From Candidatus Melainabacteria bacterium (GTDB taxonomy: Bacteria; Cyanobacteriota; Vampirovibrionia; Vampirovibrionales; Vampirovibrionaceae), in contig JBFWUP010000004.1 in assembly GCA_050247195.1 (NCBI GenBank), positions 187,522-251,521 of the forward strand: a stretch of 64,000 nt of DNA, given 5' to 3'. Positions 1 to 64,000 of the stretch are shown one piece after another (position 1 is the first letter of the stretch; each line of letters begins with the position of its first letter). The position numbers and the translations under genes were made by a program. Below the pieces are notes generated by a model, which saw only the letters and a list, made by a program, of their open reading frames with translations, made no database searches and was not told the origin of the DNA.

Positions 1-841
1 CGACCGCTTCGCTCAGAGGATCCCAGCCGGCATCAGACCAGGCGGTAAGGTGTTGCCGCCATGCAGCAATGTGCGCCTGCATCACCTCAGCAGGGTCCGA
101 GTGCGTCTCAGCAAAAGCCGGCAGCGCCAGCAGATGCGTCGTCCAGTCCGCGCTCTGCCTCAGGGCGGTCTGGCGAAAAGCAGAAGGCGACAAACCGGCC
201 GACTTGATCTGCTGAATAATTGCATACAGCCAGTCGGCAGAGACCATCGCACGCACATCCACACCCGGTACCACACGCAAACGGGCAGCCGACAGAAGAT
301 GCGGGTCCAGATCGTTCAGCCCAAACCGGTCAAAAACCGCCACGCTTTCGCCGGCCAGTTCACCGGCGCAAAGCCGTTCCACCAGCCGGCGGAACAGCAG
401 GCGCTGCTGCAGGGAATCCAGCACCCGGAAATCGGGCTGCCGGCGCTGATTGTTCTGCGCGCGCAGCAGCCGCGTGGCCAGCTGGTGAAAGGTGCCAACC
501 CAGTGACCACCCAAAGGCTCCGCGGGGTCCCGCCCGGGCTGGAAAGAATCCTGCAGCGGTGTGCCGGACAGGGTGGTCTGCATGGTTGCGGCAATGCGCG
601 TCACCATTTCGCATGCAGCCGCTTCCGTAAAGGTCACCACCAGCAGGTGGGCGGCCGGGTCGGTAAAACCGCGCTGGTGCAAATGTTCAAACAGGCGCAC
701 ATAGCGCCGGGCGATTACTTCGGTTTTGCCGGTGCCTGCCCCGGCAATCACCTGCAGCGGGCGGTCCAGCCCGGCGCTGACAGCCGCCTGCTGCGCCGCA
801 TTGAGTGCGTGGACGGCCGGGGTGCGTGTTTCTGTCGTCAT
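1..841 (-). CDS. UvrD/AddA-like superfamily 1 helicase, N-terminal part (runs off window start)
   Basis: Not in the ORF track. Manual translation from ATG at 841 gives MTTETRTPAVHALNAAQQAAVSAGLDRPLQVIAGAGTGKTEVIARRY (Q motif plus Walker A of the UvrD family). ATGA overlap with the upstream nuclease gene. Confidence 0.85.
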   Translation of the reverse strand, partial: MTTETRTPAVHALNAAQQAAVSAGLDRPLQVIAGAGTGKTEVIARRYVRLFEHLHQRGFTDPAAHLLVVTFTEAAACEMVTRIAATMQTTLSGTPLQDSFQPGRDPAEPLGGHWVGTFHQLATRLLRAQNNQRRQPDFRVLDSLQQRLLFRRLVERLCAGELAGESVAVFDRFGLNDLDPHLLSAARLRVVPGVDVRAMVSADWLYAIIQQIKSAGLSPSAFRQTALRQSADWTTHLLALPAFAETHSDPAEVMQAHIAAWRQHLTAWSDAGWDPLSEAV

Positions 842-1920
842 GCGTTCTCTTCCGTTTCCATCAGGCCCGCCATGGCCGGCCCCTCACAGATGGCGGCATA
901 GGCGCACCGCGCGCACGCCGGACCGGGCCGGATGGCAAAATGGGTCGCCTGCCCAAGGGGCTGTATAATGCGTTCGCGGATTTCTTCAGTCAGCGCCGGC
1001 ATCGCGTCCGCCAGCACACTGGCTTCCACGCTCAGTTCAATGGCCCCCTGATCGGGATTAGAAGCAAAAGCCGGCCGGATCAGCTGAATACTCAGATCGC
1101 GCAGCGGCCCGCCGGCCCTGAACGCGGCAAGCGTGTCGCTCTGTTGAAAAGCCAGCCAGTAAAGGGGCAGCTGGTAATCCACCGGATAAGCGCTGTTCAG
1201 CCGTTCGTCAAATCCCGCCGTGTCCTGCAGTGGGGTCAGCAGCCGGGTGAGAAACTGTGCGCGGCACGTTTCCGGTTTGGTGGCGAAAACGCCGGAACCG
1301 AATCGCTTGTAATCCACAATGTGCCAGTGGCCCGCCTCATCCTGTATCAGGGCGTCAATATACCCGCTCAGCACCACGGGATGATCCTGGGTTGACCAGA
1401 AAGGCGCCGGCATTTCAAAACCCGCTTCCGCCACAATCTGCCGGGGCTGGCCATACCGTGCAAAATACCCCCTGGCCGCCATGTCACTCACAGCCGCCAG
1501 AGTTTCTTCTGCAAAGGCCGCCCAGCCCAACGGACCGAGGGGGGCCATCAGCTTCCAGTCAGCTTCTTTCAGGCCACAGGCCACCACATGGGCCTGCCGC
1601 GCCGGGTCATCGGCCAGGGTTTCCAGTGGAACGAAAATCCGCTCAATCTGCTGCTGCAGCCGGGCTGCATGGTAGCCAAGCTCTGGATTCCCGGGCTCGT
1701 AAGTGGTATTCAGCCATTCCAGCAGCCGGTGCACCAGAAGCCCCAGAGACAGGGCGGGCTGACCGGGTGGCGGCAGAAACAAAACCTGACGGTAATAAAA
1801 CAGGCGCGGGCAGATCATGTAATTTTTCAGAGCCGCGTTGCTCAGGCGCAGCGTATCTCCCGGTGGGAAAACCGGCGCCAGAATCGGTGCGTTGTCCGGT
1901 ACTGCTGCTGCCGAGGTCAT
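838..1920 (-). CDS. PD-(D/E)XK nuclease, AddB/RecB-like with Fe-S cysteines
   Basis: LSNAALKNYMICPRLFYY, LSGYIDAL, IVDYK, YQLPLY and C-terminal CARCAYAAIC. Start placed at MTSAAA (1920). Confidence 0.8.
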   Translation of the reverse strand: MTSAAAVPDNAPILAPVFPPGDTLRLSNAALKNYMICPRLFYYRQVLFLPPPGQPALSLGLLVHRLLEWLNTTYEPGNPELGYHAARLQQQIERIFVPLETLADDPARQAHVVACGLKEADWKLMAPLGPLGWAAFAEETLAAVSDMAARGYFARYGQPRQIVAEAGFEMPAPFWSTQDHPVVLSGYIDALIQDEAGHWHIVDYKRFGSGVFATKPETCRAQFLTRLLTPLQDTAGFDERLNSAYPVDYQLPLYWLAFQQSDTLAAFRAGGPLRDLSIQLIRPAFASNPDQGAIELSVEASVLADAMPALTEEIRERIIQPLGQATHFAIRPGPACARCAYAAICEGPAMAGLMETEENA

Positions 1921-2048
1921 TATCCCCACCCCATCCGCCTGTATTCTGGTTGCCGGGTGTGGCCATGCGTTGATCCACCGCGCCGACTGACCGATAATAC
2001 CCCAAACAACCCACCGGTTAACCGGTGGCAGGAACCCCGAGAGGCAGC

Positions 2049-3155
2049 ATGACGGTTTCATCACCCACGCCGATTCAGTCTTCCGCCATTCCGGCGACAG
2101 GCAGCGCCGACGTCTTTTTCGAGCCCGTCCGCCCGCTGCTTCAGTCGGTGCGGGAGAGCCTGGTGGCTGTGGTGCCGCCGGCTTCGCAGGTGCTGGCGCA
2201 AACGGTCAACCAGTCGCTCACCAGTGGCGGAAAATATCTGCGCCCGGCCGTGGTGCTGCTGCTGGGCATGGCCACGCGCGCTGACGCACAACCCGAGCAA
2301 CCGGCCACGCCGGCGCATCCACTGGTCAGCGTCGCGGCCGTGGCCGAAATGATCCACATTGCCACCCTCCTCCATGATGATGTGCTGGATCAGTCCGATC
2401 TGCGGCGCGGCCAGCCCACCGTGCGCGCGACGCTGGGCAATAAAATCTCCGTTCTCAGTGGCGATTACCTGCTGGCCCAGGCCAGCCTGAAACTCTCCAA
2501 ACTGGGCAGTACACGCCTGGTCGCCATCTACGCCCAGGTACTCTCGGATCTCTGTGACGGCGAGGTGACGCAGATGACCACCAGCTTTCAGCTCCGCCCG
2601 GATCAGCTGGAAGCCGCCTGGGCCCAGTACCGCCTGAAAACCCGCTGCAAAACCGCCAGCCTGTTTGCCGCCGCCGGCGAATCGGCCGGGGTGGTGAACG
2701 CCCTGAAAGAAACCGACATTCAGGCCCTGCGGCGTTACGGCGAGCACTTCGGCATGGCGTTCCAGATCGTCGATGATCTGCTGGATTATACGGCCAGCGC
2801 CGAACAGATGGGCAAGCCCGTGTTTGACGATGTGCGCAACGGTCTGCTGAATGCCCCCGTACTGCTGATGCTGGAGGCGCTGGCCGATGACCCGGCGGCC
2901 CGGGCCGATGCGGTGCTGGCCATTACATCCCTGTTTCAGCAGGAAGGCGGCCCCGCAGAAGGCCTGCTGAATGAGACAGACGCCATTACCCGCCTGCAGC
3001 GTCACCTGGCGGCAACCCGGGCTCTGGAAAGCACGCGCCAGCTGGCTGAACAGGCGGTAGACAATGCGCTGGCCGAGCTGGACTTTGTGGCGGAAAGCCC
3101 CTACAAAACCGCCCTCACCGCGTTAACCCGTTTTATCACCTGCCGGCTGGCCTGA
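2049..3155 (+). CDS. Polyprenyl (solanesyl/octaprenyl-type) diphosphate synthase
   Basis: GGKYLRP, LLHDDVLD..RRG, KTASLF, FQIVDDLLD (two DDxxD motifs). Confidence 0.9.
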   Translation: MTVSSPTPIQSSAIPATGSADVFFEPVRPLLQSVRESLVAVVPPASQVLAQTVNQSLTSGGKYLRPAVVLLLGMATRADAQPEQPATPAHPLVSVAAVAEMIHIATLLHDDVLDQSDLRRGQPTVRATLGNKISVLSGDYLLAQASLKLSKLGSTRLVAIYAQVLSDLCDGEVTQMTTSFQLRPDQLEAAWAQYRLKTRCKTASLFAAAGESAGVVNALKETDIQALRRYGEHFGMAFQIVDDLLDYTASAEQMGKPVFDDVRNGLLNAPVLLMLEALADDPAARADAVLAITSLFQQEGGPAEGLLNETDAITRLQRHLAATRALESTRQLAEQAVDNALAELDFVAESPYKTALTALTRFITCRLA

Positions 3156-3162
3156 CATTTAT

Positions 3163-3189
3163 TCAATTGCCCCATCAAACGGCCGATAC
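3163..3189 (+). promoter_or_regulatory. Candidate sigma-28 (FliA-type) promoter
   Basis: TCAA-N15-GCCGATAC versus consensus TAAA-N15-GCCGATAA, about 50 nt upstream of ATG 3241. Confidence 0.4.
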
Positions 3190-3240
3190 GGGATCCGAGT
3201 GCGCACACCCACCCGACAGTGCGCGACAAGGAGACCGGCC

Positions 3241-3645
3241 ATGCACGATCTGGCGTCAAAAGTTCCCCAGGATTTTGACAATAACACTGCTCCCATTGAG
3301 GTGGAAATTCTCACCAAGGATTACGAGATACAGGGCCTGGTCCACGTATCCCGCGAGGTGCGTGAGCGCCGCCGGCTGAGCGAGCTCCTGAACGATACCC
3401 GCCGCCGGTTTATCGCCGTGACCGATGCCCGCCTGATTGCCCGCAACGGCCCGGCCACGCCCCGCTATTACAGTTTTGTGCAGCTCCACGTCGATACCAT
3501 TCTGATGATTCACCCGTCCATGGAGTCCATGGCCCGCGAGGTGACCTACGGCGAAGACGAGCAGAACCGGTTTGAAGAGCTGCGCGGCAAAATGAACCAG
3601 CCCCGGCCTGGCGTCAACGCCCCCGGTGAGGAAGATCCTGCCTGA
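3241..3645 (+). CDS. Conserved hypothetical protein (DUF6812-like)
   Basis: GGAGA RBS before ATG 3241. YEIQGLVHV...RRLSELLND..RRFIAVTDA pattern. Confidence 0.6.
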   Translation: MHDLASKVPQDFDNNTAPIEVEILTKDYEIQGLVHVSREVRERRRLSELLNDTRRRFIAVTDARLIARNGPATPRYYSFVQLHVDTILMIHPSMESMAREVTYGEDEQNRFEELRGKMNQPRPGVNAPGEEDPA

Positions 3646-3742
3646 GAAACTGCCTGGCGCTCCCGCCTGACGCCTGACAGCCTCTGTGATAGACTGTGCG
3701 GCATACCGTCCGGTTTACCGTGGAAAAGGACAGGCTCTCACT

Positions 3743-4639
3743 GTGGCTGCGCTGACGTTTCAGGATCTCGTTCAGACCCTCAACCGCTTCTGGGCGGATC
3801 AGGGCTGTATCATCCAGTTCCCTTACGATCTGGAAAAAGGCGCCAGCACCATGAACCCGGCCACCTTTCTGCGGGTGCTGGGACCGGAACCCTGGAACAT
3901 GGCCTGCGTGGATCCCTGCCGCCGGCCCACGGATGGCCGCTACGGAGAAAACCCCAACCGGCTGCAGCATTACTTTCAGTACCAGGTCATCATGAAGCCG
4001 TCTCCCACGGATATTCAGGACCGGTATCTGAAAAGTCTGGAACAGCTGGGTATTGTGCTGGCGGATCACGACATCCGTTTTGTTGAGGACAACTGGGAAT
4101 CTCCCACTCTCGGCGCCTGGGGCGTCGGCTGGGAAGTCTGGCTGGATGGCATGGAGATCACGCAGTTCACCTATTTTCAGCAGGCCGGCGGCGTGGATAT
4201 GGATATCATTCCCGTCGAAATCACCTACGGGTGCGAACGGATCGCTATGTACCTGCAGAACGTCGACAGCGTTTACGATCTGCAGTGGAACGATCAGCTG
4301 ACCTATGGCGATATATACCTGCAGAATGAACGGGAACAGTCCACCTACAATTTTGAAGTCTCCACGCCCGAGCGGTTGCTGAATCTCTTTGACACGTATT
4401 ACGCCGAGGTGGAAACCCTGGTGGCGAAGGAACTCGTACTGCCCGCTTATGATTACGTCCTGAAATGCTCGCACACCTTCAACCTGCTGGATGCGCGCGG
4501 CGTCATCAGCAAGGATGAACGCACAAACTACATCCTGAGAATCCGCCGGCTTGCCGAAGCGGTGGCCAGGCTCTACGTGGCGCAGCGCGAAGCCATGGGC
4601 CATCCGCTTCTCAAACAGCAGAACGGCTCCAAAGCCTGA
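3743..4639 (+). CDS. glyQ: Glycine--tRNA ligase alpha subunit
   Basis: [71 protein letters not shown]. Confidence 0.97.
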
Positions 4640-4713
4640 CAATTTCGGCCACACAGGGTACAATAGGCCAACGAGGTTTGCGTGGCCGGTAGGCCACACG
4701 AGGGTGCGCAGGT

Positions 4714-5190
4714 ATGACCCCACTGTTATCGTTGTTTGCGGACTGGTCTCCGGCCCTGCTGGGCTGGGTGGCCACCAGTATTGCGCTGGTTGTGGCGGAA
4801 ATTTTCACCGTCGGGTTTTTCTTCTTCTTTTTTGCCGTCGGCGCAGCGGCCGCCGCCATCAGCACCTTTCTCACCAGCAGCTGGGTGATCCACACCGTCA
4901 TCTTCATTGTGGTGTCGGCCGTCAGTCTGTTTTACGCCCGGCCGATCCTGAGGCAGAGCTTTAACATCACCGACCAGCCGCAGCACCGGTCCAACGTGGA
5001 TGCCCTGACCGGTGAGCGGATTCTCGTTCTGGAAACGGTCACCCGCTACGGCGGCAAGGTGCGCCTGATGCACACCGGCGAGGTCTGGACCGCCTACCGG
5101 CCCGACGGCGAGGAGGATCTGCCCGAGGGATCGGAAGCGTGCGTCTTCCGGGTGGACGGCGCCAAGCTGGTGATTACCCGGCAGGTTTAA
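4714..5190 (+). CDS. NfeD-family membrane protein
   Basis: Hydrophobic N-half, C-terminal OB-like GKVRL..GEVWTA...VDGAKLVI, directly upstream of an SPFH gene. Confidence 0.85.
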   Translation: MTPLLSLFADWSPALLGWVATSIALVVAEIFTVGFFFFFFAVGAAAAAISTFLTSSWVIHTVIFIVVSAVSLFYARPILRQSFNITDQPQHRSNVDALTGERILVLETVTRYGGKVRLMHTGEVWTAYRPDGEEDLPEGSEACVFRVDGAKLVITRQV

Positions 5191-5232
5191 CGGTCTCTGC
5201 TTTCACAATGCTTTAACGGAAAGGTAAACACC

Positions 5233-6165
5233 ATGGAATTCTTCGGATCATTTTTTCTCTTCATTATCATTGCCCTTGGCGTTATTGCCGCCAACACCCT
5301 CAAAATTGTCCGGCAGTCCACCGTCGGCGTGGTGGAACGTCTGGGACAGTTTCAGAATGTCCGCAACGCCGGTCTGACCATGCTCATTCCGTTCATAGAC
5401 ACGATGACCACGGTGGATATGCGCGAACAGGTGGTCTCACTGCCCTCCCAGCCGGTGATTACACGCGACAACGTGACCATGAACATTGACGCCGTGATTT
5501 ACTTTCAGGTCACCGATCCCTTCCGGGCGACCTATGAAATTTCAAACCTGGTGAACGCCGTGGAAAAACTGGCCCTCACCACCATCCGCAACGTCATTGG
5601 TGAAATGAACCTCGATGAAACCCTCTCCAGCCGCGATGACATCAACAACAAACTGCAGATTGTGCTGGATGAGGCCACCGGCAAATGGGGACTGAAAGTA
5701 AACCGCGTGGAAATGAAGGACATTAACCCCCCGCGTGATATTGAAGAAGCGATGCAGAAACAGATGCGCGCCGAGCGGGAAAAACGGGCCATCATTCTCC
5801 TGGCCGAGGGGGAGAAGGAGTCTAAAATCCGCTCTGCCGAAGGAGAAAAACAATCCCAGATTCTTCAGGCCGAAGGGAAACGAGAAGCCCAGATCCGGGA
5901 AGCCGAAGGCCATGCCCAGGCGATCCGGCTGGTGCAGGAGGCTGAAGCTGATATGACCCGCACCGTGTTTGCCGCCATCAATGAATCCCATCCTTCCAAG
6001 GAGCTGCTGCAGCTGAAATACCTGGAGGCCTTGCAGAAGGTTTCCGAAGGCCGCTCCAACACATTGATTCTTCCGTACGAGTCGGCCGCCTTTATGGGCG
6101 CACTGGCCGGATCGGCCCGCTCGCTCGCCAGCCAGGGCGCACCGCGCAGTCAGGGCGGCGAGTAA
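5233..6165 (+). CDS. SPFH/stomatin-prohibitin (QmcA-like) membrane protein
   Basis: VVERLG, VITRDNV, LDETLSSRDDIN, KWGLKVNRVE, QMRAEREKRA and AEG repeats. Confidence 0.93.
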   Translation: MEFFGSFFLFIIIALGVIAANTLKIVRQSTVGVVERLGQFQNVRNAGLTMLIPFIDTMTTVDMREQVVSLPSQPVITRDNVTMNIDAVIYFQVTDPFRATYEISNLVNAVEKLALTTIRNVIGEMNLDETLSSRDDINNKLQIVLDEATGKWGLKVNRVEMKDINPPRDIEEAMQKQMRAEREKRAIILLAEGEKESKIRSAEGEKQSQILQAEGKREAQIREAEGHAQAIRLVQEAEADMTRTVFAAINESHPSKELLQLKYLEALQKVSEGRSNTLILPYESAAFMGALAGSARSLASQGAPRSQGGE

Positions 6166-6226
6166 ATCCCGCCAACCTGACGACGGTCAGCGGTATGCGG
6201 TATGCGGCTGGTACAATGGGCGCATC

Positions 6227-7048
6227 ATGAAACACCCGCAGGACAGCAGCCACTCTGCCAGCCGCCCTGACAGCGACGAGACGGCCGGGTTCCGGCTGAG
6301 ACAGTCTCAGAACGACTTTCTCAGTACGGTCAGCCATGAATTCCGCACGCCGCTGACCAGCATCAAGGGCTTTGCAGACACGCTCCTCAAACATGGCGAC
6401 CAGCTGAGCCGGGAACAGAAGACTCAGTTTCTGACAATCATCAAGGCCCAGGCCGATCGCCTGATCCGGCTGACGGAAAATATTCTCACCGTCTCTAAAT
6501 TGGGCGCCGAAAAGCAGCAGTTCAGCTTCCGGCCCGTGGATCTCGCCCTGGTGGTGGAACGCGTGGTGGCCAGCGTGCAGGCTAAAACCACCTCCCAGCG
6601 GGAAATCACCGTCGCCATCCCTCCGGGGCTGCCCCCGGTGTGGGCGGATGTCGATGCGCTGGAACAGGTGCTGATGAACCTGGTGGACAACGCCGTGAAA
6701 TACTCCCAGCCACCAAACCCCATTCGCGTCCGGGGCAGCCTTCCGCCGGATGACACCACCCAGATTCTCATCGACATCACCGATCAGGGCGTGGGCATCG
6801 CCGCCGATCAGCAGACAAAACTGTTCACCCGCTTCCACCGGATTGAATCCCCACTGACGCAGAGCGTGGACGGAACCGGTCTGGGGCTCTATATCACGCG
6901 CTCCCTCACTGAAGCGATGGGTGGTCAGATCACCCTGCAAAGTCAGCCCGGCGCCGGCAGCACTTTTTCATTGCGGTTTCCTGCCGCCAGCCCGGAACAC
7001 CAGGCGGCGCACCGGCGCAGACTGCAGGGCGGGGAGACCGCCTCATGA
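6227..7048 (+). CDS. Cytoplasmic histidine kinase (HisKA + HATPase, no sensor domain)
   Basis: VSHEFRTPLTSI H-box, NLVDNAVKYS N-box, DQGVGI and GTGLGL G-boxes. Confidence 0.9.
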   Translation: MKHPQDSSHSASRPDSDETAGFRLRQSQNDFLSTVSHEFRTPLTSIKGFADTLLKHGDQLSREQKTQFLTIIKAQADRLIRLTENILTVSKLGAEKQQFSFRPVDLALVVERVVASVQAKTTSQREITVAIPPGLPPVWADVDALEQVLMNLVDNAVKYSQPPNPIRVRGSLPPDDTTQILIDITDQGVGIAADQQTKLFTRFHRIESPLTQSVDGTGLGLYITRSLTEAMGGQITLQSQPGAGSTFSLRFPAASPEHQAAHRRRLQGGETAS

Positions 7049-8451
7049 GTGCGAACGAGCCCATCACCGGCGTGACGGAAACCCTGGCCACCGGCACCGA
7101 TTTCCAGAGCGTTCTGATCATCGGGCAGCCGGACGAAGCCCTTCAGGCACGCCTTGTGGAGCGCTTTAACACCGAGCAGCTCATCAGTTGCAGCCAGCTG
7201 ACCCGCACCGAGCATCTGGAGGCCGCCATGGCCGAACGCCTGCCGGATCTCATCGTCATCCAGGCCGACCGCCTGAGTGAGGCGGCCGAAGCCGTCACGC
7301 TCTGTCATCAGCTGAGAAGCCGTCCGTTTTTCCCCCGGCCCACGGTTGTGGTGCTCTGCGGCGGGCCGGAAGACGAGCGGATTGCCTGCCTGATGCACGG
7401 CGCGGACGATGTGCTGCCGCCCGATCTCAGCGCCGATGAACTCGCCGTGCGGCTGATGGTTCACCTGCGGCGCAGCCTGGACACGCTGCTGCACGAAACG
7501 ACCCGGCTGCCCGGCCTGCCCTTTATCACCACCGTGTTTGAACGCCGCCTGGCGCGCCAGCCGCGCGAGGCGACTGCTGACAAACCCTGGGCGCTGCTCT
7601 CACTGGAGATTAACCACCTGAATGTCTACCGTGAGGCCTATGGTGAACTGCCCACCCGTCAGGTGCTCAAAACGCTCACCATTCTGCTGGGCCAGTATGT
7701 GATGATGCCCGATTGCGTGGCGCAGACCGACAACCATGAGTTTCTGATTCTCACGCAGGCCGACCGCGCCGCCAAACTGGCCGCCATCCTCTGCCGGCAG
7801 TTTGATACGGCCGCCCCCAATTTTTATTCTGAAAAAGACCGCAAACAGGGCTATATGATCGCCGTGATGCCAGACAAGGTCAGCCGCCGCGTTCCCCTGC
7901 TCACCCTGGCGGCGGGCCTGGCCAACGGCGCCCTGCAACCGGTCACCGGGTTCCATCAGGCCTATAATACGGCTGGCAATCTGCGGCGCCTGGCCAAAAC
8001 GTCACCGGTCAGTCACTGCGTGGCGCAGCGTCCCTCCCTGCCCGGTGGCGAACCGGCTGATGGGAACAATGACGGCGCGGCCAAACAGACGGGCGCCGTG
8101 CTGGTGGTGGAAAGCGACCCCGCCCTTTCCCTGCTGTTGCAGACCACGCTGCGTATGGAAGGCTTTCCCGTCACCCCGGCCGCCTCGCTGGCCGAAGCCG
8201 AGGAGGCGCTGGCAGGTCAAACGTTCAGCCTGGTGATTCTCGATGCCCTGCTGGAAGACGACGCGCCCGAAGAGGCCCGGGGCCTGGCGTTGTGCCGGAG
8301 CATCAAGGCGGCCGGCGGCGCCACACGGGTTCTGTGCATCTCCACCCTGCACAACCGGGAAAAGGTGCTCGGCGCCGGCGCCGATCTGTATCTCCCCAAA
8401 CCCTTTGAACTGGCCGCGCTGTTCGCCTGGATCAGCCGGCTGACCGCCTGA
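7045..8451 (+). CDS. Response regulator: pseudo-receiver + degenerate GGDEF + receiver
   Basis: N-terminal REC-like (PDLIVIQ, GADDVL), central TRLPG...LEINHLNVYREAYG...QTDNHEF, C-terminal REC (LVILD, GADLYLPKPF). ATGA overlap with the kinase. Confidence 0.75.
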   Translation: MSANEPITGVTETLATGTDFQSVLIIGQPDEALQARLVERFNTEQLISCSQLTRTEHLEAAMAERLPDLIVIQADRLSEAAEAVTLCHQLRSRPFFPRPTVVVLCGGPEDERIACLMHGADDVLPPDLSADELAVRLMVHLRRSLDTLLHETTRLPGLPFITTVFERRLARQPREATADKPWALLSLEINHLNVYREAYGELPTRQVLKTLTILLGQYVMMPDCVAQTDNHEFLILTQADRAAKLAAILCRQFDTAAPNFYSEKDRKQGYMIAVMPDKVSRRVPLLTLAAGLANGALQPVTGFHQAYNTAGNLRRLAKTSPVSHCVAQRPSLPGGEPADGNNDGAAKQTGAVLVVESDPALSLLLQTTLRMEGFPVTPAASLAEAEEALAGQTFSLVILDALLEDDAPEEARGLALCRSIKAAGGATRVLCISTLHNREKVLGAGADLYLPKPFELAALFAWISRLTA

Positions 8452-8525
8452 ATTTGCGACCCGGAATAAACAGTACACAGACCGTTTCTTGCCTTTGGGT
8501 TCTGCGAGCGTAATAATAGCGCCTG

Positions 8526-9899
8526 ATGACCTCACCGCGACCATTTTCAGAACTTCCCCTGGATCCAAGCATACAGCAGGCCCTGGCGGACATGGGCTAT
8601 ATCACCATGACCCCCGTGCAGGAACAGGCGATACCGCACCTGCTCAGTGGGGTGGATTTCCTCGGCCAGGCCCCCACCGGCACCGGTAAAACCGCCGCCT
8701 TCGCCATTCCCCTGGTGCAGCAGGTTACCCCCGGCCTGGGGCACGTGCAGGCGCTGATTGTGGCGCCCACGCGTGAGCTGGTGCAGCAGATTGCCGAAGA
8801 GATTAACGCCATTGGCCGGGTGAAGGGCGTGCAGGCCCTGGCGGTGTTTGGCGGCGAACGCATTCACGGCCAGAAGGAACGCCTGCGCCAGCGCGACGTG
8901 GATATTGTGGTGGGCACCCCCGGCCGCCTGCTGGATCACCTGGGTCAGGTCAGTCTCGATTTCTCGCGCACGCGGCTGGTGATTCTCGATGAGTGCGATG
9001 AAATGCTGGATATGGGCTTCATTGACGACATTGAACGGATTCTGGCGCAAACCCCGCAGGGCCGGCAGACCTGGCTGTTTTCAGCCACCATGTCCCCGGA
9101 ATCCCTGAAAGTGGCCGACCGCCACCTGATGTACCCGGAGTCCATCCGCATCGCTCCGCAGCGCCACGCGGCCGAGATCATCACGCAGTACTATATTATT
9201 CTGGATGAAAAAGACAAAGTCCCCGAGCTCAAGAAGCTTCTGAAAAGCACGGATGACCTGTACGGCATTGTTTTCTGCCGCAGCAAGCGCGGCGTGGTGG
9301 AACTTACCCGCCAGCTGAGAGACCGCTACCCGGTGGAATGCGTGCACGGGGCGATGCCCCAACACAACCGCGATACGGCCATGGCCGAATTCCGCGACAA
9401 GAAATACAAGCTGATGGTGGCCACTGACGTTCTGGCCCGCGGCATTGATATCGATAAACTCACGCACATTATCAACTACGATCCCCCCCATGATCCGGAA
9501 AGCTACATTCACCGCATCGGGCGCACGGCCCGCGCGGGCGAAACCGGCATTGCCATCACGTTCTTCACGCCGGATGAGGAGTACGATTTCCGCCAGCTGG
9601 AGAAACGGGTCGGCATCCCGCTGACGCGCCACCCGGACTGCGTGCTCGACTTTGCGCCGGGCGGCGGCGCCAAGAAAAAACGGCGGGGTCGCGGTGGCAG
9701 TAGCGGCGGCGGCAGTTACGGCGCCGGGCGGGGCGCTTCCTCGCGTTCGCGCGGGGAGCAACGCCCACAGCGTTCCGAAAACACCGCGCCCACAGGTGAA
9801 AACGCCAGCAAACCCAGACGGCGCCGTCGGCGGCCTAAATCCGACGGCACACAGCCCCGGGAAAGCCGCCCTTCATCCGGGCAGGGGCCAACGGCGTAA
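8526..9899 (+). CDS. DEAD-box RNA helicase
   Basis: APTGTGKT, PTREL, TPGRLLD, DECD, SAT, ARGID, HRIGRTAR and a basic C-terminal tail. Confidence 0.95.
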   Translation: MTSPRPFSELPLDPSIQQALADMGYITMTPVQEQAIPHLLSGVDFLGQAPTGTGKTAAFAIPLVQQVTPGLGHVQALIVAPTRELVQQIAEEINAIGRVKGVQALAVFGGERIHGQKERLRQRDVDIVVGTPGRLLDHLGQVSLDFSRTRLVILDECDEMLDMGFIDDIERILAQTPQGRQTWLFSATMSPESLKVADRHLMYPESIRIAPQRHAAEIITQYYIILDEKDKVPELKKLLKSTDDLYGIVFCRSKRGVVELTRQLRDRYPVECVHGAMPQHNRDTAMAEFRDKKYKLMVATDVLARGIDIDKLTHIINYDPPHDPESYIHRIGRTARAGETGIAITFFTPDEEYDFRQLEKRVGIPLTRHPDCVLDFAPGGGAKKKRRGRGGSSGGGSYGAGRGASSRSRGEQRPQRSENTAPTGENASKPRRRRRRPKSDGTQPRESRPSSGQGPTA

Positions 9900-10328
9900 G
9901 CCGGGCAATCACAGTCTGTTGGCCTTTGAGGCGAATCCCCCAGCAATAGACCCAGTGGCGGGACTCAAGTTCACAGAATGCCGGAAACACGGGCCAGGCC
10001 TTGTTCCGGAGGGTTTCCTCCGTTATCGCGGAGGATTTTGTAAAGTTTTGAAAAGCGCCGTAAGTGATTCCAATTAACTGGTTTTCCATTCTTACGATGC
10101 TTTTCGTGAACATGGACCCTACCGAACCGTCATTGATGACCGATACCACAGAAGAGCAGATCAACAAAAAGTGGTTCAGTCGTCAGGCAACGGTGTTTGA
10201 GCAGACCTGAGGTCAGGTTGCTTTATTGCGCAATCATCGAAGTTCCCGCGGTGGGGAGCCTGTTGTGCTGCGCCCGGCATGATCTAACAACCTAGCACTG
10301 TCACGCACTCACCAAAGGAACCTAAACC

Positions 10329-10736
10329 ATGACCAAGGACAACCCGAAACCCATCGACCCTGCACCGGAAGCGGGCACCCATTACGAGGGCGCATTTCTA
10401 CCCGGGCGGAATTTCTCCGAGGCGCAGATACCCGGCACGCGGTTTACCGAAGCCCGGCTGGACGAAGCCTGGTTTACGCACGCCGATTTGCAGGGCTGCG
10501 ACTTTACGGCCGCCGTGTTGAAGGGTGCGAATTTTCTGGAGGCCGATTTGCGGCGGGCGACACTCCGCGATGCGCTGCTGATTGGCGCGATGCTGGAGAA
10601 CGCGCTGCTGCAGGATACGGATCTCACCGGCGCACAGTTGGCGGGCGCGTTCTGTTCCGGCGCGCGGTATAACGCCGGCACCCGTTTCCCTGATGAATTC
10701 GACCCCGCCGCTGCGGGGATGGTGAAAGAAGGGTGA
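10329..10736 (+). CDS. Pentapeptide repeat protein
   Basis: A(D/N)LxG-type repeats (ARLDE, ADLQG, ADLRR, TDLTG, AQLAG). AAGGA RBS. Confidence 0.85.
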   Translation: MTKDNPKPIDPAPEAGTHYEGAFLPGRNFSEAQIPGTRFTEARLDEAWFTHADLQGCDFTAAVLKGANFLEADLRRATLRDALLIGAMLENALLQDTDLTGAQLAGAFCSGARYNAGTRFPDEFDPAAAGMVKEG

Positions 10737-10758
10737 GGCTCCGGCCTCACCTTTTTTT
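10732..10758 (+). terminator. Intrinsic terminator
   Basis: GGTGAGGC-TCCG-GCCTCACC followed by T7. Confidence 0.85.
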
Positions 10759-10835
10759 CATCAGCTGACACGTACCGGGTAGGAATTGACGGGACGTTAT
10801 GGTATACCGGGCAGACATGACCCGGAGGACAGACC

Positions 10836-11321
10836 ATGCCATTGTCGAAAATAACGCCCTGCCTTTTTTTTGATGGCCAGGCGGAGGAAGCGGTTCGCTT
10901 TTACACGAGCATCTTTGAGAATTCCCGGGTGTTAAACATTACCCACTATGGGGAAGACAGTCCCGGCGAGGCCGGCAGCGTGATGACCATTCACTTTGAA
11001 TTGGACGGACAGTTGTTTATGGCCCTGAACGGCGGCCCAATGTTTCAGTTTTCGGAAGCGATCTCGCTGATGGTGGACTGTGAGACGCAGGCCGAGGCGG
11101 ATGCGTTGTGGACAAAGCTTACTGAAGGCGGGGAGGAAAACGAATGCGGCTGGTTGACCGATCGATTCGGTGTGTCGTGGCAGATCGTGCCGCGTGTTGT
11201 GAGTGAGGCCTTGCTGAGTCCTGATCCGGCGCTTACTGACCGTGTGGTGAAAGCTGTGTGGACGATGAGCAAACCGGATGTGTCGGCTATCAAGCAAGCC
11301 GCTGCCGGGGTGGTGAAGTAG
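10836..11321 (+). CDS. VOC/PhnB-family (3-demethylubiquinone-9 3-methyltransferase domain) protein
   Basis: KITPCLFFDGQAEEAVRFYTSIF, ALNGGP.F.FSEAISL, CGWLTDRFGVSWQIVP. Confidence 0.9.
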   Translation: MPLSKITPCLFFDGQAEEAVRFYTSIFENSRVLNITHYGEDSPGEAGSVMTIHFELDGQLFMALNGGPMFQFSEAISLMVDCETQAEADALWTKLTEGGEENECGWLTDRFGVSWQIVPRVVSEALLSPDPALTDRVVKAVWTMSKPDVSAIKQAAAGVVK

Positions 11322-11359
11322 GGCAAGGATGATCCAGCAATTTCGTTCAACAGAAAATA

Positions 11360-12169
11360 TCAAGCTATACATGCGGAGCAGAAAGCACGACCATACTCTG
11401 TCAAACAAAACATAGATTTTTCAAACCTAACACGCATTGACTTAGGAACTGAATTAACAATTTTCTGTACAAATGGATCCTGTTCTAAAGCCTGGTAGCA
11501 TTCATCAGTTGATAAGTGAGATCCATGTGGTATTTCGATTAATTCAAGTCTTCTTAAATTCAAGATACTGACTGAACTTTCCTTCGTAGAGATATTACAA
11601 CCTGCTTTAGAAAAGACATCCGTAAAATATTGAAATAGATACACGTAATTGGCTGGCGCATCCACAGGACTTGCTTTTATGTTGATTAACGGGTAACAAT
11701 CCGAATCCACTGCCTGCGGATTGATATCGTTTGTAATAAATTCTAGTAACTTTGCTTCTACAAAGTTCATTTGCTTAATTGTCTCAACAAATGCAGGATG
11801 TGCCTTTATGGCTTGCCCTCTCACCATACTGGTTGCAAGCAAACGTGCGTACATATTACGTAGTTCAAATTCATCTTCCACAAAACGTAATGCTTCAATT
11901 GTTGGTCCAGCTACAGACATTTTTGGAGTAATAATTTCTTCAGACTTCACATTCCTCCTACGAAATTCATTTTCCAATGAATCTTCAAGCCAATTTGCAA
12001 TTTTGTCATAACTCCAGATAAAAGCATGTAATGGTCCCAACGCACATCTAACTGTTTCCCCAAGTGTATTACCGACTTGCTTGACTGTAGGTTGAAGTAA
12101 ATCCTGATAGACAGGTACTGCCTCAGCAATTCCTTTCACTACTTCAGCGGTATCTTTAATTTGACTCAT
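11360..12169 (-). CDS. DUF4393 / Abi-alpha-like protein (candidate abortive-infection factor)
   Basis: VPVYQDLLQPTVKQVG, P...VAGPTIEAL, ELRNMYARLLATSM, HPAFVETIKQM, NLRRLELI, LTEYGRAFCSACI. Visibly AT-rich relative to the host. Confidence 0.7.
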   Translation of the reverse strand: MSQIKDTAEVVKGIAEAVPVYQDLLQPTVKQVGNTLGETVRCALGPLHAFIWSYDKIANWLEDSLENEFRRRNVKSEEIITPKMSVAGPTIEALRFVEDEFELRNMYARLLATSMVRGQAIKAHPAFVETIKQMNFVEAKLLEFITNDINPQAVDSDCYPLINIKASPVDAPANYVYLFQYFTDVFSKAGCNISTKESSVSILNLRRLELIEIPHGSHLSTDECYQALEQDPFVQKIVNSVPKSMRVRFEKSMFCLTEYGRAFCSACIA

Positions 12170-12190
12170 CTGTCTTCCCACCCTCAAAAA

Positions 12191-12260
<70 letters not shown>

Positions 12261-12315
12261 CAGCCTCATCAGGACTGGCTTTCACGGGTTCACTCCTTCA
12301 CGGTTTTTTTAATAA

Positions 12316-12336
12316 TGTCCAAGTTGTGTCCAACTT
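12316..12336. repeat. Putative integrase arm-type sites, left end
   Basis: TGTCCAAGTT (12316) and TGTCCAACTT (12327). The same motif occurs four times at 19760-19821. Confidence 0.65.
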
Positions 12337-12417
12337 CGGCATTTTCTGACCTTGCTTTGCACGTACAAAGCTTAACACATTAGTGTGTTTCACGGCCTCA
12401 TCTGTTACGATGGCGCA

Positions 12418-12618
12418 ATGCAAACTCTGGAAATCTACACCTTGAAGGGACTCGCCGAGAAAGAAGGGGCCAGTTACGATCATATGAGGCATCTGGCCCT
12501 CCGTGCCTCCCGTGGCGAGGGCAACATATGGCGGGGTTACAAGCTGGTCAAACCCGGCAACCGCACATGGCTGGCCTACCCGGAACACCAGAACGTGACT
12601 TTTTACGACGGCGACTGA
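12418..12618 (+). CDS. Small putative DNA-binding protein (excisionase/regulator-like)
   Basis: 66 aa, YTLKGLAEKEGASYDHMRHLA is HTH-like. First gene inside the att end, preceded by palindrome AACACA-TTAG-TGTGTT (12374-12389). Confidence 0.5.
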   Translation: MQTLEIYTLKGLAEKEGASYDHMRHLALRASRGEGNIWRGYKLVKPGNRTWLAYPEHQNVTFYDGD

Positions 12619-12650
12619 TTCACAACCATTGAAGGGCGGATAGAGAATTT

Positions 12651-13310
12651 ATGACCATGCTGGATGATGATGCCAAAGCGGCAATCCGGGAGATTGAACG
12701 GCGGGGGAAAGACCCTGCCCCCGTGGCGCAACAAACCCTCGCCAGACAGGAGCAGCGCAAACAGGCGTGGATGGAATCTGCCCGGCACAGCATTCAGACC
12801 CAAGGGCGTTACCCCTTCAAAATGGCCCTGAAAACGAAAGAGGACGGCTCGAAGAACTGGCAGACCACAGAGGAAGACCCCACGGCCTCCGTGTGCCGTT
12901 TGTTTGAAACCACCGGCTGCACTGACCGGGATGCCGCCCAACTGCTTCTGGCTCACATCACCATGGCCATGCCAAACCCGGAAGATGAGGACCGGGTGAA
13001 CGGGGCGCTGGCCCTGATGGCTGATATTGCCCCACGGGACGGGCTGGAAGGCATGCTGGCGGCACAGGCAGTCACCAGTCACACACTGGCCATGCAGTAC
13101 GCCAAGCGCGCCATGGCCAAGGACTCCAACAGTCTTGAGGCGAATGACCGCTATATCAGCCGCTACACAAAGCTTTTGAACCTTTTCGCCAAGCAGGTGG
13201 ATACCCTTGAAAAGTACCGAAACAAAGGCCAGCAACGGATCACCGTGCAGCATGTTCAGGTCAACCAAGGCGGACAGGCCATCGTGGGGGAGGTTCACCA
13301 TGGTCATTAA
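12651..13310 (+). CDS. Conserved phage-element protein (partner of HGGxSTG proteins)
   Basis: PRDGLEGMLAAQ...LEKYRNKGQQRITVQHVQVNQGGQAIVG C-terminus, a pattern I recognise from integrative elements. Confidence 0.65.
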   Translation: MTMLDDDAKAAIREIERRGKDPAPVAQQTLARQEQRKQAWMESARHSIQTQGRYPFKMALKTKEDGSKNWQTTEEDPTASVCRLFETTGCTDRDAAQLLLAHITMAMPNPEDEDRVNGALALMADIAPRDGLEGMLAAQAVTSHTLAMQYAKRAMAKDSNSLEANDRYISRYTKLLNLFAKQVDTLEKYRNKGQQRITVQHVQVNQGGQAIVGEVHHGH

Positions 13311-13574
13311 AAAACCATCCCGGAAAGGTGCGCAACCTCCTTTGACTGAAATCAGACATTCAATCCCCGGTGTTGGTGAGCCTGTAACAAGGCCTGATCA
13401 GACCACCACGGAGCGCAGGAGCCAGGATGGTTTTAAGCTGCTCTGGGATAGGAGCGTTACCCTACCCACCGAGTTAACGGCGGCTCTTAAAGGACGCACG
13501 AGCCAGAGCAGTACATGCAGGTTAGCAGATCGCTTCGCCTCTTTTCAACCCTACAGGATGGGGAGGGGGGCGGG

Positions 13575-13868
13575 ATGAACCCAAAACCCGGCAATGAACC
13601 CCTGAGCCTTTTCCGGTCGCCCAAATGCCATGCCCGCACCCACAAGGGCGCAGCCTGCCCGAACTTTGCACGACAAAACGGACGCTGCCGCCGCCATGGC
13701 GGGTTAAGTACCGGCCCACGATCCCCTGAGGGGCTTCAGCGCTCCCGGATGGCCCGATGGATTCACGGGGACAGATGTGCTGCTTCACGGGCCAATGATC
13801 GGGCAATGCGGGCATTTTTCAAAGAGGCGAAAGCGGTTCTTCTGGAAGCGCGGGAGGCCACCGGGTAA
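13575..13868 (+). CDS. HGGxSTG-domain protein
   Basis: CHARTHKGAAC...NGRCRRHGGLSTGPRSPEG...RWIHG. Confidence 0.85.
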   Translation: MNPKPGNEPLSLFRSPKCHARTHKGAACPNFARQNGRCRRHGGLSTGPRSPEGLQRSRMARWIHGDRCAASRANDRAMRAFFKEAKAVLLEAREATG

Positions 13869-13898
13869 CAACACAGAAAGCCACAAGGACGGCTAAAC

Positions 13899-14480
13899 AT
13901 GACAGCCAATATGGCAGGTGAAAAGGCAGGAAGCCAAGACGAAAATATCAAGGCTCAACTTGAGAGTTTTGAACGAACTTTGAAAATCAAAGCAAAACTC
14001 CCGGATGTTTCCTTACAAAACCGTGTCCGCCTGCTGCTTCATCATATAGAGGCCCCACCCACAATTTTTGATGACAGCCAAGAACTTCAATGGTTATTTC
14101 TGTGTCAAAAAATGGAGAGAGATTTTCCATCACAAAGCCCTAATAAACCAAACATCGATGAACCGCTTCCCATGGTCAGAATAGAGGACCACGCTTATTT
14201 TGGTCAGGTTGTTAAGGTCAATGGTACGGTTTTATTTCAAAGAGAGTCAGCAAAAAAATCATTTTTTATTCGGCTGTGTAAGCAGTTACACGTTCCTAAC
14301 ACCAATCGGAGGATTCCCATTCAGCGGTCTATGAAGAGAGTAATAGAACATGTCAAAAATATTAACAGGGATTTTCGAGAAAAAATTCCAGAAGCTTCAG
14401 ACCCACTGATTCGACGAGAAGGCTCTACCTTGATCGCCTGTTTTGATTTAAATCCCGAGAATCACTCTCTTCAATCTTGA
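13899..14480 (+). CDS. Hypothetical protein, AT-rich, possible C-terminal winged helix
   Basis: 193 aa ORF with AAGGA RBS. KRVIEHVKNINRDFREK..DPLIRREG resembles an OmpR-type wHTH tail (weak). Confidence 0.5.
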   Translation: MTANMAGEKAGSQDENIKAQLESFERTLKIKAKLPDVSLQNRVRLLLHHIEAPPTIFDDSQELQWLFLCQKMERDFPSQSPNKPNIDEPLPMVRIEDHAYFGQVVKVNGTVLFQRESAKKSFFIRLCKQLHVPNTNRRIPIQRSMKRVIEHVKNINRDFREKIPEASDPLIRREGSTLIACFDLNPENHSLQS

Positions 14481-14568
14481 TTCGGCAGAGTATCTCTATG
14501 AGAGGTTCTCAGCTTGTAGTGAAAAGGTGTTAAAACTCCTATTTCAACGGCAAACCTTTAGCATTAAA

Positions 14569-14659
14569 CCTGTCACCCGGAAGTGACGGGCACTGGCAAG
14601 CTCAAAGCCGATATCGACTTTGCTTCCCCGTCAGCCTTCCAGTTGGCGGGTTATTTTTT
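14569..14659 (+). promoter_or_regulatory. Attenuator-like leader with terminator ahead of the replication operon
   Basis: CCCGTCAGC/GTTGGCGGG stem plus TTATTTTTT. Upstream TGACGGG can pair with CCCGTCA, and CCTGTCAC can pair with GTGACGGG. Confidence 0.5.
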
Positions 14660-14676
14660 GAAGACGAGTCGAACCG

Positions 14677-15252
14677 ATGGACTTTCACACCGCATTCAAC
14701 GACATCAGCACCATTCCCGGCAAAACGCCGGAGGCGATCTTCCCCGTTCACGCGGTCGATGTCGTCAGGGCACTTGCCCCCCGGCGCAACAAAAAGTGGG
14801 GCTCAACAGCCCGCTGGAACGAGGTTGCCGACGAAACCGGACTTTATGGTGAATTGGCCGTTCAACGGTACTGTGGCCTCAGCGCTGAAGAAGCCTCGGT
14901 GGCCTTTGAAGCAGGCTTGGCCGGTGATGGCGGAATTGACCTCGAAATCAGCGGGATCTACTACGACGTGAAAAGCACGAGGGGAAAAGCTCTCAAGTTT
15001 AAATTTTCCAAGTGGAACGCCCACCGGCATCAGGCCGACGCTGTGATTTTCGCCTACCTGCAGGAGATCGGCCCGGAAGTTTCCGTCCGGCTGCTTGGCT
15101 GGGGGTACCGTGAGGCAATCAGGCCGCACCTGAAAGACGATGGCCGCTGCTTGGTTGCACGATTTTCAAGACTTCACCGCGCCGGGGTAATCCGGCCAGT
15201 TACAACCCTAAAGCCTGAAGAAACGGAGGTGATCCAAAACCATGGCCAGTAA
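14677..15252 (+). CDS. Putative PD-(D/E)XK restriction-fold nuclease
   Basis: GLYGELAV...GDGGIDL......DVKST motif arrangement (E...D...DxK). Confidence 0.6.
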   Translation: MDFHTAFNDISTIPGKTPEAIFPVHAVDVVRALAPRRNKKWGSTARWNEVADETGLYGELAVQRYCGLSAEEASVAFEAGLAGDGGIDLEISGIYYDVKSTRGKALKFKFSKWNAHRHQADAVIFAYLQEIGPEVSVRLLGWGYREAIRPHLKDDGRCLVARFSRLHRAGVIRPVTTLKPEETEVIQNHGQ

Positions 15253-15415
15253 GTTCGACCGCGCACACGCAGAGCTTCGGGTTTTCATCCCGGTTGACTC
15301 CCCGTTGTGGGATGAAGTCCGGGAATCAAAAGCCTTCCAAGTCCTGCTGCAAAGCGGCATTGTCACTGTTAATAACGCACGAAAGGCCCAGACAAATGGG
15401 AAAGCAAAAAAGTAG
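15242..15415 (+). CDS. Small hypothetical protein (57 aa)
   Basis: Not in the ORF track. MASKFDRAHAELRVFIPVDSPLWDEV..., GGAGGTG upstream, overlaps the end of the previous gene. Confidence 0.45.
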   Translation: MASKFDRAHAELRVFIPVDSPLWDEVRESKAFQVLLQSGIVTVNNARKAQTNGKAKK

Positions 15416-15537
15416 GAGCCGCTGGCTGCAACCGACGACTCCTCTGGTGAAAAATTCCAAACACAGTGTAACACACCTTGGAGGGTGGGCCGAAAGCCCC
15501 CCTCCGCCCTACTGGGCTTTCATGGAGGGATACCGCC

Positions 15538-16527
15538 ATGGCCCGCAGTAGGAATATCAAACCCGCATTTTTCAAAAACGACACGCTGGCCGGAAAGTCT
15601 CCCCATGCCCGCCTGCTCTTTATCGGTCTGTGGACCCTGGCCGACTGCGAAGGTCGGCTGGTGGATCGCCCCACCCGGATCAAAGGAGAGCTTTTCCCTT
15701 ATGAGTCGGTGGACGTGCATTGCCTGCTGGATGAACTCACCGGACAACCGGAACCCTTCATTGCCCGGTACACGGTGGAGGGGGAAGCCTACATTCAGGT
15801 GTTGAACTTCTCCCGGCACCAAAGCCCATGCTATAAGGAAAAGCAGGCAGGGAGCCAGCTTCCGCCATGGGACGGTACCGGAACCGATCCGGGACTGATC
15901 CGGGACCAACCCGGACACAACCCGGAACCGATCGGGGACGTTACCAGCACGGCTGATATCCTGATTACTGATATCCCTTCTACTGATGTCCCTTATGGTG
16001 ACGATTCTAAGGAATCGCCCGCTCAGGTAGAAAGGGAAAAACGGGGAAAAACCGGGAAGTTTTCTGAGGACGGCAAACAGCTTACCCGTGAACTGAAAGA
16101 CCTCCTCACCCGGAACGGACAAACCACCTTTGCGCGGGACTGGTTACTCACCGGCTATGCTTCGGCAGATTCTGTCCTCAGACAGGGAAAGAAACCCGAT
16201 ACCATCCGGCAGGTGATGACGTGGGCCGTGGAGCAATGGGCTTGCCGCGCCAGTGTGACGCATTTTAAACATGTGGCCAACGCCTTCCCGCACTGGGAAC
16301 GCTCACGGGCCAGCACGCCAGCGCAGCCTAAAGCACCGGATACCAGCCAGCGGGATCGCCTGCTGGGGTTTCCCTATGTGCGCCACAAACTGACCGGGGA
16401 AGTCTTCCCCATCCATGCCCTCACAACGGATACCAGCCGACCGGGCGAGGTGTTTCAGGGATCAAGCGGCTACGCCGTGGCGCATCTGGAAGGGTTTGAC
16501 CCGGAGGTGTCTGGCCATGGCGGGTGA
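15538..16527 (+). CDS. Phage-type replication initiator / replisome organiser
   Basis: MARSRNIKPAFF...ARLLFIGLWTLADCEGR...IKGELFPY...NFSRHQ N-terminus, internal iterons, GGAGG RBS, upstream of a DnaB-like gene. Confidence 0.85.
   Translation: MARSRNIKPAFFKNDTLAGKSPHARLLFIGLWTLADCEGRLVDRPTRIKGELFPYESVDVHCLLDELTGQPEPFIARYTVEGEAYIQVLNFSRHQSPCYKEKQAGSQLPPWDGTGTDPGLIRDQPGHNPEPIGDVTSTADILITDIPSTDVPYGDDSKESPAQVEREKRGKTGKFSEDGKQLTRELKDLLTRNGQTTFARDWLLTGYASADSVLRQGKKPDTIRQVMTWAVEQWACRASVTHFKHVANAFPHWERSRASTPAQPKAPDTSQRDRLLGFPYVRHKLTGEVFPIHALTTDTSRPGEVFQGSSGYAVAHLEGFDPEVSGHGG
15878..15997. repeat. Iteron array (probable origin) inside the initiator gene
   Basis: Six imperfect 11-bp units (CCGGAACCGAT-like, 15878-15943), then three 15-bp units starting CTGAT(A/G)TCC (15953-15997). 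Confidence 0.7.
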
Positions 16528-17884
16528 TGCTTACCAACACGCCTACGATGTCCCGGAGGCTTTCCCGGATGACGGACTGGACACGTGGGGCGAACTCGCC
16601 CCGGAGGACCGGCAATCCGAGCTGGCCGTGATCTGTGGCATGCTTCAGAACCCGGCTTTGATACCGGAGGCGCTCTCCACCCTCAAAGCGGAATACTTCG
16701 GACAGGCGGCCACACAGGCCGTTTTCCGGGCGATTCTGGAATGTGTCCGCAATGACGTGCCGGTCTGCCCGGTCAGCCTCTATGATGTGATGATCCACAC
16801 CCAAAGCCGGGACATGCCGCACGGCGCGGGCGTGGGTTTTCTGAACGATCTGTTTACCAAGTCCCCGGATGCCGTGGTGACCAAGAGCAATTTTGCCTAC
16901 TGGCTTGATAAAGTCCGGACCACCGCCATACGGCGGGCGCTCTGGGAAGAGGGACACCACCTCATTGAGTCGGCTTTTGATCCGGGCAACAAAACCCTGC
17001 TGGAGGATACCCAAGCCCGCCTGATGACGATTGCTGAAGCCCACGCCGCGCCCGAAGCCAATGGAGGCACGTCAGGAATGATTCAGGAGGCGTTGGCGGA
17101 TATCGGTGAAGCCCTGAACAACCCAACCGGGATCACCGGCATTGCTTCTGGCTTCCGGTCACTGGATACCAAAACGCGGGGCTTTCAGCCGGGGGCGTTG
17201 AACATTCTGGCTGCCCGCAGCGGCACCGGTAAAACCGCCTTGGCCGTCAATATCGCCTGCCACGTAGTCCACGGGCTGGAAAAACCCGTTCTGTTCTTCA
17301 GTCTGGAGATGACCGGTAAAGAACTCATGGCGCGGGTCATCCGGCAGGTGGCGGGTTCCTCCACAGACCTGCAACGCATGCAGGACGCCACCGGGATCAT
17401 TGAAGCCCACCGGCACCTGTGGATTGTGGAGGACGATCCGGGCATGACCATCAGCGCGATACAGGCCCGCACCCAACGCGAACTCCACCGGCATGGGGAA
17501 CTGGGTTTGATTGTTGTCGATTATCTGGGCAAAGTGAAACCGGAAGGCGAGGCCAGCCGCTTCAATAACCGGGCTTACGAACTGGAAGCAGTCACGTGGG
17601 GACTGAAAAGCATGGCCAAGCGGCTCAAGCTGCCCGTGCTGGCGCTGTGCCAACTCAACCGGGCAATTGAGGGGCGGCAGAGTAAAAAGCCCATGCTTTC
17701 CGACCTGCGGGACTCCGGGGCGATTGAGCAGGACGCCGACGTGGTCCTGTTCCTGTCCCCTCAGGAGGGGCAGACCGCCATGGTGGACTTGACCATCGCC
17801 AAGCACCGAAACGGCCCACTGGGAGAAATCCCGCTGGCTTTCCTTGGCCACCTCACGCAGTTTCGGGAGGTGCCGGGTCAATAG
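16517..17884 (+). CDS. DnaB-like replicative helicase (element-encoded)
   Basis: LAARSGTGKT, FFSLEM, VVDYL, CQLNR, SDLRDSGAIEQDAD, AKHRNGPLG. Confidence 0.93.
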   Translation: MAGDAYQHAYDVPEAFPDDGLDTWGELAPEDRQSELAVICGMLQNPALIPEALSTLKAEYFGQAATQAVFRAILECVRNDVPVCPVSLYDVMIHTQSRDMPHGAGVGFLNDLFTKSPDAVVTKSNFAYWLDKVRTTAIRRALWEEGHHLIESAFDPGNKTLLEDTQARLMTIAEAHAAPEANGGTSGMIQEALADIGEALNNPTGITGIASGFRSLDTKTRGFQPGALNILAARSGTGKTALAVNIACHVVHGLEKPVLFFSLEMTGKELMARVIRQVAGSSTDLQRMQDATGIIEAHRHLWIVEDDPGMTISAIQARTQRELHRHGELGLIVVDYLGKVKPEGEASRFNNRAYELEAVTWGLKSMAKRLKLPVLALCQLNRAIEGRQSKKPMLSDLRDSGAIEQDADVVLFLSPQEGQTAMVDLTIAKHRNGPLGEIPLAFLGHLTQFREVPGQ

Positions 17885-17968
17885 TCTGGATATCAGGCAA
17901 TTAAGAAAATTTAGGGCCTTTAAATTGTTTATCTTCGACATATTTCTTTCAATTAAGGGCCATTTTCA

Positions 17969-18634
17969 ATGAATACCACCAGCAATACCAATCTTCTCTT
18001 TTCAGGAACCCATCGTATCCGTGTAGCCTTGGGCAATAACAGAAGCCAGCACACACAAGCGGACAACCCTAGCGGCATCATTGAGCAAGCAGGTTCTTTA
18101 CTTCCCTTTGTAGAAGCGGCAATACCTTTCGTGGGGGATGGTGATGGCCAGGTAAAAGCTTTTCAACGCACGACGGTCAGCCAAGTGCGAGAGGGTGAGC
18201 TGCCGACACCAGACTTATCTCCATTCAGATTCTTGGTTATAGATCCAGAAACTCACAGACAACTCAACCACGATATTGCTGATAACTTGACAACCCAAGG
18301 GGGAACTATCGTTGATATTAATGTGCCGGATAGTCAAGGATTCATGGGGTTTAGTCCAAACGCTCTAAGTGCTGGGTTAAAAGGGCTTCTTGAGCGTGCC
18401 GACACTTCAGAACCACTCGCAGTCGTTCGGACAGGCTTTGAAAGCGAGCCCGGACAACGTGGCCGTTTAAGGTTTTCCGTATTTCAGAGGGTAAATACCG
18501 GAAACAAACCAAATGACCGACCTGCTTATGAATGGAAGTTGCTTGGTCGAAAAGCAGGTTTAGTAGGCCCGAAGCGGCACTCTGAGGCAATTGCGCTCCC
18601 TGTTTCATCTGAAGCATTAAAAGACATGAAATAA
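17969..18634 (+). CDS. Hypothetical cargo protein, AT-rich
   Basis: 221 aa ORF between the helicase and the integrase, with its own AT-rich upstream region. No family recognised. Confidence 0.6.
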   Translation: MNTTSNTNLLFSGTHRIRVALGNNRSQHTQADNPSGIIEQAGSLLPFVEAAIPFVGDGDGQVKAFQRTTVSQVREGELPTPDLSPFRFLVIDPETHRQLNHDIADNLTTQGGTIVDINVPDSQGFMGFSPNALSAGLKGLLERADTSEPLAVVRTGFESEPGQRGRLRFSVFQRVNTGNKPNDRPAYEWKLLGRKAGLVGPKRHSEAIALPVSSEALKDMK

Positions 18635-18708
18635 CCACCCCGCCATGGCCCAAAAGCCAAGGCAGAACAGCCCTATCACCAGATAGACCAACAGCTTATC
18701 CCAGCGCA

Positions 18709-19818
18709 TCAATCCCACCCCCGCATGGCGTCGATCACCTCCTCCTGAGAGGTCAGGCAGTAGCCCATGGTGATGCGGATATCGGAGTGACCGCATGAAC
18801 GTTGCAGGTAGTGGAGTGGCCTACCCTTGCCCGCGTTGACGGTGACAAATGACCTTCTCAGGCTGTGGGGCGTGACGGTAACGCCTGCCTTCTTACCCAG
18901 TTTGTTGAGCCGGTGGCGTAGGCCATGGCGGTCGAGGGGTTCGCCCAGCGCGTTGAAAAACAACGCCCTCCGGCTGGTGTCTGGTCTGTCCGGCAGGTAA
19001 ACCCGCAAGGCATCCACCACGGCACGGGTCAGCCCCAGCACGCGGCTTTTACCGCCTTTGCCTCTCTGGACAATCAGGGTTTGCTTTTCCAGATCAATAT
19101 CGTCCAGGGTCAGGGCGCAACACTCGGAAGCCCGCAACCCGGTTCCGGCAAGCAACACCACCAGCGCCCGATCCATCGCGCAGCCTGCCGCATTCAATAA
19201 CCCATCAATGCCGCCCTCATCCACCGAAGTCTTTTTTGGGGGGATGTGACGCCGGGGACGTAGAGACTTTCCAGTCGCCAGAAAAGAAGCATCCAACGCG
19301 CTTTCCTGAATGAGGAACTTGGCAAAGCAGATCACGGCCTCATAGAGCTTGGCCCGCTTGGCAAACATCTCCGCCGGGATACCCAGCAACGCCCTGCGTA
19401 AACTGGCCTCATCCACCTTGGCATAGTGATCCATGAACCAAACCGCGTAGAGTTTATAGGTGGCAATGGTGGCGGGGCTGAATGCCCGCCCGGTCATCAG
19501 ACCTTTGGCCATCGCCTTTTCCCATGCCTTCAGATATTCCCGATGGGGTTTGGCTGCTGCTTTCTTCTTTGCTTCCCGAACACTGGCCGCCTGCTGGGCT
19601 TCCTGCCGGACCAATTCCAACGCCGCCGGACTGATCTGATACGTGACGCTGTTTCCGTAGCGCGTTGCCATGGCGGGTAGCCTGCCGGACTCGCACCAGC
19701 GCCGGATCGTTTTGGCGGAAACTCCCAACCGGGAGCCTGCTTCTGCGACAGTTATAAAATGTCCAAGTTTTGTCCGAGTTTGGACCGAAATGTCCAAGTT
19801 TTTCGGTAAAATGTCCAA
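18709..19818 (-). CDS. Tyrosine integrase with N-terminal excisionase-type HTH
   Basis: Catalytic set TGLRASE, GKGGK, HSLRR, GHS, TMGY. N-terminal ITVAEAGSRLGVSAKTIRRWCESGRLPA. Start uncertain (TTG at 19818 or 19797). Confidence 0.9.
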   Translation of the reverse strand: MDILPKNLDISVQTRTKLGHFITVAEAGSRLGVSAKTIRRWCESGRLPAMATRYGNSVTYQISPAALELVRQEAQQAASVREAKKKAAAKPHREYLKAWEKAMAKGLMTGRAFSPATIATYKLYAVWFMDHYAKVDEASLRRALLGIPAEMFAKRAKLYEAVICFAKFLIQESALDASFLATGKSLRPRRHIPPKKTSVDEGGIDGLLNAAGCAMDRALVVLLAGTGLRASECCALTLDDIDLEKQTLIVQRGKGGKSRVLGLTRAVVDALRVYLPDRPDTSRRALFFNALGEPLDRHGLRHRLNKLGKKAGVTVTPHSLRRSFVTVNAGKGRPLHYLQRSCGHSDIRITMGYCLTSQEEVIDAMRGWD

Positions 19819-19821
19819 CTT
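19760..19821. repeat. Putative integrase arm-type sites, right end
   Basis: TGTCCAAGTT (19760), TGTCCGAGTT (19771), TGTCCAAGTT (19791), TGTCCAACTT (19812). Confidence 0.65.
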
Positions 19822-19907
19822 TTTCGAGTGGACTTTGTTTGTCTGGACAGCTTGGCGATCTGTCTGAAACCCCGATGGGACCTTGCTTTGGTCCTGAGTG
19901 TAAAGAA

Positions 19908-19981
<74 letters not shown>

Positions 19982-20130
19982 TTTCTTTCTCCTTACCGGG
20001 CAACCCCGGCCAGAGGCAGCATTCTGCCATAAACAACCCCCTACCGCAACGCGAATCAAACCAACTATTCAACATTTTGTTCACCACTCACCCTTTCATA
20101 ACGTCACATCATGCCTTATTCTGTCAAAGG

Positions 20131-20178
20131 GTGAGCCGCAACCACGCCCACAACGTGATGATCCTGGACTATCACTAA
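20131..20178 (+). pseudogene. Remnant 3' end of a HigB-type toxin gene
   Basis: Reads ...[12 protein letters not shown]-stop, matching the HigB C-terminal pattern A.DVEIVDYH, 11 nt before higA. Confidence 0.55.
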
Positions 20179-20189
20179 GCCCGTAAGGA

Positions 20190-20492
20190 ATGACCGTCAT
20201 GTCACTACCCACCCACCGCGCCCCCACCCACCCCGGCGATATTCTCCGCTATGAATTTCTGGAGCCCCTGGGTCTGACGCAGACCGCCTTTGCGCAGCAC
20301 ATCGGCTGCACGCGCGCCGCACTCAATGAAATCCTCAACGGCAAACGCGGCATCACGCCCGAGATGGCCTACAAACTGGCCGACGCCCTGCAAACCTCCG
20401 CCGAGCTGTGGATGGGCCTGCAGGCCGATTATGAACTGTGGCACGCCCAGCAAAACCACCACAGAATCCCACCCATCAAACGCGTTTCTTAA
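20190..20492 (+). CDS. higA: HigA-family antitoxin
   Basis: PTHPGDILRYEFLEPLGLTQ, NEILNGKRGITPEMA, AELWMGLQADYELW. Confidence 0.9.
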   Translation: MTVMSLPTHRAPTHPGDILRYEFLEPLGLTQTAFAQHIGCTRAALNEILNGKRGITPEMAYKLADALQTSAELWMGLQADYELWHAQQNHHRIPPIKRVS

Positions 20493-20551
20493 TGGCTGCC
20501 CTCTCCCTTCAGAGGGAGGATGGCTGAGGCAAAGCCGAAGCCGGGTGGGGG

Positions 20552-20896
20552 TTAATCCGCCTGCACCAGCACATCCCCCAGCGCCACGCCCGTTCTGGCG
20601 ATCATCCCGCCGTTCAGCTCCAGCACCACGTGCCCCCCGCGCACCCATCTGGAGACCCGCCATGGCCGCATCCGCTCCACCAGGTGCAGGACCTCACCGG
20701 TTTTACTGAGAAACACGGCGTCAAATTCAAAGCGCATCATACACGAGTGGATATCCGAGCAGGGCGCAATCCACAGCCCATACCCGTCCGGGATGCCCGG
20801 CCGCAGCATCAGGCCCTTAAAGCGCGTCCACGGGTTATCCGCCACCTCCAGCGTCTCCACCACCACCGTATTCTTCGTCTGGTTGATCACCCGCAT
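20552..20896 (-). CDS. DUF192 family protein
   Basis: EVADNPWTRFKGLM, IHSCMMRFEFDAVFL, VLELNGG. Confidence 0.85.
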   Translation of the reverse strand: MRVINQTKNTVVVETLEVADNPWTRFKGLMLRPGIPDGYGLWIAPCSDIHSCMMRFEFDAVFLSKTGEVLHLVERMRPWRVSRWVRGGHVVLELNGGMIARTGVALGDVLVQAD

Positions 20897-21259
20897 GCCG
20901 TGTCCGCCTTTCGCTCCCACAAACCGCTTACCCCCATTATAGGACAGCTTGACACTTTGGCGGCGCGTGTGAAACCCACGCCCTGCGGCAAAACCGGCGC
21001 GGCATTAACCCATGGGTGTACACCAAACAACGGAGAAAACCGCCGCAAATATCGACCCTTCTGATGATGAGCGGTCATGGGCCCCTCGGGTATGATGAGG
21101 ACATCGAATGCAATCCAGCATTCAATCAGACGAGGTCATTCTGCTTTCCCACCGTGGATTCATCGGGCCGGCAGATTACAGACACCGGATGAGACAGTGG
21201 TTTACAACACTTGTGGAACAAGCGGTGACAATGGAGAGCGGTAGGAGGCTTTAAGCACC

Positions 21260-21976
21260 ATGAGAAGATTACATTCCGACATTCGTGTTTTTATCGTGGA
21301 TGACAACACGAACCACAGCAACGGCATCAAGCAACTGCTCGAGCTGCAATCCAACTTCACCGTCGCCGGCATTGCCAGCAACGGCGAAGAGGCCCTCAAG
21401 CGCATTGCCGAAGTGGATGCCGACGTGGTGCTGATGGACATGAACATGCCCGAGATGGACGGCGTTTCCGTCATCCAGCAGGTGCTGTCCACCAAGCCCA
21501 GTCTCAAAATTCTGGCCCTCACCGGCTACGATGATCCCGACCTCATCTTCCGCGCCATGCGCGGCGGCGCCAAGGGTTACATCCTGAAAACCATGGTGAC
21601 CAGCCAGCTGATGAACGCCATCGACGAGATTCTGAACGAAAAGGTGTACCTGCCCCCCACGCTGGCCACCAAGTTCTTTGACGAGTTTCAGTCCAAGGCC
21701 GCCAAAAGCGGTCGTCCCGACCCGGCCAAGAAAGCCCTGCTGAACTACCTGACCAACCGTGAGAAGGAAGTGCTGGTGCTGCTGACCGAAGGCGTGACCT
21801 ACAAGGGCGTGGCCGACAAGCTGGTGATCAGCGAGACGACCGTGAAAACCCACGTCAACAACATCTTCCAGAAACTCCAGGTGAACGACCGCACGCAGGC
21901 CGTGCTGTACGCCCTGAAGTACGGTTTGGTGGAACCTTCTTCCGGCGGCTCCGAAGCGATTCAGGCTGCTGTATAA
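21260..21976 (+). CDS. NarL/DegU-family response regulator
   Basis: REC (IVDD, VLMDMNMP, GYILK) plus LuxR HTH (LTNREKEVL...TVKTHVNNIFQKL). Confidence 0.95.
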   Translation: MRRLHSDIRVFIVDDNTNHSNGIKQLLELQSNFTVAGIASNGEEALKRIAEVDADVVLMDMNMPEMDGVSVIQQVLSTKPSLKILALTGYDDPDLIFRAMRGGAKGYILKTMVTSQLMNAIDEILNEKVYLPPTLATKFFDEFQSKAAKSGRPDPAKKALLNYLTNREKEVLVLLTEGVTYKGVADKLVISETTVKTHVNNIFQKLQVNDRTQAVLYALKYGLVEPSSGGSEAIQAAV

Positions 21977-22042
21977 TAAAGCCTGTGAGGTTCATCAGGG
22001 CAGCCGTCATTTAAAACGGTTTCCCCGACCAGGCGAAGGTAT

Positions 22043-23452
22043 ATGACCACCGTGGCATCCCAATCCAAACCGGCTGCACGCCGATCCAGAAAACCGGCCG
22101 AAAAGGCCGTGGACGATGCCCCGACCCCCACAACACCGCTCACCCTGCAACTGGATGGCCTTTTCGGCCATCTCAGTTGCGTTTCGGGCCTCTACGCCAA
22201 AGAGACCTTTCTGAGTCTCTACAGTTGCGTGGCCCGCATGCTGCGTGATCACCCCATGCGCGGCGTGGTGCTCAGCAAAACCAACGGCGATCCCGACTTT
22301 GAGACGGTCGCCGCCGCCGTGGAGAATCTGCGGGACATTCCCCTCCACCGCTTTGAGGCCGACGGGCGCCTGCAGCATGCCGACACCCCCGTCGCCGCCG
22401 ACGCGCTGCCGCACACGATGGGTTTTCTGCTGGTCCTGACCGACCGGCTGTGCGCCATGCTCTACTGGACGAGCAAGACCGACGCGACCTATAAACTGTA
22501 TGAAGGCGGGTGGACTTTTCACCCCGGCGACACCAAAACCGCCGCCAGCCACCTGTGTCAGCAACTGGGCCTGAGTGACCTTGGTGCGCTCCTGGAAGCC
22601 ACGGCGATTGACCGCCGCTATGACGACAAACTCAACCTGATCGTTTCGGCCATGGTCAACGGCCTGGAGAACCGCAACCGCCAGCTGACCGTCGCCCTGG
22701 ACCAGGTGAAACAGCTGAACACCCAGATGGTGGAAACCGAACGGCTGGCCGCCATCGGGCAACTGTCCTCGGTCATCGCGCACGAGATCCGCAACCCCCT
22801 CGGCCTGATTGACCTCTACGCCAAGCTGGTGGAAAGCCAGGTCAGCGTGTGGCAGGAAAAACCGGACACCTTCAACGCCGAAGCCGTGCAACCGCATCTC
22901 AGTCAGATTCGTCAGGCCACCAGCCACCTGGAAACCATTCTGTCGGAACTCACCCAGTACGCCCGCCCCCTCACCCTCAACACCGGCGAAGTCGATCTGA
23001 TCGAATTTGTCCGGGGCATTGGGCAATTCTACACACCTAAGTTTGAAGAGAACGGCGTCACCCTGGAACTCCCGGAACCCGCCGAGCCACTGATGATGAC
23101 GCTGGATGCCGACCGGATCCGCCAGTCGCTGATCAACCTGCTGAAAAACGCCCTGGAGGCTTCTACCGCAGGAAGCACCGTGCGTGTGCAGATTGCCAGC
23201 CGCCAGGATGACGACCGGGTGTTCATCCGGGTGGCCGACCAGGGGACCGGCATTGACCCGGCCAGCCGCAAAAAACTGTTTACGCCGTATTTCTCCACCA
23301 AGGGCGCCCAGGGCACCGGCCTGGGGTTGGCCCACAGCCGTAAAATCCTCCTGGCGCACGGGGGCAACGTGGAACTTTTAACCAGCAAACCGGGTCATGG
23401 GAGTGTATTCGCCCTCATCCTTCCAAAAACCCCGCTGCAGCCGGCTTCCTGA
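22043..23452 (+). CDS. Sensor histidine kinase
   Basis: AHEIRNPL, NLLKNALEA, DQGTGI, PYFSTK, GTGLGL. Soluble N-terminal domain weakly reminiscent of cyanobacterial DICT-type sensors. Confidence 0.9.
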   Translation: MTTVASQSKPAARRSRKPAEKAVDDAPTPTTPLTLQLDGLFGHLSCVSGLYAKETFLSLYSCVARMLRDHPMRGVVLSKTNGDPDFETVAAAVENLRDIPLHRFEADGRLQHADTPVAADALPHTMGFLLVLTDRLCAMLYWTSKTDATYKLYEGGWTFHPGDTKTAASHLCQQLGLSDLGALLEATAIDRRYDDKLNLIVSAMVNGLENRNRQLTVALDQVKQLNTQMVETERLAAIGQLSSVIAHEIRNPLGLIDLYAKLVESQVSVWQEKPDTFNAEAVQPHLSQIRQATSHLETILSELTQYARPLTLNTGEVDLIEFVRGIGQFYTPKFEENGVTLELPEPAEPLMMTLDADRIRQSLINLLKNALEASTAGSTVRVQIASRQDDDRVFIRVADQGTGIDPASRKKLFTPYFSTKGAQGTGLGLAHSRKILLAHGGNVELLTSKPGHGSVFALILPKTPLQPAS

Positions 23453-23566
23453 GGTCCTGATCCGATGTCCGCACGCCCGCAACAGCGTTTTCAATCCGCC
23501 CATGCCCCGAAAGGGCCGGCCGGCCTGAGCACGGAAGGCTGTCAACGCCGGAGGCCCCGTCCTGTG

Positions 23567-24550
23567 ATGTCCCGCATTCGTCTGGCTTTGTTCCGCATCC
23601 TGTTGTTGCTGCTCACGCTCAGCACCGTCATGGTCGGCCTCTGGAAGGTGATTCCCATTCTGCATGCTGAAGAAACGGGCGAGGACGCTTATGAGGACGT
23701 TGAAATCCCCGTCTCCAACGGCCTGCTGATGCAGGGCCGGCTGTATGACCCAACGATGCAGGATGAAACGCTTGCCGACAAGGACCCGCTGGGCGAATAC
23801 CCGCTGGTCATTCTGCTGCACAGCCTGAACGGCAGCGGTGCGGACTGGCACCGCTTTGCCCTGGGGCTGGCCAAAAAAGGGTACGCTGTGTATGCCCCGG
23901 ACCTGCGCGGGCACGGGCAGAGCACCAAAGATGACCGGGGGCGCCGCTATTACTGGCGCACTTTTAAGGACAAAGACTGGCAACTGATGCCCCGGGACGT
24001 TTTGTCGGTCATCCGCTACTTCAGTAAGGGCGAGGACGGGGATTACCCGCAAGTCAACGGTAAAAAAACCGCCCTGATGGGGGCTCAGCTGGGCGCCAAT
24101 ATTGCCGTGCTGGCCGCAGCCAGGGACAGCGAGCTGTCCAACTCGGTGAAGGCCGTTATACTGCTCTCTCCCTCACTCTCCAGCAAGGGTCTGGAGACCC
24201 AGAAAGCCTTTATTGCCTACCACGGGCCGGTTTTCCTGTCGGCCAGCCAGCGGGACATCAACTCGCTGGAAGCCACCCAAATGATGTACCGGTGGGCGCT
24301 GGGAGCCAAGGAAATCCGCCTTTACAAGGATATCGGCGACGGTATCGACATGCTCCGGCTGGAACCCAGCCTGCCGCGGTTTATTACCGCCTGGACCGAG
24401 AAATACTTCCCGGGCCATACGCTTGCCCCCGAGCCAAAACCTGACAGCAAAGCCGAGCTGACCCATCCGGCAGCGGAGACCGGCAAACACGCTGTCATTC
24501 ATACCCCGGCAGCCTCCCAGGCGTCGGGCGGCCGCGCTGGCGGGCATTAA
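23567..24550 (+). CDS. Membrane-anchored alpha/beta-hydrolase-fold protein (apparently non-catalytic)
   Basis: N-terminal TM, ILLH, APDLRGHGQS. The nucleophile elbow reads GAQLG. Confidence 0.75.
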   Translation: MSRIRLALFRILLLLLTLSTVMVGLWKVIPILHAEETGEDAYEDVEIPVSNGLLMQGRLYDPTMQDETLADKDPLGEYPLVILLHSLNGSGADWHRFALGLAKKGYAVYAPDLRGHGQSTKDDRGRRYYWRTFKDKDWQLMPRDVLSVIRYFSKGEDGDYPQVNGKKTALMGAQLGANIAVLAAARDSELSNSVKAVILLSPSLSSKGLETQKAFIAYHGPVFLSASQRDINSLEATQMMYRWALGAKEIRLYKDIGDGIDMLRLEPSLPRFITAWTEKYFPGHTLAPEPKPDSKAELTHPAAETGKHAVIHTPAASQASGGRAGGH

Positions 24551-24616
24551 GCCCAATAAACCAGGCTCCTTCCCCCGGTGGATATAGCCCGCCGGGTCGG
24601 CAGCCGATAACCGGGT

Positions 24617-25063
24617 ATGCCCCCCTTACCCGCCATTCTCAGCCTGGAAGCCCAGGTCGCCCAGAGTGTCCGCGACATGGACCGATACCTGCGGGACCGG
24701 GAATACCTGGCCATGATGGGCTTTACGGGCGCCAATCAGGTGCTGGCCATTATTCAGACCTTTAATGAGCAGGTTGCCGAATACCATACCCGGCGCTTTG
24801 ACGTGGATGCGGGGGATCTGAAATCGCTGGAACGGGCCATACTGGCGGGCTGCCGGTTAAGCGCCGACCTGATGGAAAGCCTGCAGGAGCGGCTGATGGA
24901 TACCATTCAGCAGGGGGAAAGTGACATTGAGCGCCTTCACGTCCGGCTCCGCGAGCAGGTCAAAGCCCGGCATCAGGCTGTGATGGTGATGCAGAAGGTT
25001 CAGTCGGCACGGCAGGCCATCCAGCAGTCCGGTGAGGGCCTGGGTCTCGGGGTGATTCTTTAA
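24617..25063 (+). CDS. Hypothetical helical/coiled-coil protein
   Basis: 148 aa ORF with host-like composition. GCCGATAA ends 6 nt upstream of the ATG. Confidence 0.6.
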   Translation: MPPLPAILSLEAQVAQSVRDMDRYLRDREYLAMMGFTGANQVLAIIQTFNEQVAEYHTRRFDVDAGDLKSLERAILAGCRLSADLMESLQERLMDTIQQGESDIERLHVRLREQVKARHQAVMVMQKVQSARQAIQQSGEGLGLGVIL

Positions 25064-25158
25064 GTTTCTGGATGGTTGGGTTGGGTGAAAAATTGGGACT
25101 TTTTGTTGTCCTGAGCGGTTTTCTGGCAAAAACGCTTCAAGGATAGGCAATTTATATC

Positions 25159-25183
25159 CTTAAAATGTTTTTATTATTTTAAG
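25159..25183. promoter_or_regulatory. AT-rich inverted repeat, candidate regulator site
   Basis: CTTAAAAT-N9-ATTTTAAG upstream of the repeat protein gene. Confidence 0.35.
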
Positions 25184-25260
25184 ATTTAAACAGGACGGGT
25201 CACCGTTCTGTCCCTCCCATTTTTCCCGACTAGGCTGAAAAACTGAATAAGGAGCACACT

Positions 25261-26958
25261 ATGCTGGGGTTTAATCCGTTTCAGAGTTCCATTGGCGCAC
25301 AAAGTTTCTTCCAACCTGCTGTCACCCAAACGTCGCTGGCGCCGCAGAATAATCTTTTTGCCACGCAGAGCGCCGCTCAGCCGGCCCAGACCTTTGGTAT
25401 CCAGGGTTCTCCCTTTGGCCAGGGCAACATGATGCAGATGATGATGCAAATGATCATGATGATGATCATGATGATGATGACCTCTGTTATGGGTAACCGG
25501 TATAACCCGGCCGCTGCAACCGGCAACACGGGTGGTACTGGGAATACTGGGAATACTGGGAATACCGGCAACACCGGAAATACTGGAAATACCGGAAATA
25601 CGGGTAATACCGGCAACACGGGTGGCGCCGGAAACAGCACTGAAGCCAGCGACGCAACCGGCAATGCCGGTGATGCTGCCAACTCCGGCAATGCCGGCGG
25701 GGCACAGAACAACAACAATTGCGCCAACGGCAACAACAACGCCGGTAACAATGCAGGCGATGATGCCGCCGGAAATGCCGGTGATGATGCCGCCAATGCC
25801 GGAAACTCCGGTGGTCTCTATGGCACCGATGATGCTGGTAACGCCGGCGATGACGCCACGACTGACCCCTACGCCGAAGACCCCGTTGTTGATGACCCCT
25901 ACACCGACGGCACCGACGGCTCCGGCGACGCTGGCGATGACGCCACCACCGATCCCTACGCCGAAGACCCCGTCGTTGATGACCCCTACACCGACGGCAC
26001 CGACGGCTCCGGCGACGCTGGCGATGACGCCACCACCGATCCCTACGCTGAGGATCCGGTCGTTCCTGATCCTCCCGTCTACAACGGCGGTTCCACAACC
26101 GATCCCTATCCTGAAAATCCGGTCGTTCCTGATCCTCCCGTCTACAACGGCGGTTCCACAACCGATCCCTATCCTGAAAATCCGGTCGTTCCTGATCCTC
26201 CCGTCTACAACGGCGGTTCCACAACCGATCCCTATCCTGAAAATCCGGTCGTTCCTGATCCTCCCGTCTACAACGGCGGCAACGAAGGCGGCTACTGGGG
26301 TGACCCCCACTTCACCGGCTTTGACGGCGAGAAGTATGACGTCCACGGTGTGGCCGGCAATACCTACAACATTCTGAGCGACAAAGACGTACAGTACAAC
26401 GCCCGCTTTGACGCCTGGGGCAACCAGGGCGCCACAGCCATCGGCCAGGCCGGTATCCGCGTCGGCAGCGACATGCTGGTATTTGACGCCAAGACCGGCG
26501 TGGCCTCACTCAACAGCCAGACACTGAAAACCGGTGATAAAGCAGCCCTCTCGGCAGCCGGCTCCAGTTTTGCCTTCAACGGCAACAACCTGAACGTGGT
26601 GACCAGCGAATACACCATCGACCTGACCCGTGAAAACAACGACCATTTTCAAAGCAATGTCATCCTGAACGGGAACCCACTGGCCGATGGCGTTAACCCG
26701 CACGGCATTCTTGGCCAGACGGCTGACGGCAACGGCGTCGCCCGCGACGGCAACGGCTGGTTCCACGAGAATGGTCTGGTTGCCGCCAAGGAACAGGGCG
26801 GCGGCGTCCTGGACAAAGTCAACGCAGACGGTAGCATCACCACCGCTGCCAAGGATGACAGCACCGTCTCGGCACAGTATCAGGTCAGCAGTATCGACAG
26901 CCTGAGCACCATCGATGCCGCCGGTCAGCAGTTCATCAAGTTTGCCGCCACGGCATAA
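25261..26958 (+). CDS. Low-complexity repeat protein with C-terminal VWD-like domain
   Basis: AAGGAG RBS, poly-Met tract, GNT repeats, 29-aa and 21-aa repeats, then WGDPHFTGFDGEKYD...YNILSD...PHGILGQT. Confidence 0.8.
   Translation: MLGFNPFQSSIGAQSFFQPAVTQTSLAPQNNLFATQSAAQPAQTFGIQGSPFGQGNMMQMMMQMIMMMIMMMMTSVMGNRYNPAAATGNTGGTGNTGNTGNTGNTGNTGNTGNTGNTGNTGGAGNSTEASDATGNAGDAANSGNAGGAQNNNNCANGNNNAGNNAGDDAAGNAGDDAANAGNSGGLYGTDDAGNAGDDATTDPYAEDPVVDDPYTDGTDGSGDAGDDATTDPYAEDPVVDDPYTDGTDGSGDAGDDATTDPYAEDPVVPDPPVYNGGSTTDPYPENPVVPDPPVYNGGSTTDPYPENPVVPDPPVYNGGSTTDPYPENPVVPDPPVYNGGNEGGYWGDPHFTGFDGEKYDVHGVAGNTYNILSDKDVQYNARFDAWGNQGATAIGQAGIRVGSDMLVFDAKTGVASLNSQTLKTGDKAALSAAGSSFAFNGNNLNVVTSEYTIDLTRENNDHFQSNVILNGNPLADGVNPHGILGQTADGNGVARDGNGWFHENGLVAAKEQGGGVLDKVNADGSITTAAKDDSTVSAQYQVSSIDSLSTIDAAGQQFIKFAATA
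25846..26279 (+). repeat. Coding tandem repeats (87 bp x ~2.5, then 63 bp x ~3.5)
   Basis: GGCGATGACGCC recurs at 25846, 25933 and 26020. The 63-bp unit is essentially perfect from about 26054 to 26279. Confidence 0.95.
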
Positions 26959-26987
26959 CCACCAGTCCCCTGAAAATCACACGATAC

Positions 26988-27020
26988 AGAACCCACTGGC
27001 ATCAACAGCCGGTGGGTTCT
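26988..27020. terminator. Hairpin between convergent genes
   Basis: AGAACCCACTGGC-N7-GCCGGTGGGTTCT. Confidence 0.65.
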
Positions 27021-27025
27021 CTGCG

Positions 27026-27841
27026 TTAATCCAGATCCAGCTGCGTGGGCAGACCCGGCTGGATGTGCGCCAGGGGTAAGCGCCTGGCCACCCGCAAAAA
27101 ATGATCCGGCGGACCGCTCACGAAATAATCCACCTGCCCCGCACCGTCTGTTCTCAGGGAATGCTGGCTTTTCAGGAGTTGATGCACCCGGTGCGCCATG
27201 GGAATGGCCGGATCCAGAACCCGTACCGAGGGCGACAGAATATTGGCGATCTGCTGGCGGGCAAACGGATAGTGTGTGCAACCCAAAACCAGCGCATCCA
27301 TCTGCCATTCCTGTAACGGTGACAGCGACTCCTGAATCAGGAACTCAGAGACCGGACCATCCGACTCGCCCTGTTCAATCATATACGCCAGACCCGGACA
27401 GGCGCTTTGCTCCATTTTTTTTTGCGGATGCAACTGGTGAAGGATCCGCGGATAACTTTCCGACATCACCGTGGCCGTCGTGGCCATCACGCCAATCCGC
27501 CGGACCGCATCGTCATGGGCAATCTGATGACAGACGGCCGTGATCGGATCGACCACCGGCACGGTGATTTCATGCGGCACCACCAGAGACGCCGTATTAC
27601 AGGCCACCACCAGCAGCTTCACCTGTTTCTGGTGCACCAGCCAGGTGGTAATGCGCCGCACCAGGATGGACAACTCGGTCAGATGCTTCTGCCCGTAGGG
27701 CATGTTGGCCGTATCGCCGAAGTACACAAAATGTTCATGGGGCATCATCTCCACGAGGTGATCCAACACGGACAGACCACCCACCCCGGAGTCAAACACG
27801 CCTATCGGGGCCTGGGTATTAGGGGTATCAGGTTCAGGCAC
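27026..27841 (-). CDS. murI: Glutamate racemase
   Basis: IGVFDSGVGGLSV, YFGDTANMPYG, VVACNTAS, VLGCTHYP. Confidence 0.95.
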   Translation of the reverse strand: MPEPDTPNTQAPIGVFDSGVGGLSVLDHLVEMMPHEHFVYFGDTANMPYGQKHLTELSILVRRITTWLVHQKQVKLLVVACNTASLVVPHEITVPVVDPITAVCHQIAHDDAVRRIGVMATTATVMSESYPRILHQLHPQKKMEQSACPGLAYMIEQGESDGPVSEFLIQESLSPLQEWQMDALVLGCTHYPFARQQIANILSPSVRVLDPAIPMAHRVHQLLKSQHSLRTDGAGQVDYFVSGPPDHFLRVARRLPLAHIQPGLPTQLDLD

Positions 27842-27878
27842 TCTCAGAATCCTTCAGGCAAAGCACATTGGCGGGGCA

Positions 27879-29792
27879 TTAGTGTCCCGGCGCCGCCTGC
27901 GCGGAAACCCGGGATTTAAAATACTCCACCACGCCATCGGCTATGGCGCTGGCGGTGGCCTGCTTACGCTGGTAACTCTGCAGTGCGCGCAACTCACCCG
28001 GGTTGGAGACATAGCCCACTTCGCACAGAATGGAGGGCGCCACCGTGTGATGAATGACATAGAACATGGCCCGGCGCACCCCGCGATCCGGGGCATCCAC
28101 TTTGTTGGCGATGTGTTTATGAACCTTCTGGGCCAGCGCCAGACTTTTGCCCGTGTAATAGTAGGTCTCCACACCATTCAGCGCCGCATTGACGGAAGCA
28201 TTGTGGTGAATGCTGATGAAGATATCCGGGTTGGCCTTATTGGCAATGGCGGAGATGGTGGGCAGCGGCAGAAAGACATCGGAGGAACGGGTGGTGCTGA
28301 CTTTAAATCCGCGTTTGGACAGTTCATCACGCACCATCAGCGCCAGGCTCAGGTTGAGATCTTTCTCAAGCACGCCGCTGCGCATGGCGCCGTTGTCCTT
28401 ACCGCCATGGCCGGCATCCACCACAATACGGGCAGGCCAGGGGGCCTTGGCCAGCCCGGCGGGCGACACCGAGGGCGACGGGTTTTCCACGACCACTTCC
28501 AGCACGCGATCGTTGTTGGTCAGCCGGGTATCCACAAACAGGCCCGGGTTTTTCAGTTCCAGCACCAGTTTACTGTTGGGCTGGCCCGCCGTCAGGGACT
28601 GAATCTTCACAAAGTTCAGCCCCGGGACGCTGGCTTTATCAAAGGGAATCCAGGCGGGCTGCGCAGCGAGGTTCAGCAGATCCAGATAAACCCGGTCCTC
28701 CGTTTTAAGCACCCGGTGAACAATGGGCACCGAGCTGGCGAGGCGGATAATGCTGGAACCATCCTCCTGTTTTTCCACGGAGATGTTCTGGACCACTCCC
28801 AGCTCCACATCGGCCGGCAGGTTGCTTACAGAGGTGTCCAGCCGGTCGCCGAGGTAGGCCACTGACTGATCGCGCCCCGGGTAAATCAGCTGGATGGACT
28901 CGGGATGATCCGTCTCAATCACCAGACGAACCGTCTCCTCATCAAACTGACCCACACGCACCTGGCGGATGGTCGGGCTGTCCACGGGAATGGCCTTAAG
29001 CAGCTCCTTGTTCCCCACCACGGCCTCGTCCAGATCCACCACCAGACGGCCGGGATTCTGGAGAACGAAACGCTGCTTCACACTGAGACTGGATCCGGGC
29101 CGCGTTTTCAGGGTCAGGGCGCCATCGCGGAAGAAGATATCTTCCACCACGTTCAGATCCGGCCGGGGGTGATCCAGGACCGGGGCCGTCATGGCGGGTT
29201 GCGCGGGCATGGGCGGCAGGCCTGCTTTGCCGTTTGCCGGCACCTGCGCCAGTGGGCTGGCTGCGCCGGGAATGCCCGGCACATCTTCCAGACTCAGCAT
29301 CAGGGCGTTGTCCTGATAAAACGTGTTGATCCGCCAGAGCGTGTCGGCGTCATCCACAAAAATGGTGAGGCGCGCGGCATGGTAAAAGGCGGTCTCTTTC
29401 TGTTCCACCTGAACCGAGCGGATACCGTTGCGGTTGATCGTCAGTTCCCGCTGAGAAAGCTCCACATCGGTATTGGGCATATCCACAATCACCCGGTAGG
29501 GGTTGGTGAGTTTGAGCACCGTAAACTGTTTGGCCACGGTGGTGGCGAAATTGCCGAATCCTTCCACCGCCAGAATTTTCCGGACGGGATCCGGATGAAT
29601 ACTGGTGATGGTGAATGGCGGCTGCTGGGCGGCCTGCGGAGCCACCGGCTTTGATTTGAGACCCGCATAGGCCGGGTGGGAGATCGTCATCCCGGACAGC
29701 ATCAGTGCGGCAGTCAGCGAAACCCCAGCCATGCGACGACCCAAGCGGTTCAGCCAACCCGGTGTCCGGGCGCACCCATTGATGATACTCAT
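27879..29792 (-). CDS. N-acetylmuramoyl-L-alanine amidase with AMIN domains
   Basis: Signal peptide, LTNPYRVIVD and LQNPGRLVVD AMIN motifs, VDAGHGGKD, EKDLNL, SIHHNA, ILCEVGY. Confidence 0.92.
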   Translation of the reverse strand: MSIINGCARTPGWLNRLGRRMAGVSLTAALMLSGMTISHPAYAGLKSKPVAPQAAQQPPFTITSIHPDPVRKILAVEGFGNFATTVAKQFTVLKLTNPYRVIVDMPNTDVELSQRELTINRNGIRSVQVEQKETAFYHAARLTIFVDDADTLWRINTFYQDNALMLSLEDVPGIPGAASPLAQVPANGKAGLPPMPAQPAMTAPVLDHPRPDLNVVEDIFFRDGALTLKTRPGSSLSVKQRFVLQNPGRLVVDLDEAVVGNKELLKAIPVDSPTIRQVRVGQFDEETVRLVIETDHPESIQLIYPGRDQSVAYLGDRLDTSVSNLPADVELGVVQNISVEKQEDGSSIIRLASSVPIVHRVLKTEDRVYLDLLNLAAQPAWIPFDKASVPGLNFVKIQSLTAGQPNSKLVLELKNPGLFVDTRLTNNDRVLEVVVENPSPSVSPAGLAKAPWPARIVVDAGHGGKDNGAMRSGVLEKDLNLSLALMVRDELSKRGFKVSTTRSSDVFLPLPTISAIANKANPDIFISIHHNASVNAALNGVETYYYTGKSLALAQKVHKHIANKVDAPDRGVRRAMFYVIHHTVAPSILCEVGYVSNPGELRALQSYQRKQATASAIADGVVEYFKSRVSAQAAPGH

Positions 29793-30035
29793 TGATACCT
29801 ATCCTTTTCCAAAAAAGCCGCTGACTCTGAATCCGGTAATGATGAGGGGTGTCACCCCGGCATGAGGATGCCGGAAAACCGGCCGGGTTCCCACTGCTGT
29901 CCGGTGGGTTTCTCTCACCCATACACCTGTGCAGAACGCCATGCAGAACGGTGCCTGATACAGGACGCTCCGTCTAACAGTGTAACGGGTTTTTTACAAA
30001 AATAAAAGACTCCCGGCCCGGACCCGCAGCGCGAA

Positions 30036-31280
30036 TCAGCCCAGCCCCTGAGACCCCTGGAAAGCCCCGCGCATCATCTGATGGAGCTCCGACTTGTTCT
30101 CCGAGATGGACAGCGCATCCTCAGCCTTGATCAGCTGGTTGCGGCAGGCCATATATAAGGAGTGATTCAGACTGCAGGTGCCTTCAAATTCACCGGCCTT
30201 CAGCAGCTGATAAATCTCATCCATCTCTTCGCGCATAATATAGTCGCGAATGGCGGGACTGACGACCATGATTTCCGCCACGGCGAGACGGCCCTGACCT
30301 TCGGCGCGCTTGACCAGACGCTGGGAGATGGTGCCCTGAAGCACGCCGGCCAGCTGATGGCGGATGGCGTCACGCTCGTAGGGCTCAAAAGCGTTGATGA
30401 TACGGTTGATGGTCTGCACGCTGTCCACAGTGTGCAGGGTGGAGAAAACCAGGTGACCGGTTTCCGAGGCGTGCAGGGCAGCCATCATCGTCTCGCGGTC
30501 GCGCATCTCGCCAATCAGCAGCACATCCGGATCCTGACGCAGAGCGTACTTGACGCCGTTGGGAAAAGAATCCGTGTCCAGTCCCAGCTGACGCTGGGTC
30601 ACGATGGAACTGCGGCTCTGATAGACAAATTCAACGGGATCTTCCAGGGTGATGATGTGCTTCTGGCGCTTCTCATTAATCGTGTTCAGCATGGCGGCCA
30701 GCGTGGTGGTTTTACCGGAACCGGTCGGCCCGGTGACCAGCACCAGCCCCTGGTTCAGCTCGGTAAAGCGCTCAATGACCGGCGGGTGGCCCAGTTCTGA
30801 AAGCGAAGGGATTTTCAGCGGAATGAGACGCAGCACCATCCCCAGGCGGTTCATCTCGTAGAAGAGGTTCACCCGGAAGCGGACAGAATTTTCAAACTGA
30901 ATGCCGAAATCGAAATCGGAGCGGTTTTTCAGGCGCGGCAGAATGTTGGCCGGAATAATGGTTTTGGCGAACTTCATCATGTCGCGCTCACTCAGAGGCG
31001 CCAGACGGGTCTGCACCATCTCGCCATCCTTACGCAGGGTGGGCGGGGTGCCTACGCGCAGGTGAATGTCCGATACGCCCTGGGCAATGGCCATGCGCAT
31101 AAAGGTGTCGAAATCGAAGGCAATTTCCTGCTCCTCGGCAGAAGCCGGGCGGGCAGGGGCGGGGGCTGTGGCCACATTCTGAGCCGCCTGCGCCAGCATT
31201 TCCGCTGGAATCGGCATGTCCAGCGTTTCGGGGATATAGTCCTCTTCAGGCTGTGGACCGGGCGGTGCGCTCGGTGTCAT
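30036..31280 (-). CDS. pilT: PilT/PilU-family type IV pilus ATPase
   Basis: SDIHL, GPTGSGKTTT, TLEDPVE, ALRQDPD, GEMRD, ETGHLVFSTLH. Confidence 0.88.
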   Translation of the reverse strand: MTPSAPPGPQPEEDYIPETLDMPIPAEMLAQAAQNVATAPAPARPASAEEQEIAFDFDTFMRMAIAQGVSDIHLRVGTPPTLRKDGEMVQTRLAPLSERDMMKFAKTIIPANILPRLKNRSDFDFGIQFENSVRFRVNLFYEMNRLGMVLRLIPLKIPSLSELGHPPVIERFTELNQGLVLVTGPTGSGKTTTLAAMLNTINEKRQKHIITLEDPVEFVYQSRSSIVTQRQLGLDTDSFPNGVKYALRQDPDVLLIGEMRDRETMMAALHASETGHLVFSTLHTVDSVQTINRIINAFEPYERDAIRHQLAGVLQGTISQRLVKRAEGQGRLAVAEIMVVSPAIRDYIMREEMDEIYQLLKAGEFEGTCSLNHSLYMACRNQLIKAEDALSISENKSELHQMMRGAFQGSQGLG

Positions 31281-32577
31281 GACAAGAGATTCCTATGGTC
31301 GTCTGCAGGGTGTCTCCATTCCCCCTTAAGTATGACCGAAGGACCTCGGGGACCGTCACCTCCTGATGACTGATTTGGTAGTTTTCCAGAATGGCGGCCA
31401 GGGTTCGGCCCACAGCCAGCCCGGACCCGTTCAGCGTATAGAGGAAAGCCGGCTTGCCGGTCTCCGTACTGCGGTAACGCAGGTTGGCCCGCCGCGCCTG
31501 AAAATCCGTGAACAGACTGCAGCTTGAGATTTCCCGGTAAACGCCCTGGGCAGGCATCCATACTTCCAGGTCGTAGCACTTGGCGGCCCCAAAGCCCAGA
31601 TCAGCCGTGCACAGTTCCACCACCCGGTAGGGCAGTTCCAGACGCTGCAGAATCCGCTCGGCATCGGCCACCAGTTGCGCATGGGCAGCCAGTCCCTCCT
31701 CCGGACGGACCAGCTGGACCAGCTCAACCTTGTCAAACTGGTGTTGGCGGATCAGACCGCGCGTATCCCGTCCGGCAGCCCCGGCTTCGCGCCGGAAACA
31801 GGGCGTATAGGCGCAGAATTTCATCGGCAGCTGGCTTTCATCCAGCAACTCATCCCGGTACAGATTGGTCACCGGCACTTCGGCCGTCGGGATCAGGTAA
31901 AGCGCGTCATCGCGGCAGCGAAACATATCCTCCTCAAACTTCGGCAGCTGCCCGGTGCCGGTCATCGTCTGGGCGTTCACCAGAAAAGGCGGCAGCACCT
32001 CTTCGTAGCCGGCCCCGGCGTGGGTATCCAGCATAAAACTAATCAGCGCACGCTCCAGCCGGGCGCCATCCCCACGCATCACTGTGAAGCGGGACTGGGC
32101 GACTTTCACGCCGCGCTCAAAATCCAGAATACCCATGGCGGGGCCGATGTCGTAGTGGTTCAGCGCATCGGCACAGTAGCGGGTTTTGTATTCATCGCCC
32201 CAGGTGCGTATCAGGACGTTGTCTTCCTCACTGGCGCCCTGCGGCACATCGGCCAGCGGGGTGTTGGGCATCGTCAGAAGAATATGGTCCTGCTGTTCCG
32301 CCAGCTGATCTTTTTCGCTCTCAATGGCTTTAATCCGCTCGCCCAGGGCCTTGGTTTCCACCTGAATGGCGCTGGTGTCCTGCCCCTCGCGTTTGGCCTG
32401 GGCAATGGATTGGGTCAGCTGGTTACGCTGACTGCGCAGGACCTCCTCCTCCTGAAGGAGTTCGCGGCGGCGGGCATCCAGGGCTAAAACCGCATCCACC
32501 GAAAGATCCCCGTTGCGGCGTTTCAGCAATGCATTCACCGCATCAGCATTCTCACGGATCCGCTTGATATCCAGCAT
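31246..32577 (-). CDS. serS: Serine--tRNA ligase
   Basis: MLDIKRIR, GTGQLPKF, LIPTAEVP, FRREAG, GLIRQHQFDKVE, TLNGSGLAVGR. Confidence 0.97.
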   Translation of the reverse strand: MLDIKRIRENADAVNALLKRRNGDLSVDAVLALDARRRELLQEEEVLRSQRNQLTQSIAQAKREGQDTSAIQVETKALGERIKAIESEKDQLAEQQDHILLTMPNTPLADVPQGASEEDNVLIRTWGDEYKTRYCADALNHYDIGPAMGILDFERGVKVAQSRFTVMRGDGARLERALISFMLDTHAGAGYEEVLPPFLVNAQTMTGTGQLPKFEEDMFRCRDDALYLIPTAEVPVTNLYRDELLDESQLPMKFCAYTPCFRREAGAAGRDTRGLIRQHQFDKVELVQLVRPEEGLAAHAQLVADAERILQRLELPYRVVELCTADLGFGAAKCYDLEVWMPAQGVYREISSCSLFTDFQARRANLRYRSTETGKPAFLYTLNGSGLAVGRTLAAILENYQISHQEVTVPEVLRSYLRGNGDTLQTTIGISCHDTERTARSTA

Positions 32578-32683
32578 GACTCATCGTCCTTCACAAATTC
32601 ACAGAGGCGGGCCCTGCAAAAGCAGGAAACCCCCATACTATTACAAAAGTGGTTACACCCGCCAAAAGCCTGCACTGGCCGGG

Positions 32684-32821
32684 TCAGTACTTGGCCGCTT
32701 CCACCAGGGTCATCACATACAGCGCCACGGCGCCCAGCACCACCACAATAATGGCCGTATTAATGAGGTAGGAGGTGTACTTTAAAAAGAGGAGATACAG
32801 CTTCTGCCGGTCAAAGGCCAT
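32684..32821 (-). CDS. Small single-pass membrane protein (45 aa)
   Basis: Below the ORF-track cutoff. MAFDRQKLYLLFLKYTSYLINTAIIVVVLGAVALYVMTLVEAAKY, with host-like GC3 codons. Confidence 0.6.
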   Translation of the reverse strand: MAFDRQKLYLLFLKYTSYLINTAIIVVVLGAVALYVMTLVEAAKY

Positions 32822-32894
32822 GGGGTTTCATCCGAATCATCAATGAGTACCTGGCAAGCCAGACGGGGCGAAACTGCCGGGAGAAAGGGAACCA

Positions 32895-33590
32895 ATGCGC
32901 GCCACCCTCCACCATTGTAACGAGCATCGCGGATTCCGGGTAGCCCTCACCGGCCTGCTGGTCTGTCTACTGTTTGCAGGCAGCCTCCTGTCCCGGGCCG
33001 CAGCGGCAGAAGATGACGACTGGCCTGTTGCCGAGGATTTCACGGGCGTCTACCGGGATCCGACCGGGGAGCAGGCCGAGAAAATCATGCAGCAGATGGC
33101 GCGGCAGAAAGCCGAACACCCGCCGGGCAAGGTGAAAAGACTCTGGTACCGGCTGATGGGCATCCGCGAACTGCCGGGGGATGGGAACACGGACCACATC
33201 ACCCAGGTCGGCCCGCAGGCGCATCCGGCCAGCAGCGCTCCCATACTGGCGCTGACAGCGCCTCTGCGCTGGAACGGCGTCCTGATTCCGATAGGGTTCT
33301 ACCGCGTGGATCAGAACAGCCTCAGTGAAACGGAGCGGCTGATCACCCTGAGCCGCGAAGGCCACCTGATGGCCAGAATGCAGCTGCACCTGGCCGGCAG
33401 CAGCCAGGAGCCGGTAGAAGCGCTGAACGCCGGCAAACAGAAAACCCCTGTAACCACCCAGTTGCAGGCGGTACTATCACCCGACCACCGGCAAATGGTG
33501 GTGGTGATGAAGAGCGGCGACCAGCTCTTTCAGAGCGACCGACTGCCCACCGCCGTGGAGAAACCGGAAGCCGGGCCGGATGCGGAGTAA
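32895..33590 (+). CDS. Hypothetical exported protein
   Basis: Signal-peptide-like N-terminus (VALTGLLVCLLFAGSLLSRAAAA). Confidence 0.6.
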   Translation: MRATLHHCNEHRGFRVALTGLLVCLLFAGSLLSRAAAAEDDDWPVAEDFTGVYRDPTGEQAEKIMQQMARQKAEHPPGKVKRLWYRLMGIRELPGDGNTDHITQVGPQAHPASSAPILALTAPLRWNGVLIPIGFYRVDQNSLSETERLITLSREGHLMARMQLHLAGSSQEPVEALNAGKQKTPVTTQLQAVLSPDHRQMVVVMKSGDQLFQSDRLPTAVEKPEAGPDAE

Positions 33591-33600
33591 GTAACAACCG

Positions 33601-34590
33601 TCAGCCGGCTGGTGGGGCGAGATCGATAAAATCAACGCCTATCGCCTGGAAAGCCTGTTTCAGGTTGGCGTCCACATGGCGCATCAGGGCGTCGGGCGGC
33701 TGTCCGAAGGCCTGGCAGGCTTGCATCAGATAGTGATCCGGCTGCTGGTGTTCCTTATAAAGCTGACTAACCATGATCTGCATGTTCCGGTTGTTGCGGA
33801 ACCGTTCCCAACGGTTGAGCCTGCGCCATTTCTCATTGTACAGATCCTGACAGATCCGCATATGGCGCTGTTCATCCCATTCGTAAATGGTTTTACACAG
33901 ATCCCGGAACAGAGGCTCGGAGCAATGACGCCCGAAAAAGTCAAAGAAAGCGCCTCCAATGGCTTCCACCGCCAGCACGGAAAACACCCCCACGGCTGGC
34001 ATACGGCTGCTCACCAACCCCAGCCCGTCAAACCGCTGCTCCACCGATTTGCTGAGCACCACTTCCCCTCCGAGTTTTTCACGCATATAGCGTTCAAACA
34101 GGTGGGCATGTTTGGCTTCATCATTAATAAAGGCCGTCATGGCGTGCTGAATGGTGGGATCATGTTTGTATGTCCTCACGGCGGTCGTCAGGGGGGCCAC
34201 GGACATCTGCTCGGTGCCGAGGGCATGGTTGGTGATGTCCACCAGCGCCTGAAACTGACGATCGGCGATGGCGGTTTTCATTGCAGCCAGGGCGTCGGCA
34301 TCCTGGGGCAACCCGTGCCGACGAAACTGTGCCTGCAGTTCCTCAGGGTATGACGTCACCGGCAACGCCACCGTAGCCAGACGGGTCAGCCCTTCAGGCG
34401 AAAGGGCATCCAGTGATTTTTTAAGGCCCTGACGCACGTCCCGAGTCCAGTCAAACCGCTCATCGCCGAAGAAATTACGGTGAAAATCATCCACATGCGG
34501 CTGAAAATCCGTCCGGGTCCGGTGCCAGTAACTGTCCATCGGCCGGCTGGGTTCACTGCTGGGCCGCGGCTGGCCCGCCCGGGCAAACAT
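33601..34590 (-). CDS. Ferritin-like di-iron protein
   Basis: Paired ExxH motifs (DEAKH, DEQRH) with preceding glutamates (GTEQ, AVEA). Start uncertain (34590 or 34539). Confidence 0.7.
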   Translation of the reverse strand: MFARAGQPRPSSEPSRPMDSYWHRTRTDFQPHVDDFHRNFFGDERFDWTRDVRQGLKKSLDALSPEGLTRLATVALPVTSYPEELQAQFRRHGLPQDADALAAMKTAIADRQFQALVDITNHALGTEQMSVAPLTTAVRTYKHDPTIQHAMTAFINDEAKHAHLFERYMREKLGGEVVLSKSVEQRFDGLGLVSSRMPAVGVFSVLAVEAIGGAFFDFFGRHCSEPLFRDLCKTIYEWDEQRHMRICQDLYNEKWRRLNRWERFRNNRNMQIMVSQLYKEHQQPDHYLMQACQAFGQPPDALMRHVDANLKQAFQAIGVDFIDLAPPAG

Positions 34591-34877
34591 CAATACGTTT
34601 TTCGCTTCCGTCAGCACAGTTTCAGCCCTCACCGGATGAATCCCACCCCCTGTTCTGATCAGGGGCCCTCCGGCAACAAAATAACACAAAGACACCTCAG
34701 CCGCCAAGGCGAACCCGGGCCATCAGGGAAAGGCCCAAGCCTTGGATCCGCTGGCGTTTGGGGTATCTTTGTGTCATAAATACGCCAACGCATTTCAATG
34801 GGGTTTCAACTGCCAGACACTGCGTTCTATTTGTAAGGAAACCAACCGTGACAGACAAAGCCAGAAAGGTACCACCC

Positions 34878-36245
34878 ATGACCCAAGTGAAGACCCCGCC
34901 GGCTTCCAAGGAGTCCAAACGCTCCATTAAGGAACTGCTGGACGAAGCCAAAGCCAAAAAAGTACGCCGCGTCCGACTGCAGTTTGTGGACATGCACGGT
35001 CATCCCAAAAACATGACCATCCACGCCGACCAGCTGGAAAAAGCGCTGAACAACGAAATGATGCTGGATGGCTCATCCATCTCCGGTTTCCGCACCATTG
35101 AAACCTCCGACATGATTTTTGTGCCGGATCGCGACACCTTCCAGGTGATGCCCTGGGAAGAAAACGGCGCCGGCGTCGCCCGCGTCATCTGTGATGTGTA
35201 CAACCCGGACGGCACACCGTTTGACGGCTGCCCCCGCAACAACCTGAAACGCGTGCTCGCCGATGCCCGCAAACTGGGTTTTGTCTTCAACGTAGGTCCC
35301 GAACTCGAGTTCTTCTTTTTCAAAAAAGGACCGGACGGGGAAATCACCACCGAAACCCACGACGTGGCGGGTTACTACGACCTGGGCCCCAACGACCGGG
35401 GCGAACTGGTGCGTGGCGAAATTGCCGACGTGCTGGAACAGCTCGATTTTGAAATGGAAGCCGAGCACCACGAAGTAGCCAAAGGGCAGCACGAGATTGA
35501 CTTCAAATACTCGGATGCTCTGACCCAGGCCGACCGCGTGACCACCGCTAAAATCATCACCCGCCGCATTGCCGCTCTCAACGGCCTGCATGCCACCTTC
35601 CTGCCCAAGCCGGTGTTTGGCGTGAACGGCAGCGGCATGCACTGCAATATGTCGCTGGGCGCGCTGGATGGTAAAAACGTCTTCTTTGACGAGAAAGGCG
35701 ACTACCAGCTGAGCCAGGAAGCCCTGTGGTTTATCGGCGGCATTGTCAAACACATCCGTGGCATCACGGCGCTGACCAACCCGCTGGTGAACAGCTACAA
35801 ACGCCTGGTGCCCGGTTACGAGGCCCCGGTGTACGTGGCCTGGAGTGCGATGAACCGCAGCGCGCTGCTCCGCGTGCCGGCCAAGCGTGGCCCCGGCACC
35901 CGTGTGGAAGTGCGCTCGCCTGACCCGGCCGCCAACCCTTACCTGGCGTTCGCTGCGCTGCTGACCGCAGGTCTGGATGGCGTGAAGAACAAGATTGAGC
36001 CGCCGGAACCGGTGAGCACCAACATCTACAAACTCAGTACCGAAGAGCGCGCGCAGCAGGATATTCTCTCGCTGCCCGGCAGCCTGTTTGAGGCGCTGGA
36101 AGAGTTCAAGAAAAGTGAAGTCGCCAAGGAAGCTCTGGGCGAACACATTTACGCTGAATTCATCAACGCCAAAACCAAAGAATGGGATGCTTACCGGACC
36201 TACGTTTCTCCGTGGGAGCTGGATGAGTACCTCGGTATTTACTAA
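34878..36245 (+). CDS. glnA: Glutamine synthetase type I
   Basis: DGSSISGF, GPELEFF, HHEVAKGQHEIDF, ATFLPKP, NGSGMH, NSYKRLVPGYEAP, EVRSPDP. Confidence 0.97.
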   Translation: MTQVKTPPASKESKRSIKELLDEAKAKKVRRVRLQFVDMHGHPKNMTIHADQLEKALNNEMMLDGSSISGFRTIETSDMIFVPDRDTFQVMPWEENGAGVARVICDVYNPDGTPFDGCPRNNLKRVLADARKLGFVFNVGPELEFFFFKKGPDGEITTETHDVAGYYDLGPNDRGELVRGEIADVLEQLDFEMEAEHHEVAKGQHEIDFKYSDALTQADRVTTAKIITRRIAALNGLHATFLPKPVFGVNGSGMHCNMSLGALDGKNVFFDEKGDYQLSQEALWFIGGIVKHIRGITALTNPLVNSYKRLVPGYEAPVYVAWSAMNRSALLRVPAKRGPGTRVEVRSPDPAANPYLAFAALLTAGLDGVKNKIEPPEPVSTNIYKLSTEERAQQDILSLPGSLFEALEEFKKSEVAKEALGEHIYAEFINAKTKEWDAYRTYVSPWELDEYLGIY

Positions 36246-36265
36246 GACCCGAATCTTCTTAAATG

Positions 36266-36305
36266 AAACCCCCGCCAAACGTCAATTTAGCGGGGGTTTT
36301 TATTT
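36266..36305 (+). terminator. glnA terminator
   Basis: AAACCCCCGC...GCGGGGGTTTT plus T-rich tail. Confidence 0.8.
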
Positions 36306-36394
36306 GTACTGTTTTGGTTTCCACTGCCACTTTCCGATCTGCTGCGCCTGCGCGCGGGGACTCATTCCTGTTGCAAACAAGCTATAATAGTGAG

Positions 36395-36808
36395 GTGAAA
36401 GACGATCTCGACAACCAGTTTGCTAAGACGGCAACGCGAGTTATTCTCGCAATTTCCACAGGAATACTTGTCGTTGTTTTAGCAATCTGGTCGATGTTTA
36501 TCTTCACCGCTCCTAAGGCCAGCGACTACACCAAAGAGAAAGCGTTGAAGCGAGCCATTCCGGAACTAGCTGCTTTTGCAAAAGAAGAAGGTTTACCCTT
36601 TCAGGAATTCGAAGGCCACGCTTTTATTGCACGCTTTGGTCTCGATTTCACTACATATGATGTTTGCTACAAGCACAATAAGCAGATCTTTTGCTTCGAT
36701 GACTGGACAAATCGAACTGCTATATGGAATATTGATTCGGAACTCGATGACGACTATCGTCAGGAATTTGAGCGCGCTTTTCATCAGAAATTATTAGTAG
36801 GTAACTAG
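36395..36808 (+). CDS. Putative immunity protein 1 (N-terminal TM anchor, periplasmic domain with 2 Cys)
   Basis: 137 aa from GTG. First 51 aa identical to 37569-37982. Convergent with, and overlapping by 15 bp, the orphan toxin tip. Confidence 0.7.
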   Translation: MKDDLDNQFAKTATRVILAISTGILVVVLAIWSMFIFTAPKASDYTKEKALKRAIPELAAFAKEEGLPFQEFEGHAFIARFGLDFTTYDVCYKHNKQIFCFDDWTNRTAIWNIDSELDDDYRQEFERAFHQKLLVGN

Positions 36809-37548
36809 TCTTTTATAAACGGAATGAGTATTGGAAAGAGCATAAATCCTGTAATCATTTCCCAGGTTCAGTTTGTTAACTGTTCTAACAACAGGCTCAA
36901 CATAGAATTCTCTACTGTTGGGATTAAAATCAAATTCATCAAACTCGTTTCGTCTTTCTTGTCCTTTTCTTGGTTCAACATGGCTATTGATTTCTATTGT
37001 TTGGTTATCGTGTCTCACAAAAACTATAGTATTCGTCATGTCGAATGTCAGGTTTCCAAACATCCAAAATCGTGGACTGTTCTTTGGGATATAGGCTCGA
37101 ACGCTACTAAACGCAGTCTTAAAATGTATAGTCGTCACAGTGTTGTTCGTCTCTCGGACAACGGACACATCCTTGCCGTGCCGCTTAAAGAATTGCTGAA
37201 CACGGGCAGGACTGTTGTTGAGGTTCGTGATCACCGCAATTGTATCGGGGTGGATACCCTGTAATAGCTTTTCAGGGTCAACACTGTCGGAAAAACTCAG
37301 ACCGCGAAGATCAATCTCAACCGGCTGTCCATTCCCCTGAAAGTAATGGTCCCATAGTTTGTTGTTCAGGTCATACGCATTTTCATACCGGATGAGTTTT
37401 CTGGGTCGGAAGATTGTTTTAGTTTTGGTTGCTGGCTGAATGGGCATCGCTTTTGCCTTGCTTGGTTCAGGTGGCTTTACCTGCTGCTCCCCCGCCGCGC
37501 GGGCCTGCCTGCGCGCCTCGTACTACCGCCAGCGGATCTCCTGCGCCT
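36794..37548 (-). pseudogene. Orphan colicin M-like toxin C-terminal module
   Basis: Copy of the 3' part of 37965-39629 with no N-terminus and an in-frame TAG at 37523-37525. Open from 37447 to the stop. HYFQGNG, FGNLTF, DEFDFNPNSR, GNDYRI. Confidence 0.75.
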
Positions 37549-37568
37549 AAACAAGCTATAATAGTGAG

Positions 37569-37982
37569 GTGAAAGACGATCTCGACAACCAGTTTGCTAA
37601 GACGGCAACGCGAGTTATTCTCGCAATTTCAACAGGAATACTTGTCGTTGTTTTAGCAATCTGGTCGATGTTTATCTTCACCGCTCCTAAGGCCAGCGAC
37701 TACACCAAAGAGAAAGCGTTGGAACATGCAAAGCCGTACTTAAAAGAATTTTCTTTAAAAAAGCATATCTCTTTAGATGATTTTGAAGGCCCGGTATTTC
37801 AACAATCTCTTGGGCAGGAATTCCCTACTTATGTTGTGTGTTACAAAAACAAGCACTACATATTTTGCTTCGAACATTGGATGAATACATGGTATTACAA
37901 TGATCTGAGTTTGCCACATGAACCTTATATGCAGAAACATCTTGATGAGTTGTTTCAAAAGACATCAGAAAGAGAATCTTGA
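37569..37982 (+). CDS. Putative immunity protein 2 (cognate to the full-length toxin)
   Basis: 137 aa, TM RVILAISTGILVVVLAIWSMFIF, YVVCYK...IFCF. Convergent with, and overlapping by 18 bp, the toxin gene. Confidence 0.7.
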   Translation: MKDDLDNQFAKTATRVILAISTGILVVVLAIWSMFIFTAPKASDYTKEKALEHAKPYLKEFSLKKHISLDDFEGPVFQQSLGQEFPTYVVCYKNKHYIFCFEHWMNTWYYNDLSLPHEPYMQKHLDELFQKTSERES

Positions 37983-39629
37983 TCGGTATATTGACCGACT
38001 ATTTCTCTTTGAGAAAATCTTATAATCAGTTCCAGTACTTAATTTATCAATAAACCGGACAGTAATTTCGATAGGTAGAGATCGATCTCTTGGGTTAAAA
38101 TCAAATTCATCAAAAATATCTTTTTTTGTTTTGTCATCATATTGTTTGGACACTATCGTACTGTCTAATTCAATAATTCTATCCTGGTGATTAACAAACA
38201 AGATATTGTCCACCATATCAAATGTAAGGCTGCCGAAAGCCCAGAATGTTGGTTCATAAATAGGGATATTGGTGGTGACATCAAAAAATGGTTTCTTAAA
38301 ATGTATCGTCGTCACAGTGTTGTTGGGCTCTCGGACAACGGACACATCCTTGCCATGTTGCTTAAAAAACTGCTGAATAAGTGCAGGCGTGTTATTGAGG
38401 TTCGTGATCACCTCAATTGTATTGGGGTGTATGCCCTTTAATAGCTTTTTAGGGTCAACACTGTCGGAAAAACTCAGACCGCGAAGATCAATCTCAACCG
38501 GCTGTCCATTCCCCTGAAAGTAATGGTCCCATAGTTTGTTGTTCAGGTCATACGCATTTTCATACCGGATGAGTTTTCTGGGTCGGAAGATTGTTTTCGT
38601 TTTGGTTGCTGGCTGAATGGGCATCGCTTTTGCCTTGCTTGGTTCAGGTAGCTTTACCTGCTGCTCCCCCGCCGCGCGGGCCTGCCTGCGCGCCTCGTAC
38701 TGCCGCCAGCGGATCTCCTGCGCCTGCGCGCGCGCAAGTTCCGTCTGCGCAATCTCGTTATCCAGCCGGGCCTCCAGCGCCATCCGGCTTAAGTCCGCCT
38801 GTCGTTGCAAGGCTTCGCTCGCCATCAGGTCGTGCATGCTGACCGGTCTTTGCGCCATCTCCAGGTTGTTCTGTATCCAGTCCGCGTCTTCGGTAACGGG
38901 TGCTACATTGCTGGCGCCACTGCCTTTCAGCTCGGCCAGACCACCCGCTGTAAAGGCGGCGGATGTCGCTTCCACCGGATCCATCACCACCGGCGGGACG
39001 TCATGCTGAGTGACCGGGCCGCTGAACGGCGAATAGACGGCGGCAATCGCGCGGGCCATATGCCCTGTCTGCGGGTGATTCAGCGAGGCATCGATCTGAT
39101 CGCGGTAGGCCTCCTGAATCGTCTGCACCGTTTGCGCATAGGCCTGGCTGACCCGGTTGCTGCGGTTCGTGTCGCGATCGGGAACCGAACGGATGGGCGT
39201 CTCCGGCGCCGGCTCGCCAGCCCATTGTGGCGCGGGTTGCAGAGCCATCCTCCACACGTCACGCGCATACGGCGTGGGCTGCGCATTGTCCCAGACCAGC
39301 TGTTTCAGCGCTGCGCCAATCTGACCCAGCGCCGCTTCAAGCGGTCGCGTGTCCACTGACGACGGTGTCGGAGCGGGTTCATCATTCCCGCCACCCTCAT
39401 CATCGTCACCATCCTCGCTGTCATCTGAATCATCATCCTGAGGCTCCGGCTCATGGTCGGGTGGCGGCGCTCCGGTTTTTTCAACACGCCCCTCCAGCAC
39501 CCCTGGCATTGCCGACAGGTATTGCAGGGTGGTTCCCAGATCATGCCCCGGATAATGCGCCTCGGTAAAGTCTCGGAACAGGTTCATGATGTCGGTTTCA
39601 TCCCATATTCTCTTGGAAACAATCGTCAT
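37965..39629 (-). CDS. Polymorphic toxin with C-terminal colicin M-like (lipid II-degrading) domain
   Basis: GC-rich unknown N-terminal region. AT-rich C-terminus with HYFQGNG, FGSLTF, DEFDFNPRDR..E...R and GTDYKI, matching the colicin M motif order. Confidence 0.75.
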   Translation of the reverse strand: MTIVSKRIWDETDIMNLFRDFTEAHYPGHDLGTTLQYLSAMPGVLEGRVEKTGAPPPDHEPEPQDDDSDDSEDGDDDEGGGNDEPAPTPSSVDTRPLEAALGQIGAALKQLVWDNAQPTPYARDVWRMALQPAPQWAGEPAPETPIRSVPDRDTNRSNRVSQAYAQTVQTIQEAYRDQIDASLNHPQTGHMARAIAAVYSPFSGPVTQHDVPPVVMDPVEATSAAFTAGGLAELKGSGASNVAPVTEDADWIQNNLEMAQRPVSMHDLMASEALQRQADLSRMALEARLDNEIAQTELARAQAQEIRWRQYEARRQARAAGEQQVKLPEPSKAKAMPIQPATKTKTIFRPRKLIRYENAYDLNNKLWDHYFQGNGQPVEIDLRGLSFSDSVDPKKLLKGIHPNTIEVITNLNNTPALIQQFFKQHGKDVSVVREPNNTVTTIHFKKPFFDVTTNIPIYEPTFWAFGSLTFDMVDNILFVNHQDRIIELDSTIVSKQYDDKTKKDIFDEFDFNPRDRSLPIEITVRFIDKLSTGTDYKIFSKRNSRSIYRSRFSF

Positions 39630-39807
39630 ACTGTATTCCCCGTATTGGCGGGTGCTCGGCGGATCGAACCGTCACCCGTGAATTCAGCATGCCATGCTTT
39701 TCATATTCTGTCTGTAAATAATTCGCGAACGGAATTAACGGCAGTATGAAGCCCGCTCACCGACAGGCTTGTCTCGGCGGGCGGGCTGAAAGGTGGGAAG
39801 AAAACAA

Positions 39808-42800
39808 TTATTTGGCTGAGGAGGTACTTGCCGAACCGCTGTCGCCACGACCCTTGCCACCGATAATCGGCGACAGGAAATCGATAGCCGGACGGACAAT
39901 CATCCCGCCGCCGAAGCGCCAGCGGTCAAACGAACTCCCGGCATCGGTGTAATCCATATTGCCGTAGAGGGCCAGCCAGTCCGTCAGGTTCATAATCAGG
40001 TTGGCGTCAAACGAGGCAGTCATCGCCGTGTTCTCTTTGCTGGTCAGGCCATGGCCCCGGTTGAACGTCTGCACGCCCAGGCTGCCGCCCAGCTTGTACT
40101 CCAGCAATTTGTTCCACAGGTTGCCGCGGAAATCCAGCCGGCCGGCGTTCTGGAAGAAGGCTTTCGGGCTGAAGTACCCGCCAAAGTCGTAACCGTCCGC
40201 CGCAAGAATAGCAGGGGCCACACTGACCACCGGGCGGGTATTGCCCGCGCGGGTGACATCGAAAAACCCATTGGTGGTGTTTTTCTCATACCCAAAGTAC
40301 AGGGATTCAAACCCGAGACGCACCTTGTGGTTTTCGGCATAGTGCCAGTCGTAACCGCCACTCAGGTAAGCCAGGTTTTTGTAGTTGGTCGGCACGCGCT
40401 CCCCGTCCACATAGGCCCACTGGTAACCGGCATTCAGGTCAAAATCGTTGTTAAACGGGTGTGTGTTCAGTTCGGCAAACAGCCCGGTCTCGCGGGACTG
40501 GCCCACCAGCTTGCCGGCATAGCGGCCCATGTCCGGCACAATCCCCACCTGCGCCAGGTAGGAGTTGTACTGCGGCTGACGGAAGGAGCCCACCTTGGCC
40601 GCAATGGCATCGTTAAATTTGTACTCAATGCCACCCTGGTAGGTAATGTTGGAACTGCTGGACTGGTTAAACTGCGTGATGGCCATATCTCCATCCAGCG
40701 TCAGCCGGTCGGTGAGGCGGTAGGTCGCTCCCCAGGAATACGCCTGGCTCCAGGTGGCGTGTGGGCCACGCGCATAGGGCCCGGGGATGGAGTAATGGTA
40801 GGGATCCACGCTGACGCGCGCGCGCAGTTGCGGCGTGAGGGAAAAGGCCAGCTGGTTGGGAAAACCCCAGTAACGGAACTTACCCGTGGATTTTTCGCCA
40901 TCCTGCGTGCTGTAGAAAAAGCCGCCACGCAGCAGGGGACGCAGATCATTTTCCAGGCCCTCGCTCATACGAGTCAGGTCATCGTTGCGGAAACGGCCCA
41001 GCCCCGACAGCAGCGGGTTGGTGTCATAGTTAATCGCACTGAAAATCCCGTACTCAGGGTTGTTCTGAAGAAAGGCCAGTTCATCACTCTGTGCCTGGCT
41101 GCTGCCTGCCGTTTCATCCAGCACCGCCACGCCGGTCACAATGTGATCTTTGGAAAAAGCCACATCGCTCTGAATGCGATCCAGTTGTTTCTGGGAGGTT
41201 TTCTGAACGGCTTTCAGCGATTCGATCGCCATGTTCAGGGAGTCCATATCCGCCTGCAGTCTGGCCAGATCCGGGTGCACCCCAGCCTGCGGCGCCACCG
41301 GTGACGGGGGGGTCACCTCATCTAGGGAGACACGCTCTTCCACGGTTTTACGCAGGTAACTGGGCGCCTGTGATTGTTTCTCAGGCGCCGGTTCAGCGGC
41401 GGTATCCGCCGGCTGGTAGGGGAGAATGCTGTAATCAAACACGGTATCCGACGGTGACACGCCGGTCTGGATCACTTCATAATCCACCGGAATCAGCCAG
41501 TCACCGTTCAGGTCAGCCGGCCAGCCGTAGCCGGTAAAGTTGATGAGATGGCGGACCTTTTTCATCACATCAAACGCGTCATCATAGCGCCCGAGAAATT
41601 TGTTGACCTGCGCCAGCGCGACGGCCACATCCATTTCACCGGGATGGCGCTCAAACGCTTCTTCCAGATAGTCTTTGGCCACCAACTGCTTGCCGCTCCA
41701 CATCAGGGCGTAGCCTTTGGTCACAATGGCGTCAATGTTGTTGGGATTGATCGCCAGAACGGCATCACACTGCTCAATGGCCGCACTGTAGTGGCGTTCA
41801 TAGGAGAGCAGCTTTCCCAGGGCAATGCGGGCCGCCACATTGCCGGGATTTTCCTCAATGGCCTGGCGCAGCAGTTTCACCGCATCGTCCCGGTGACTTT
41901 TGTGCATCAGCAGCAGGTCCGTCCACTCCTGCTGCACCCGGTCATCACCCGGGTAGCGTTTGAGTAGATCATGATACAGATCCAGCGCTTCCTTAAAGTA
42001 GTCCGGATCGTTACGGTAGGCGCGGGCCACGGTCAGACGAATCGCGTAGTTATCCGGGTAGACGTTGGCCAGTTCCTGATAGAAGGAGATTTCCTTCACG
42101 GTGGCCTCATGCCAGAGCAGGGTCCGCTCCATACCTTTCAGCCACTGATCCTGGTGTGCCGGATCTTTCTGGGAGAGCGCCAGAAACATCCGGATGGCGT
42201 CATTCTGCCGGCTCTTCTGGTACGACAGAAAATCGGCATAGGCCCCTTCAACCTGGGTATCGCCCGGATGATCGGCCATCAGCTTCTGGAACGCCTGTTC
42301 GCTGGCCGTGAGGTTGGTTTTTTCGTTTTTCAGCATCTCCAGGTAATTGCTGCGGATGCTTTCAGGATCCTGAACATCTGCCGCACTCAGCGCCAGCTGA
42401 TAATATTTGTTGGCCTCACTAAACTGGCCGGTGGCCTCATAGCGTTTGGCCAGACGGAAAGCCGCCATGGCGTTGCCAGTGTCCTGGCTCAGTGATTCGG
42501 CGTACAGACGATCCATCAGGCTGCTGTCTTTCATCGACAGACTGCTCAGGTAGTCGGCAAACTCCAGTTTTTCGTCACTGCTCAGCTGGCCGGCTTCATA
42601 CAGCATTTTAAACGCCGCCATGGCCTGGGGGGCCTGCTGCGTATGCACATACGAACGCGCCATGCGCAGCTGAATATATTTTTCATTCTGTGTGGCTGCA
42701 GGCAACGACTGATCAAAGGTCAGCGCATCACTGTAGCGGCCCATATCAAAGGTCAGGCCTGCCATCCGCTCTTTCATGGCGGCGGCATCCCCGCCAGTCA

Positions 42801-43524
42801 GGCTGAGAATGCGGGGCCTGATGCGATCATACATCTCACCGGCCTCACCGGGGTGTTTGGCCTTATGCAATGCCAGGGTGTAATCCTGTTGCAGTTTCAG
42901 ATCGGAGGAGGATCCGGCGCTCAGGGTATCGCGGTAAACGGCAACCGCATCTTCGGCATGGCCGGTTTCGCTCAGAACCTTGGCGTACACCGCCTGCCAC
43001 GCCCGGTCTCCGGCGTATTTGGCGGCAATGGGCTGGGCGTAATCGTATGCTTCGGCAAAACGCCCCTCCCAGGAGAGCACTTCCGTGGCGCGTTTGGCAT
43101 GATCGGTATTACCCGGCTCCAGCATCGCCGCCTGCTTCAGGAAGGCAATGGCCTGCGGGCGGGTGGTTTTATCCCAGCTCAGCAACTCACCCAGGTTGGT
43201 CAGCGCCTCCAGATTGCCGGGGTTGAGTTGATGCACTTTATAATAGGTCTGCCGGGCGACTTCCAGATCGGCAGGCGTGCCCTGCTTGCGGTATGCCCGG
43301 GCCAGCCAGAGCTGGGCATCTTCGCTTTCGGGATGATCCGCCGCCGCCTGCCTGAGGAAGGGCAGGGCTTTTTCAATATAGCCTTTGTTGTAAAACACCA
43401 TGCCCTGCTTATATTCCGGGCCCAGATCGGCCGCTTCCGTGGTGAGCATCCACCAGGGCAGAACCAGCAGGCCGGCGGTCAGCAGCAACGGCATGGACCA
43501 GCGGGTGGCGGTGGGTTTCAGCAT
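39808..43524 (-). CDS. BcsC-like exported TPR protein with C-terminal beta-barrel
   Basis: Signal peptide, many TPRs (LGELLSW, LGKLLSY), aromatic beta-strand-rich C-terminus with YFSP motif, downstream of bcsA. Confidence 0.75.
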   Translation of the reverse strand: MLKPTATRWSMPLLLTAGLLVLPWWMLTTEAADLGPEYKQGMVFYNKGYIEKALPFLRQAAADHPESEDAQLWLARAYRKQGTPADLEVARQTYYKVHQLNPGNLEALTNLGELLSWDKTTRPQAIAFLKQAAMLEPGNTDHAKRATEVLSWEGRFAEAYDYAQPIAAKYAGDRAWQAVYAKVLSETGHAEDAVAVYRDTLSAGSSSDLKLQQDYTLALHKAKHPGEAGEMYDRIRPRILSLTGGDAAAMKERMAGLTFDMGRYSDALTFDQSLPAATQNEKYIQLRMARSYVHTQQAPQAMAAFKMLYEAGQLSSDEKLEFADYLSSLSMKDSSLMDRLYAESLSQDTGNAMAAFRLAKRYEATGQFSEANKYYQLALSAADVQDPESIRSNYLEMLKNEKTNLTASEQAFQKLMADHPGDTQVEGAYADFLSYQKSRQNDAIRMFLALSQKDPAHQDQWLKGMERTLLWHEATVKEISFYQELANVYPDNYAIRLTVARAYRNDPDYFKEALDLYHDLLKRYPGDDRVQQEWTDLLLMHKSHRDDAVKLLRQAIEENPGNVAARIALGKLLSYERHYSAAIEQCDAVLAINPNNIDAIVTKGYALMWSGKQLVAKDYLEEAFERHPGEMDVAVALAQVNKFLGRYDDAFDVMKKVRHLINFTGYGWPADLNGDWLIPVDYEVIQTGVSPSDTVFDYSILPYQPADTAAEPAPEKQSQAPSYLRKTVEERVSLDEVTPPSPVAPQAGVHPDLARLQADMDSLNMAIESLKAVQKTSQKQLDRIQSDVAFSKDHIVTGVAVLDETAGSSQAQSDELAFLQNNPEYGIFSAINYDTNPLLSGLGRFRNDDLTRMSEGLENDLRPLLRGGFFYSTQDGEKSTGKFRYWGFPNQLAFSLTPQLRARVSVDPYHYSIPGPYARGPHATWSQAYSWGATYRLTDRLTLDGDMAITQFNQSSSSNITYQGGIEYKFNDAIAAKVGSFRQPQYNSYLAQVGIVPDMGRYAGKLVGQSRETGLFAELNTHPFNNDFDLNAGYQWAYVDGERVPTNYKNLAYLSGGYDWHYAENHKVRLGFESLYFGYEKNTTNGFFDVTRAGNTRPVVSVAPAILAADGYDFGGYFSPKAFFQNAGRLDFRGNLWNKLLEYKLGGSLGVQTFNRGHGLTSKENTAMTASFDANLIMNLTDWLALYGNMDYTDAGSSFDRWRFGGGMIVRPAIDFLSPIIGGKGRGDSGSASTSSAK

Positions 43525-43573
43525 GGGGGTGGCTCCTATTGCGTTTTCAGGGGGAAGGGGTGGTCGGTTTCTG

Positions 43574-46414
43574 TCAGCCGATGAGCGTGTGGAAGGCCTT
43601 GCTTTCCTCGGGGGCATGCAACTGCTGACTGATGCTGTCGAGCGTTTTCATATCCAGGCCATGGAAATAGATCAGCGCCATATAAGCGTGTCCGTGCGGC
43701 TGGGCGTCCATCACCCGGCCCGGATACACGCCCTGAACGTTCTGCTCGGCGTCCCAGATAATCTGCACGCTGACCTGTTCCTCGGGTTCGAGGATGTCGC
43801 CGTTCTTCAGGAGGACAATCAACCCGAGTTCACTGATTTCCTGAGTGGAGGCTTCCAGCCAGGTGTTGTTTTTGTTTTTGATGCGGCACTGAATGAATTT
43901 GTTGACCGACGGGGCCACGCGGATGAGGCCATCCTTGGGACGGTAGATGTTGCGGATGAGCTCCAGACGCTGATCGCGTGTCAGCTGGGTGAATTTCACG
44001 CCCGCCCGTATCTGCCCGCCGCCCAGATCATCGAGCCGGATAATGGTGCCGTTCACTTCGCTCACCTCGCCCGAGGGCCACTGCACCCGAACCGAGACCA
44101 TCTGACCCAGATCCAGGGAGACGTCCTTGCGCTTGAGATAAACCGAGATGCCGGACTCACTCACGTCATCCGAATGGCCCATCATATAGGTGCCATCCAC
44201 GTTCAGCACACAGGAGAGGGTAACCTGAAAACGCGGCGCGTTGCGTTTGAGGGGTTTCTCCATAAACCCGGCGATACGGAAGGGTGTCAGCAGGAGATCC
44301 CAGAAGGAATCCACGGAAGGCCGGTAGACATAATCATCCCCCCACACATCGGCAGAGCCGAACATGTGCCGGATGAGGCGCTGGTGCTGAACCTCATTGC
44401 GCTCCACAATCTTGAAACCAATCTGGTGCTGGTTATGCTCGTTCAGCGTGCTTCTCACCGCCTGGACAGAGATCACCGTCGTCTCGTTGATCTCCCAGTC
44501 CATCAGCTTCAGCTGCACCTGGCCGGAAATCGGCACGGGCTCGTTAAACACCACCGCCACACCGCTTTCGCTGATGTTGGTGGTATAGCCCACAGCAATG
44601 GAGCCATCCAACAACTTGATCTCGCAACGGATACGGCGGGGAATCCGGGGCGTCAGGCGGAACTGGGGGCGCTCCTGCGCCACGTAAATGGCGCCCAGCA
44701 GCAGCACCAGGTTATAGGCCGCCCAGAACAGGTTGGTATAAATCCCTCCGGCGTACTCGGGCGTGTAAATACCGCGGGAAATGGCCATACCGATGCCCAC
44801 AATGGTCAGCGCCGTCACAATGACCTGCGGAAAAACCACCCGCCAGTTAAAGTTCAGCCGTTCTTTCAGACCACCCTTGGGCGTCACGCGGAATTTGGCG
44901 CGTTTGGGCGACAGGAAGGTAAACGTGGTGGTCAGTGTCATGTAAATACAGCAGGCCGCCTCATGCACCTCGGACCAGAAGGCGTGACGCACGCCCTTGG
45001 AGATCAGCGTGTAGCCCAGAAAAGCGCACACAAAGCTCGGCACGTAATAAATCAGCACTTCCACAAAGCCCGAGTTGATGGTTTTGTAGCCGAACAACAG
45101 AAAGAACAGCGGGGCGATCATAAAAATCAGGCGCGGCAGGCCATGGAAGAAGTACCACATCCCGGAGAAATAGCAGATGCGTTGCGGCAGACGGAGGCCT
45201 TTAATCAGCAGGGGATTGTCCAGCACGAAAATCTGGGTCATACCGCGCGCCCAGCGCAGGCGCTGTTTAATAAAGTCGGCAAAACTCTCCTGGGAGAGGC
45301 CGGCAGCGAGATCGCGGTTATAAAAGAGCGATTTCCAGCCCTTGCTGTGCAGGCGCAGGCCGGTATGCACGTCTTCGGTGATGGTTTCCACAGCGAACCC
45401 GCCAATACCCATCAGGGCATCGCGACGGAAAATTGCGCCGCTGCCGCCGAAGAACGCCGCACCCCAGTAATCGTTACCGGGTTCAATGACGTGGAAGAAC
45501 AGATCCTGCTCATTGTTCATGGTTTCCGTGGCCAGCAGGTTGCGCTGGAACGGATCCTTGGTGAAGAAGTGCTGGGGCGTCTGGACAAAGCCCAGTTTGT
45601 TATCCGTCAGAAAGAAGCCCACGACTTCCTGCAGAAAGGACTTGCAGGGAACATGATCCGCATCAAACACCAGCACCAGATCGCTCTGGGTGTGATCCAT
45701 GGCGTTGTTCAGGTTGCCGGCCTTAGCGTGGATGTTCTGGGTGCGCGCAATGTAGTTGGCGCCCAGCTTCTCGGCCAGTTCGCGCATTTCGGGCCGGTTG
45801 CCGTCATCCAGCAGGTTCACCGTTTTGCGGGGATAGTCAATGCTCATACAGCCCACCAGGGTGCGGTATAGCACGCTCACGGGCTCGTTATAGGTACAGA
45901 CCATCACATCCACACTGGGCAGTTGCTCCGGCTGGTAGCGCGCCAGACTGACCGGCTTGTGGCTCGTTTCGCCATACATCTGAAAATAGCCCAGCAGCAT
46001 GGCGAAAAAGGCCATCACCTCAGCCAGGAAGATGGTGACGGAAATGGCGATGGCAACCGGTGAGCTGAGATCCAGCGTGAAAAAACCGCGCCACAACAGG
46101 TGACGCAGCATCACCACGGTGGTCAGCACCATCACAAAATGGCGGGCCCTTGGAAAGAAGAAATACGTGGCCAGCATCACGCCGATAAACAGCAGGGACA
46201 GAAAAGCCTGCAGCATCAGCGGCAAACCCAGCGTCAGGGTGGGAAACAGCGGCCGAGACAGACTGCCGGTATAGCTGTAAGCCAGCTCGGCAATGGTCTG
46301 GGCGCCGGCATTGGGCGTAACGCCGGACGCTGAGGTGGGGAACTGCCCGAGCAGGAACAACAGCCCCACAGAAAGCAGGGCAAATGCCACAAGGACCACT
46401 ACCTTTTTGATCAT
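43574..46414 (-). CDS. bcsA: Cellulose synthase catalytic subunit with three PilZ-like domains
   Basis: TYNEP, LLDDG, HAKAGN, FDAD, QTPQ, TED, QRLRW, FRVTPK. RxxxR and (D/N)xSxxG motifs repeated in the C-terminus. Confidence 0.9.
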   Translation of the reverse strand: MIKKVVVLVAFALLSVGLLFLLGQFPTSASGVTPNAGAQTIAELAYSYTGSLSRPLFPTLTLGLPLMLQAFLSLLFIGVMLATYFFFPRARHFVMVLTTVVMLRHLLWRGFFTLDLSSPVAIAISVTIFLAEVMAFFAMLLGYFQMYGETSHKPVSLARYQPEQLPSVDVMVCTYNEPVSVLYRTLVGCMSIDYPRKTVNLLDDGNRPEMRELAEKLGANYIARTQNIHAKAGNLNNAMDHTQSDLVLVFDADHVPCKSFLQEVVGFFLTDNKLGFVQTPQHFFTKDPFQRNLLATETMNNEQDLFFHVIEPGNDYWGAAFFGGSGAIFRRDALMGIGGFAVETITEDVHTGLRLHSKGWKSLFYNRDLAAGLSQESFADFIKQRLRWARGMTQIFVLDNPLLIKGLRLPQRICYFSGMWYFFHGLPRLIFMIAPLFFLLFGYKTINSGFVEVLIYYVPSFVCAFLGYTLISKGVRHAFWSEVHEAACCIYMTLTTTFTFLSPKRAKFRVTPKGGLKERLNFNWRVVFPQVIVTALTIVGIGMAISRGIYTPEYAGGIYTNLFWAAYNLVLLLGAIYVAQERPQFRLTPRIPRRIRCEIKLLDGSIAVGYTTNISESGVAVVFNEPVPISGQVQLKLMDWEINETTVISVQAVRSTLNEHNQHQIGFKIVERNEVQHQRLIRHMFGSADVWGDDYVYRPSVDSFWDLLLTPFRIAGFMEKPLKRNAPRFQVTLSCVLNVDGTYMMGHSDDVSESGISVYLKRKDVSLDLGQMVSVRVQWPSGEVSEVNGTIIRLDDLGGGQIRAGVKFTQLTRDQRLELIRNIYRPKDGLIRVAPSVNKFIQCRIKNKNNTWLEASTQEISELGLIVLLKNGDILEPEEQVSVQIIWDAEQNVQGVYPGRVMDAQPHGHAYMALIYFHGLDMKTLDSISQQLHAPEESKAFHTLIG

Positions 46415-46665
46415 GGGGAGAAACTCTCTCTGACAATCTGTCTGACTTGGTGCTTACGCCAGCCTGTTCAAACCCAGGGCTCTCCGCCGCCAGTAACCGG
46501 TTTCCTGCCCTTCATCGTCATTGTGTTCCGGAAATCCTCCCGGACCGGCCCTGTGCAGAGAATCTGGCACTTCTGATTGTCGTTTTTCCGGACGAAAACC
46601 ACACCCCCTCAATACAGGAGTTTCAGGACACCCTTCCCTCATGTGGCGGAGGCGGATTCGGGTGA

Positions 46666-47289
46666 TCAGGCCCAGTAACGCACGCTGGCGCCAATAACAG
46701 GCAGCGGGGGCGTTCTGTCCGTAACCGTCTGAAAAGCCATATAAATGGCCGGCACCGGCACCACCAAAATCAGCAGAATGTGGTAGATGAAACTCATCAC
46801 CGACGAGATGGGCAACGCGAGGGCTCCCAGACCCGGCAGAGTCAAAAGCGTTTCAGTCAGGGCAAATAATTTAGTGACGATAATCAGAAACAAAAGCGCC
46901 ACCATAAACCACAAGGCCATGTTCAGCCAGTGGTACTTCACAAAATAAGGGGGCGTCATTCCCCGGGAGCGGCCATGAAGCAACCAGTAAATACCGGCCG
47001 AAAGGCCCAGGATCAAAGAGGCTTCCCGGAACAGATAACAGAGTATTACGGCCAGCAGCAGTAAAACCCATTTCTTCTGGCGCACCACCGGAGCCAGGTG
47101 AGCACGGTAGACCACCAGCACGGCAAAATACACGCCCAGCCCCAGCACAATATTCAGACCATTCTCCGGTACGCTATGGTAAAGCTGCCAGCCCAGCAAC
47201 AGGTACAATCCGGCCATCAGTATATTCACCGCTCCCCCATATGGGCGGCTGCTGCGTCCGGTGCCGGCGGGTGTCCTTGTTGGCGCCAT
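46666..47289 (-). CDS. Integral membrane protein, C-terminal half Tic20/DUF4870-like
   Basis: Multiple TM helices. PYFVKYH...PLPVIGASV pattern. Confidence 0.55.
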   Translation of the reverse strand: MAPTRTPAGTGRSSRPYGGAVNILMAGLYLLLGWQLYHSVPENGLNIVLGLGVYFAVLVVYRAHLAPVVRQKKWVLLLLAVILCYLFREASLILGLSAGIYWLLHGRSRGMTPPYFVKYHWLNMALWFMVALLFLIIVTKLFALTETLLTLPGLGALALPISSVMSFIYHILLILVVPVPAIYMAFQTVTDRTPPLPVIGASVRYWA

Positions 47290-47414
47290 AGGTATTGTTG
47301 TATCACATTTTTTCAACCAGCGGCGCAGTTTGGCCAAAGCACGGCAGGAATGATACAATCGTTAGCCGTGCCGCCCCGTCATCCGCGGAAGCTGTTCCGC
47401 CCCGTCCGTATCCG

Positions 47415-49724
47415 ATGAATGCCATGGTGAGACGCATGAAGCCTATTGTGACCGGTGCCCTGATTCTGACGGCGTTGACCGGCCTGGTCTGGTACGCCGA
47501 CCAGGCTGACTGGATTGATGTTCAGGGCAGTTTGTTTCAGAGCGGCGCCAACGCCAACCTGTTTAACGCCACCCAGAAAATTCCCGACCAGGAAACCGCC
47601 CGCGAGCAGTACCGGCAGGCGCTGACCGCCCTGAAAAATAAAGAGTATGAAACGGCCCTCGGGGAATTCCGCGAACTGCACGACAGTTACCCGGGCCTGG
47701 AGGAAACCATCCTCCTGCATCAGGCGCAGGCGCTCAGCCAGCTGCCCAATGAAATGGGAGCGCAGGGCAAACTGAAGCAGATCATCCAGCGGCATCCCGA
47801 CAGCCCTCTGGTGCTGCGCGCCCAGTACGAACTGGCCCAGTCTCATTACCGCGCCGGCGAACCCGAAAAAGCCGAAACGGCGTTTAAAAAAATTCTGCGC
47901 GCTGACCCGGACAGTGCGTATGCGCTGGGCAGCCGGTATTTTCTCGGCATGATCATCCGCCGCGGCCTGCCAGAAGCGCCTTCGGCCGGTAACAGCACCC
48001 CCGGCGTTTCCGCCGACGCCCTGAAGCTGATGATGAATTACTGGCGTCAGTATCTGGAAGCCTGCAACCGATGCGTTTTCAGCGGAGAGATCACACGACA
48101 GCTGGAGGATCTGGCGGGTAAAAAACGGGTCACCCTGACGCCTGACGATCACGCCCGGATGGCCACGGCCCTCGCTGAAGAAGCCCGCGACTGGCAGGCA
48201 GTGCTCACGCATGCTGAAACCGGAACGCCCGCCCTCTCGTGGGCCCCCAAGGCCATGGCGCAGTTTCATCTAGGGCAGACGGACGCCGCCCTGACCACCA
48301 TTGAAGCCGGCCTGCCCGGCGAGCATGATGAAAAAACGGCTCAGTGGGCCGTTGATACCGCGCTGATTATTCCGGGGCACAATGCCGCAGCCACCCTGAA
48401 CACACTGCTGGCCCGACCACTGAAAACCGGCAAGGATTATGTCCTCTGGCAACTCGCCATCCATGTTCCCAACCAGGCGCCGCGCTATTATCAGCAGATT
48501 CTTGCGGACAACCCCAACAGCGATTACGCGCCGGAGAGTTCCTGGCGGCTGATGTGGCCCCTGCTGCAGCAACAGCAGTACGAGGCTTTTTTAAACAAGG
48601 CGCACACGCATCTGGCGGAATATGGTTACGCCAAATCGTCTCCCATGGTAGCTTTCTGGTCGGGCAAAGTCCATGAGCGGATGAACGATACCGCCCAGGC
48701 CCGCAAAGCCTACGAAGCCCTTCTGCATGATTATCCTGACAGTTATTACGCCTTCCGCGCCTATGGCCGTCTGAAAGCCCTTCATGGGCGTTCGCTGGGC
48801 GCTGACCCGGGCTGGACAACCCTACCCAACCGCACCGATTACCCGCCCACGGGACAATCCCTCCCGCTCGGCAGCCTGATTCCTGCGCCCCGCCAGTGGG
48901 CCGCCACGCTGTCCTCCGGTCTCAACCGGGACCATGAAGCGGCGCGCCTGACCCGGGCCGTGGAAGAACTGATGACCATCGGCGCCGCTGATGATGTGCT
49001 GCTGATACTGGAAGACAGCTTCGGACACGAACAGGTCCCCCCGGCCATGCTCAGCTGGTATTATCAGGCGCAGGGCAACCGGCCCCAGGGCCTCCGCATC
49101 CTCCGCGACGCAATCAGCGAACGCACACGGGATGCGTTTCTGCACAAGGCCACGCCACAGGCGACCGGCAGCGGCCAACCCACAGAAACGGAGCTCAGAA
49201 TTCTCTACCCGCTGGTGTTTGAAGACACCATTCAGACCGAAGCCAAACGACATCACCTGGACCCCTGGCTGGTGCAGAGCCTCATGCGCGAGGAAAGCTA
49301 TTTCAATGAGTTTGCCGTCAGCCGCTCCGACGCCCGGGGGCTGATGCAGCTGCTGCCGGCCACAGCGCGCGAGGTGGCCGGCTGGGAAAGCCTGCCCGGT
49401 TTTAACACCACGGATCTCTTCCAGCCTGCCGTGAATATCCGACTGGGCACCCGCTACCTCAGCCACCTGCACGAACTGTTCAGCGGCGCCTCCATGTTCT
49501 CTGTGGGCGCCTACAACGGCGGGCCCAACGCCATGCGCCGCTGGGTGGATGCCTCGACCAATGTGCAGTCGGATCCGGACTGGTTTGTGGAGAATATTCC
49601 CTATGATCAGACCCGTGACTACATTAAAAAGGTGTTTGGCAGCTACTGGAACTACAACCGGCTTTACGGCAACCAATACCCGCTCAGCAGCGTGCTGGGC
49701 AACGCCCCGGACAGCGCAAGCTGA
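47415..49724 (+). CDS. Soluble lytic transglycosylase (Slt70-like) with TPRs
   Basis: LMREESYF, ARGLMQLLPATA, NIRLGTRYL, AYNGGP, IPYDQTRDYIKKV. Confidence 0.92.
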   Translation: MNAMVRRMKPIVTGALILTALTGLVWYADQADWIDVQGSLFQSGANANLFNATQKIPDQETAREQYRQALTALKNKEYETALGEFRELHDSYPGLEETILLHQAQALSQLPNEMGAQGKLKQIIQRHPDSPLVLRAQYELAQSHYRAGEPEKAETAFKKILRADPDSAYALGSRYFLGMIIRRGLPEAPSAGNSTPGVSADALKLMMNYWRQYLEACNRCVFSGEITRQLEDLAGKKRVTLTPDDHARMATALAEEARDWQAVLTHAETGTPALSWAPKAMAQFHLGQTDAALTTIEAGLPGEHDEKTAQWAVDTALIIPGHNAAATLNTLLARPLKTGKDYVLWQLAIHVPNQAPRYYQQILADNPNSDYAPESSWRLMWPLLQQQQYEAFLNKAHTHLAEYGYAKSSPMVAFWSGKVHERMNDTAQARKAYEALLHDYPDSYYAFRAYGRLKALHGRSLGADPGWTTLPNRTDYPPTGQSLPLGSLIPAPRQWAATLSSGLNRDHEAARLTRAVEELMTIGAADDVLLILEDSFGHEQVPPAMLSWYYQAQGNRPQGLRILRDAISERTRDAFLHKATPQATGSGQPTETELRILYPLVFEDTIQTEAKRHHLDPWLVQSLMREESYFNEFAVSRSDARGLMQLLPATAREVAGWESLPGFNTTDLFQPAVNIRLGTRYLSHLHELFSGASMFSVGAYNGGPNAMRRWVDASTNVQSDPDWFVENIPYDQTRDYIKKVFGSYWNYNRLYGNQYPLSSVLGNAPDSAS

Positions 49725-49903
49725 TTCATCACCCGAGTAACACGCTATTCTGGAGCATACTTTTGGCCCAGCCCCCTGTCTATTTGGCGGGACCCCGTGT
49801 TATGTGTATAATGCGGCCATCACGGGCTTTTTCAGCGATATCCCCCTGAAATCTGTGGTGTGTTTCCGGTTTCTTCTGGAATGGTTTTTTGGAGAGCTGC
49901 CTC

Positions 49904-51595
49904 ATGTCCGGTTCCTTCGTACTGATGCTACACAGTCACCTGCCTTTTTACCGCAAGGCCGGTATGTGGCCTTTTGGCGAAGAGAACCTGTATGAGTGTA
50001 TGGTGGAAACCTACCTGCCGCTGCTTAACGCGCTGACCGAGTTGCAGGCTGACGGCATTGCGGCGCACATCACCGTGGGCATTACCCCGGTACTGGCCGA
50101 ACAGCTGGCTGATGAGCACCTGAAGCAGGGATTTGAGACCTATCTGCAGCGCCAGATTGACATGGCGGAAGCCGATGTGGCCCGCTACCCCGACCCGGAT
50201 GTGCCCCATTCGGATCACCTCGCTTTTCTGGCCGGTTATTACCGCGATCATTTTAAAAGCCTGATGGATGATTTCCGCAGCAAATACCAGCGCGATGTGA
50301 TTGGCGCCTTCCGTAAACTGCAGGACGCCGGGTGCATTGAGATCACCACCTCGGCAGCCACGCATGGATTTCTTCCCCTGCTGGCCACGGATGAAGCCAT
50401 TGAAGGCCAGCTGAAAACCGGGATTGAAGCCTATAAAAAATACTTCGGCCGCGACCCCAAAGGGATCTGGTTACCGGAATGCGCCTACCGTCACCGCCGC
50501 GCCGTCAATCCGGTCAACGGCGAAGTGACCGTGCGCCCGCCCATTGAAGCCTTCCTCTTTGAAAACGGCCTTCAGTACTTCTTTACCGAATACAGCGCCA
50601 TTGAAGGCAGCGAGGGCAGTGAATACCGCCGCCACGTGGGCATCTACCGCGATATCAAACAGGTGCCGATGCACCACAAGTCGCTGACCGGCCTCACCAC
50701 GGATCAACCCTACTACCTGAAGGATTACCCGGTGGCCGTGCTGGGCCGCAATGAGCGGGCGAGCTTCCAGGTCTGGTCCGCCGCCGATGGTTACCCGGGT
50801 GACGGCATTTACCGCGAGTTTCACAAAAAAGACGAAACCTCCGGCCTGCAGTACTGGCGCATTACCGCCAAGGATCGCGGGTTCGGCGACAAAATGCTCT
50901 ATGACCCGGTGGAGGCCTTTAACAAAACCAGAGAGCATGCCAAACATTACGTGTGGCTGATTGAACAGATGCTGGCCGAAAAAGAAGACGACAGCATGAT
51001 CATGGTCTCTTTTGACACCGAACTGTTTGGCCACTGGTGGTATGAAGGCATTGCCTGGCTGAAGGAAGTGATCCGCGGCCTGCATGCCAGCAAAGCCGTT
51101 CACGTCCGCACCGCCAGTGAGCAACTGGCCACCCAGGCCCCTGAAGCCGCGCTGCAGCTGCCCGACAGTACCTGGGGCGCCGGCGGCCACTACTGGGTGT
51201 GGAACAACGAGGAACATACCCACTGGATGTGGTCGATCATTCACGAGTGTGAATACTTTATGCGCCAGCTGGTACGGGCCTTCATCAACGAGAAGGATCC
51301 GCTCAAGGTCCGCATTCTGAACCAGACTTTCCGCGAACTGCTGTTGCTGCAGAGCAGCGACTGGCCCTTCCTCATCACCACAGGGCAGGCCCGTCAGTAC
51401 GCCATTGACCGCTTCAACACGCACGTGGCCAATTTTAACTCCCTGGCCGTTATGCTGACCGGCGGCACAGTGGATGAGGAGCTGCTGAGCCGCCTGGAAG
51501 AACAGAATAATCTGTTTGCCGGCGTGGACTACCACTGGTACCAGTATCACCCCGATGCAGCCGAGGCGCACACACCGGGCGCACAACTGGTATAA
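49904..51595 (+). CDS. GH57 1,4-alpha-glucan branching enzyme (DUF1957)
   Basis: LHSHLP, ETYLPLL, ATHGFLPL, GIWLPECAY, FDTELFGHWWYEG, QSSDWPF. Confidence 0.92.
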   Translation: MSGSFVLMLHSHLPFYRKAGMWPFGEENLYECMVETYLPLLNALTELQADGIAAHITVGITPVLAEQLADEHLKQGFETYLQRQIDMAEADVARYPDPDVPHSDHLAFLAGYYRDHFKSLMDDFRSKYQRDVIGAFRKLQDAGCIEITTSAATHGFLPLLATDEAIEGQLKTGIEAYKKYFGRDPKGIWLPECAYRHRRAVNPVNGEVTVRPPIEAFLFENGLQYFFTEYSAIEGSEGSEYRRHVGIYRDIKQVPMHHKSLTGLTTDQPYYLKDYPVAVLGRNERASFQVWSAADGYPGDGIYREFHKKDETSGLQYWRITAKDRGFGDKMLYDPVEAFNKTREHAKHYVWLIEQMLAEKEDDSMIMVSFDTELFGHWWYEGIAWLKEVIRGLHASKAVHVRTASEQLATQAPEAALQLPDSTWGAGGHYWVWNNEEHTHWMWSIIHECEYFMRQLVRAFINEKDPLKVRILNQTFRELLLLQSSDWPFLITTGQARQYAIDRFNTHVANFNSLAVMLTGGTVDEELLSRLEEQNNLFAGVDYHWYQYHPDAAEAHTPGAQLV

Positions 51596-51642
51596 TCAGA
51601 GACATCCCCACACGAAACCCCCGGGGATGATGAAGCGGGGCA

Positions 51643-51671
51643 TTGACTCGAACGTAATTTCGATATAGACT
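51643..51671 (+). promoter_or_regulatory. recA sigma-70 promoter with overlapping LexA-box-like palindrome
   Basis: TTGACT-N17-TAGACT. TCGAACGTAATTTCGA (51648-51663) lies in the spacer. Confidence 0.7.
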
Positions 51672-51749
51672 GTTTCCACACAGTCACCGGATGCCGGCTG
51701 CTGAGAGCGCCGCCGACCATTCCGCAAATTACGCCAAGGAGAGAGTCTT

Positions 51750-52871
51750 ATGAGCCCCAGCACCCGAGAAAAAACCACCATCAAGGAACTGGAGGAACGC
51801 GAAGCCATGCAGGCAGCCGATCTGGCCGAGCGCAAGAAGGCGCTCAGTGTCACCATTGATAAACTGGAAAAAGACTTCGGCAAGGGCGCCATCATGAAGC
51901 TCGGCGACCGGCAGGTTGTCAGCTACGACGCCATTCCCACCGGCGCCCTGTCCCTGGACCTGGCTCTGGGGATTAACGGGGTGCCGCGCGGGCGGATCAT
52001 CGAGATTTATGGCCCCGAATCCAGCGGGAAAACCACCATGACCCTCAGCATTGTGGCCCAGGCGCAGAAAACCGGGGGGATTGCCGCTTTTGTGGATGCC
52101 GAGCATGCCCTGGACCCGGAATACGCCAGGAAAATCGGGGTCAATATTGATGAACTGCTGGTCAGTCAGCCCGACACCGGCGAACAGGCCCTGGAGATTA
52201 CCGAACAGCTGGTGCGCTCCGGCGCTGTGGACATTATCGTCGTGGACTCCGTGGCGGCGCTGGTTCCCAAGGCGGAGATTGAAGGCGAAATGGGCGACTC
52301 GCACATGGGCCTGCAGGCCCGGCTGATGAGCCAGGCCCTGCGCAAACTGACCGCCATTGTGGGCAAAACCCGCACCACCGTTATCTTTATTAACCAGCTT
52401 CGCCAGAAAATCGGGGTGATTTACGGCAACCCGGAAACGACCACGGGCGGCAACGCCCTGAAGTTCTACGCCAGCGTGCGTCTGGATATTCGCCGCGTGG
52501 AAACCCTGAAAAAAGACGGCACGGAAATCGGCAACCGCGTGAAGGTCCGTGTGGTGAAAAACAAGGTCGCCCCGCCGTTCAAAATCGCTGAATTCGACAT
52601 TCTCTTCGGCCAGGGCATTTCCTCGGCCAGCAGCCTGATTGATGTGGCCGTGGACATGAATATCATCAAGAAGGCAGGCGCCTGGTACAGCTATCAGGAT
52701 GAAAAACTGGGCCAGGGCCGCGACAAGACCCGCGAAATGCTTGAAGAGGACAACAACCTCTTCCGCGAGATTGAGGCCAAGGTCCGCGCCGCCATTGATG
52801 TGATGCGCGCAGGCGCGGTGAAACCGGAAGAAACCGACGCTGAAGCGGCCGGCGAAGCCGACGCCGAATAA
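51750..52871 (+). CDS. recA: Recombinase A
   Basis: [48 protein letters not shown]. Confidence 0.98.
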
Positions 52872-52988
52872 CCCCGCATCCGGCGGGTGGATCCCGCTGA
52901 CCCGTTCCATTACAATGGGCCTTTCCTCACCGAAAGGCCCATTTGCCGTATGCCTGCAGCTGCCCGCCCATCTCCGCCGGAGCCCACC

Positions 52989-53834
52989 ATGGATATTCTG
53001 TTTTTTGGCGACATGGTCGGCAGGCCCGGACGCGAAGCGGTGACCCACTACCTCACGCACCTGCGCAGTGAAGGCCTGATGCCCGATATCGTTATCGCCA
53101 ACGCGGAGAACACCACCCACGGCTTCGGGATCAACCGGCGCCATTACAATGAACTGATGACGGCAGGGGTGGACATCCTGACCGGTGGCAACCACATCTG
53201 GGACCGGCAGGAGATTTTTGAGTTCATTGATGAGGCGGACCGCCTGCTGAGACCGGATAACTTTCCCGCCCACGCCCCGGGGCAGGGCGGCGGCGTGTTC
53301 ACCATTGAGAAAAACGGTAAAACGCACACACTGGGCGTCATGAACCTGATTGGTCAGGTGTTTATGGGCAATTACAACTCTCCCTGGGACAGCCTGGAGC
53401 GCCTTCTGCCCGCCCTGAAGGCCCAGACACCTGTCGTTTTCCTCGATATCCACGCTGAGGCGACGGCTGAAAAGATGTGCATGGCCCATTTTGCCGCCAC
53501 CATGGGCCTGAGCGCCATGGTTGGCACCCACACCCACTGCCAGACGGCCGATAACCGGATTATTGCGGGACAGCTCGGTTATATTACCGATGCCGGCTTT
53601 AACGGGGCCTATAACAGTATTATCGGCATGGAGCCGGAGGGGTCGATTAAACGCCTGCGCGACCAGCTTCCGGCCCGCCTCGGTGTCGCCGAAGCCACGT
53701 CGCTGCAAGTGAATGCGGTTCGTTTCACCGTGGAAAGCCGCACAGGGGTGTGCCAGCGGGTTCGCCGTATCAACACCATACTGGATTTATCAGGCTATCC
53801 GGCCGATATCCCTTTGGGTGAAGCCTGCCCGTAA
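52989..53834 (+). CDS. YmdB-family (TIGR00282) metallophosphoesterase
   Basis: GDMVGRPGR, NAEN, GNHIWD, DIHAEATAEK, GTHTH, ITDAG. Confidence 0.92.
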   Translation: MDILFFGDMVGRPGREAVTHYLTHLRSEGLMPDIVIANAENTTHGFGINRRHYNELMTAGVDILTGGNHIWDRQEIFEFIDEADRLLRPDNFPAHAPGQGGGVFTIEKNGKTHTLGVMNLIGQVFMGNYNSPWDSLERLLPALKAQTPVVFLDIHAEATAEKMCMAHFAATMGLSAMVGTHTHCQTADNRIIAGQLGYITDAGFNGAYNSIIGMEPEGSIKRLRDQLPARLGVAEATSLQVNAVRFTVESRTGVCQRVRRINTILDLSGYPADIPLGEACP

Positions 53835-53962
53835 GGCTTTGAAACCCGCCCAGTCTGGCCTGTAAACCGCCCGGATGGTGGAAAGCCACTAGAAAAGGCC
53901 ACCGGCAGGGAGTATAATAGAGGTGATCTCCGGTTTGAAGCCAGAATTGAAGGAAACGACCT

Positions 53963-54610
53963 ATCTCCACACCGATCTGCCCGACCCAGCACACCCTGGA
54001 CGAAGCCAAAACCTGGCTGAGTCACCAGTTGTCGTCGGAGCGCTATGACCATTCCATTGGGGCCTATGAAAAAGCGGTGGAGCTGGCTGAAAAATTCCGC
54101 CTGGCGCCGCACGAAAAAGAAGCCGCCGCCTGGGCCGCCCTGCTGCATGATGCGGCAAAGCTGCTGCCGCCGGATGAACTGATGGCCCGCTGCGAGGCCG
54201 AAGGCGTTCCGCTGGACGCCATGGATCGGGCCACCCCGCAAACCCTGCACCCCTGGGTGGGCGCCCTGCTGGTGCGCGAAGAATTCGGCATCACCGATGA
54301 GGATACCCTCAATGCCATCCGTTACCACACCACCGGCCGGGCCGGTATGTGCCTGGTGGAAAAGGTGGTGTATGTCGCGGATAAAATTGAAGGCAACACC
54401 CGCAACCCGCTTTATGTTCAGAAAATGACGGCCCATCTGGACTTTCAGGACCCGGACAGTCTGGATCGCACCATGCTGTACATACTGGATTCCACCATGC
54501 AGTTTTTAATGGAAAAGAAACAGGTGATTCACCCCCGCACCCTGGCCGCACGCAACGACGTGGTGACGCGCGTCCGCGAACAGGCCGGCCGTAAACCCGC
54601 CAATGTGTAG
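53963..54610 (+). CDS. yqeK: YqeK-family HD hydrolase (Ap4A hydrolase)
   Basis: RYDHSIG, LLHDAAK, LH, AIRYHTTG, VADKIE. Start uncertain (ATC at 53963 or TTG at 54029). Confidence 0.85.
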   Translation: MSTPICPTQHTLDEAKTWLSHQLSSERYDHSIGAYEKAVELAEKFRLAPHEKEAAAWAALLHDAAKLLPPDELMARCEAEGVPLDAMDRATPQTLHPWVGALLVREEFGITDEDTLNAIRYHTTGRAGMCLVEKVVYVADKIEGNTRNPLYVQKMTAHLDFQDPDSLDRTMLYILDSTMQFLMEKKQVIHPRTLAARNDVVTRVREQAGRKPANV

Positions 54611-54631
54611 CGCAATGTAAGGAGGACTGTT

Positions 54632-55036
54632 TTGACCCAGAGCACATCGCAAAACCCACCCGCCACCACGCACAGCCCGCTGGAGCTTGCCCGCCTTGCC
54701 GCCGGTATTGCCGACAGCAAAAAGGCGAAGGATCTGGTGGTGCTCAGCACCGGCAATGTGTCCTATCTCGCGGATTATTTTGTGATCTGCACCGGTGAGA
54801 GCAAGGCGCAGATACGCACCATTGCCGATGCGATTGAACAGGAGTTTAAAGCGCTGGGACAAACCCTCTGCGGTCAGGAACGCGACCAGCAACCCTCCTG
54901 GTGTCTGCTGGATTACGGCGACGTGGTCATCCATGTGATGAGCCCGGATCGACGCGATTTTTACCAGCTGGAGCACTTCTGGAACCATGCCGATACCCTG
55001 CCCGAAGAGAGCTGGCAGGCCAAACAGGCTTCCTGA
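54632..55036 (+). CDS. rsfS: Ribosome silencing factor
   Basis: DSKKAKD, ADYFVICTG, WCLLDYGDVVIHV, RDFYQLE. AAGGAGG RBS. Confidence 0.95.
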   Translation: MTQSTSQNPPATTHSPLELARLAAGIADSKKAKDLVVLSTGNVSYLADYFVICTGESKAQIRTIADAIEQEFKALGQTLCGQERDQQPSWCLLDYGDVVIHVMSPDRRDFYQLEHFWNHADTLPEESWQAKQAS

Positions 55037-55045
55037 TTGCCGGCA

Positions 55046-55738
55046 ATGAAAACTGTTGGACTGATTGGCGGGATGAGCTGGGAATCAACCGCCCTGTATT
55101 ACCGGCTGCTGAATGAGGCCGCCCGGGAAAGGCACCACGGACTCACTTCGGCCCGGATTCTGCTTTGGAGCATGGATTTTCAGGTCATCGCGGATCTGCA
55201 GACCGCCGGCGACTGGCAGACACTCAGAGCGCACATGGTGGAAGCGGCGCAGCGCCTGCATATGGCGGGGGCGGACTTTCTTGCCATTGCCACCAACACC
55301 ATGCACCGTCTGGCCCCGGCCATTGAAGCGGCGGTGGACTGCCCCCTCATCCATATTGGCGACGCCACCGGCAAAGCCATTCATCAGCAGGGTTTGCGGC
55401 GGGTGGCCCTGCTGGGAACGCGTTACACCATGGAAACCCCGGATGTCCTGACCGAACGCCTGCAGGCGCAGTTCGGCCTGGAGGTCATCGTCCCGGATCC
55501 GGCGGACCGCAACGCCATACATGCCCTGATTTTTGAAGAACTCTGCCAGGGCTGTTTCACCGAAGCCGGAAAAGACACCTTACTGACCGTGATTGCGCGC
55601 ATGCAGGCTGCCGGCGCCGAGGGGGTCATTCTGGGTTGCACGGAACTCCCGCTGATCGTCACGCAACCTGACGCCACCCTGCCCCTGTTTGATACCACCC
55701 GGCTGCACGCCGCCGCCATTGCCGACGCCATTCTATAA
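55046..55738 (+). CDS. Aspartate/glutamate racemase family (YgeA/RacX-like)
   Basis: MKTVGLIGGMSWEST..YY, TNTMH, LLGTRYTM, ILGCTE. Confidence 0.92.
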   Translation: MKTVGLIGGMSWESTALYYRLLNEAARERHHGLTSARILLWSMDFQVIADLQTAGDWQTLRAHMVEAAQRLHMAGADFLAIATNTMHRLAPAIEAAVDCPLIHIGDATGKAIHQQGLRRVALLGTRYTMETPDVLTERLQAQFGLEVIVPDPADRNAIHALIFEELCQGCFTEAGKDTLLTVIARMQAAGAEGVILGCTELPLIVTQPDATLPLFDTTRLHAAAIADAIL

Positions 55739-56599
55739 TGATGAAACCTCGCCTTTGGCCTGATTCCACAAAGTATCCCAGGTCTCAAAATCGAGATCGT
55801 TTAAAGCTTTCTCCGGCATTTGCGAAGCCACACGCGACTCCATCGACTGGAAACGCCGTGTGAATTTGGTGGTGGCGGCAGTCAGGGCCACCTCCGGATC
55901 GATCTGATATTCGCGCGCCAGGTTCACCACGGCAAATAGAATATCGCCCATTTCCTCTTCACGACGGCGTTGCTGTAAAACCGGATCCGGCTCGGCATCA
56001 AGCTCGCGGAATTCATCGAATTCACTCATTACGCACTGCCACAGCGATTCAACCGTTGGCCAGGCAAAACCGGCTTTCACAGCCTTTCGGGAGGTCTCCA
56101 GGGCCCGGCTCAGAGCAGGTTGGGCCATACTCACCCCGGCCAGAATACTTTCAGCGCCTTCGGGCAAAGAGGCCTGACCCCGCTTTGCCGCTTTTTCCGC
56201 CTGTTTAATGGCCTGCCAGTTTCGGGTCACAGCTTCGGGCGTATCGGCCTGGGCCTCGCCAAATACGTGCGGGTGGCGCCGGATGAGTTTATCGGCAATC
56301 CCCTGTGCAACGGCTTCAAAATCAAACAGGCCCGCATCACCGGCGATCTGGGCGTGCAGGGCCACCTGAAGCAGCACATCCCCCAGCTCCTCACACAGGG
56401 CTGCCGGTTCTTCAGCACCCGCTGCCATGGTCTCCACTGCCTCATACGCCTCTTCCAGCATAAAGGGTCGCAGGCTCTGGTGGGTTTGCTTCAGATCCCA
56501 GGGACAGCCGGCCCGGGGGTCACGCAGCTGGGCCACAACCGCCAGCAGGCGGCTGATTCCGGTGGCATTGGCAATGGCGGGCGGCAACGGGGTGGTCAT
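55733..56599 (-). CDS. mazG: Nucleoside triphosphate pyrophosphohydrolase
   Basis: GCPWDLKQTHQSL, EEAYE, EELGDVL, KLIRRHPHVF, EEMGDILF. Confidence 0.95.
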   Translation of the reverse strand: MTTPLPPAIANATGISRLLAVVAQLRDPRAGCPWDLKQTHQSLRPFMLEEAYEAVETMAAGAEEPAALCEELGDVLLQVALHAQIAGDAGLFDFEAVAQGIADKLIRRHPHVFGEAQADTPEAVTRNWQAIKQAEKAAKRGQASLPEGAESILAGVSMAQPALSRALETSRKAVKAGFAWPTVESLWQCVMSEFDEFRELDAEPDPVLQQRRREEEMGDILFAVVNLAREYQIDPEVALTAATTKFTRRFQSMESRVASQMPEKALNDLDFETWDTLWNQAKGEVSSL

Positions 56600-56679
56600 G
56601 AAACTGTTCTAGCACGATTGACCCGAAATGACCAACCGCCGTCATTTCGCTATAATAGAGTCATCAGCGTGAAAAAAAG

Positions 56680-57684
56680 ATGACCATGAGCGATTTCACA
56701 CCGGCCATAACAGCCCTCAGCCAGGCCAGCAGTCTCTTTATCACCGCCCATGTTGGCCCGGACGGCGATACCCTGGGCACAATGCTGGGCCTGAGACACG
56801 CCCTTTGCGCCACCCGGCCGGCGCTTCGGGTGGATTGCGTGATTTCGGGCAAAATGCCGGATGTCTACCGCTTTATGCCGGGCATTGAGACCGTCAAGGA
56901 CTGTGAAACCGCCACGGATCTTCTGGAACGCTATGACCTGGCCATCTCGGTGGATTGCGGTTCGCTGGATCGGCTGGGGCCTGCCGGGGCGCATTTCAGT
57001 CGCGCGGCAACCTCCCTCAATATCGATCACCACGTCAGCAACGAACAGTTTGGCCAGATTAACCTGGTGGTGCCGCAGGCAGCCGCCAGCGGTGAGGTGC
57101 TATTCGATCTGCTGCAGGCCATGGATGTACCGGTGCCCCCTGAAGCCGCGACATGCCTGTATACGGCCATTGTCACGGATACCGGCGGGTTTAAGTACAG
57201 CAACACCTCAGCCAAGGTGATGGAAACCGTGGCCGCCCTGATTCGCTGCGGCGCGGATCCGGAATTTATTTTCAAACAACTCTACGAAGAACAGCCCTTT
57301 GAAAAACTCGCCCTGCATGCCGACGCGTTTCTGCAAACCCGCTTTGAAGCCGATCAGCGGATTGCCTGGACGCTGGTGGATCAGGATCTGCTGAAAAAGC
57401 ACCAGGCGCTGGAAGAACACGTGGACGGTCTGGTTGAAAATCTGCGCCGCATTAACTGTGTGCTGGTCGCCGTGGTCCTCAAGCATACCCGCCCCGGTGA
57501 AACCCGGGTCAGCTGCCGCAGCGACGATCACCGCATTGATGTGAGCCAGGTGATGCAAAGTTTTGGAGGCGGCGGGCATAAAATGGCCGCCGGCTGCACC
57601 ATCGCCGCCCCGCCGCGCGAGGCGTGGGCGCAACTGCTGCCCAGGTTCCGGGAAGCCGTCCAGCCGGCGCTGGCCGTTACCTGA
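56680..57684 (+). CDS. nrnA: DHH/DHHA1 nanoRNase / pAp phosphatase
   Basis: HVGPDGD, VDCG, IDHH, TDTGGF, GGGGHKMAAG. Confidence 0.88.
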   Translation: MTMSDFTPAITALSQASSLFITAHVGPDGDTLGTMLGLRHALCATRPALRVDCVISGKMPDVYRFMPGIETVKDCETATDLLERYDLAISVDCGSLDRLGPAGAHFSRAATSLNIDHHVSNEQFGQINLVVPQAAASGEVLFDLLQAMDVPVPPEAATCLYTAIVTDTGGFKYSNTSAKVMETVAALIRCGADPEFIFKQLYEEQPFEKLALHADAFLQTRFEADQRIAWTLVDQDLLKKHQALEEHVDGLVENLRRINCVLVAVVLKHTRPGETRVSCRSDDHRIDVSQVMQSFGGGGHKMAAGCTIAAPPREAWAQLLPRFREAVQPALAVT

Positions 57685-57725
57685 CCAGTCAACAGTCCTT
57701 TCAGCATCCGGCGCTTTAAACCAAA

Positions 57726-59069
57726 TCAGGGTTCGCGTTCATGGCGAACCGGCACAGCCATGTCATCAAGGGTTTTGCGGGTGCAGGTCACCCACTGCCG
57801 GATGCCCTGAACAATAATCTCACGCGCGCCGCGGTTGTTCTCCAGCAGTTGCTGGCCGCTTTCCACCATGGTGTATACCGGCTCCGGCTGCGTCAGGATC
57901 TCCTGTAACTGCTGCTGGAGTTCATCCGTGTCTTTCACCTGTATCCCGGCGCCCGCATCCAGGATCAGTTGCGTGATGGCAGGAAAATTATCCATAGAGG
58001 GTCCAAACAACACAGGTATTCGCTGGCTGATGGGCTCCAGGGGGTTCTGCCCCCCTTTTTCCACAAAACTGCCGCCCATCACCGCCACGGTGGCCAGGCT
58101 GTACACGGCCATTAATTCCCCAATCGTATCCAGGATCACCACCGCCTCGGTATTGGGGGTGTCCGGCTGCAGTTTGCTGCGCAGGGAATGGCGGATATTC
58201 TGCATGGCAAGCACCTTGCTGACTTCGGGTACGCGCTCGGGGTGGCGCGGCGCCAGAATGACCCGCAGTTCCGGGAAGTCCTTGCGCAGCAGCATATAAA
58301 CCCGCATCAGCAGATCCTCCTCACCCGGGTGGGTGCTGGCGTACACCAGGGTGGTGGACTGGGCGTCCACACCCAGCAGAACAGCCAGCTGTTCACGCAG
58401 ACCCGGGACGAGTGAGGGGTTGATATCAAATTTGAGATTCCCGGCCACCGTCACGCGTTCGGTGGGAACATCCCCCAGAGACTGAATCCGGTTGGCGTCC
58501 GCCTGGGTCTGCATAAAGAAATGGACGATGGCGCGAAACGCCGGCTTCAGAAGCCATTTGATCCACCGGTAGCCGTTAAAGGAACCCCGGGAAATCCGGC
58601 CGTTCACCACCACCACCGGCACGCGGTGACGCCGGCAGGCGAACAGAAAATTCGGCCACAGCTCGGTTTCTGTCAGCACCACCAGGTTCGGCTGAATCCG
58701 GTTTAAAGCACTGTTAACCGCGGGCCAGAGATCAAACGGATAATAGAACACACGGTGCGACGGATACCGGTTGCGCGCCAGTTTCTGGGCGGTGCGCGTG
58801 GTGGTGCTGATCACCACCGTCATTGCGGCATCAACGCTTTCAATCACCGGGCGTATCGCATTCAGCTCCCCCACTGAAACCGCATGAAACCAGACACAGG
58901 GCCTGTGGGCGTGCGGAGACGCCGCCGCAGGAGCGGGTACCGGATAAAAGCCCACCTTCTGCCAGAAACCGGCACGGGCCTTTGGCACCATCGCCAGATA
59001 CACCAGCCAGACTGGCAGGGTGAGGCATAAGCCCAACCACTGGGCTATGTTATAGAGGAAAAAAATCAT
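57726..59069 (-). CDS. waaA: Kdo transferase
   Basis: WFHAVSVGE, ETELWPN, NGRIS, GNLKFD, ASTHPGEE, APRHPER, GGQNPLEP. Confidence 0.93.
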   Translation of the reverse strand: MIFFLYNIAQWLGLCLTLPVWLVYLAMVPKARAGFWQKVGFYPVPAPAAASPHAHRPCVWFHAVSVGELNAIRPVIESVDAAMTVVISTTTRTAQKLARNRYPSHRVFYYPFDLWPAVNSALNRIQPNLVVLTETELWPNFLFACRRHRVPVVVVNGRISRGSFNGYRWIKWLLKPAFRAIVHFFMQTQADANRIQSLGDVPTERVTVAGNLKFDINPSLVPGLREQLAVLLGVDAQSTTLVYASTHPGEEDLLMRVYMLLRKDFPELRVILAPRHPERVPEVSKVLAMQNIRHSLRSKLQPDTPNTEAVVILDTIGELMAVYSLATVAVMGGSFVEKGGQNPLEPISQRIPVLFGPSMDNFPAITQLILDAGAGIQVKDTDELQQQLQEILTQPEPVYTMVESGQQLLENNRGAREIIVQGIRQWVTCTRKTLDDMAVPVRHEREP

Positions 59070-59075
59070 ACCTAA

Positions 59076-59594
59076 TCAGAATTTGAGGAGCACAGCCTCG
59101 CGGATGCGGCCCATGGCATGTTGCGCCAGCAGATAGCGGGGCTCAGCCTGGAGTGCGTGCTTGTAAAAACGGTAGGCGTTCAGGTAGTTACCCTGGTGTT
59201 CATACACCCGGCCCAGATTATAGTAGGCAAAATGGTTGGCGCGGTAACGTTTGGAGCTCAGTGCTTTCTTCAGGTAGGGAATAGCGTCCGTATAGGTTCC
59301 CTTGGCGATCAGGTAGGCGCCAATGTCGTTGTAGGGGTTCCCGAAGTCCGGATCGAGGGCAATGGCGTGGCGGCATTCCTCAATGGCGGCATCCAGCTCG
59401 CCCAGAAAACTGTAGGTCCAACCCAGAAAAGTATACGCCTCCGGGGTGGGGTACAGTCTCAGCGAAGCCTGATACATCTCAATGGCCTTGGCGTACTTTT
59501 TCTTCATCTGGGCATGGTAGCCCTCGTAAAAGTAGTTCAGTGCCTGCTTCTGTTTCCGCTTTTTGAATATGTTTTCAACCAGTACTTGCGGCAT
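59076..59594 (-). CDS. TPR protein
   Basis: EAYTFLGW, AIALDPDFGNPYNDIG, AYYNLGRVY. Confidence 0.85.
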   Translation of the reverse strand: MPQVLVENIFKKRKQKQALNYFYEGYHAQMKKKYAKAIEMYQASLRLYPTPEAYTFLGWTYSFLGELDAAIEECRHAIALDPDFGNPYNDIGAYLIAKGTYTDAIPYLKKALSSKRYRANHFAYYNLGRVYEHQGNYLNAYRFYKHALQAEPRYLLAQHAMGRIREAVLLKF

Positions 59595-59708
59595 CGGGCG
59601 TGCTTCCGTCAGTCGACGTGAGGGAGAAAATCTAGGCGTATTGTACGCAAAACACATTCCGGTCAATACGAATGTAACCCATTGTGTTACCGTGAACCCG
59701 CCCATGCA

Positions 59709-59743
59709 GAAAAGCCCCCGGTCGGACAACCGGCGGGCTTTTC
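59709..59743 (-). terminator. Terminator downstream of rpoC2
   Basis: GAAAAGCCC-CCGGT...ACCGG-C-GGGCTTTTC. Confidence 0.75.
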
Positions 59744-59771
59744 AGATGTTTCAGTTCCGGGTGGCGCGACC

Positions 59772-62700
59772 TTAGTCGTCCAGAATCATATCGCTGCCGG
59801 CATCCTCATCGGCGCCTTCCGTGGCTTCAATCACATGCAGGGATCCGTCATCAATAATGAGATTTTCCAGTGTCTCTTCATTAATTTCAGGGGATCCGAA
59901 CATGCTCTCAATTTCTTCGAGAATCGCCGACGGTTTGCGCATGGTCGACTTGGAAGCGTATCCGCCTTCATCGCCATCCTTCACATCGGCGCGGTCGTCC
60001 TTGAAGTTCGGGAAGCCGGTACCGGCAGGAATCAGACGCCCGATAATGACGTTTTCCTTCAGGCCGTAGAGGTAATCCTTCTTCCCTTCCACGGCGGCCT
60101 CGGCCAGCACACGGGTGGTCTCCTGGAAGCTGGCTGCCGAGATGAAGCTGTCCGTGTTGAGACTGGCTTTGGTAATGCCCAGCAACACGGGGTGTGCTTC
60201 AGAGGGCTGTTTGCCCGCTTCCGTGACCATCCGGTTGGCTTCCAGAACGACTTTCTCGTCCACCAGTTCTCCGGCCAGCATGGTGGTGTCACCACCATCA
60301 TCAATGCGCACCTTCTTGGTCATCTGGCGCACAATGACTTCAATGTGCTTGTCGGCGATCTCAACGCCCTGGGAGCGGTATACCCGCTGCACTTCATCCA
60401 CCAGGTAGCGGCGGACTTCGCCAATCCCAATGGTTTCCAGAATATCGTGGGGATTGATCGGCCCATCGGTGAGCGGATGACCGGCACTGATCTTCTGCTT
60501 GTCCTCCACAACGAGAGAAACGCCCACCGGCAGCGTGACTTCCTCACGGCCGTCGGCATGATGCAGATACAGATGGGCCACATCATCTTCCCATTCGATA
60601 TTCACCGTGGCATCCACGGGGGAGATAATGGCGCTTTCCTTGGGTTTACGGCCTTCCAGCAGTTCTTCAACCCGCGGAAGACCCTGGACGATGTCCCCGG
60701 TCTTCTGCCGTTCAAAGATCAGCGAGGCAATCAGATCGCCCCGTTGCGTGATGGCCCGGTTGGGCACCTGGAGCAGGGTACCGGCGCTGATCAGGTAAGG
60801 CTGACCCTTGCGCAGGATAATGGACTTGCCTTCAACCGCGTGCACCTGACCGGAGACAGGGGCCGTGGTGTCCTTGGCCAGCTCACCGTGAACTTTGACG
60901 AACTCACCCACCTTCACGGTGGCCTTGTCCTTCAGCGTCACGGTTGTTTCATGATCGCTGGTGATAATCAGCACCCGGCGGACGCCTTTGCCTTCGGCGC
61001 CAATACCCAGACTGACGCGACCGGGCGTGTGGGCGATGACCTGGGTCTTCACCACAGGGGTCTTCTTGGCGATCACCTGACGATCGGCGACGAGAAGCTG
61101 GGTCTGCGAGCCGGTCTGAATACCCACACTGGTGGGCGGGTCGCGGCGGATGGTGAGGTTTTCCAGCACCACCACGCGCAGGTTCTCGGCAGCATCCTTG
61201 TTCTTCTTCTTCACTTCGGGGGTGGCGTCCTGAATTTCCGTCACGCCTTTCATCCGCTCCAGATAGCCTTTCATCTGAAGGACCAGGCTGGTGCGGAGAA
61301 TGGGCGCACCATCAATGTAACGGATGCGGTCGCCGTCTTTCACCAGCAGCTGGGTGACAGGGACCACTTCAATGTTCTTTTCATCCGAGGAATCGAAGTT
61401 GATTTTGACCGGGCGCGGGCCCACCTCAAACTCCTGGAAGGGACGAAGCAGCACTTCGGCGTATTCCAGATCGCCGGCATCTTCCACATCCTCGTCATCG
61501 GCCGGTTCATCCATCTTGAAATTGATGGTGACAATGCAGCGCTCCTTGGCCTTGATGCCGGGGGCGACTTCCGTGCCTTTTTCCACGACGGTGCCGTCAT
61601 CCACGTTGATTTTGGTGATGTCGTCCACCCGGTGGAGTTCGCCGGGGCGAATCACCACTTCGCGGATAATGTCGTTTTCCTCGGTGAATTCAATGATACC
61701 GGTGGTCTGGCAGGTAATGCCCTTCACCACTTCGGTACCGGCTTTCACCGTCTGGCCGGACTCAATACCCGGCACTTTCAGGGAGATATCCTTGCTGACC
61801 TGGTGGATTTCTTCCGGCAGGAAGTAAACCTTGCCGGTCTGCGTCAGAATACGCTGCTCATCCACCTCGATATCCTGATAACGGATTTCACCGCTGGTGG
61901 GCACGGACATGGAGTCGTCCACCAGCTCGGCAATAATACTGCCGTTTTCCACGGTCGTTCCTGCCGGGGATTTCAGGACGTAGGTTTCCGTACCGCCTTT
62001 CACCTTCCAGATCTGCTCTTTCTTGGTGTGCTGCAGTTCGGCATTGGCCGGGCTGACCGAAGCGATGACAATGGTCAGTTCCTTGCCGTCCTCAATCGCC
62101 TGGACGGTCTCCTTGCCGGATTTGATTTCGCGGGTCACCAGGCTTTCAGGAATACGGACCTCACCGCCAAATTCGCTGCTGATGAGCGTTTCGGAGATGA
62201 TATCGCCGGCCTTGAGATCCTGGCCGTCTTTCACAAGGTGCTTGGAGCCGGTGGGCAGGTTGTAAACATCGCCACCCAGCACCCAGATGGTGCCGGCCTT
62301 GGTGCTCGTGCGGCTGATGTTGCCTTGGCGGTCCCGTTTCTCATCGGCGTCAAAGTCCTGGAAGATCACTTCACCGCTCATATCGGAGGTGATGTCCTTG
62401 GTGGCCTTCTCGGTCCGGCGGTTGGCCACGGGTTCAAACGTGGCCAGCAGGTCGCCGGCTTTCACAGTCTGGCCTTTTTTAACATAAACCATGCTGTTAA
62501 AGGACAGACGGTAGGACTCTTCGCCCTTGCCGGTCTTCAGCACCAGGTCGCAGTCCTTGGTCGTGACATCAACCACATCCCCGTGACGCTGACGGAACTC
62601 CTTACAGGGCAGGCTGCTGGTAACCGTACCATCGCTTTTGGCGCGGATACTTTCGACCGACCCGCTGCCGCTGAACACACCACCGGTGTGGAACGTCCGC

Positions 62701-63722
62701 ATGGTCAGCTGGGTGCCGGGCTCGCCAATACTCTGGGCAGCCATAATCCCAATGGCTTCACCGAGATCCACCGGTTTGTTGCTGGTGAGTGACCAGCCGT
62801 AGCATTTCTGGCAGACGCCGTTCTGGGTCTGGCAGGTCAGGGCAGAACGCACCAGCACCTGCTTCACGCCGGCGGATTCAATGGAAGCGGCCATGGTGGG
62901 AGAAATCACCTCACCGGCAGGCACAATCACTTCACCATCGCTGTTCACCACGTTAACGGCGGCGGTCCGGCTGATGATCCGGTCCACCAGCGAGACGACT
63001 TCCGAGTCGCCTTCGAGAATGGCTTCGCGCAGCACACCCTGTTCAGTGCCGCAGTCGGCTTCCTGAATAATCACATCCTGGGCCACGTCCACCAGACGGC
63101 GGGTGAGGTACCCGGAGTCGGCGGTCTTCAGGGCGGTGTCAACCAAACCCTTCCGGGCGCCGTAACTGGAGATAATGTACTCGGTAACGCTCAGACCTTC
63201 CTTAAAGTTCGTCTTAATCGGAAAGTCGATAATCTGGCCCTGGGCGTCCGCCATCAGGCCGCGCATCCCAACCAGCTGACGCACCTGGCTGATGTTCCCC
63301 CGGGCGCCGGAGAAGGCCATCATATACACAGGGTTCAGGCGGTCAAAGCCATCCACAACGGCCTGGGTCAGGCGTTCGGTGGTTTCGCTCCAGGTGTCAA
63401 TAACCTTGGTGTAGCGCTCAACCTCGGTGATGTCGCCAGCGAGGAAGCGCTGGTTGGACTTCTCCAGCTCGGTCTCTGTTTCGGCCAGCAGGGCTTTCTT
63501 GCCCTCCGGTACGCTGAGATCGGAAATCGAAATGGTGACACCGGCCATGGTGGCGTGGTGGAAGCCGAGATCCTTGAGGTTGTTGGCCAGGACGCCGGCC
63601 CTGGCGGTGCCGAATTCCTCATACACCTTGGCCAGGAGCTTATTCAGCCCTTTTTTATCCACCGTGGTGTTGATGAAATCGATTTTTTTCTTATTGCCTT
63701 TTTGGGGGGAGAGGATGCTCAT
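59772..63722 (-). CDS. rpoC2: RNA polymerase beta'' subunit (C-terminal part of split beta')
   Basis: SGARG, GARKGLVDTALKTADSGYLTRRL, AQSIGEPGTQLTMRTFHTGG, long insertion, DIVQGLPRVEELLE, SAASFQET. Confidence 0.97.
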   Translation of the reverse strand: MSILSPQKGNKKKIDFINTTVDKKGLNKLLAKVYEEFGTARAGVLANNLKDLGFHHATMAGVTISISDLSVPEGKKALLAETETELEKSNQRFLAGDITEVERYTKVIDTWSETTERLTQAVVDGFDRLNPVYMMAFSGARGNISQVRQLVGMRGLMADAQGQIIDFPIKTNFKEGLSVTEYIISSYGARKGLVDTALKTADSGYLTRRLVDVAQDVIIQEADCGTEQGVLREAILEGDSEVVSLVDRIISRTAAVNVVNSDGEVIVPAGEVISPTMAASIESAGVKQVLVRSALTCQTQNGVCQKCYGWSLTSNKPVDLGEAIGIMAAQSIGEPGTQLTMRTFHTGGVFSGSGSVESIRAKSDGTVTSSLPCKEFRQRHGDVVDVTTKDCDLVLKTGKGEESYRLSFNSMVYVKKGQTVKAGDLLATFEPVANRRTEKATKDITSDMSGEVIFQDFDADEKRDRQGNISRTSTKAGTIWVLGGDVYNLPTGSKHLVKDGQDLKAGDIISETLISSEFGGEVRIPESLVTREIKSGKETVQAIEDGKELTIVIASVSPANAELQHTKKEQIWKVKGGTETYVLKSPAGTTVENGSIIAELVDDSMSVPTSGEIRYQDIEVDEQRILTQTGKVYFLPEEIHQVSKDISLKVPGIESGQTVKAGTEVVKGITCQTTGIIEFTEENDIIREVVIRPGELHRVDDITKINVDDGTVVEKGTEVAPGIKAKERCIVTINFKMDEPADDEDVEDAGDLEYAEVLLRPFQEFEVGPRPVKINFDSSDEKNIEVVPVTQLLVKDGDRIRYIDGAPILRTSLVLQMKGYLERMKGVTEIQDATPEVKKKNKDAAENLRVVVLENLTIRRDPPTSVGIQTGSQTQLLVADRQVIAKKTPVVKTQVIAHTPGRVSLGIGAEGKGVRRVLIITSDHETTVTLKDKATVKVGEFVKVHGELAKDTTAPVSGQVHAVEGKSIILRKGQPYLISAGTLLQVPNRAITQRGDLIASLIFERQKTGDIVQGLPRVEELLEGRKPKESAIISPVDATVNIEWEDDVAHLYLHHADGREEVTLPVGVSLVVEDKQKISAGHPLTDGPINPHDILETIGIGEVRRYLVDEVQRVYRSQGVEIADKHIEVIVRQMTKKVRIDDGGDTTMLAGELVDEKVVLEANRMVTEAGKQPSEAHPVLLGITKASLNTDSFISAASFQETTRVLAEAAVEGKKDYLYGLKENVIIGRLIPAGTGFPNFKDDRADVKDGDEGGYASKSTMRKPSAILEEIESMFGSPEINEETLENLIIDDGSLHVIEATEGADEDAGSDMILDD

Positions 63723-63790
63723 GAGCGTGAATGTACCTCTTTGGTTGAATGCTTGCGGAGCGGCAAAGCCGCTCCGGGGGAATGGTTGAA

Positions 63791-64000
63791 TTACTGAAGC
63801 ACGGACTGACGGACCGTGTTGTTGAACAGGATGCGGCCCGGGGTGGTTTCGAGCATATCGCCCTGTTCGTCGCGCACCAGAATTTTGGCATGCAGTTCCA
63901 CCACACCGCTTTCATAGGCCGAGAGGGCGTCATCAAAGCTGTAGAACTTCATCCCTTTCCCGCGCGTGGCGTAGGGGTTGTCAATCGTCATGTAGTAAAT
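63791..64000 (-). CDS. rpoC1: RNA polymerase gamma subunit, C-terminal end (partial)
   Basis: YYMT...ETTPGRILFN-stop immediately upstream of rpoC2, as in cyanobacterial rpoC1. Confidence 0.9.
   Translation of the reverse strand: MYYMTIDNPYATRGKGMKFYSFDDALSAYESGVVELHAKILVRDEQGDMLETTPGRILFNNTVRQSVLQ

Follow-up and report, generated by a model that had tools for sequence, protein, structure and literature searches.

A modular bacteriocin-like toxin with a colicin M (ColM)-like C-terminal domain, a convergent gene for a periplasmic immunity protein and a displaced orphan pair are, at a probability of about 0.55, the best explanation of a locus in a Candidatus Melainabacteria genome of the Vampirovibrionales, analysed here in a window of 64,000 nucleotides (the whole stretch of DNA examined, from contig JBFWUP010000004.1). 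ColM-family enzymes cleave the peptidoglycan precursor lipid II in the periplasm, and the C-terminal domain of the toxin would do likewise. The small convergent protein, expressed from its own promoter, would protect the producer; an N-terminal helix, for which relatives have a lipoprotein signal, would anchor it to the inner membrane. The orphan pair, downstream of the active pair, would comprise a promoterless toxin tip and a complete, probably expressed immunity gene. Since the genes stand tail to tail, their specificity-bearing 3' halves would form one contiguous variable core, bounded by the conserved 5' end of the immunity gene and the conserved 5' part of the toxin gene. Homologous recombination in these arms would yield near-identical arms beside saturated cores, and deletion between the two right arms would place the orphan tip on the full-length gene.

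Architecture of the two-unit array

The array is composed of two tandem units of 1174 bp (unit 1, 36375-37548) and 1177 bp (unit 2, 37549-38725) that abut directly, and most of the outline given by an earlier sequence-only reading of this DNA, including two units of ~1.17 kb, was confirmed. The left arms (36375-36547 in unit 1 and 37549-37721 in unit 2) are identical at 172 of 173 positions and contain a perfect TATAAT (36383-36388 and 37557-37562, respectively) together with exactly codons 1-51 of the plus-strand ORF, in agreement with the near-identical 173-bp arm, -10 box and 51 codons described by that reading; the left arm of unit 1 is also ~100% identical to a copy on another contig of the genome (C1). 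The right arms (37117-37548 and 38294-38725) agree at 409 of 432 positions, with 276/280 in the outer 280 bp and 133/152 in the inner 152 bp. A right arm of ~275 bp consisting of toxin linker had been proposed; the outer 280 bp correspond to it, but the arm is not linker alone, its inner ~300 bp coding for the N-terminal half of the toxin domain, as judged by a structural match over model residues 19-225. Variable core 1 (36548-37116), which codes for the periplasmic domain of the immunity protein and for the C-terminal half of the toxin domain, and variable core 2 (37722-38293) are ~40-60% identical overall (40-74% in 50-column windows) and have a GC content of 0.39 and 0.34, respectively, versus 0.58 for the whole window, so the middle is indeed divergent and AT-rich. 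The 3' ends of the convergent genes overlap by 15 bp in core 1 (36794-36808) and by 18 bp in core 2 (37965-37982), exactly as had been read. Sliding-window identity and synonymous divergence between the units gave a contrast between arms and cores far beyond chance: synonymous divergence is 0.03 in both arms and saturated in the cores (pS 0.63 and 0.82), so this contrast did not arise from duplication followed by divergence.

The neighbours of the array are glnA and bcsC/bcsA. A hairpin with a T-run (36269-36305, plus strand), read from the sequence as the glnA terminator, bounds the inserted AT-rich array on the left.

A 36-nt handle encoding IRWRQYEARRQA closes the conserved central region of the full toxin gene (38679-38714, minus strand). 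Of its five genomic copies, three belong to full genes and two lie at the 5' edge of an orphan, and orphan homology begins within ~10 nt of the handle at two unlinked loci (37502-37537 in the window, inside the right arm of unit 1, and C8:73359-73394 on another contig). Left of unit 1, a degenerate relic of the handle region (36323-36356) matches 38699-38732 at 28 of 34 positions with a 15-nt exact core, a 15-mer found twice against 0.01 expected. No site matching the handle was found at the left edges of the units.

The probable toxin and immunity proteins and their relatives

The full-length polymorphic toxin (37965-39629, minus strand) is a 554-aa ORF comprising a unique N-terminal part (~136 aa) that includes an acidic, low-complexity stretch, a central region that is 87-91% common to two paralogs on other contigs, and the ColM-like C-terminal domain. 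It had no match in Pfam (E<=1) or NCBIfam (E<=0.1), PF14859 (Colicin_M) matched neither it nor the orphan (hmmscan, Pfam-A, E<=1), and no secretion signal or secretion system was identified for it. The C-terminal domain (37965-38642, minus strand, 225 aa) was modelled by AF2 (pLDDT 83.3, pTM 0.74), and the best two Foldseek matches of the model were pectocin M1 (E 6e-4, probability 1.00) and syringacin M (E 2.4e-2), at low TM-scores (0.38 and 0.33). In VIA-align the top 11 rows were all ColM-family catalytic domains (Z 9.9-5.9; 137-159 residues aligned, chain residues ~119-271, 12-17% identity), and the first unrelated row stood at Z 5.1. Among them, pectocin M2 (4n58_A) reached Z 9.9 over 152 aligned residues at rmsd 4.3 and colicin M (2xtr_A) Z 7.9 over 151 residues at rmsd 3.4, with syringacin M at Z 6.9 and PaeM at Z 6.6; Z values of 8-10 exceed the background of 7-8 stated for the tool by only a modest margin. 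The model points to the ColM catalytic-domain fold.

The only invariant residues in a family alignment of 18 sequences (A1) are F136, G137, D181, F182 and R187. A putative catalytic motif, DEFDFNPRDR, was placed by this alignment and the family profile at aa 507-516 of the toxin (38082-38111, minus strand); its D510, F511 and R516 are invariant across the 18 members, and the D, F and R of the pattern [DE]-x-[FY]-D-F-x(4-6)-R are kept in 18/18 sequences. The profile aligns the D-x-F-D-F-N-x4-R-G stretch to colicin M 226-258, with the motif at ColM 226-236, at E 0.65, which is not significant alone. The toxin motif is without the His of the ColM HR pair, and the copies in the window have a loop one residue shorter. 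In one perspective, DXYDX5HR is the ColM signature, degenerate forms without H are documented, and DXFKX5R is reported as a tolerated variant whose activity is unknown (PMC5821083). On fold and motif together we lean towards remote homology between this domain and the catalytic domain of colicin M.

Immunity gene 2 (37569-37982, plus strand, 137 aa, GTG start) is cognate to the full toxin, and immunity gene 1 (36395-36808, plus strand) likewise encodes 137 aa, from the GTG at 36395. A longer ORF from 36263 also covers immunity gene 1 and crosses the glnA terminator. Immunity protein 2 has an N-terminal membrane helix, a periplasmic domain of a helix and four strands, and two Cys; the helix and four strands appear in its AF2 model (pLDDT 89.3). 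The family HMM matches immunity gene 2 at E 3e-52, and the family, of 11 members, bears a signal anchor or lipobox. With the immunity model Foldseek returned nothing below E 0.16, the protein had no Pfam match at E<=1 (PF13995 included), and a PDB profile search returned no Cmi. We infer that the plus-strand gene encodes a periplasmic protein, either membrane-anchored or a lipoprotein, that belongs to a new and presumably protective immunity family. Small minus-strand ORFs after the toxin stops (36593-36784 and 37773-37958) were considered as co-directional immunity genes and rejected, because they are antisense to a plus-strand ORF of a conserved family whose members have signal sequences and whose fold is predicted with confidence. 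The -10 reading of the TATAAT is based on its position 6 nt before the start codon, conserved in three copies; a sigma-70 scan paired the TATAAT boxes with no -35 element.

Prediction of a complex between toxin domain and immunity protein gave a score of 0.53 (best of 3 controls 0.01), with at least 88% of contacts shared between runs and a partner pLDDT of at least 82. The mark used for such scores is reached by 58/80 solved complexes and 2/110 mismatched pairs, and scores of 0.60 or below among those passing come from only 7/80 solved complexes and from both mismatches; the prediction lends the pairing weak support. Of 16 toxin-domain copies in 13 genomes, 14 have an immunity gene of the new family immediately on their 3' side, on the opposite strand; the other two, both in one genome, have a convergent multi-TM ORF in its place, so that all 16 copies face a convergent gene for a putative membrane or periplasmic immunity protein. 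Fold, motif and this conserved linkage support the earlier assignment of the minus-strand genes to a toxin (full and orphan tip) and of the plus-strand genes to its periplasmic, membrane-anchored immunity partners.

Relatives of the toxin are few: only 19 were found at E<=1e-3 among 1.84 billion representatives, and the family is carried by 13 of 301 genomes of the class, all within one order, a rarity that shows how such toxins escape domain-based annotation. In a word-index protein search the only matches were the three proteins of this genome, and a protein atlas yielded no usable match for the C-terminal domain. Several toxin types occur on one scaffold among the paralogs of this genome; the tip of the C8 paralog had one PDB sequence match at E 0.32 and in Pfam only Ntox44 at E 0.13, that of the C1 paralog had no match in the PDB sequence search, and none of the three paralogs has CDI, Rhs or Maf domains (Pfam, NCBIfam). 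The N-termini of three family members read M-T-[ILF]-V-[SP], which we take as a loose resemblance to a TonB box, and TonB_C has two matches in the genome. A search of the genome, which is 93.7% complete, for a TonB-dependent receptor barrel (PF00593) found none, and the colicin M uptake route is therefore not supported. Among the matches listed in literature searches, no Vampirovibrio bacteriocin was the subject of a title or of the start of an abstract, and colicin M together with Melainabacteria, Vampirovibrio or cyanobacteria gave no colicin M occurrence.

Possible cassette exchange and alternative explanations

The orphan toxin C-terminal module (36794-37447, minus strand) is a 217-aa ORF from an internal Met, with DEFDFNPNSR at 36911-36940 (minus strand) as its motif, and keeps all five residues invariant in alignment A1. 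A promoter scan found no promoter of its own, and a TAG (37525, with A where the full gene has G) ends the reading frame ahead of it. This TAG sits 23 nt inside the outer end of the arm, so almost any crossover would remove it, and the proposal that a single crossover in the right arm would fuse the orphan tip to the full N-terminus is supported from the sequence, with removal of the TAG as a further consequence. This genome has orphan cassettes at three loci, and other genomes (L014/L032, L034 and L035) contain orphan arrays or isolated tips accompanied by immunity genes, L034 and L035 having isolated toxin fragments beside one or two intact immunity genes.

The third copy, on C1, is a mosaic in which the 5' part of the immunity gene is nearer unit 2 and the toxin core is nearer unit 1, and this three-way pattern indicates that recombination among cassettes has occurred. 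The earlier reading of the arm-core contrast as arm homogenisation or core import agrees with the synonymous divergence, which excludes duplication with divergence. Exchange of the core by double crossover, likewise proposed by that reading, and recombinational switching of cassettes are putative, as is allele specificity of immunity. The duplication is not an assembly artefact as far as the contigs show: the cores differ at about half of their bases, a 111-nt contig from an independent contig set (one public run) spans the unit junction (37495-37605) with 0 differences, and left-arm depth is ~3x, matching three genomic copies. Both cores have similar depth in three runs; junction and depth are not independent support, since these runs belong to one study and possibly to the source sample. 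No recombinant joining the arms was present among the contigs of the runs examined. A joint 37222->38672, seen in two runs, was rejected as a recombinant, as it skips 1449 bp against the 1177 expected from arm to arm, and most likely belongs to the C1 paralog.

Decay would not preserve arms that are 99% identical over 280 bp, synonymous sites included, and this speaks against regarding the two-unit structure as a passive relic in which tandem duplication was followed by replacement or decay, the orphan is dead and immunity gene 1 protects against neighbours carrying allele 1. The completeness of the orphan ORF, invariant residues included, and the ease with which its single stop would be removed speak against it too. 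Such a relic would nevertheless account for the promoterless orphan and its closed frame, the 5'-truncated C1 orphan, the lack of a recombinant contig, and the fragments at L034 and L035, whose pattern is that expected if immunity is kept while tips decay; we judge it unlikely, if still a serious competitor. Far more doubtful is a dedicated site-specific mechanism that recognises the handle and moves the cassettes in place of general homologous recombination. Orphan homology starting ~10 nt from the handle at two unlinked loci, and the degenerate relic left of unit 1, would suit it, but no recombinase gene adjoins the array, the left edges have no matching site, and the handle is simply the final conserved piece of coding sequence ahead of the variable domain, a point at which homologous exchange would stop anyway. 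In CDI and Rhs toxins, too, conserved motifs precede the tips and homologous exchange ends there.

A different objection concerns function: the C-terminal domain might share only its fold with colicin M and act on another periplasmic target, or the small protein might not be an immunity protein. Against this stand the acidic-x-aromatic-D-x5/6-R stretch, at the equivalent place and with the sole invariant polar pair in the family, and the tail-to-tail, periplasm-facing partner, which is what periplasm-acting toxins of the ColM family have. We consider the objection improbable, while noting that it draws on the lack of a significant sequence match to ColM, the absent motif His and the weakly supportive complex score. 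The preferred reading, a ColM-like toxin with its convergent immunity gene and displaced orphan pair, has a wider form that we offer tentatively: the Vampirovibrionales may carry an unrecognised clade of colicin M-like lipid II toxins with a new scaffold and immunity family, and with true swap cassettes whose orphan reservoir (handle, two arms) switches toxin and immunity together, within a genome (three loci) and between strains. If true, colicin M-type lipid II attack would extend from gamma/beta-proteobacteria to a deep non-photosynthetic cyanobacterial predator lineage, the added immunity family would bear on how ColM immunity works, and the locus would be a compact natural case in which convergent gene order puts both specificity determinants in one exchangeable block.

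Comparison with known systems

In two reviews, the immunity gene of ColM-type bacteriocins normally follows downstream of the toxin gene, on the opposite strand, and has a promoter of its own, and cma/cmi have a tail-to-tail layout (PMC5821083; PMC8469651); the pore-former immunity gene cbi is also on the opposite strand (PMC8469651), and the mechanism of ColM immunity is called elusive by the 2018 perspective (PMC5821083). The tail-to-tail layout is therefore the published norm for colicin M and a family trait here, not the novelty that the sequence-only reading had implied. New are the occurrence in this lineage (Vampirovibrionales relatives), the family of immunity proteins, the orphan cassettes and the 36-nt handle at orphan edges; the words 'orphan' and 'cyanobacteri' occur in neither ColM review.

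The toxin resembles ColM-type bacteriocins (pectocins M1/M2, syringacin M, pyocin M/PaeM and burkhocins) in catalytic fold, motif position, modular N-terminal/central/C-terminal build, module recombination and lack of a signal peptide. It differs in escaping PF14859, in lacking the motif His, in N-terminal and central parts without known domain, in its host (Vampirovibrionales, whereas ColM hosts are gamma/beta-proteobacteria), in the orphan cassettes of its genome and in the absence of a TonB-dependent receptor barrel among the domains found there. Like Cmi (YebF-like), the immunity protein has an N-terminal anchor, a small periplasmic alpha/beta domain with a four-strand sheet, a Cys pair and a convergent gene, but there is no sequence similarity, the structural match is weak and unspecific (2xgl_A: Z 4.2, 72 aligned, rmsd 3.7, rank 37, in a list led by generic cystatin-like folds), and relatives use lipoprotein signals, tandem genes or two-domain fusions. 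Pore-forming colicins and S-type pyocins, with their domain shuffling, are similar in that the receptor-side N-terminus varies, the middle is conserved and the killing domain is swapped along with its linked immunity gene; no sequence or domain match connects them, and the killing domain here is ColM-like.

CDI (cdiA-CT/cdiI), Rhs and MafB orphan modules are co-directional, and a VENN or PxxxxDPxGL boundary is an example of their family-specific pre-toxin markers. As in those arrays, a displaced toxin tip and immunity gene stand downstream of the full gene and keep a conserved upstream stretch, so that recombination back onto the full gene is possible; unlike them, the immunity gene here is convergent and both variable halves are contiguous between two arms.

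Organization of the repeated locus

The locus is read as a bacteriocin gene of colicin M-like type paired with its immunity gene and accompanied by an orphan cassette. The window (C4:187522-251521) belongs to a genome of 2.82 Mb (58% GC, 93.7% complete). Four genes occupy the AT-rich stretch between glnA (34758-36245, plus strand) and a bcsC-like gene (39808-43617, minus strand; TPR plus BCSC_C): a full-length toxin ORF of 554 aa (37965-39629, minus strand), an orphan tip ORF of 217 aa (36794-37447, minus strand) that repeats the last 40% of it, and two plus-strand ORFs of 137 aa with GTG starts, each converging on one minus-strand ORF. Immunity gene 1 (36395-36808) overlaps the orphan tip at the 3' end by 15 bp, and immunity gene 2 (37569-37982) overlaps the 554-aa ORF by 18 bp. 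The bcsC-like gene is preceded by bcsA (43574-46414, minus strand), which carries PilZ; this cellulose synthase pair (39808-46414) lies directly upstream of the toxin gene and is co-directional with it, with the toxin array located at the 3' end of the operon.

Unit 1 (36375-37548; orphan tip, allele 1) directly abuts unit 2 (37549-38725; tip of the full toxin, allele 2). The two units with near-identical arms, divergent AT-rich cores and overlapping 3' ends that the sequence-only reading had described were borne out by the unit alignment, GC content and ORF coordinates. The left arm (173 bp, 1 mismatch) contains a TATAAT six bases 5' of the GTG, and its share of the plus-strand gene is exactly codons 1-51. 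The right arm (432 bp), covering the linker and N-terminal half of the toxin domain, has 4 mismatches in its outer 280 bp and 19 in its inner 152 bp. Core identity between units drops to 0.40-0.74 in 50-column windows. Against a GC content of 0.58 for the window and 0.62 for the remainder of the long gene, the arms have about 0.44 and 0.50-0.52 and the cores 0.39 and 0.34. By the Nei-Gojobori method, each arm shows 1 synonymous and 0 non-synonymous changes (dS about 0.03), the inner arm a dS of 0.36 with dN/dS of 0.22, the immunity core a pS of 0.63 with dN of 0.65, and the toxin core a pS of 0.82 with dN of 0.54. Because identical synonymous sites adjoin saturated ones, neither protein selection nor duplication plus divergence can explain the contrast, and recombination is required, either as import of a foreign core or as conversion of the arms, the two routes proposed at the outset.

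An assembly artefact as the source of the duplication was examined in three runs of one study, which contain 67-91% of sampled words. In their independently built contigs, core 1 (36518-37180) and core 2 (37692-38480) recur with 0 differences and at similar depth, the depth of the left-arm unitig is about three times that of the cores, and a contig of run X3 spans the unit junction (37495-37605) without differences. As the runs may include the source sample, these contigs show only that no single assembler created the unit join. No recombinant joining the arms was found in the contigs of the three runs. Two of the runs each have one contig that connects 37222 with 38672 (within 36200-38900), skipping 1449 bp; this joint is probably the paralog on contig C1 rather than a recombinant.

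The colicin M-like domain and its probable immunity partner

Pfam and NCBIfam gave no match for the 554-aa protein, a word-index search of 5.8 billion proteins found only the three paralogs that the genome itself encodes, and an exhaustive HMMER search of 1.84 billion representatives retrieved 19 proteins at E<=1e-3. In genome searches of the class, 13 of 301 genomes had the C-terminal domain. These fall in one order (10/24, 1/19 and 1/5 genomes in three families, plus the source genome), against 0/252 in the other sampled families. Relatives include MAGs named Vampirovibrionales, Vampirovibrio sp. and V. chlorellavorus, and one labelled Coleofasciculaceae. The last (L024/L017) carries a toxin-immunity pair of the family, its toxin gene appearing split across two frames, and groups in the same family as the source genome; its label may be wrong, or the contig may be a binning error.

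Five positions are invariant across 18 aligned C-terminal domains, an F-G pair and D-F...R, the latter inside [DE]-x-[FY]-D-F-N-x(3-5)-R. Run against every PDB sequence, the 18-domain profile returned colicin M among nine weak hits (E 0.65) and placed this stretch on colicin M residues 226-258; passages of PMC5821083 give DXYDX5HR as the family signature, with degenerate forms such as DXFKX5R. The best two Foldseek matches of the AF2 model of the domain (pLDDT 83.3, pTM 0.74) were pectocin M1 (E 6e-4) and syringacin M (E 2.4e-2). In VIA-align, rows 1-11 were all colicin M-family catalytic domains (Z 9.9, 9.3, 9.0, 7.9, 7.8, 7.2, 6.9, 6.6, 6.2, 6.0 and 5.9; first unrelated chain 5.1), covering model residues about 19-225 and chain residues about 119-271. 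Since these three weak-to-moderate lines, none a significant sequence match, point to the same family, the domain is read as a remote colicin M homologue.

The family of the 137-aa ORFs comprises 11 aligned sequences. Each starts with a membrane helix or lipoprotein-type signal (L-Q-G-C in L016, for example) and continues into a ~70-residue domain in which F-x-G-P-x-F and V-C-Y-K-x(4-5)-F-C-Y-D-D-W are conserved. The confident AF2 model (pLDDT 89.3) shows a membrane helix, a helix, four strands and a C-terminal helix, a common fold with cystatin/PepSY/VirB8-like domains as best PDB matches (Z 5-7) and no match in Foldseek. The functional analogy to the colicin M immunity protein Cmi is close but the structural match is weak (2xgl_A, rank 37, Z 4.2). 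Gene linkage is the strongest argument for an immunity partner: a scan of the six-frame ORFs of every fetched locus with HMMs for the two families placed an immunity-family gene directly 3' of the toxin domain, on the other strand, in 14 of 16 copies (3 in the source genome, 11/13 elsewhere), including tandem immunity genes, two each, in G020 and G013 and two-domain fusions in G017, G039 and G011. In the two exceptions, both in G016, a convergent multi-TM ORF replaces it, which recalls the PmiA-type partners from Pseudomonas described in passages of PMC5821083. The predicted complex of the toxin domain with the periplasmic part scored 0.53 against 0.01 for the best control, which is weak support. 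That the domain is a colicin M homologue with a periplasmic target, and the small protein its immunity partner, is considered likely. A promoter scan found no -35 partner for the TATAAT, which is kept in three copies 6 nt ahead of the start codon; this conservation suggests that the immunity transcript is probably leaderless and has its own promoter.

Neither a signal peptide nor a known secretion domain was found in the toxin; in the source genome, the PF00593 receptor barrel was not found and TonB_C had two matches. The N-terminal motif P-x-L-x-G-R-[VI]-E, common to family members and sometimes present twice (39480-39629; L013, L015, L024 and the relative protein P0008), could be a delivery or uptake signal. 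Three members begin M-T-[ILF]-V-[SP]. The N-terminal third also holds a strongly acidic, D/E/S-rich low-complexity stretch with PEP repeats (39380-39450), which resembles a PEPEP-rich stretch of the homologues from G020 and G024 (L016, L034).

Paralogs, orphans and mosaic cassettes

The scaffold is polymorphic within the genome, two further paralogs sharing the central region (query residues 137-322 and 183-325) at 87-91% identity with other tips. The C1 paralog (495 aa, C1:238821-240308) has a tip without family assignment, followed by a co-directional 132-aa ORF, a candidate cytoplasmic-type immunity gene. The paralog on contig C8 (C8:71746-72921) has a distinct tip (Ntox44 in Pfam at E 0.13 only) and a convergent multi-TM ORF of 122 aa overlapping its 3' end by 4 bp; its homology begins at query residue 183, right after rpoD, and the N-terminal part is seemingly absent. 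Orphans occur at all three loci: a complete tip in the window; a ColM-like tip, truncated at its 5' end and accompanied by a convergent immunity gene, following the C1 pair; and a short C8-type tip with a convergent 62-aa single-TM ORF at C8. Paralog and orphan together span C8:71746-73957 (L010:2746-4957), and C1:237571-240308 (L009:2071-4808) combines co-directional and convergent modules within one array. In relatives, L014 has a mixed array (C8-type tip and multi-TM ORF, then ColM-like orphan and immunity gene), and L034 and L035 have isolated toxin fragments beside one or two immunity genes; the comparison across related genomes thus shows no invariant two-unit structure.

A 36-nt handle encoding IRWRQYEARRQA is present in five copies in the genome. 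It closes the conserved region in the three full genes, and the homology of the two complete orphans starts at most about 10 nt from it. To the left of unit 1, 18 nt away and offset by 25 nt from the register of the units, is a degenerate relic of the handle region (36323-36356). Its 15-nt exact core matches twice in the window where 0.01 would be expected, and the relic may go back to an older cassette, since deleted, or to the original insertion. All three ColM-type cassettes have a mosaic structure. The C1 copy shares 95-100% identity with unit 1 in the left arm and 37132-37200, tracks unit 2 over ~40 bp more of the immunity gene (0.88-0.93, against 0.55-0.75 for unit 1), and in much of the toxin core is nearer unit 1 (0.65-0.82) than unit 2 (0.42-0.68).

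Proposed switching and comparison with known systems

By analogy with the colicin M family, the toxin would enter the periplasm of a related cell and cleave lipid II, and the anchored periplasmic protein, from its own, probably leaderless, transcript, would protect the producer. With a complete orphan immunity gene behind the same promoter, the producer is probably also immune to allele 1. For the orphan tip, no start of its own lies upstream of Met-1, and a TAG at the handle's Gln codon (37525) closes the frame leading into it. Recombination between the 432-bp right arms, at whatever point, would delete 1177 bp and give a full-length gene with tip 1 adjoining immunity 1; the TAG would be lost as well unless the crossover fell within the final 23 nt. 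To exchange only the core, crossovers in both arms would be needed, within the genome or with incoming DNA; the C1 and C4 (window) cassettes have both arms in common. We put the probability of the whole reading, including functional cassette switching as suggested by this anatomy, at about 0.55. Such a pair has no earlier description for this lineage and scaffold in the literature searched.

Co-directional order is usual in CDI/Rhs/Maf arrays, with which the sequence-only reading had compared the locus, whereas here the immunity gene is convergent with the toxin. That reading was right in substance but mistook what is unusual, as with the family identified as colicin M-like the convergent layout is to be expected, being the norm of colicin M-type toxin-immunity pairs in the relevant passages of PMC5821083 and PMC8469651.
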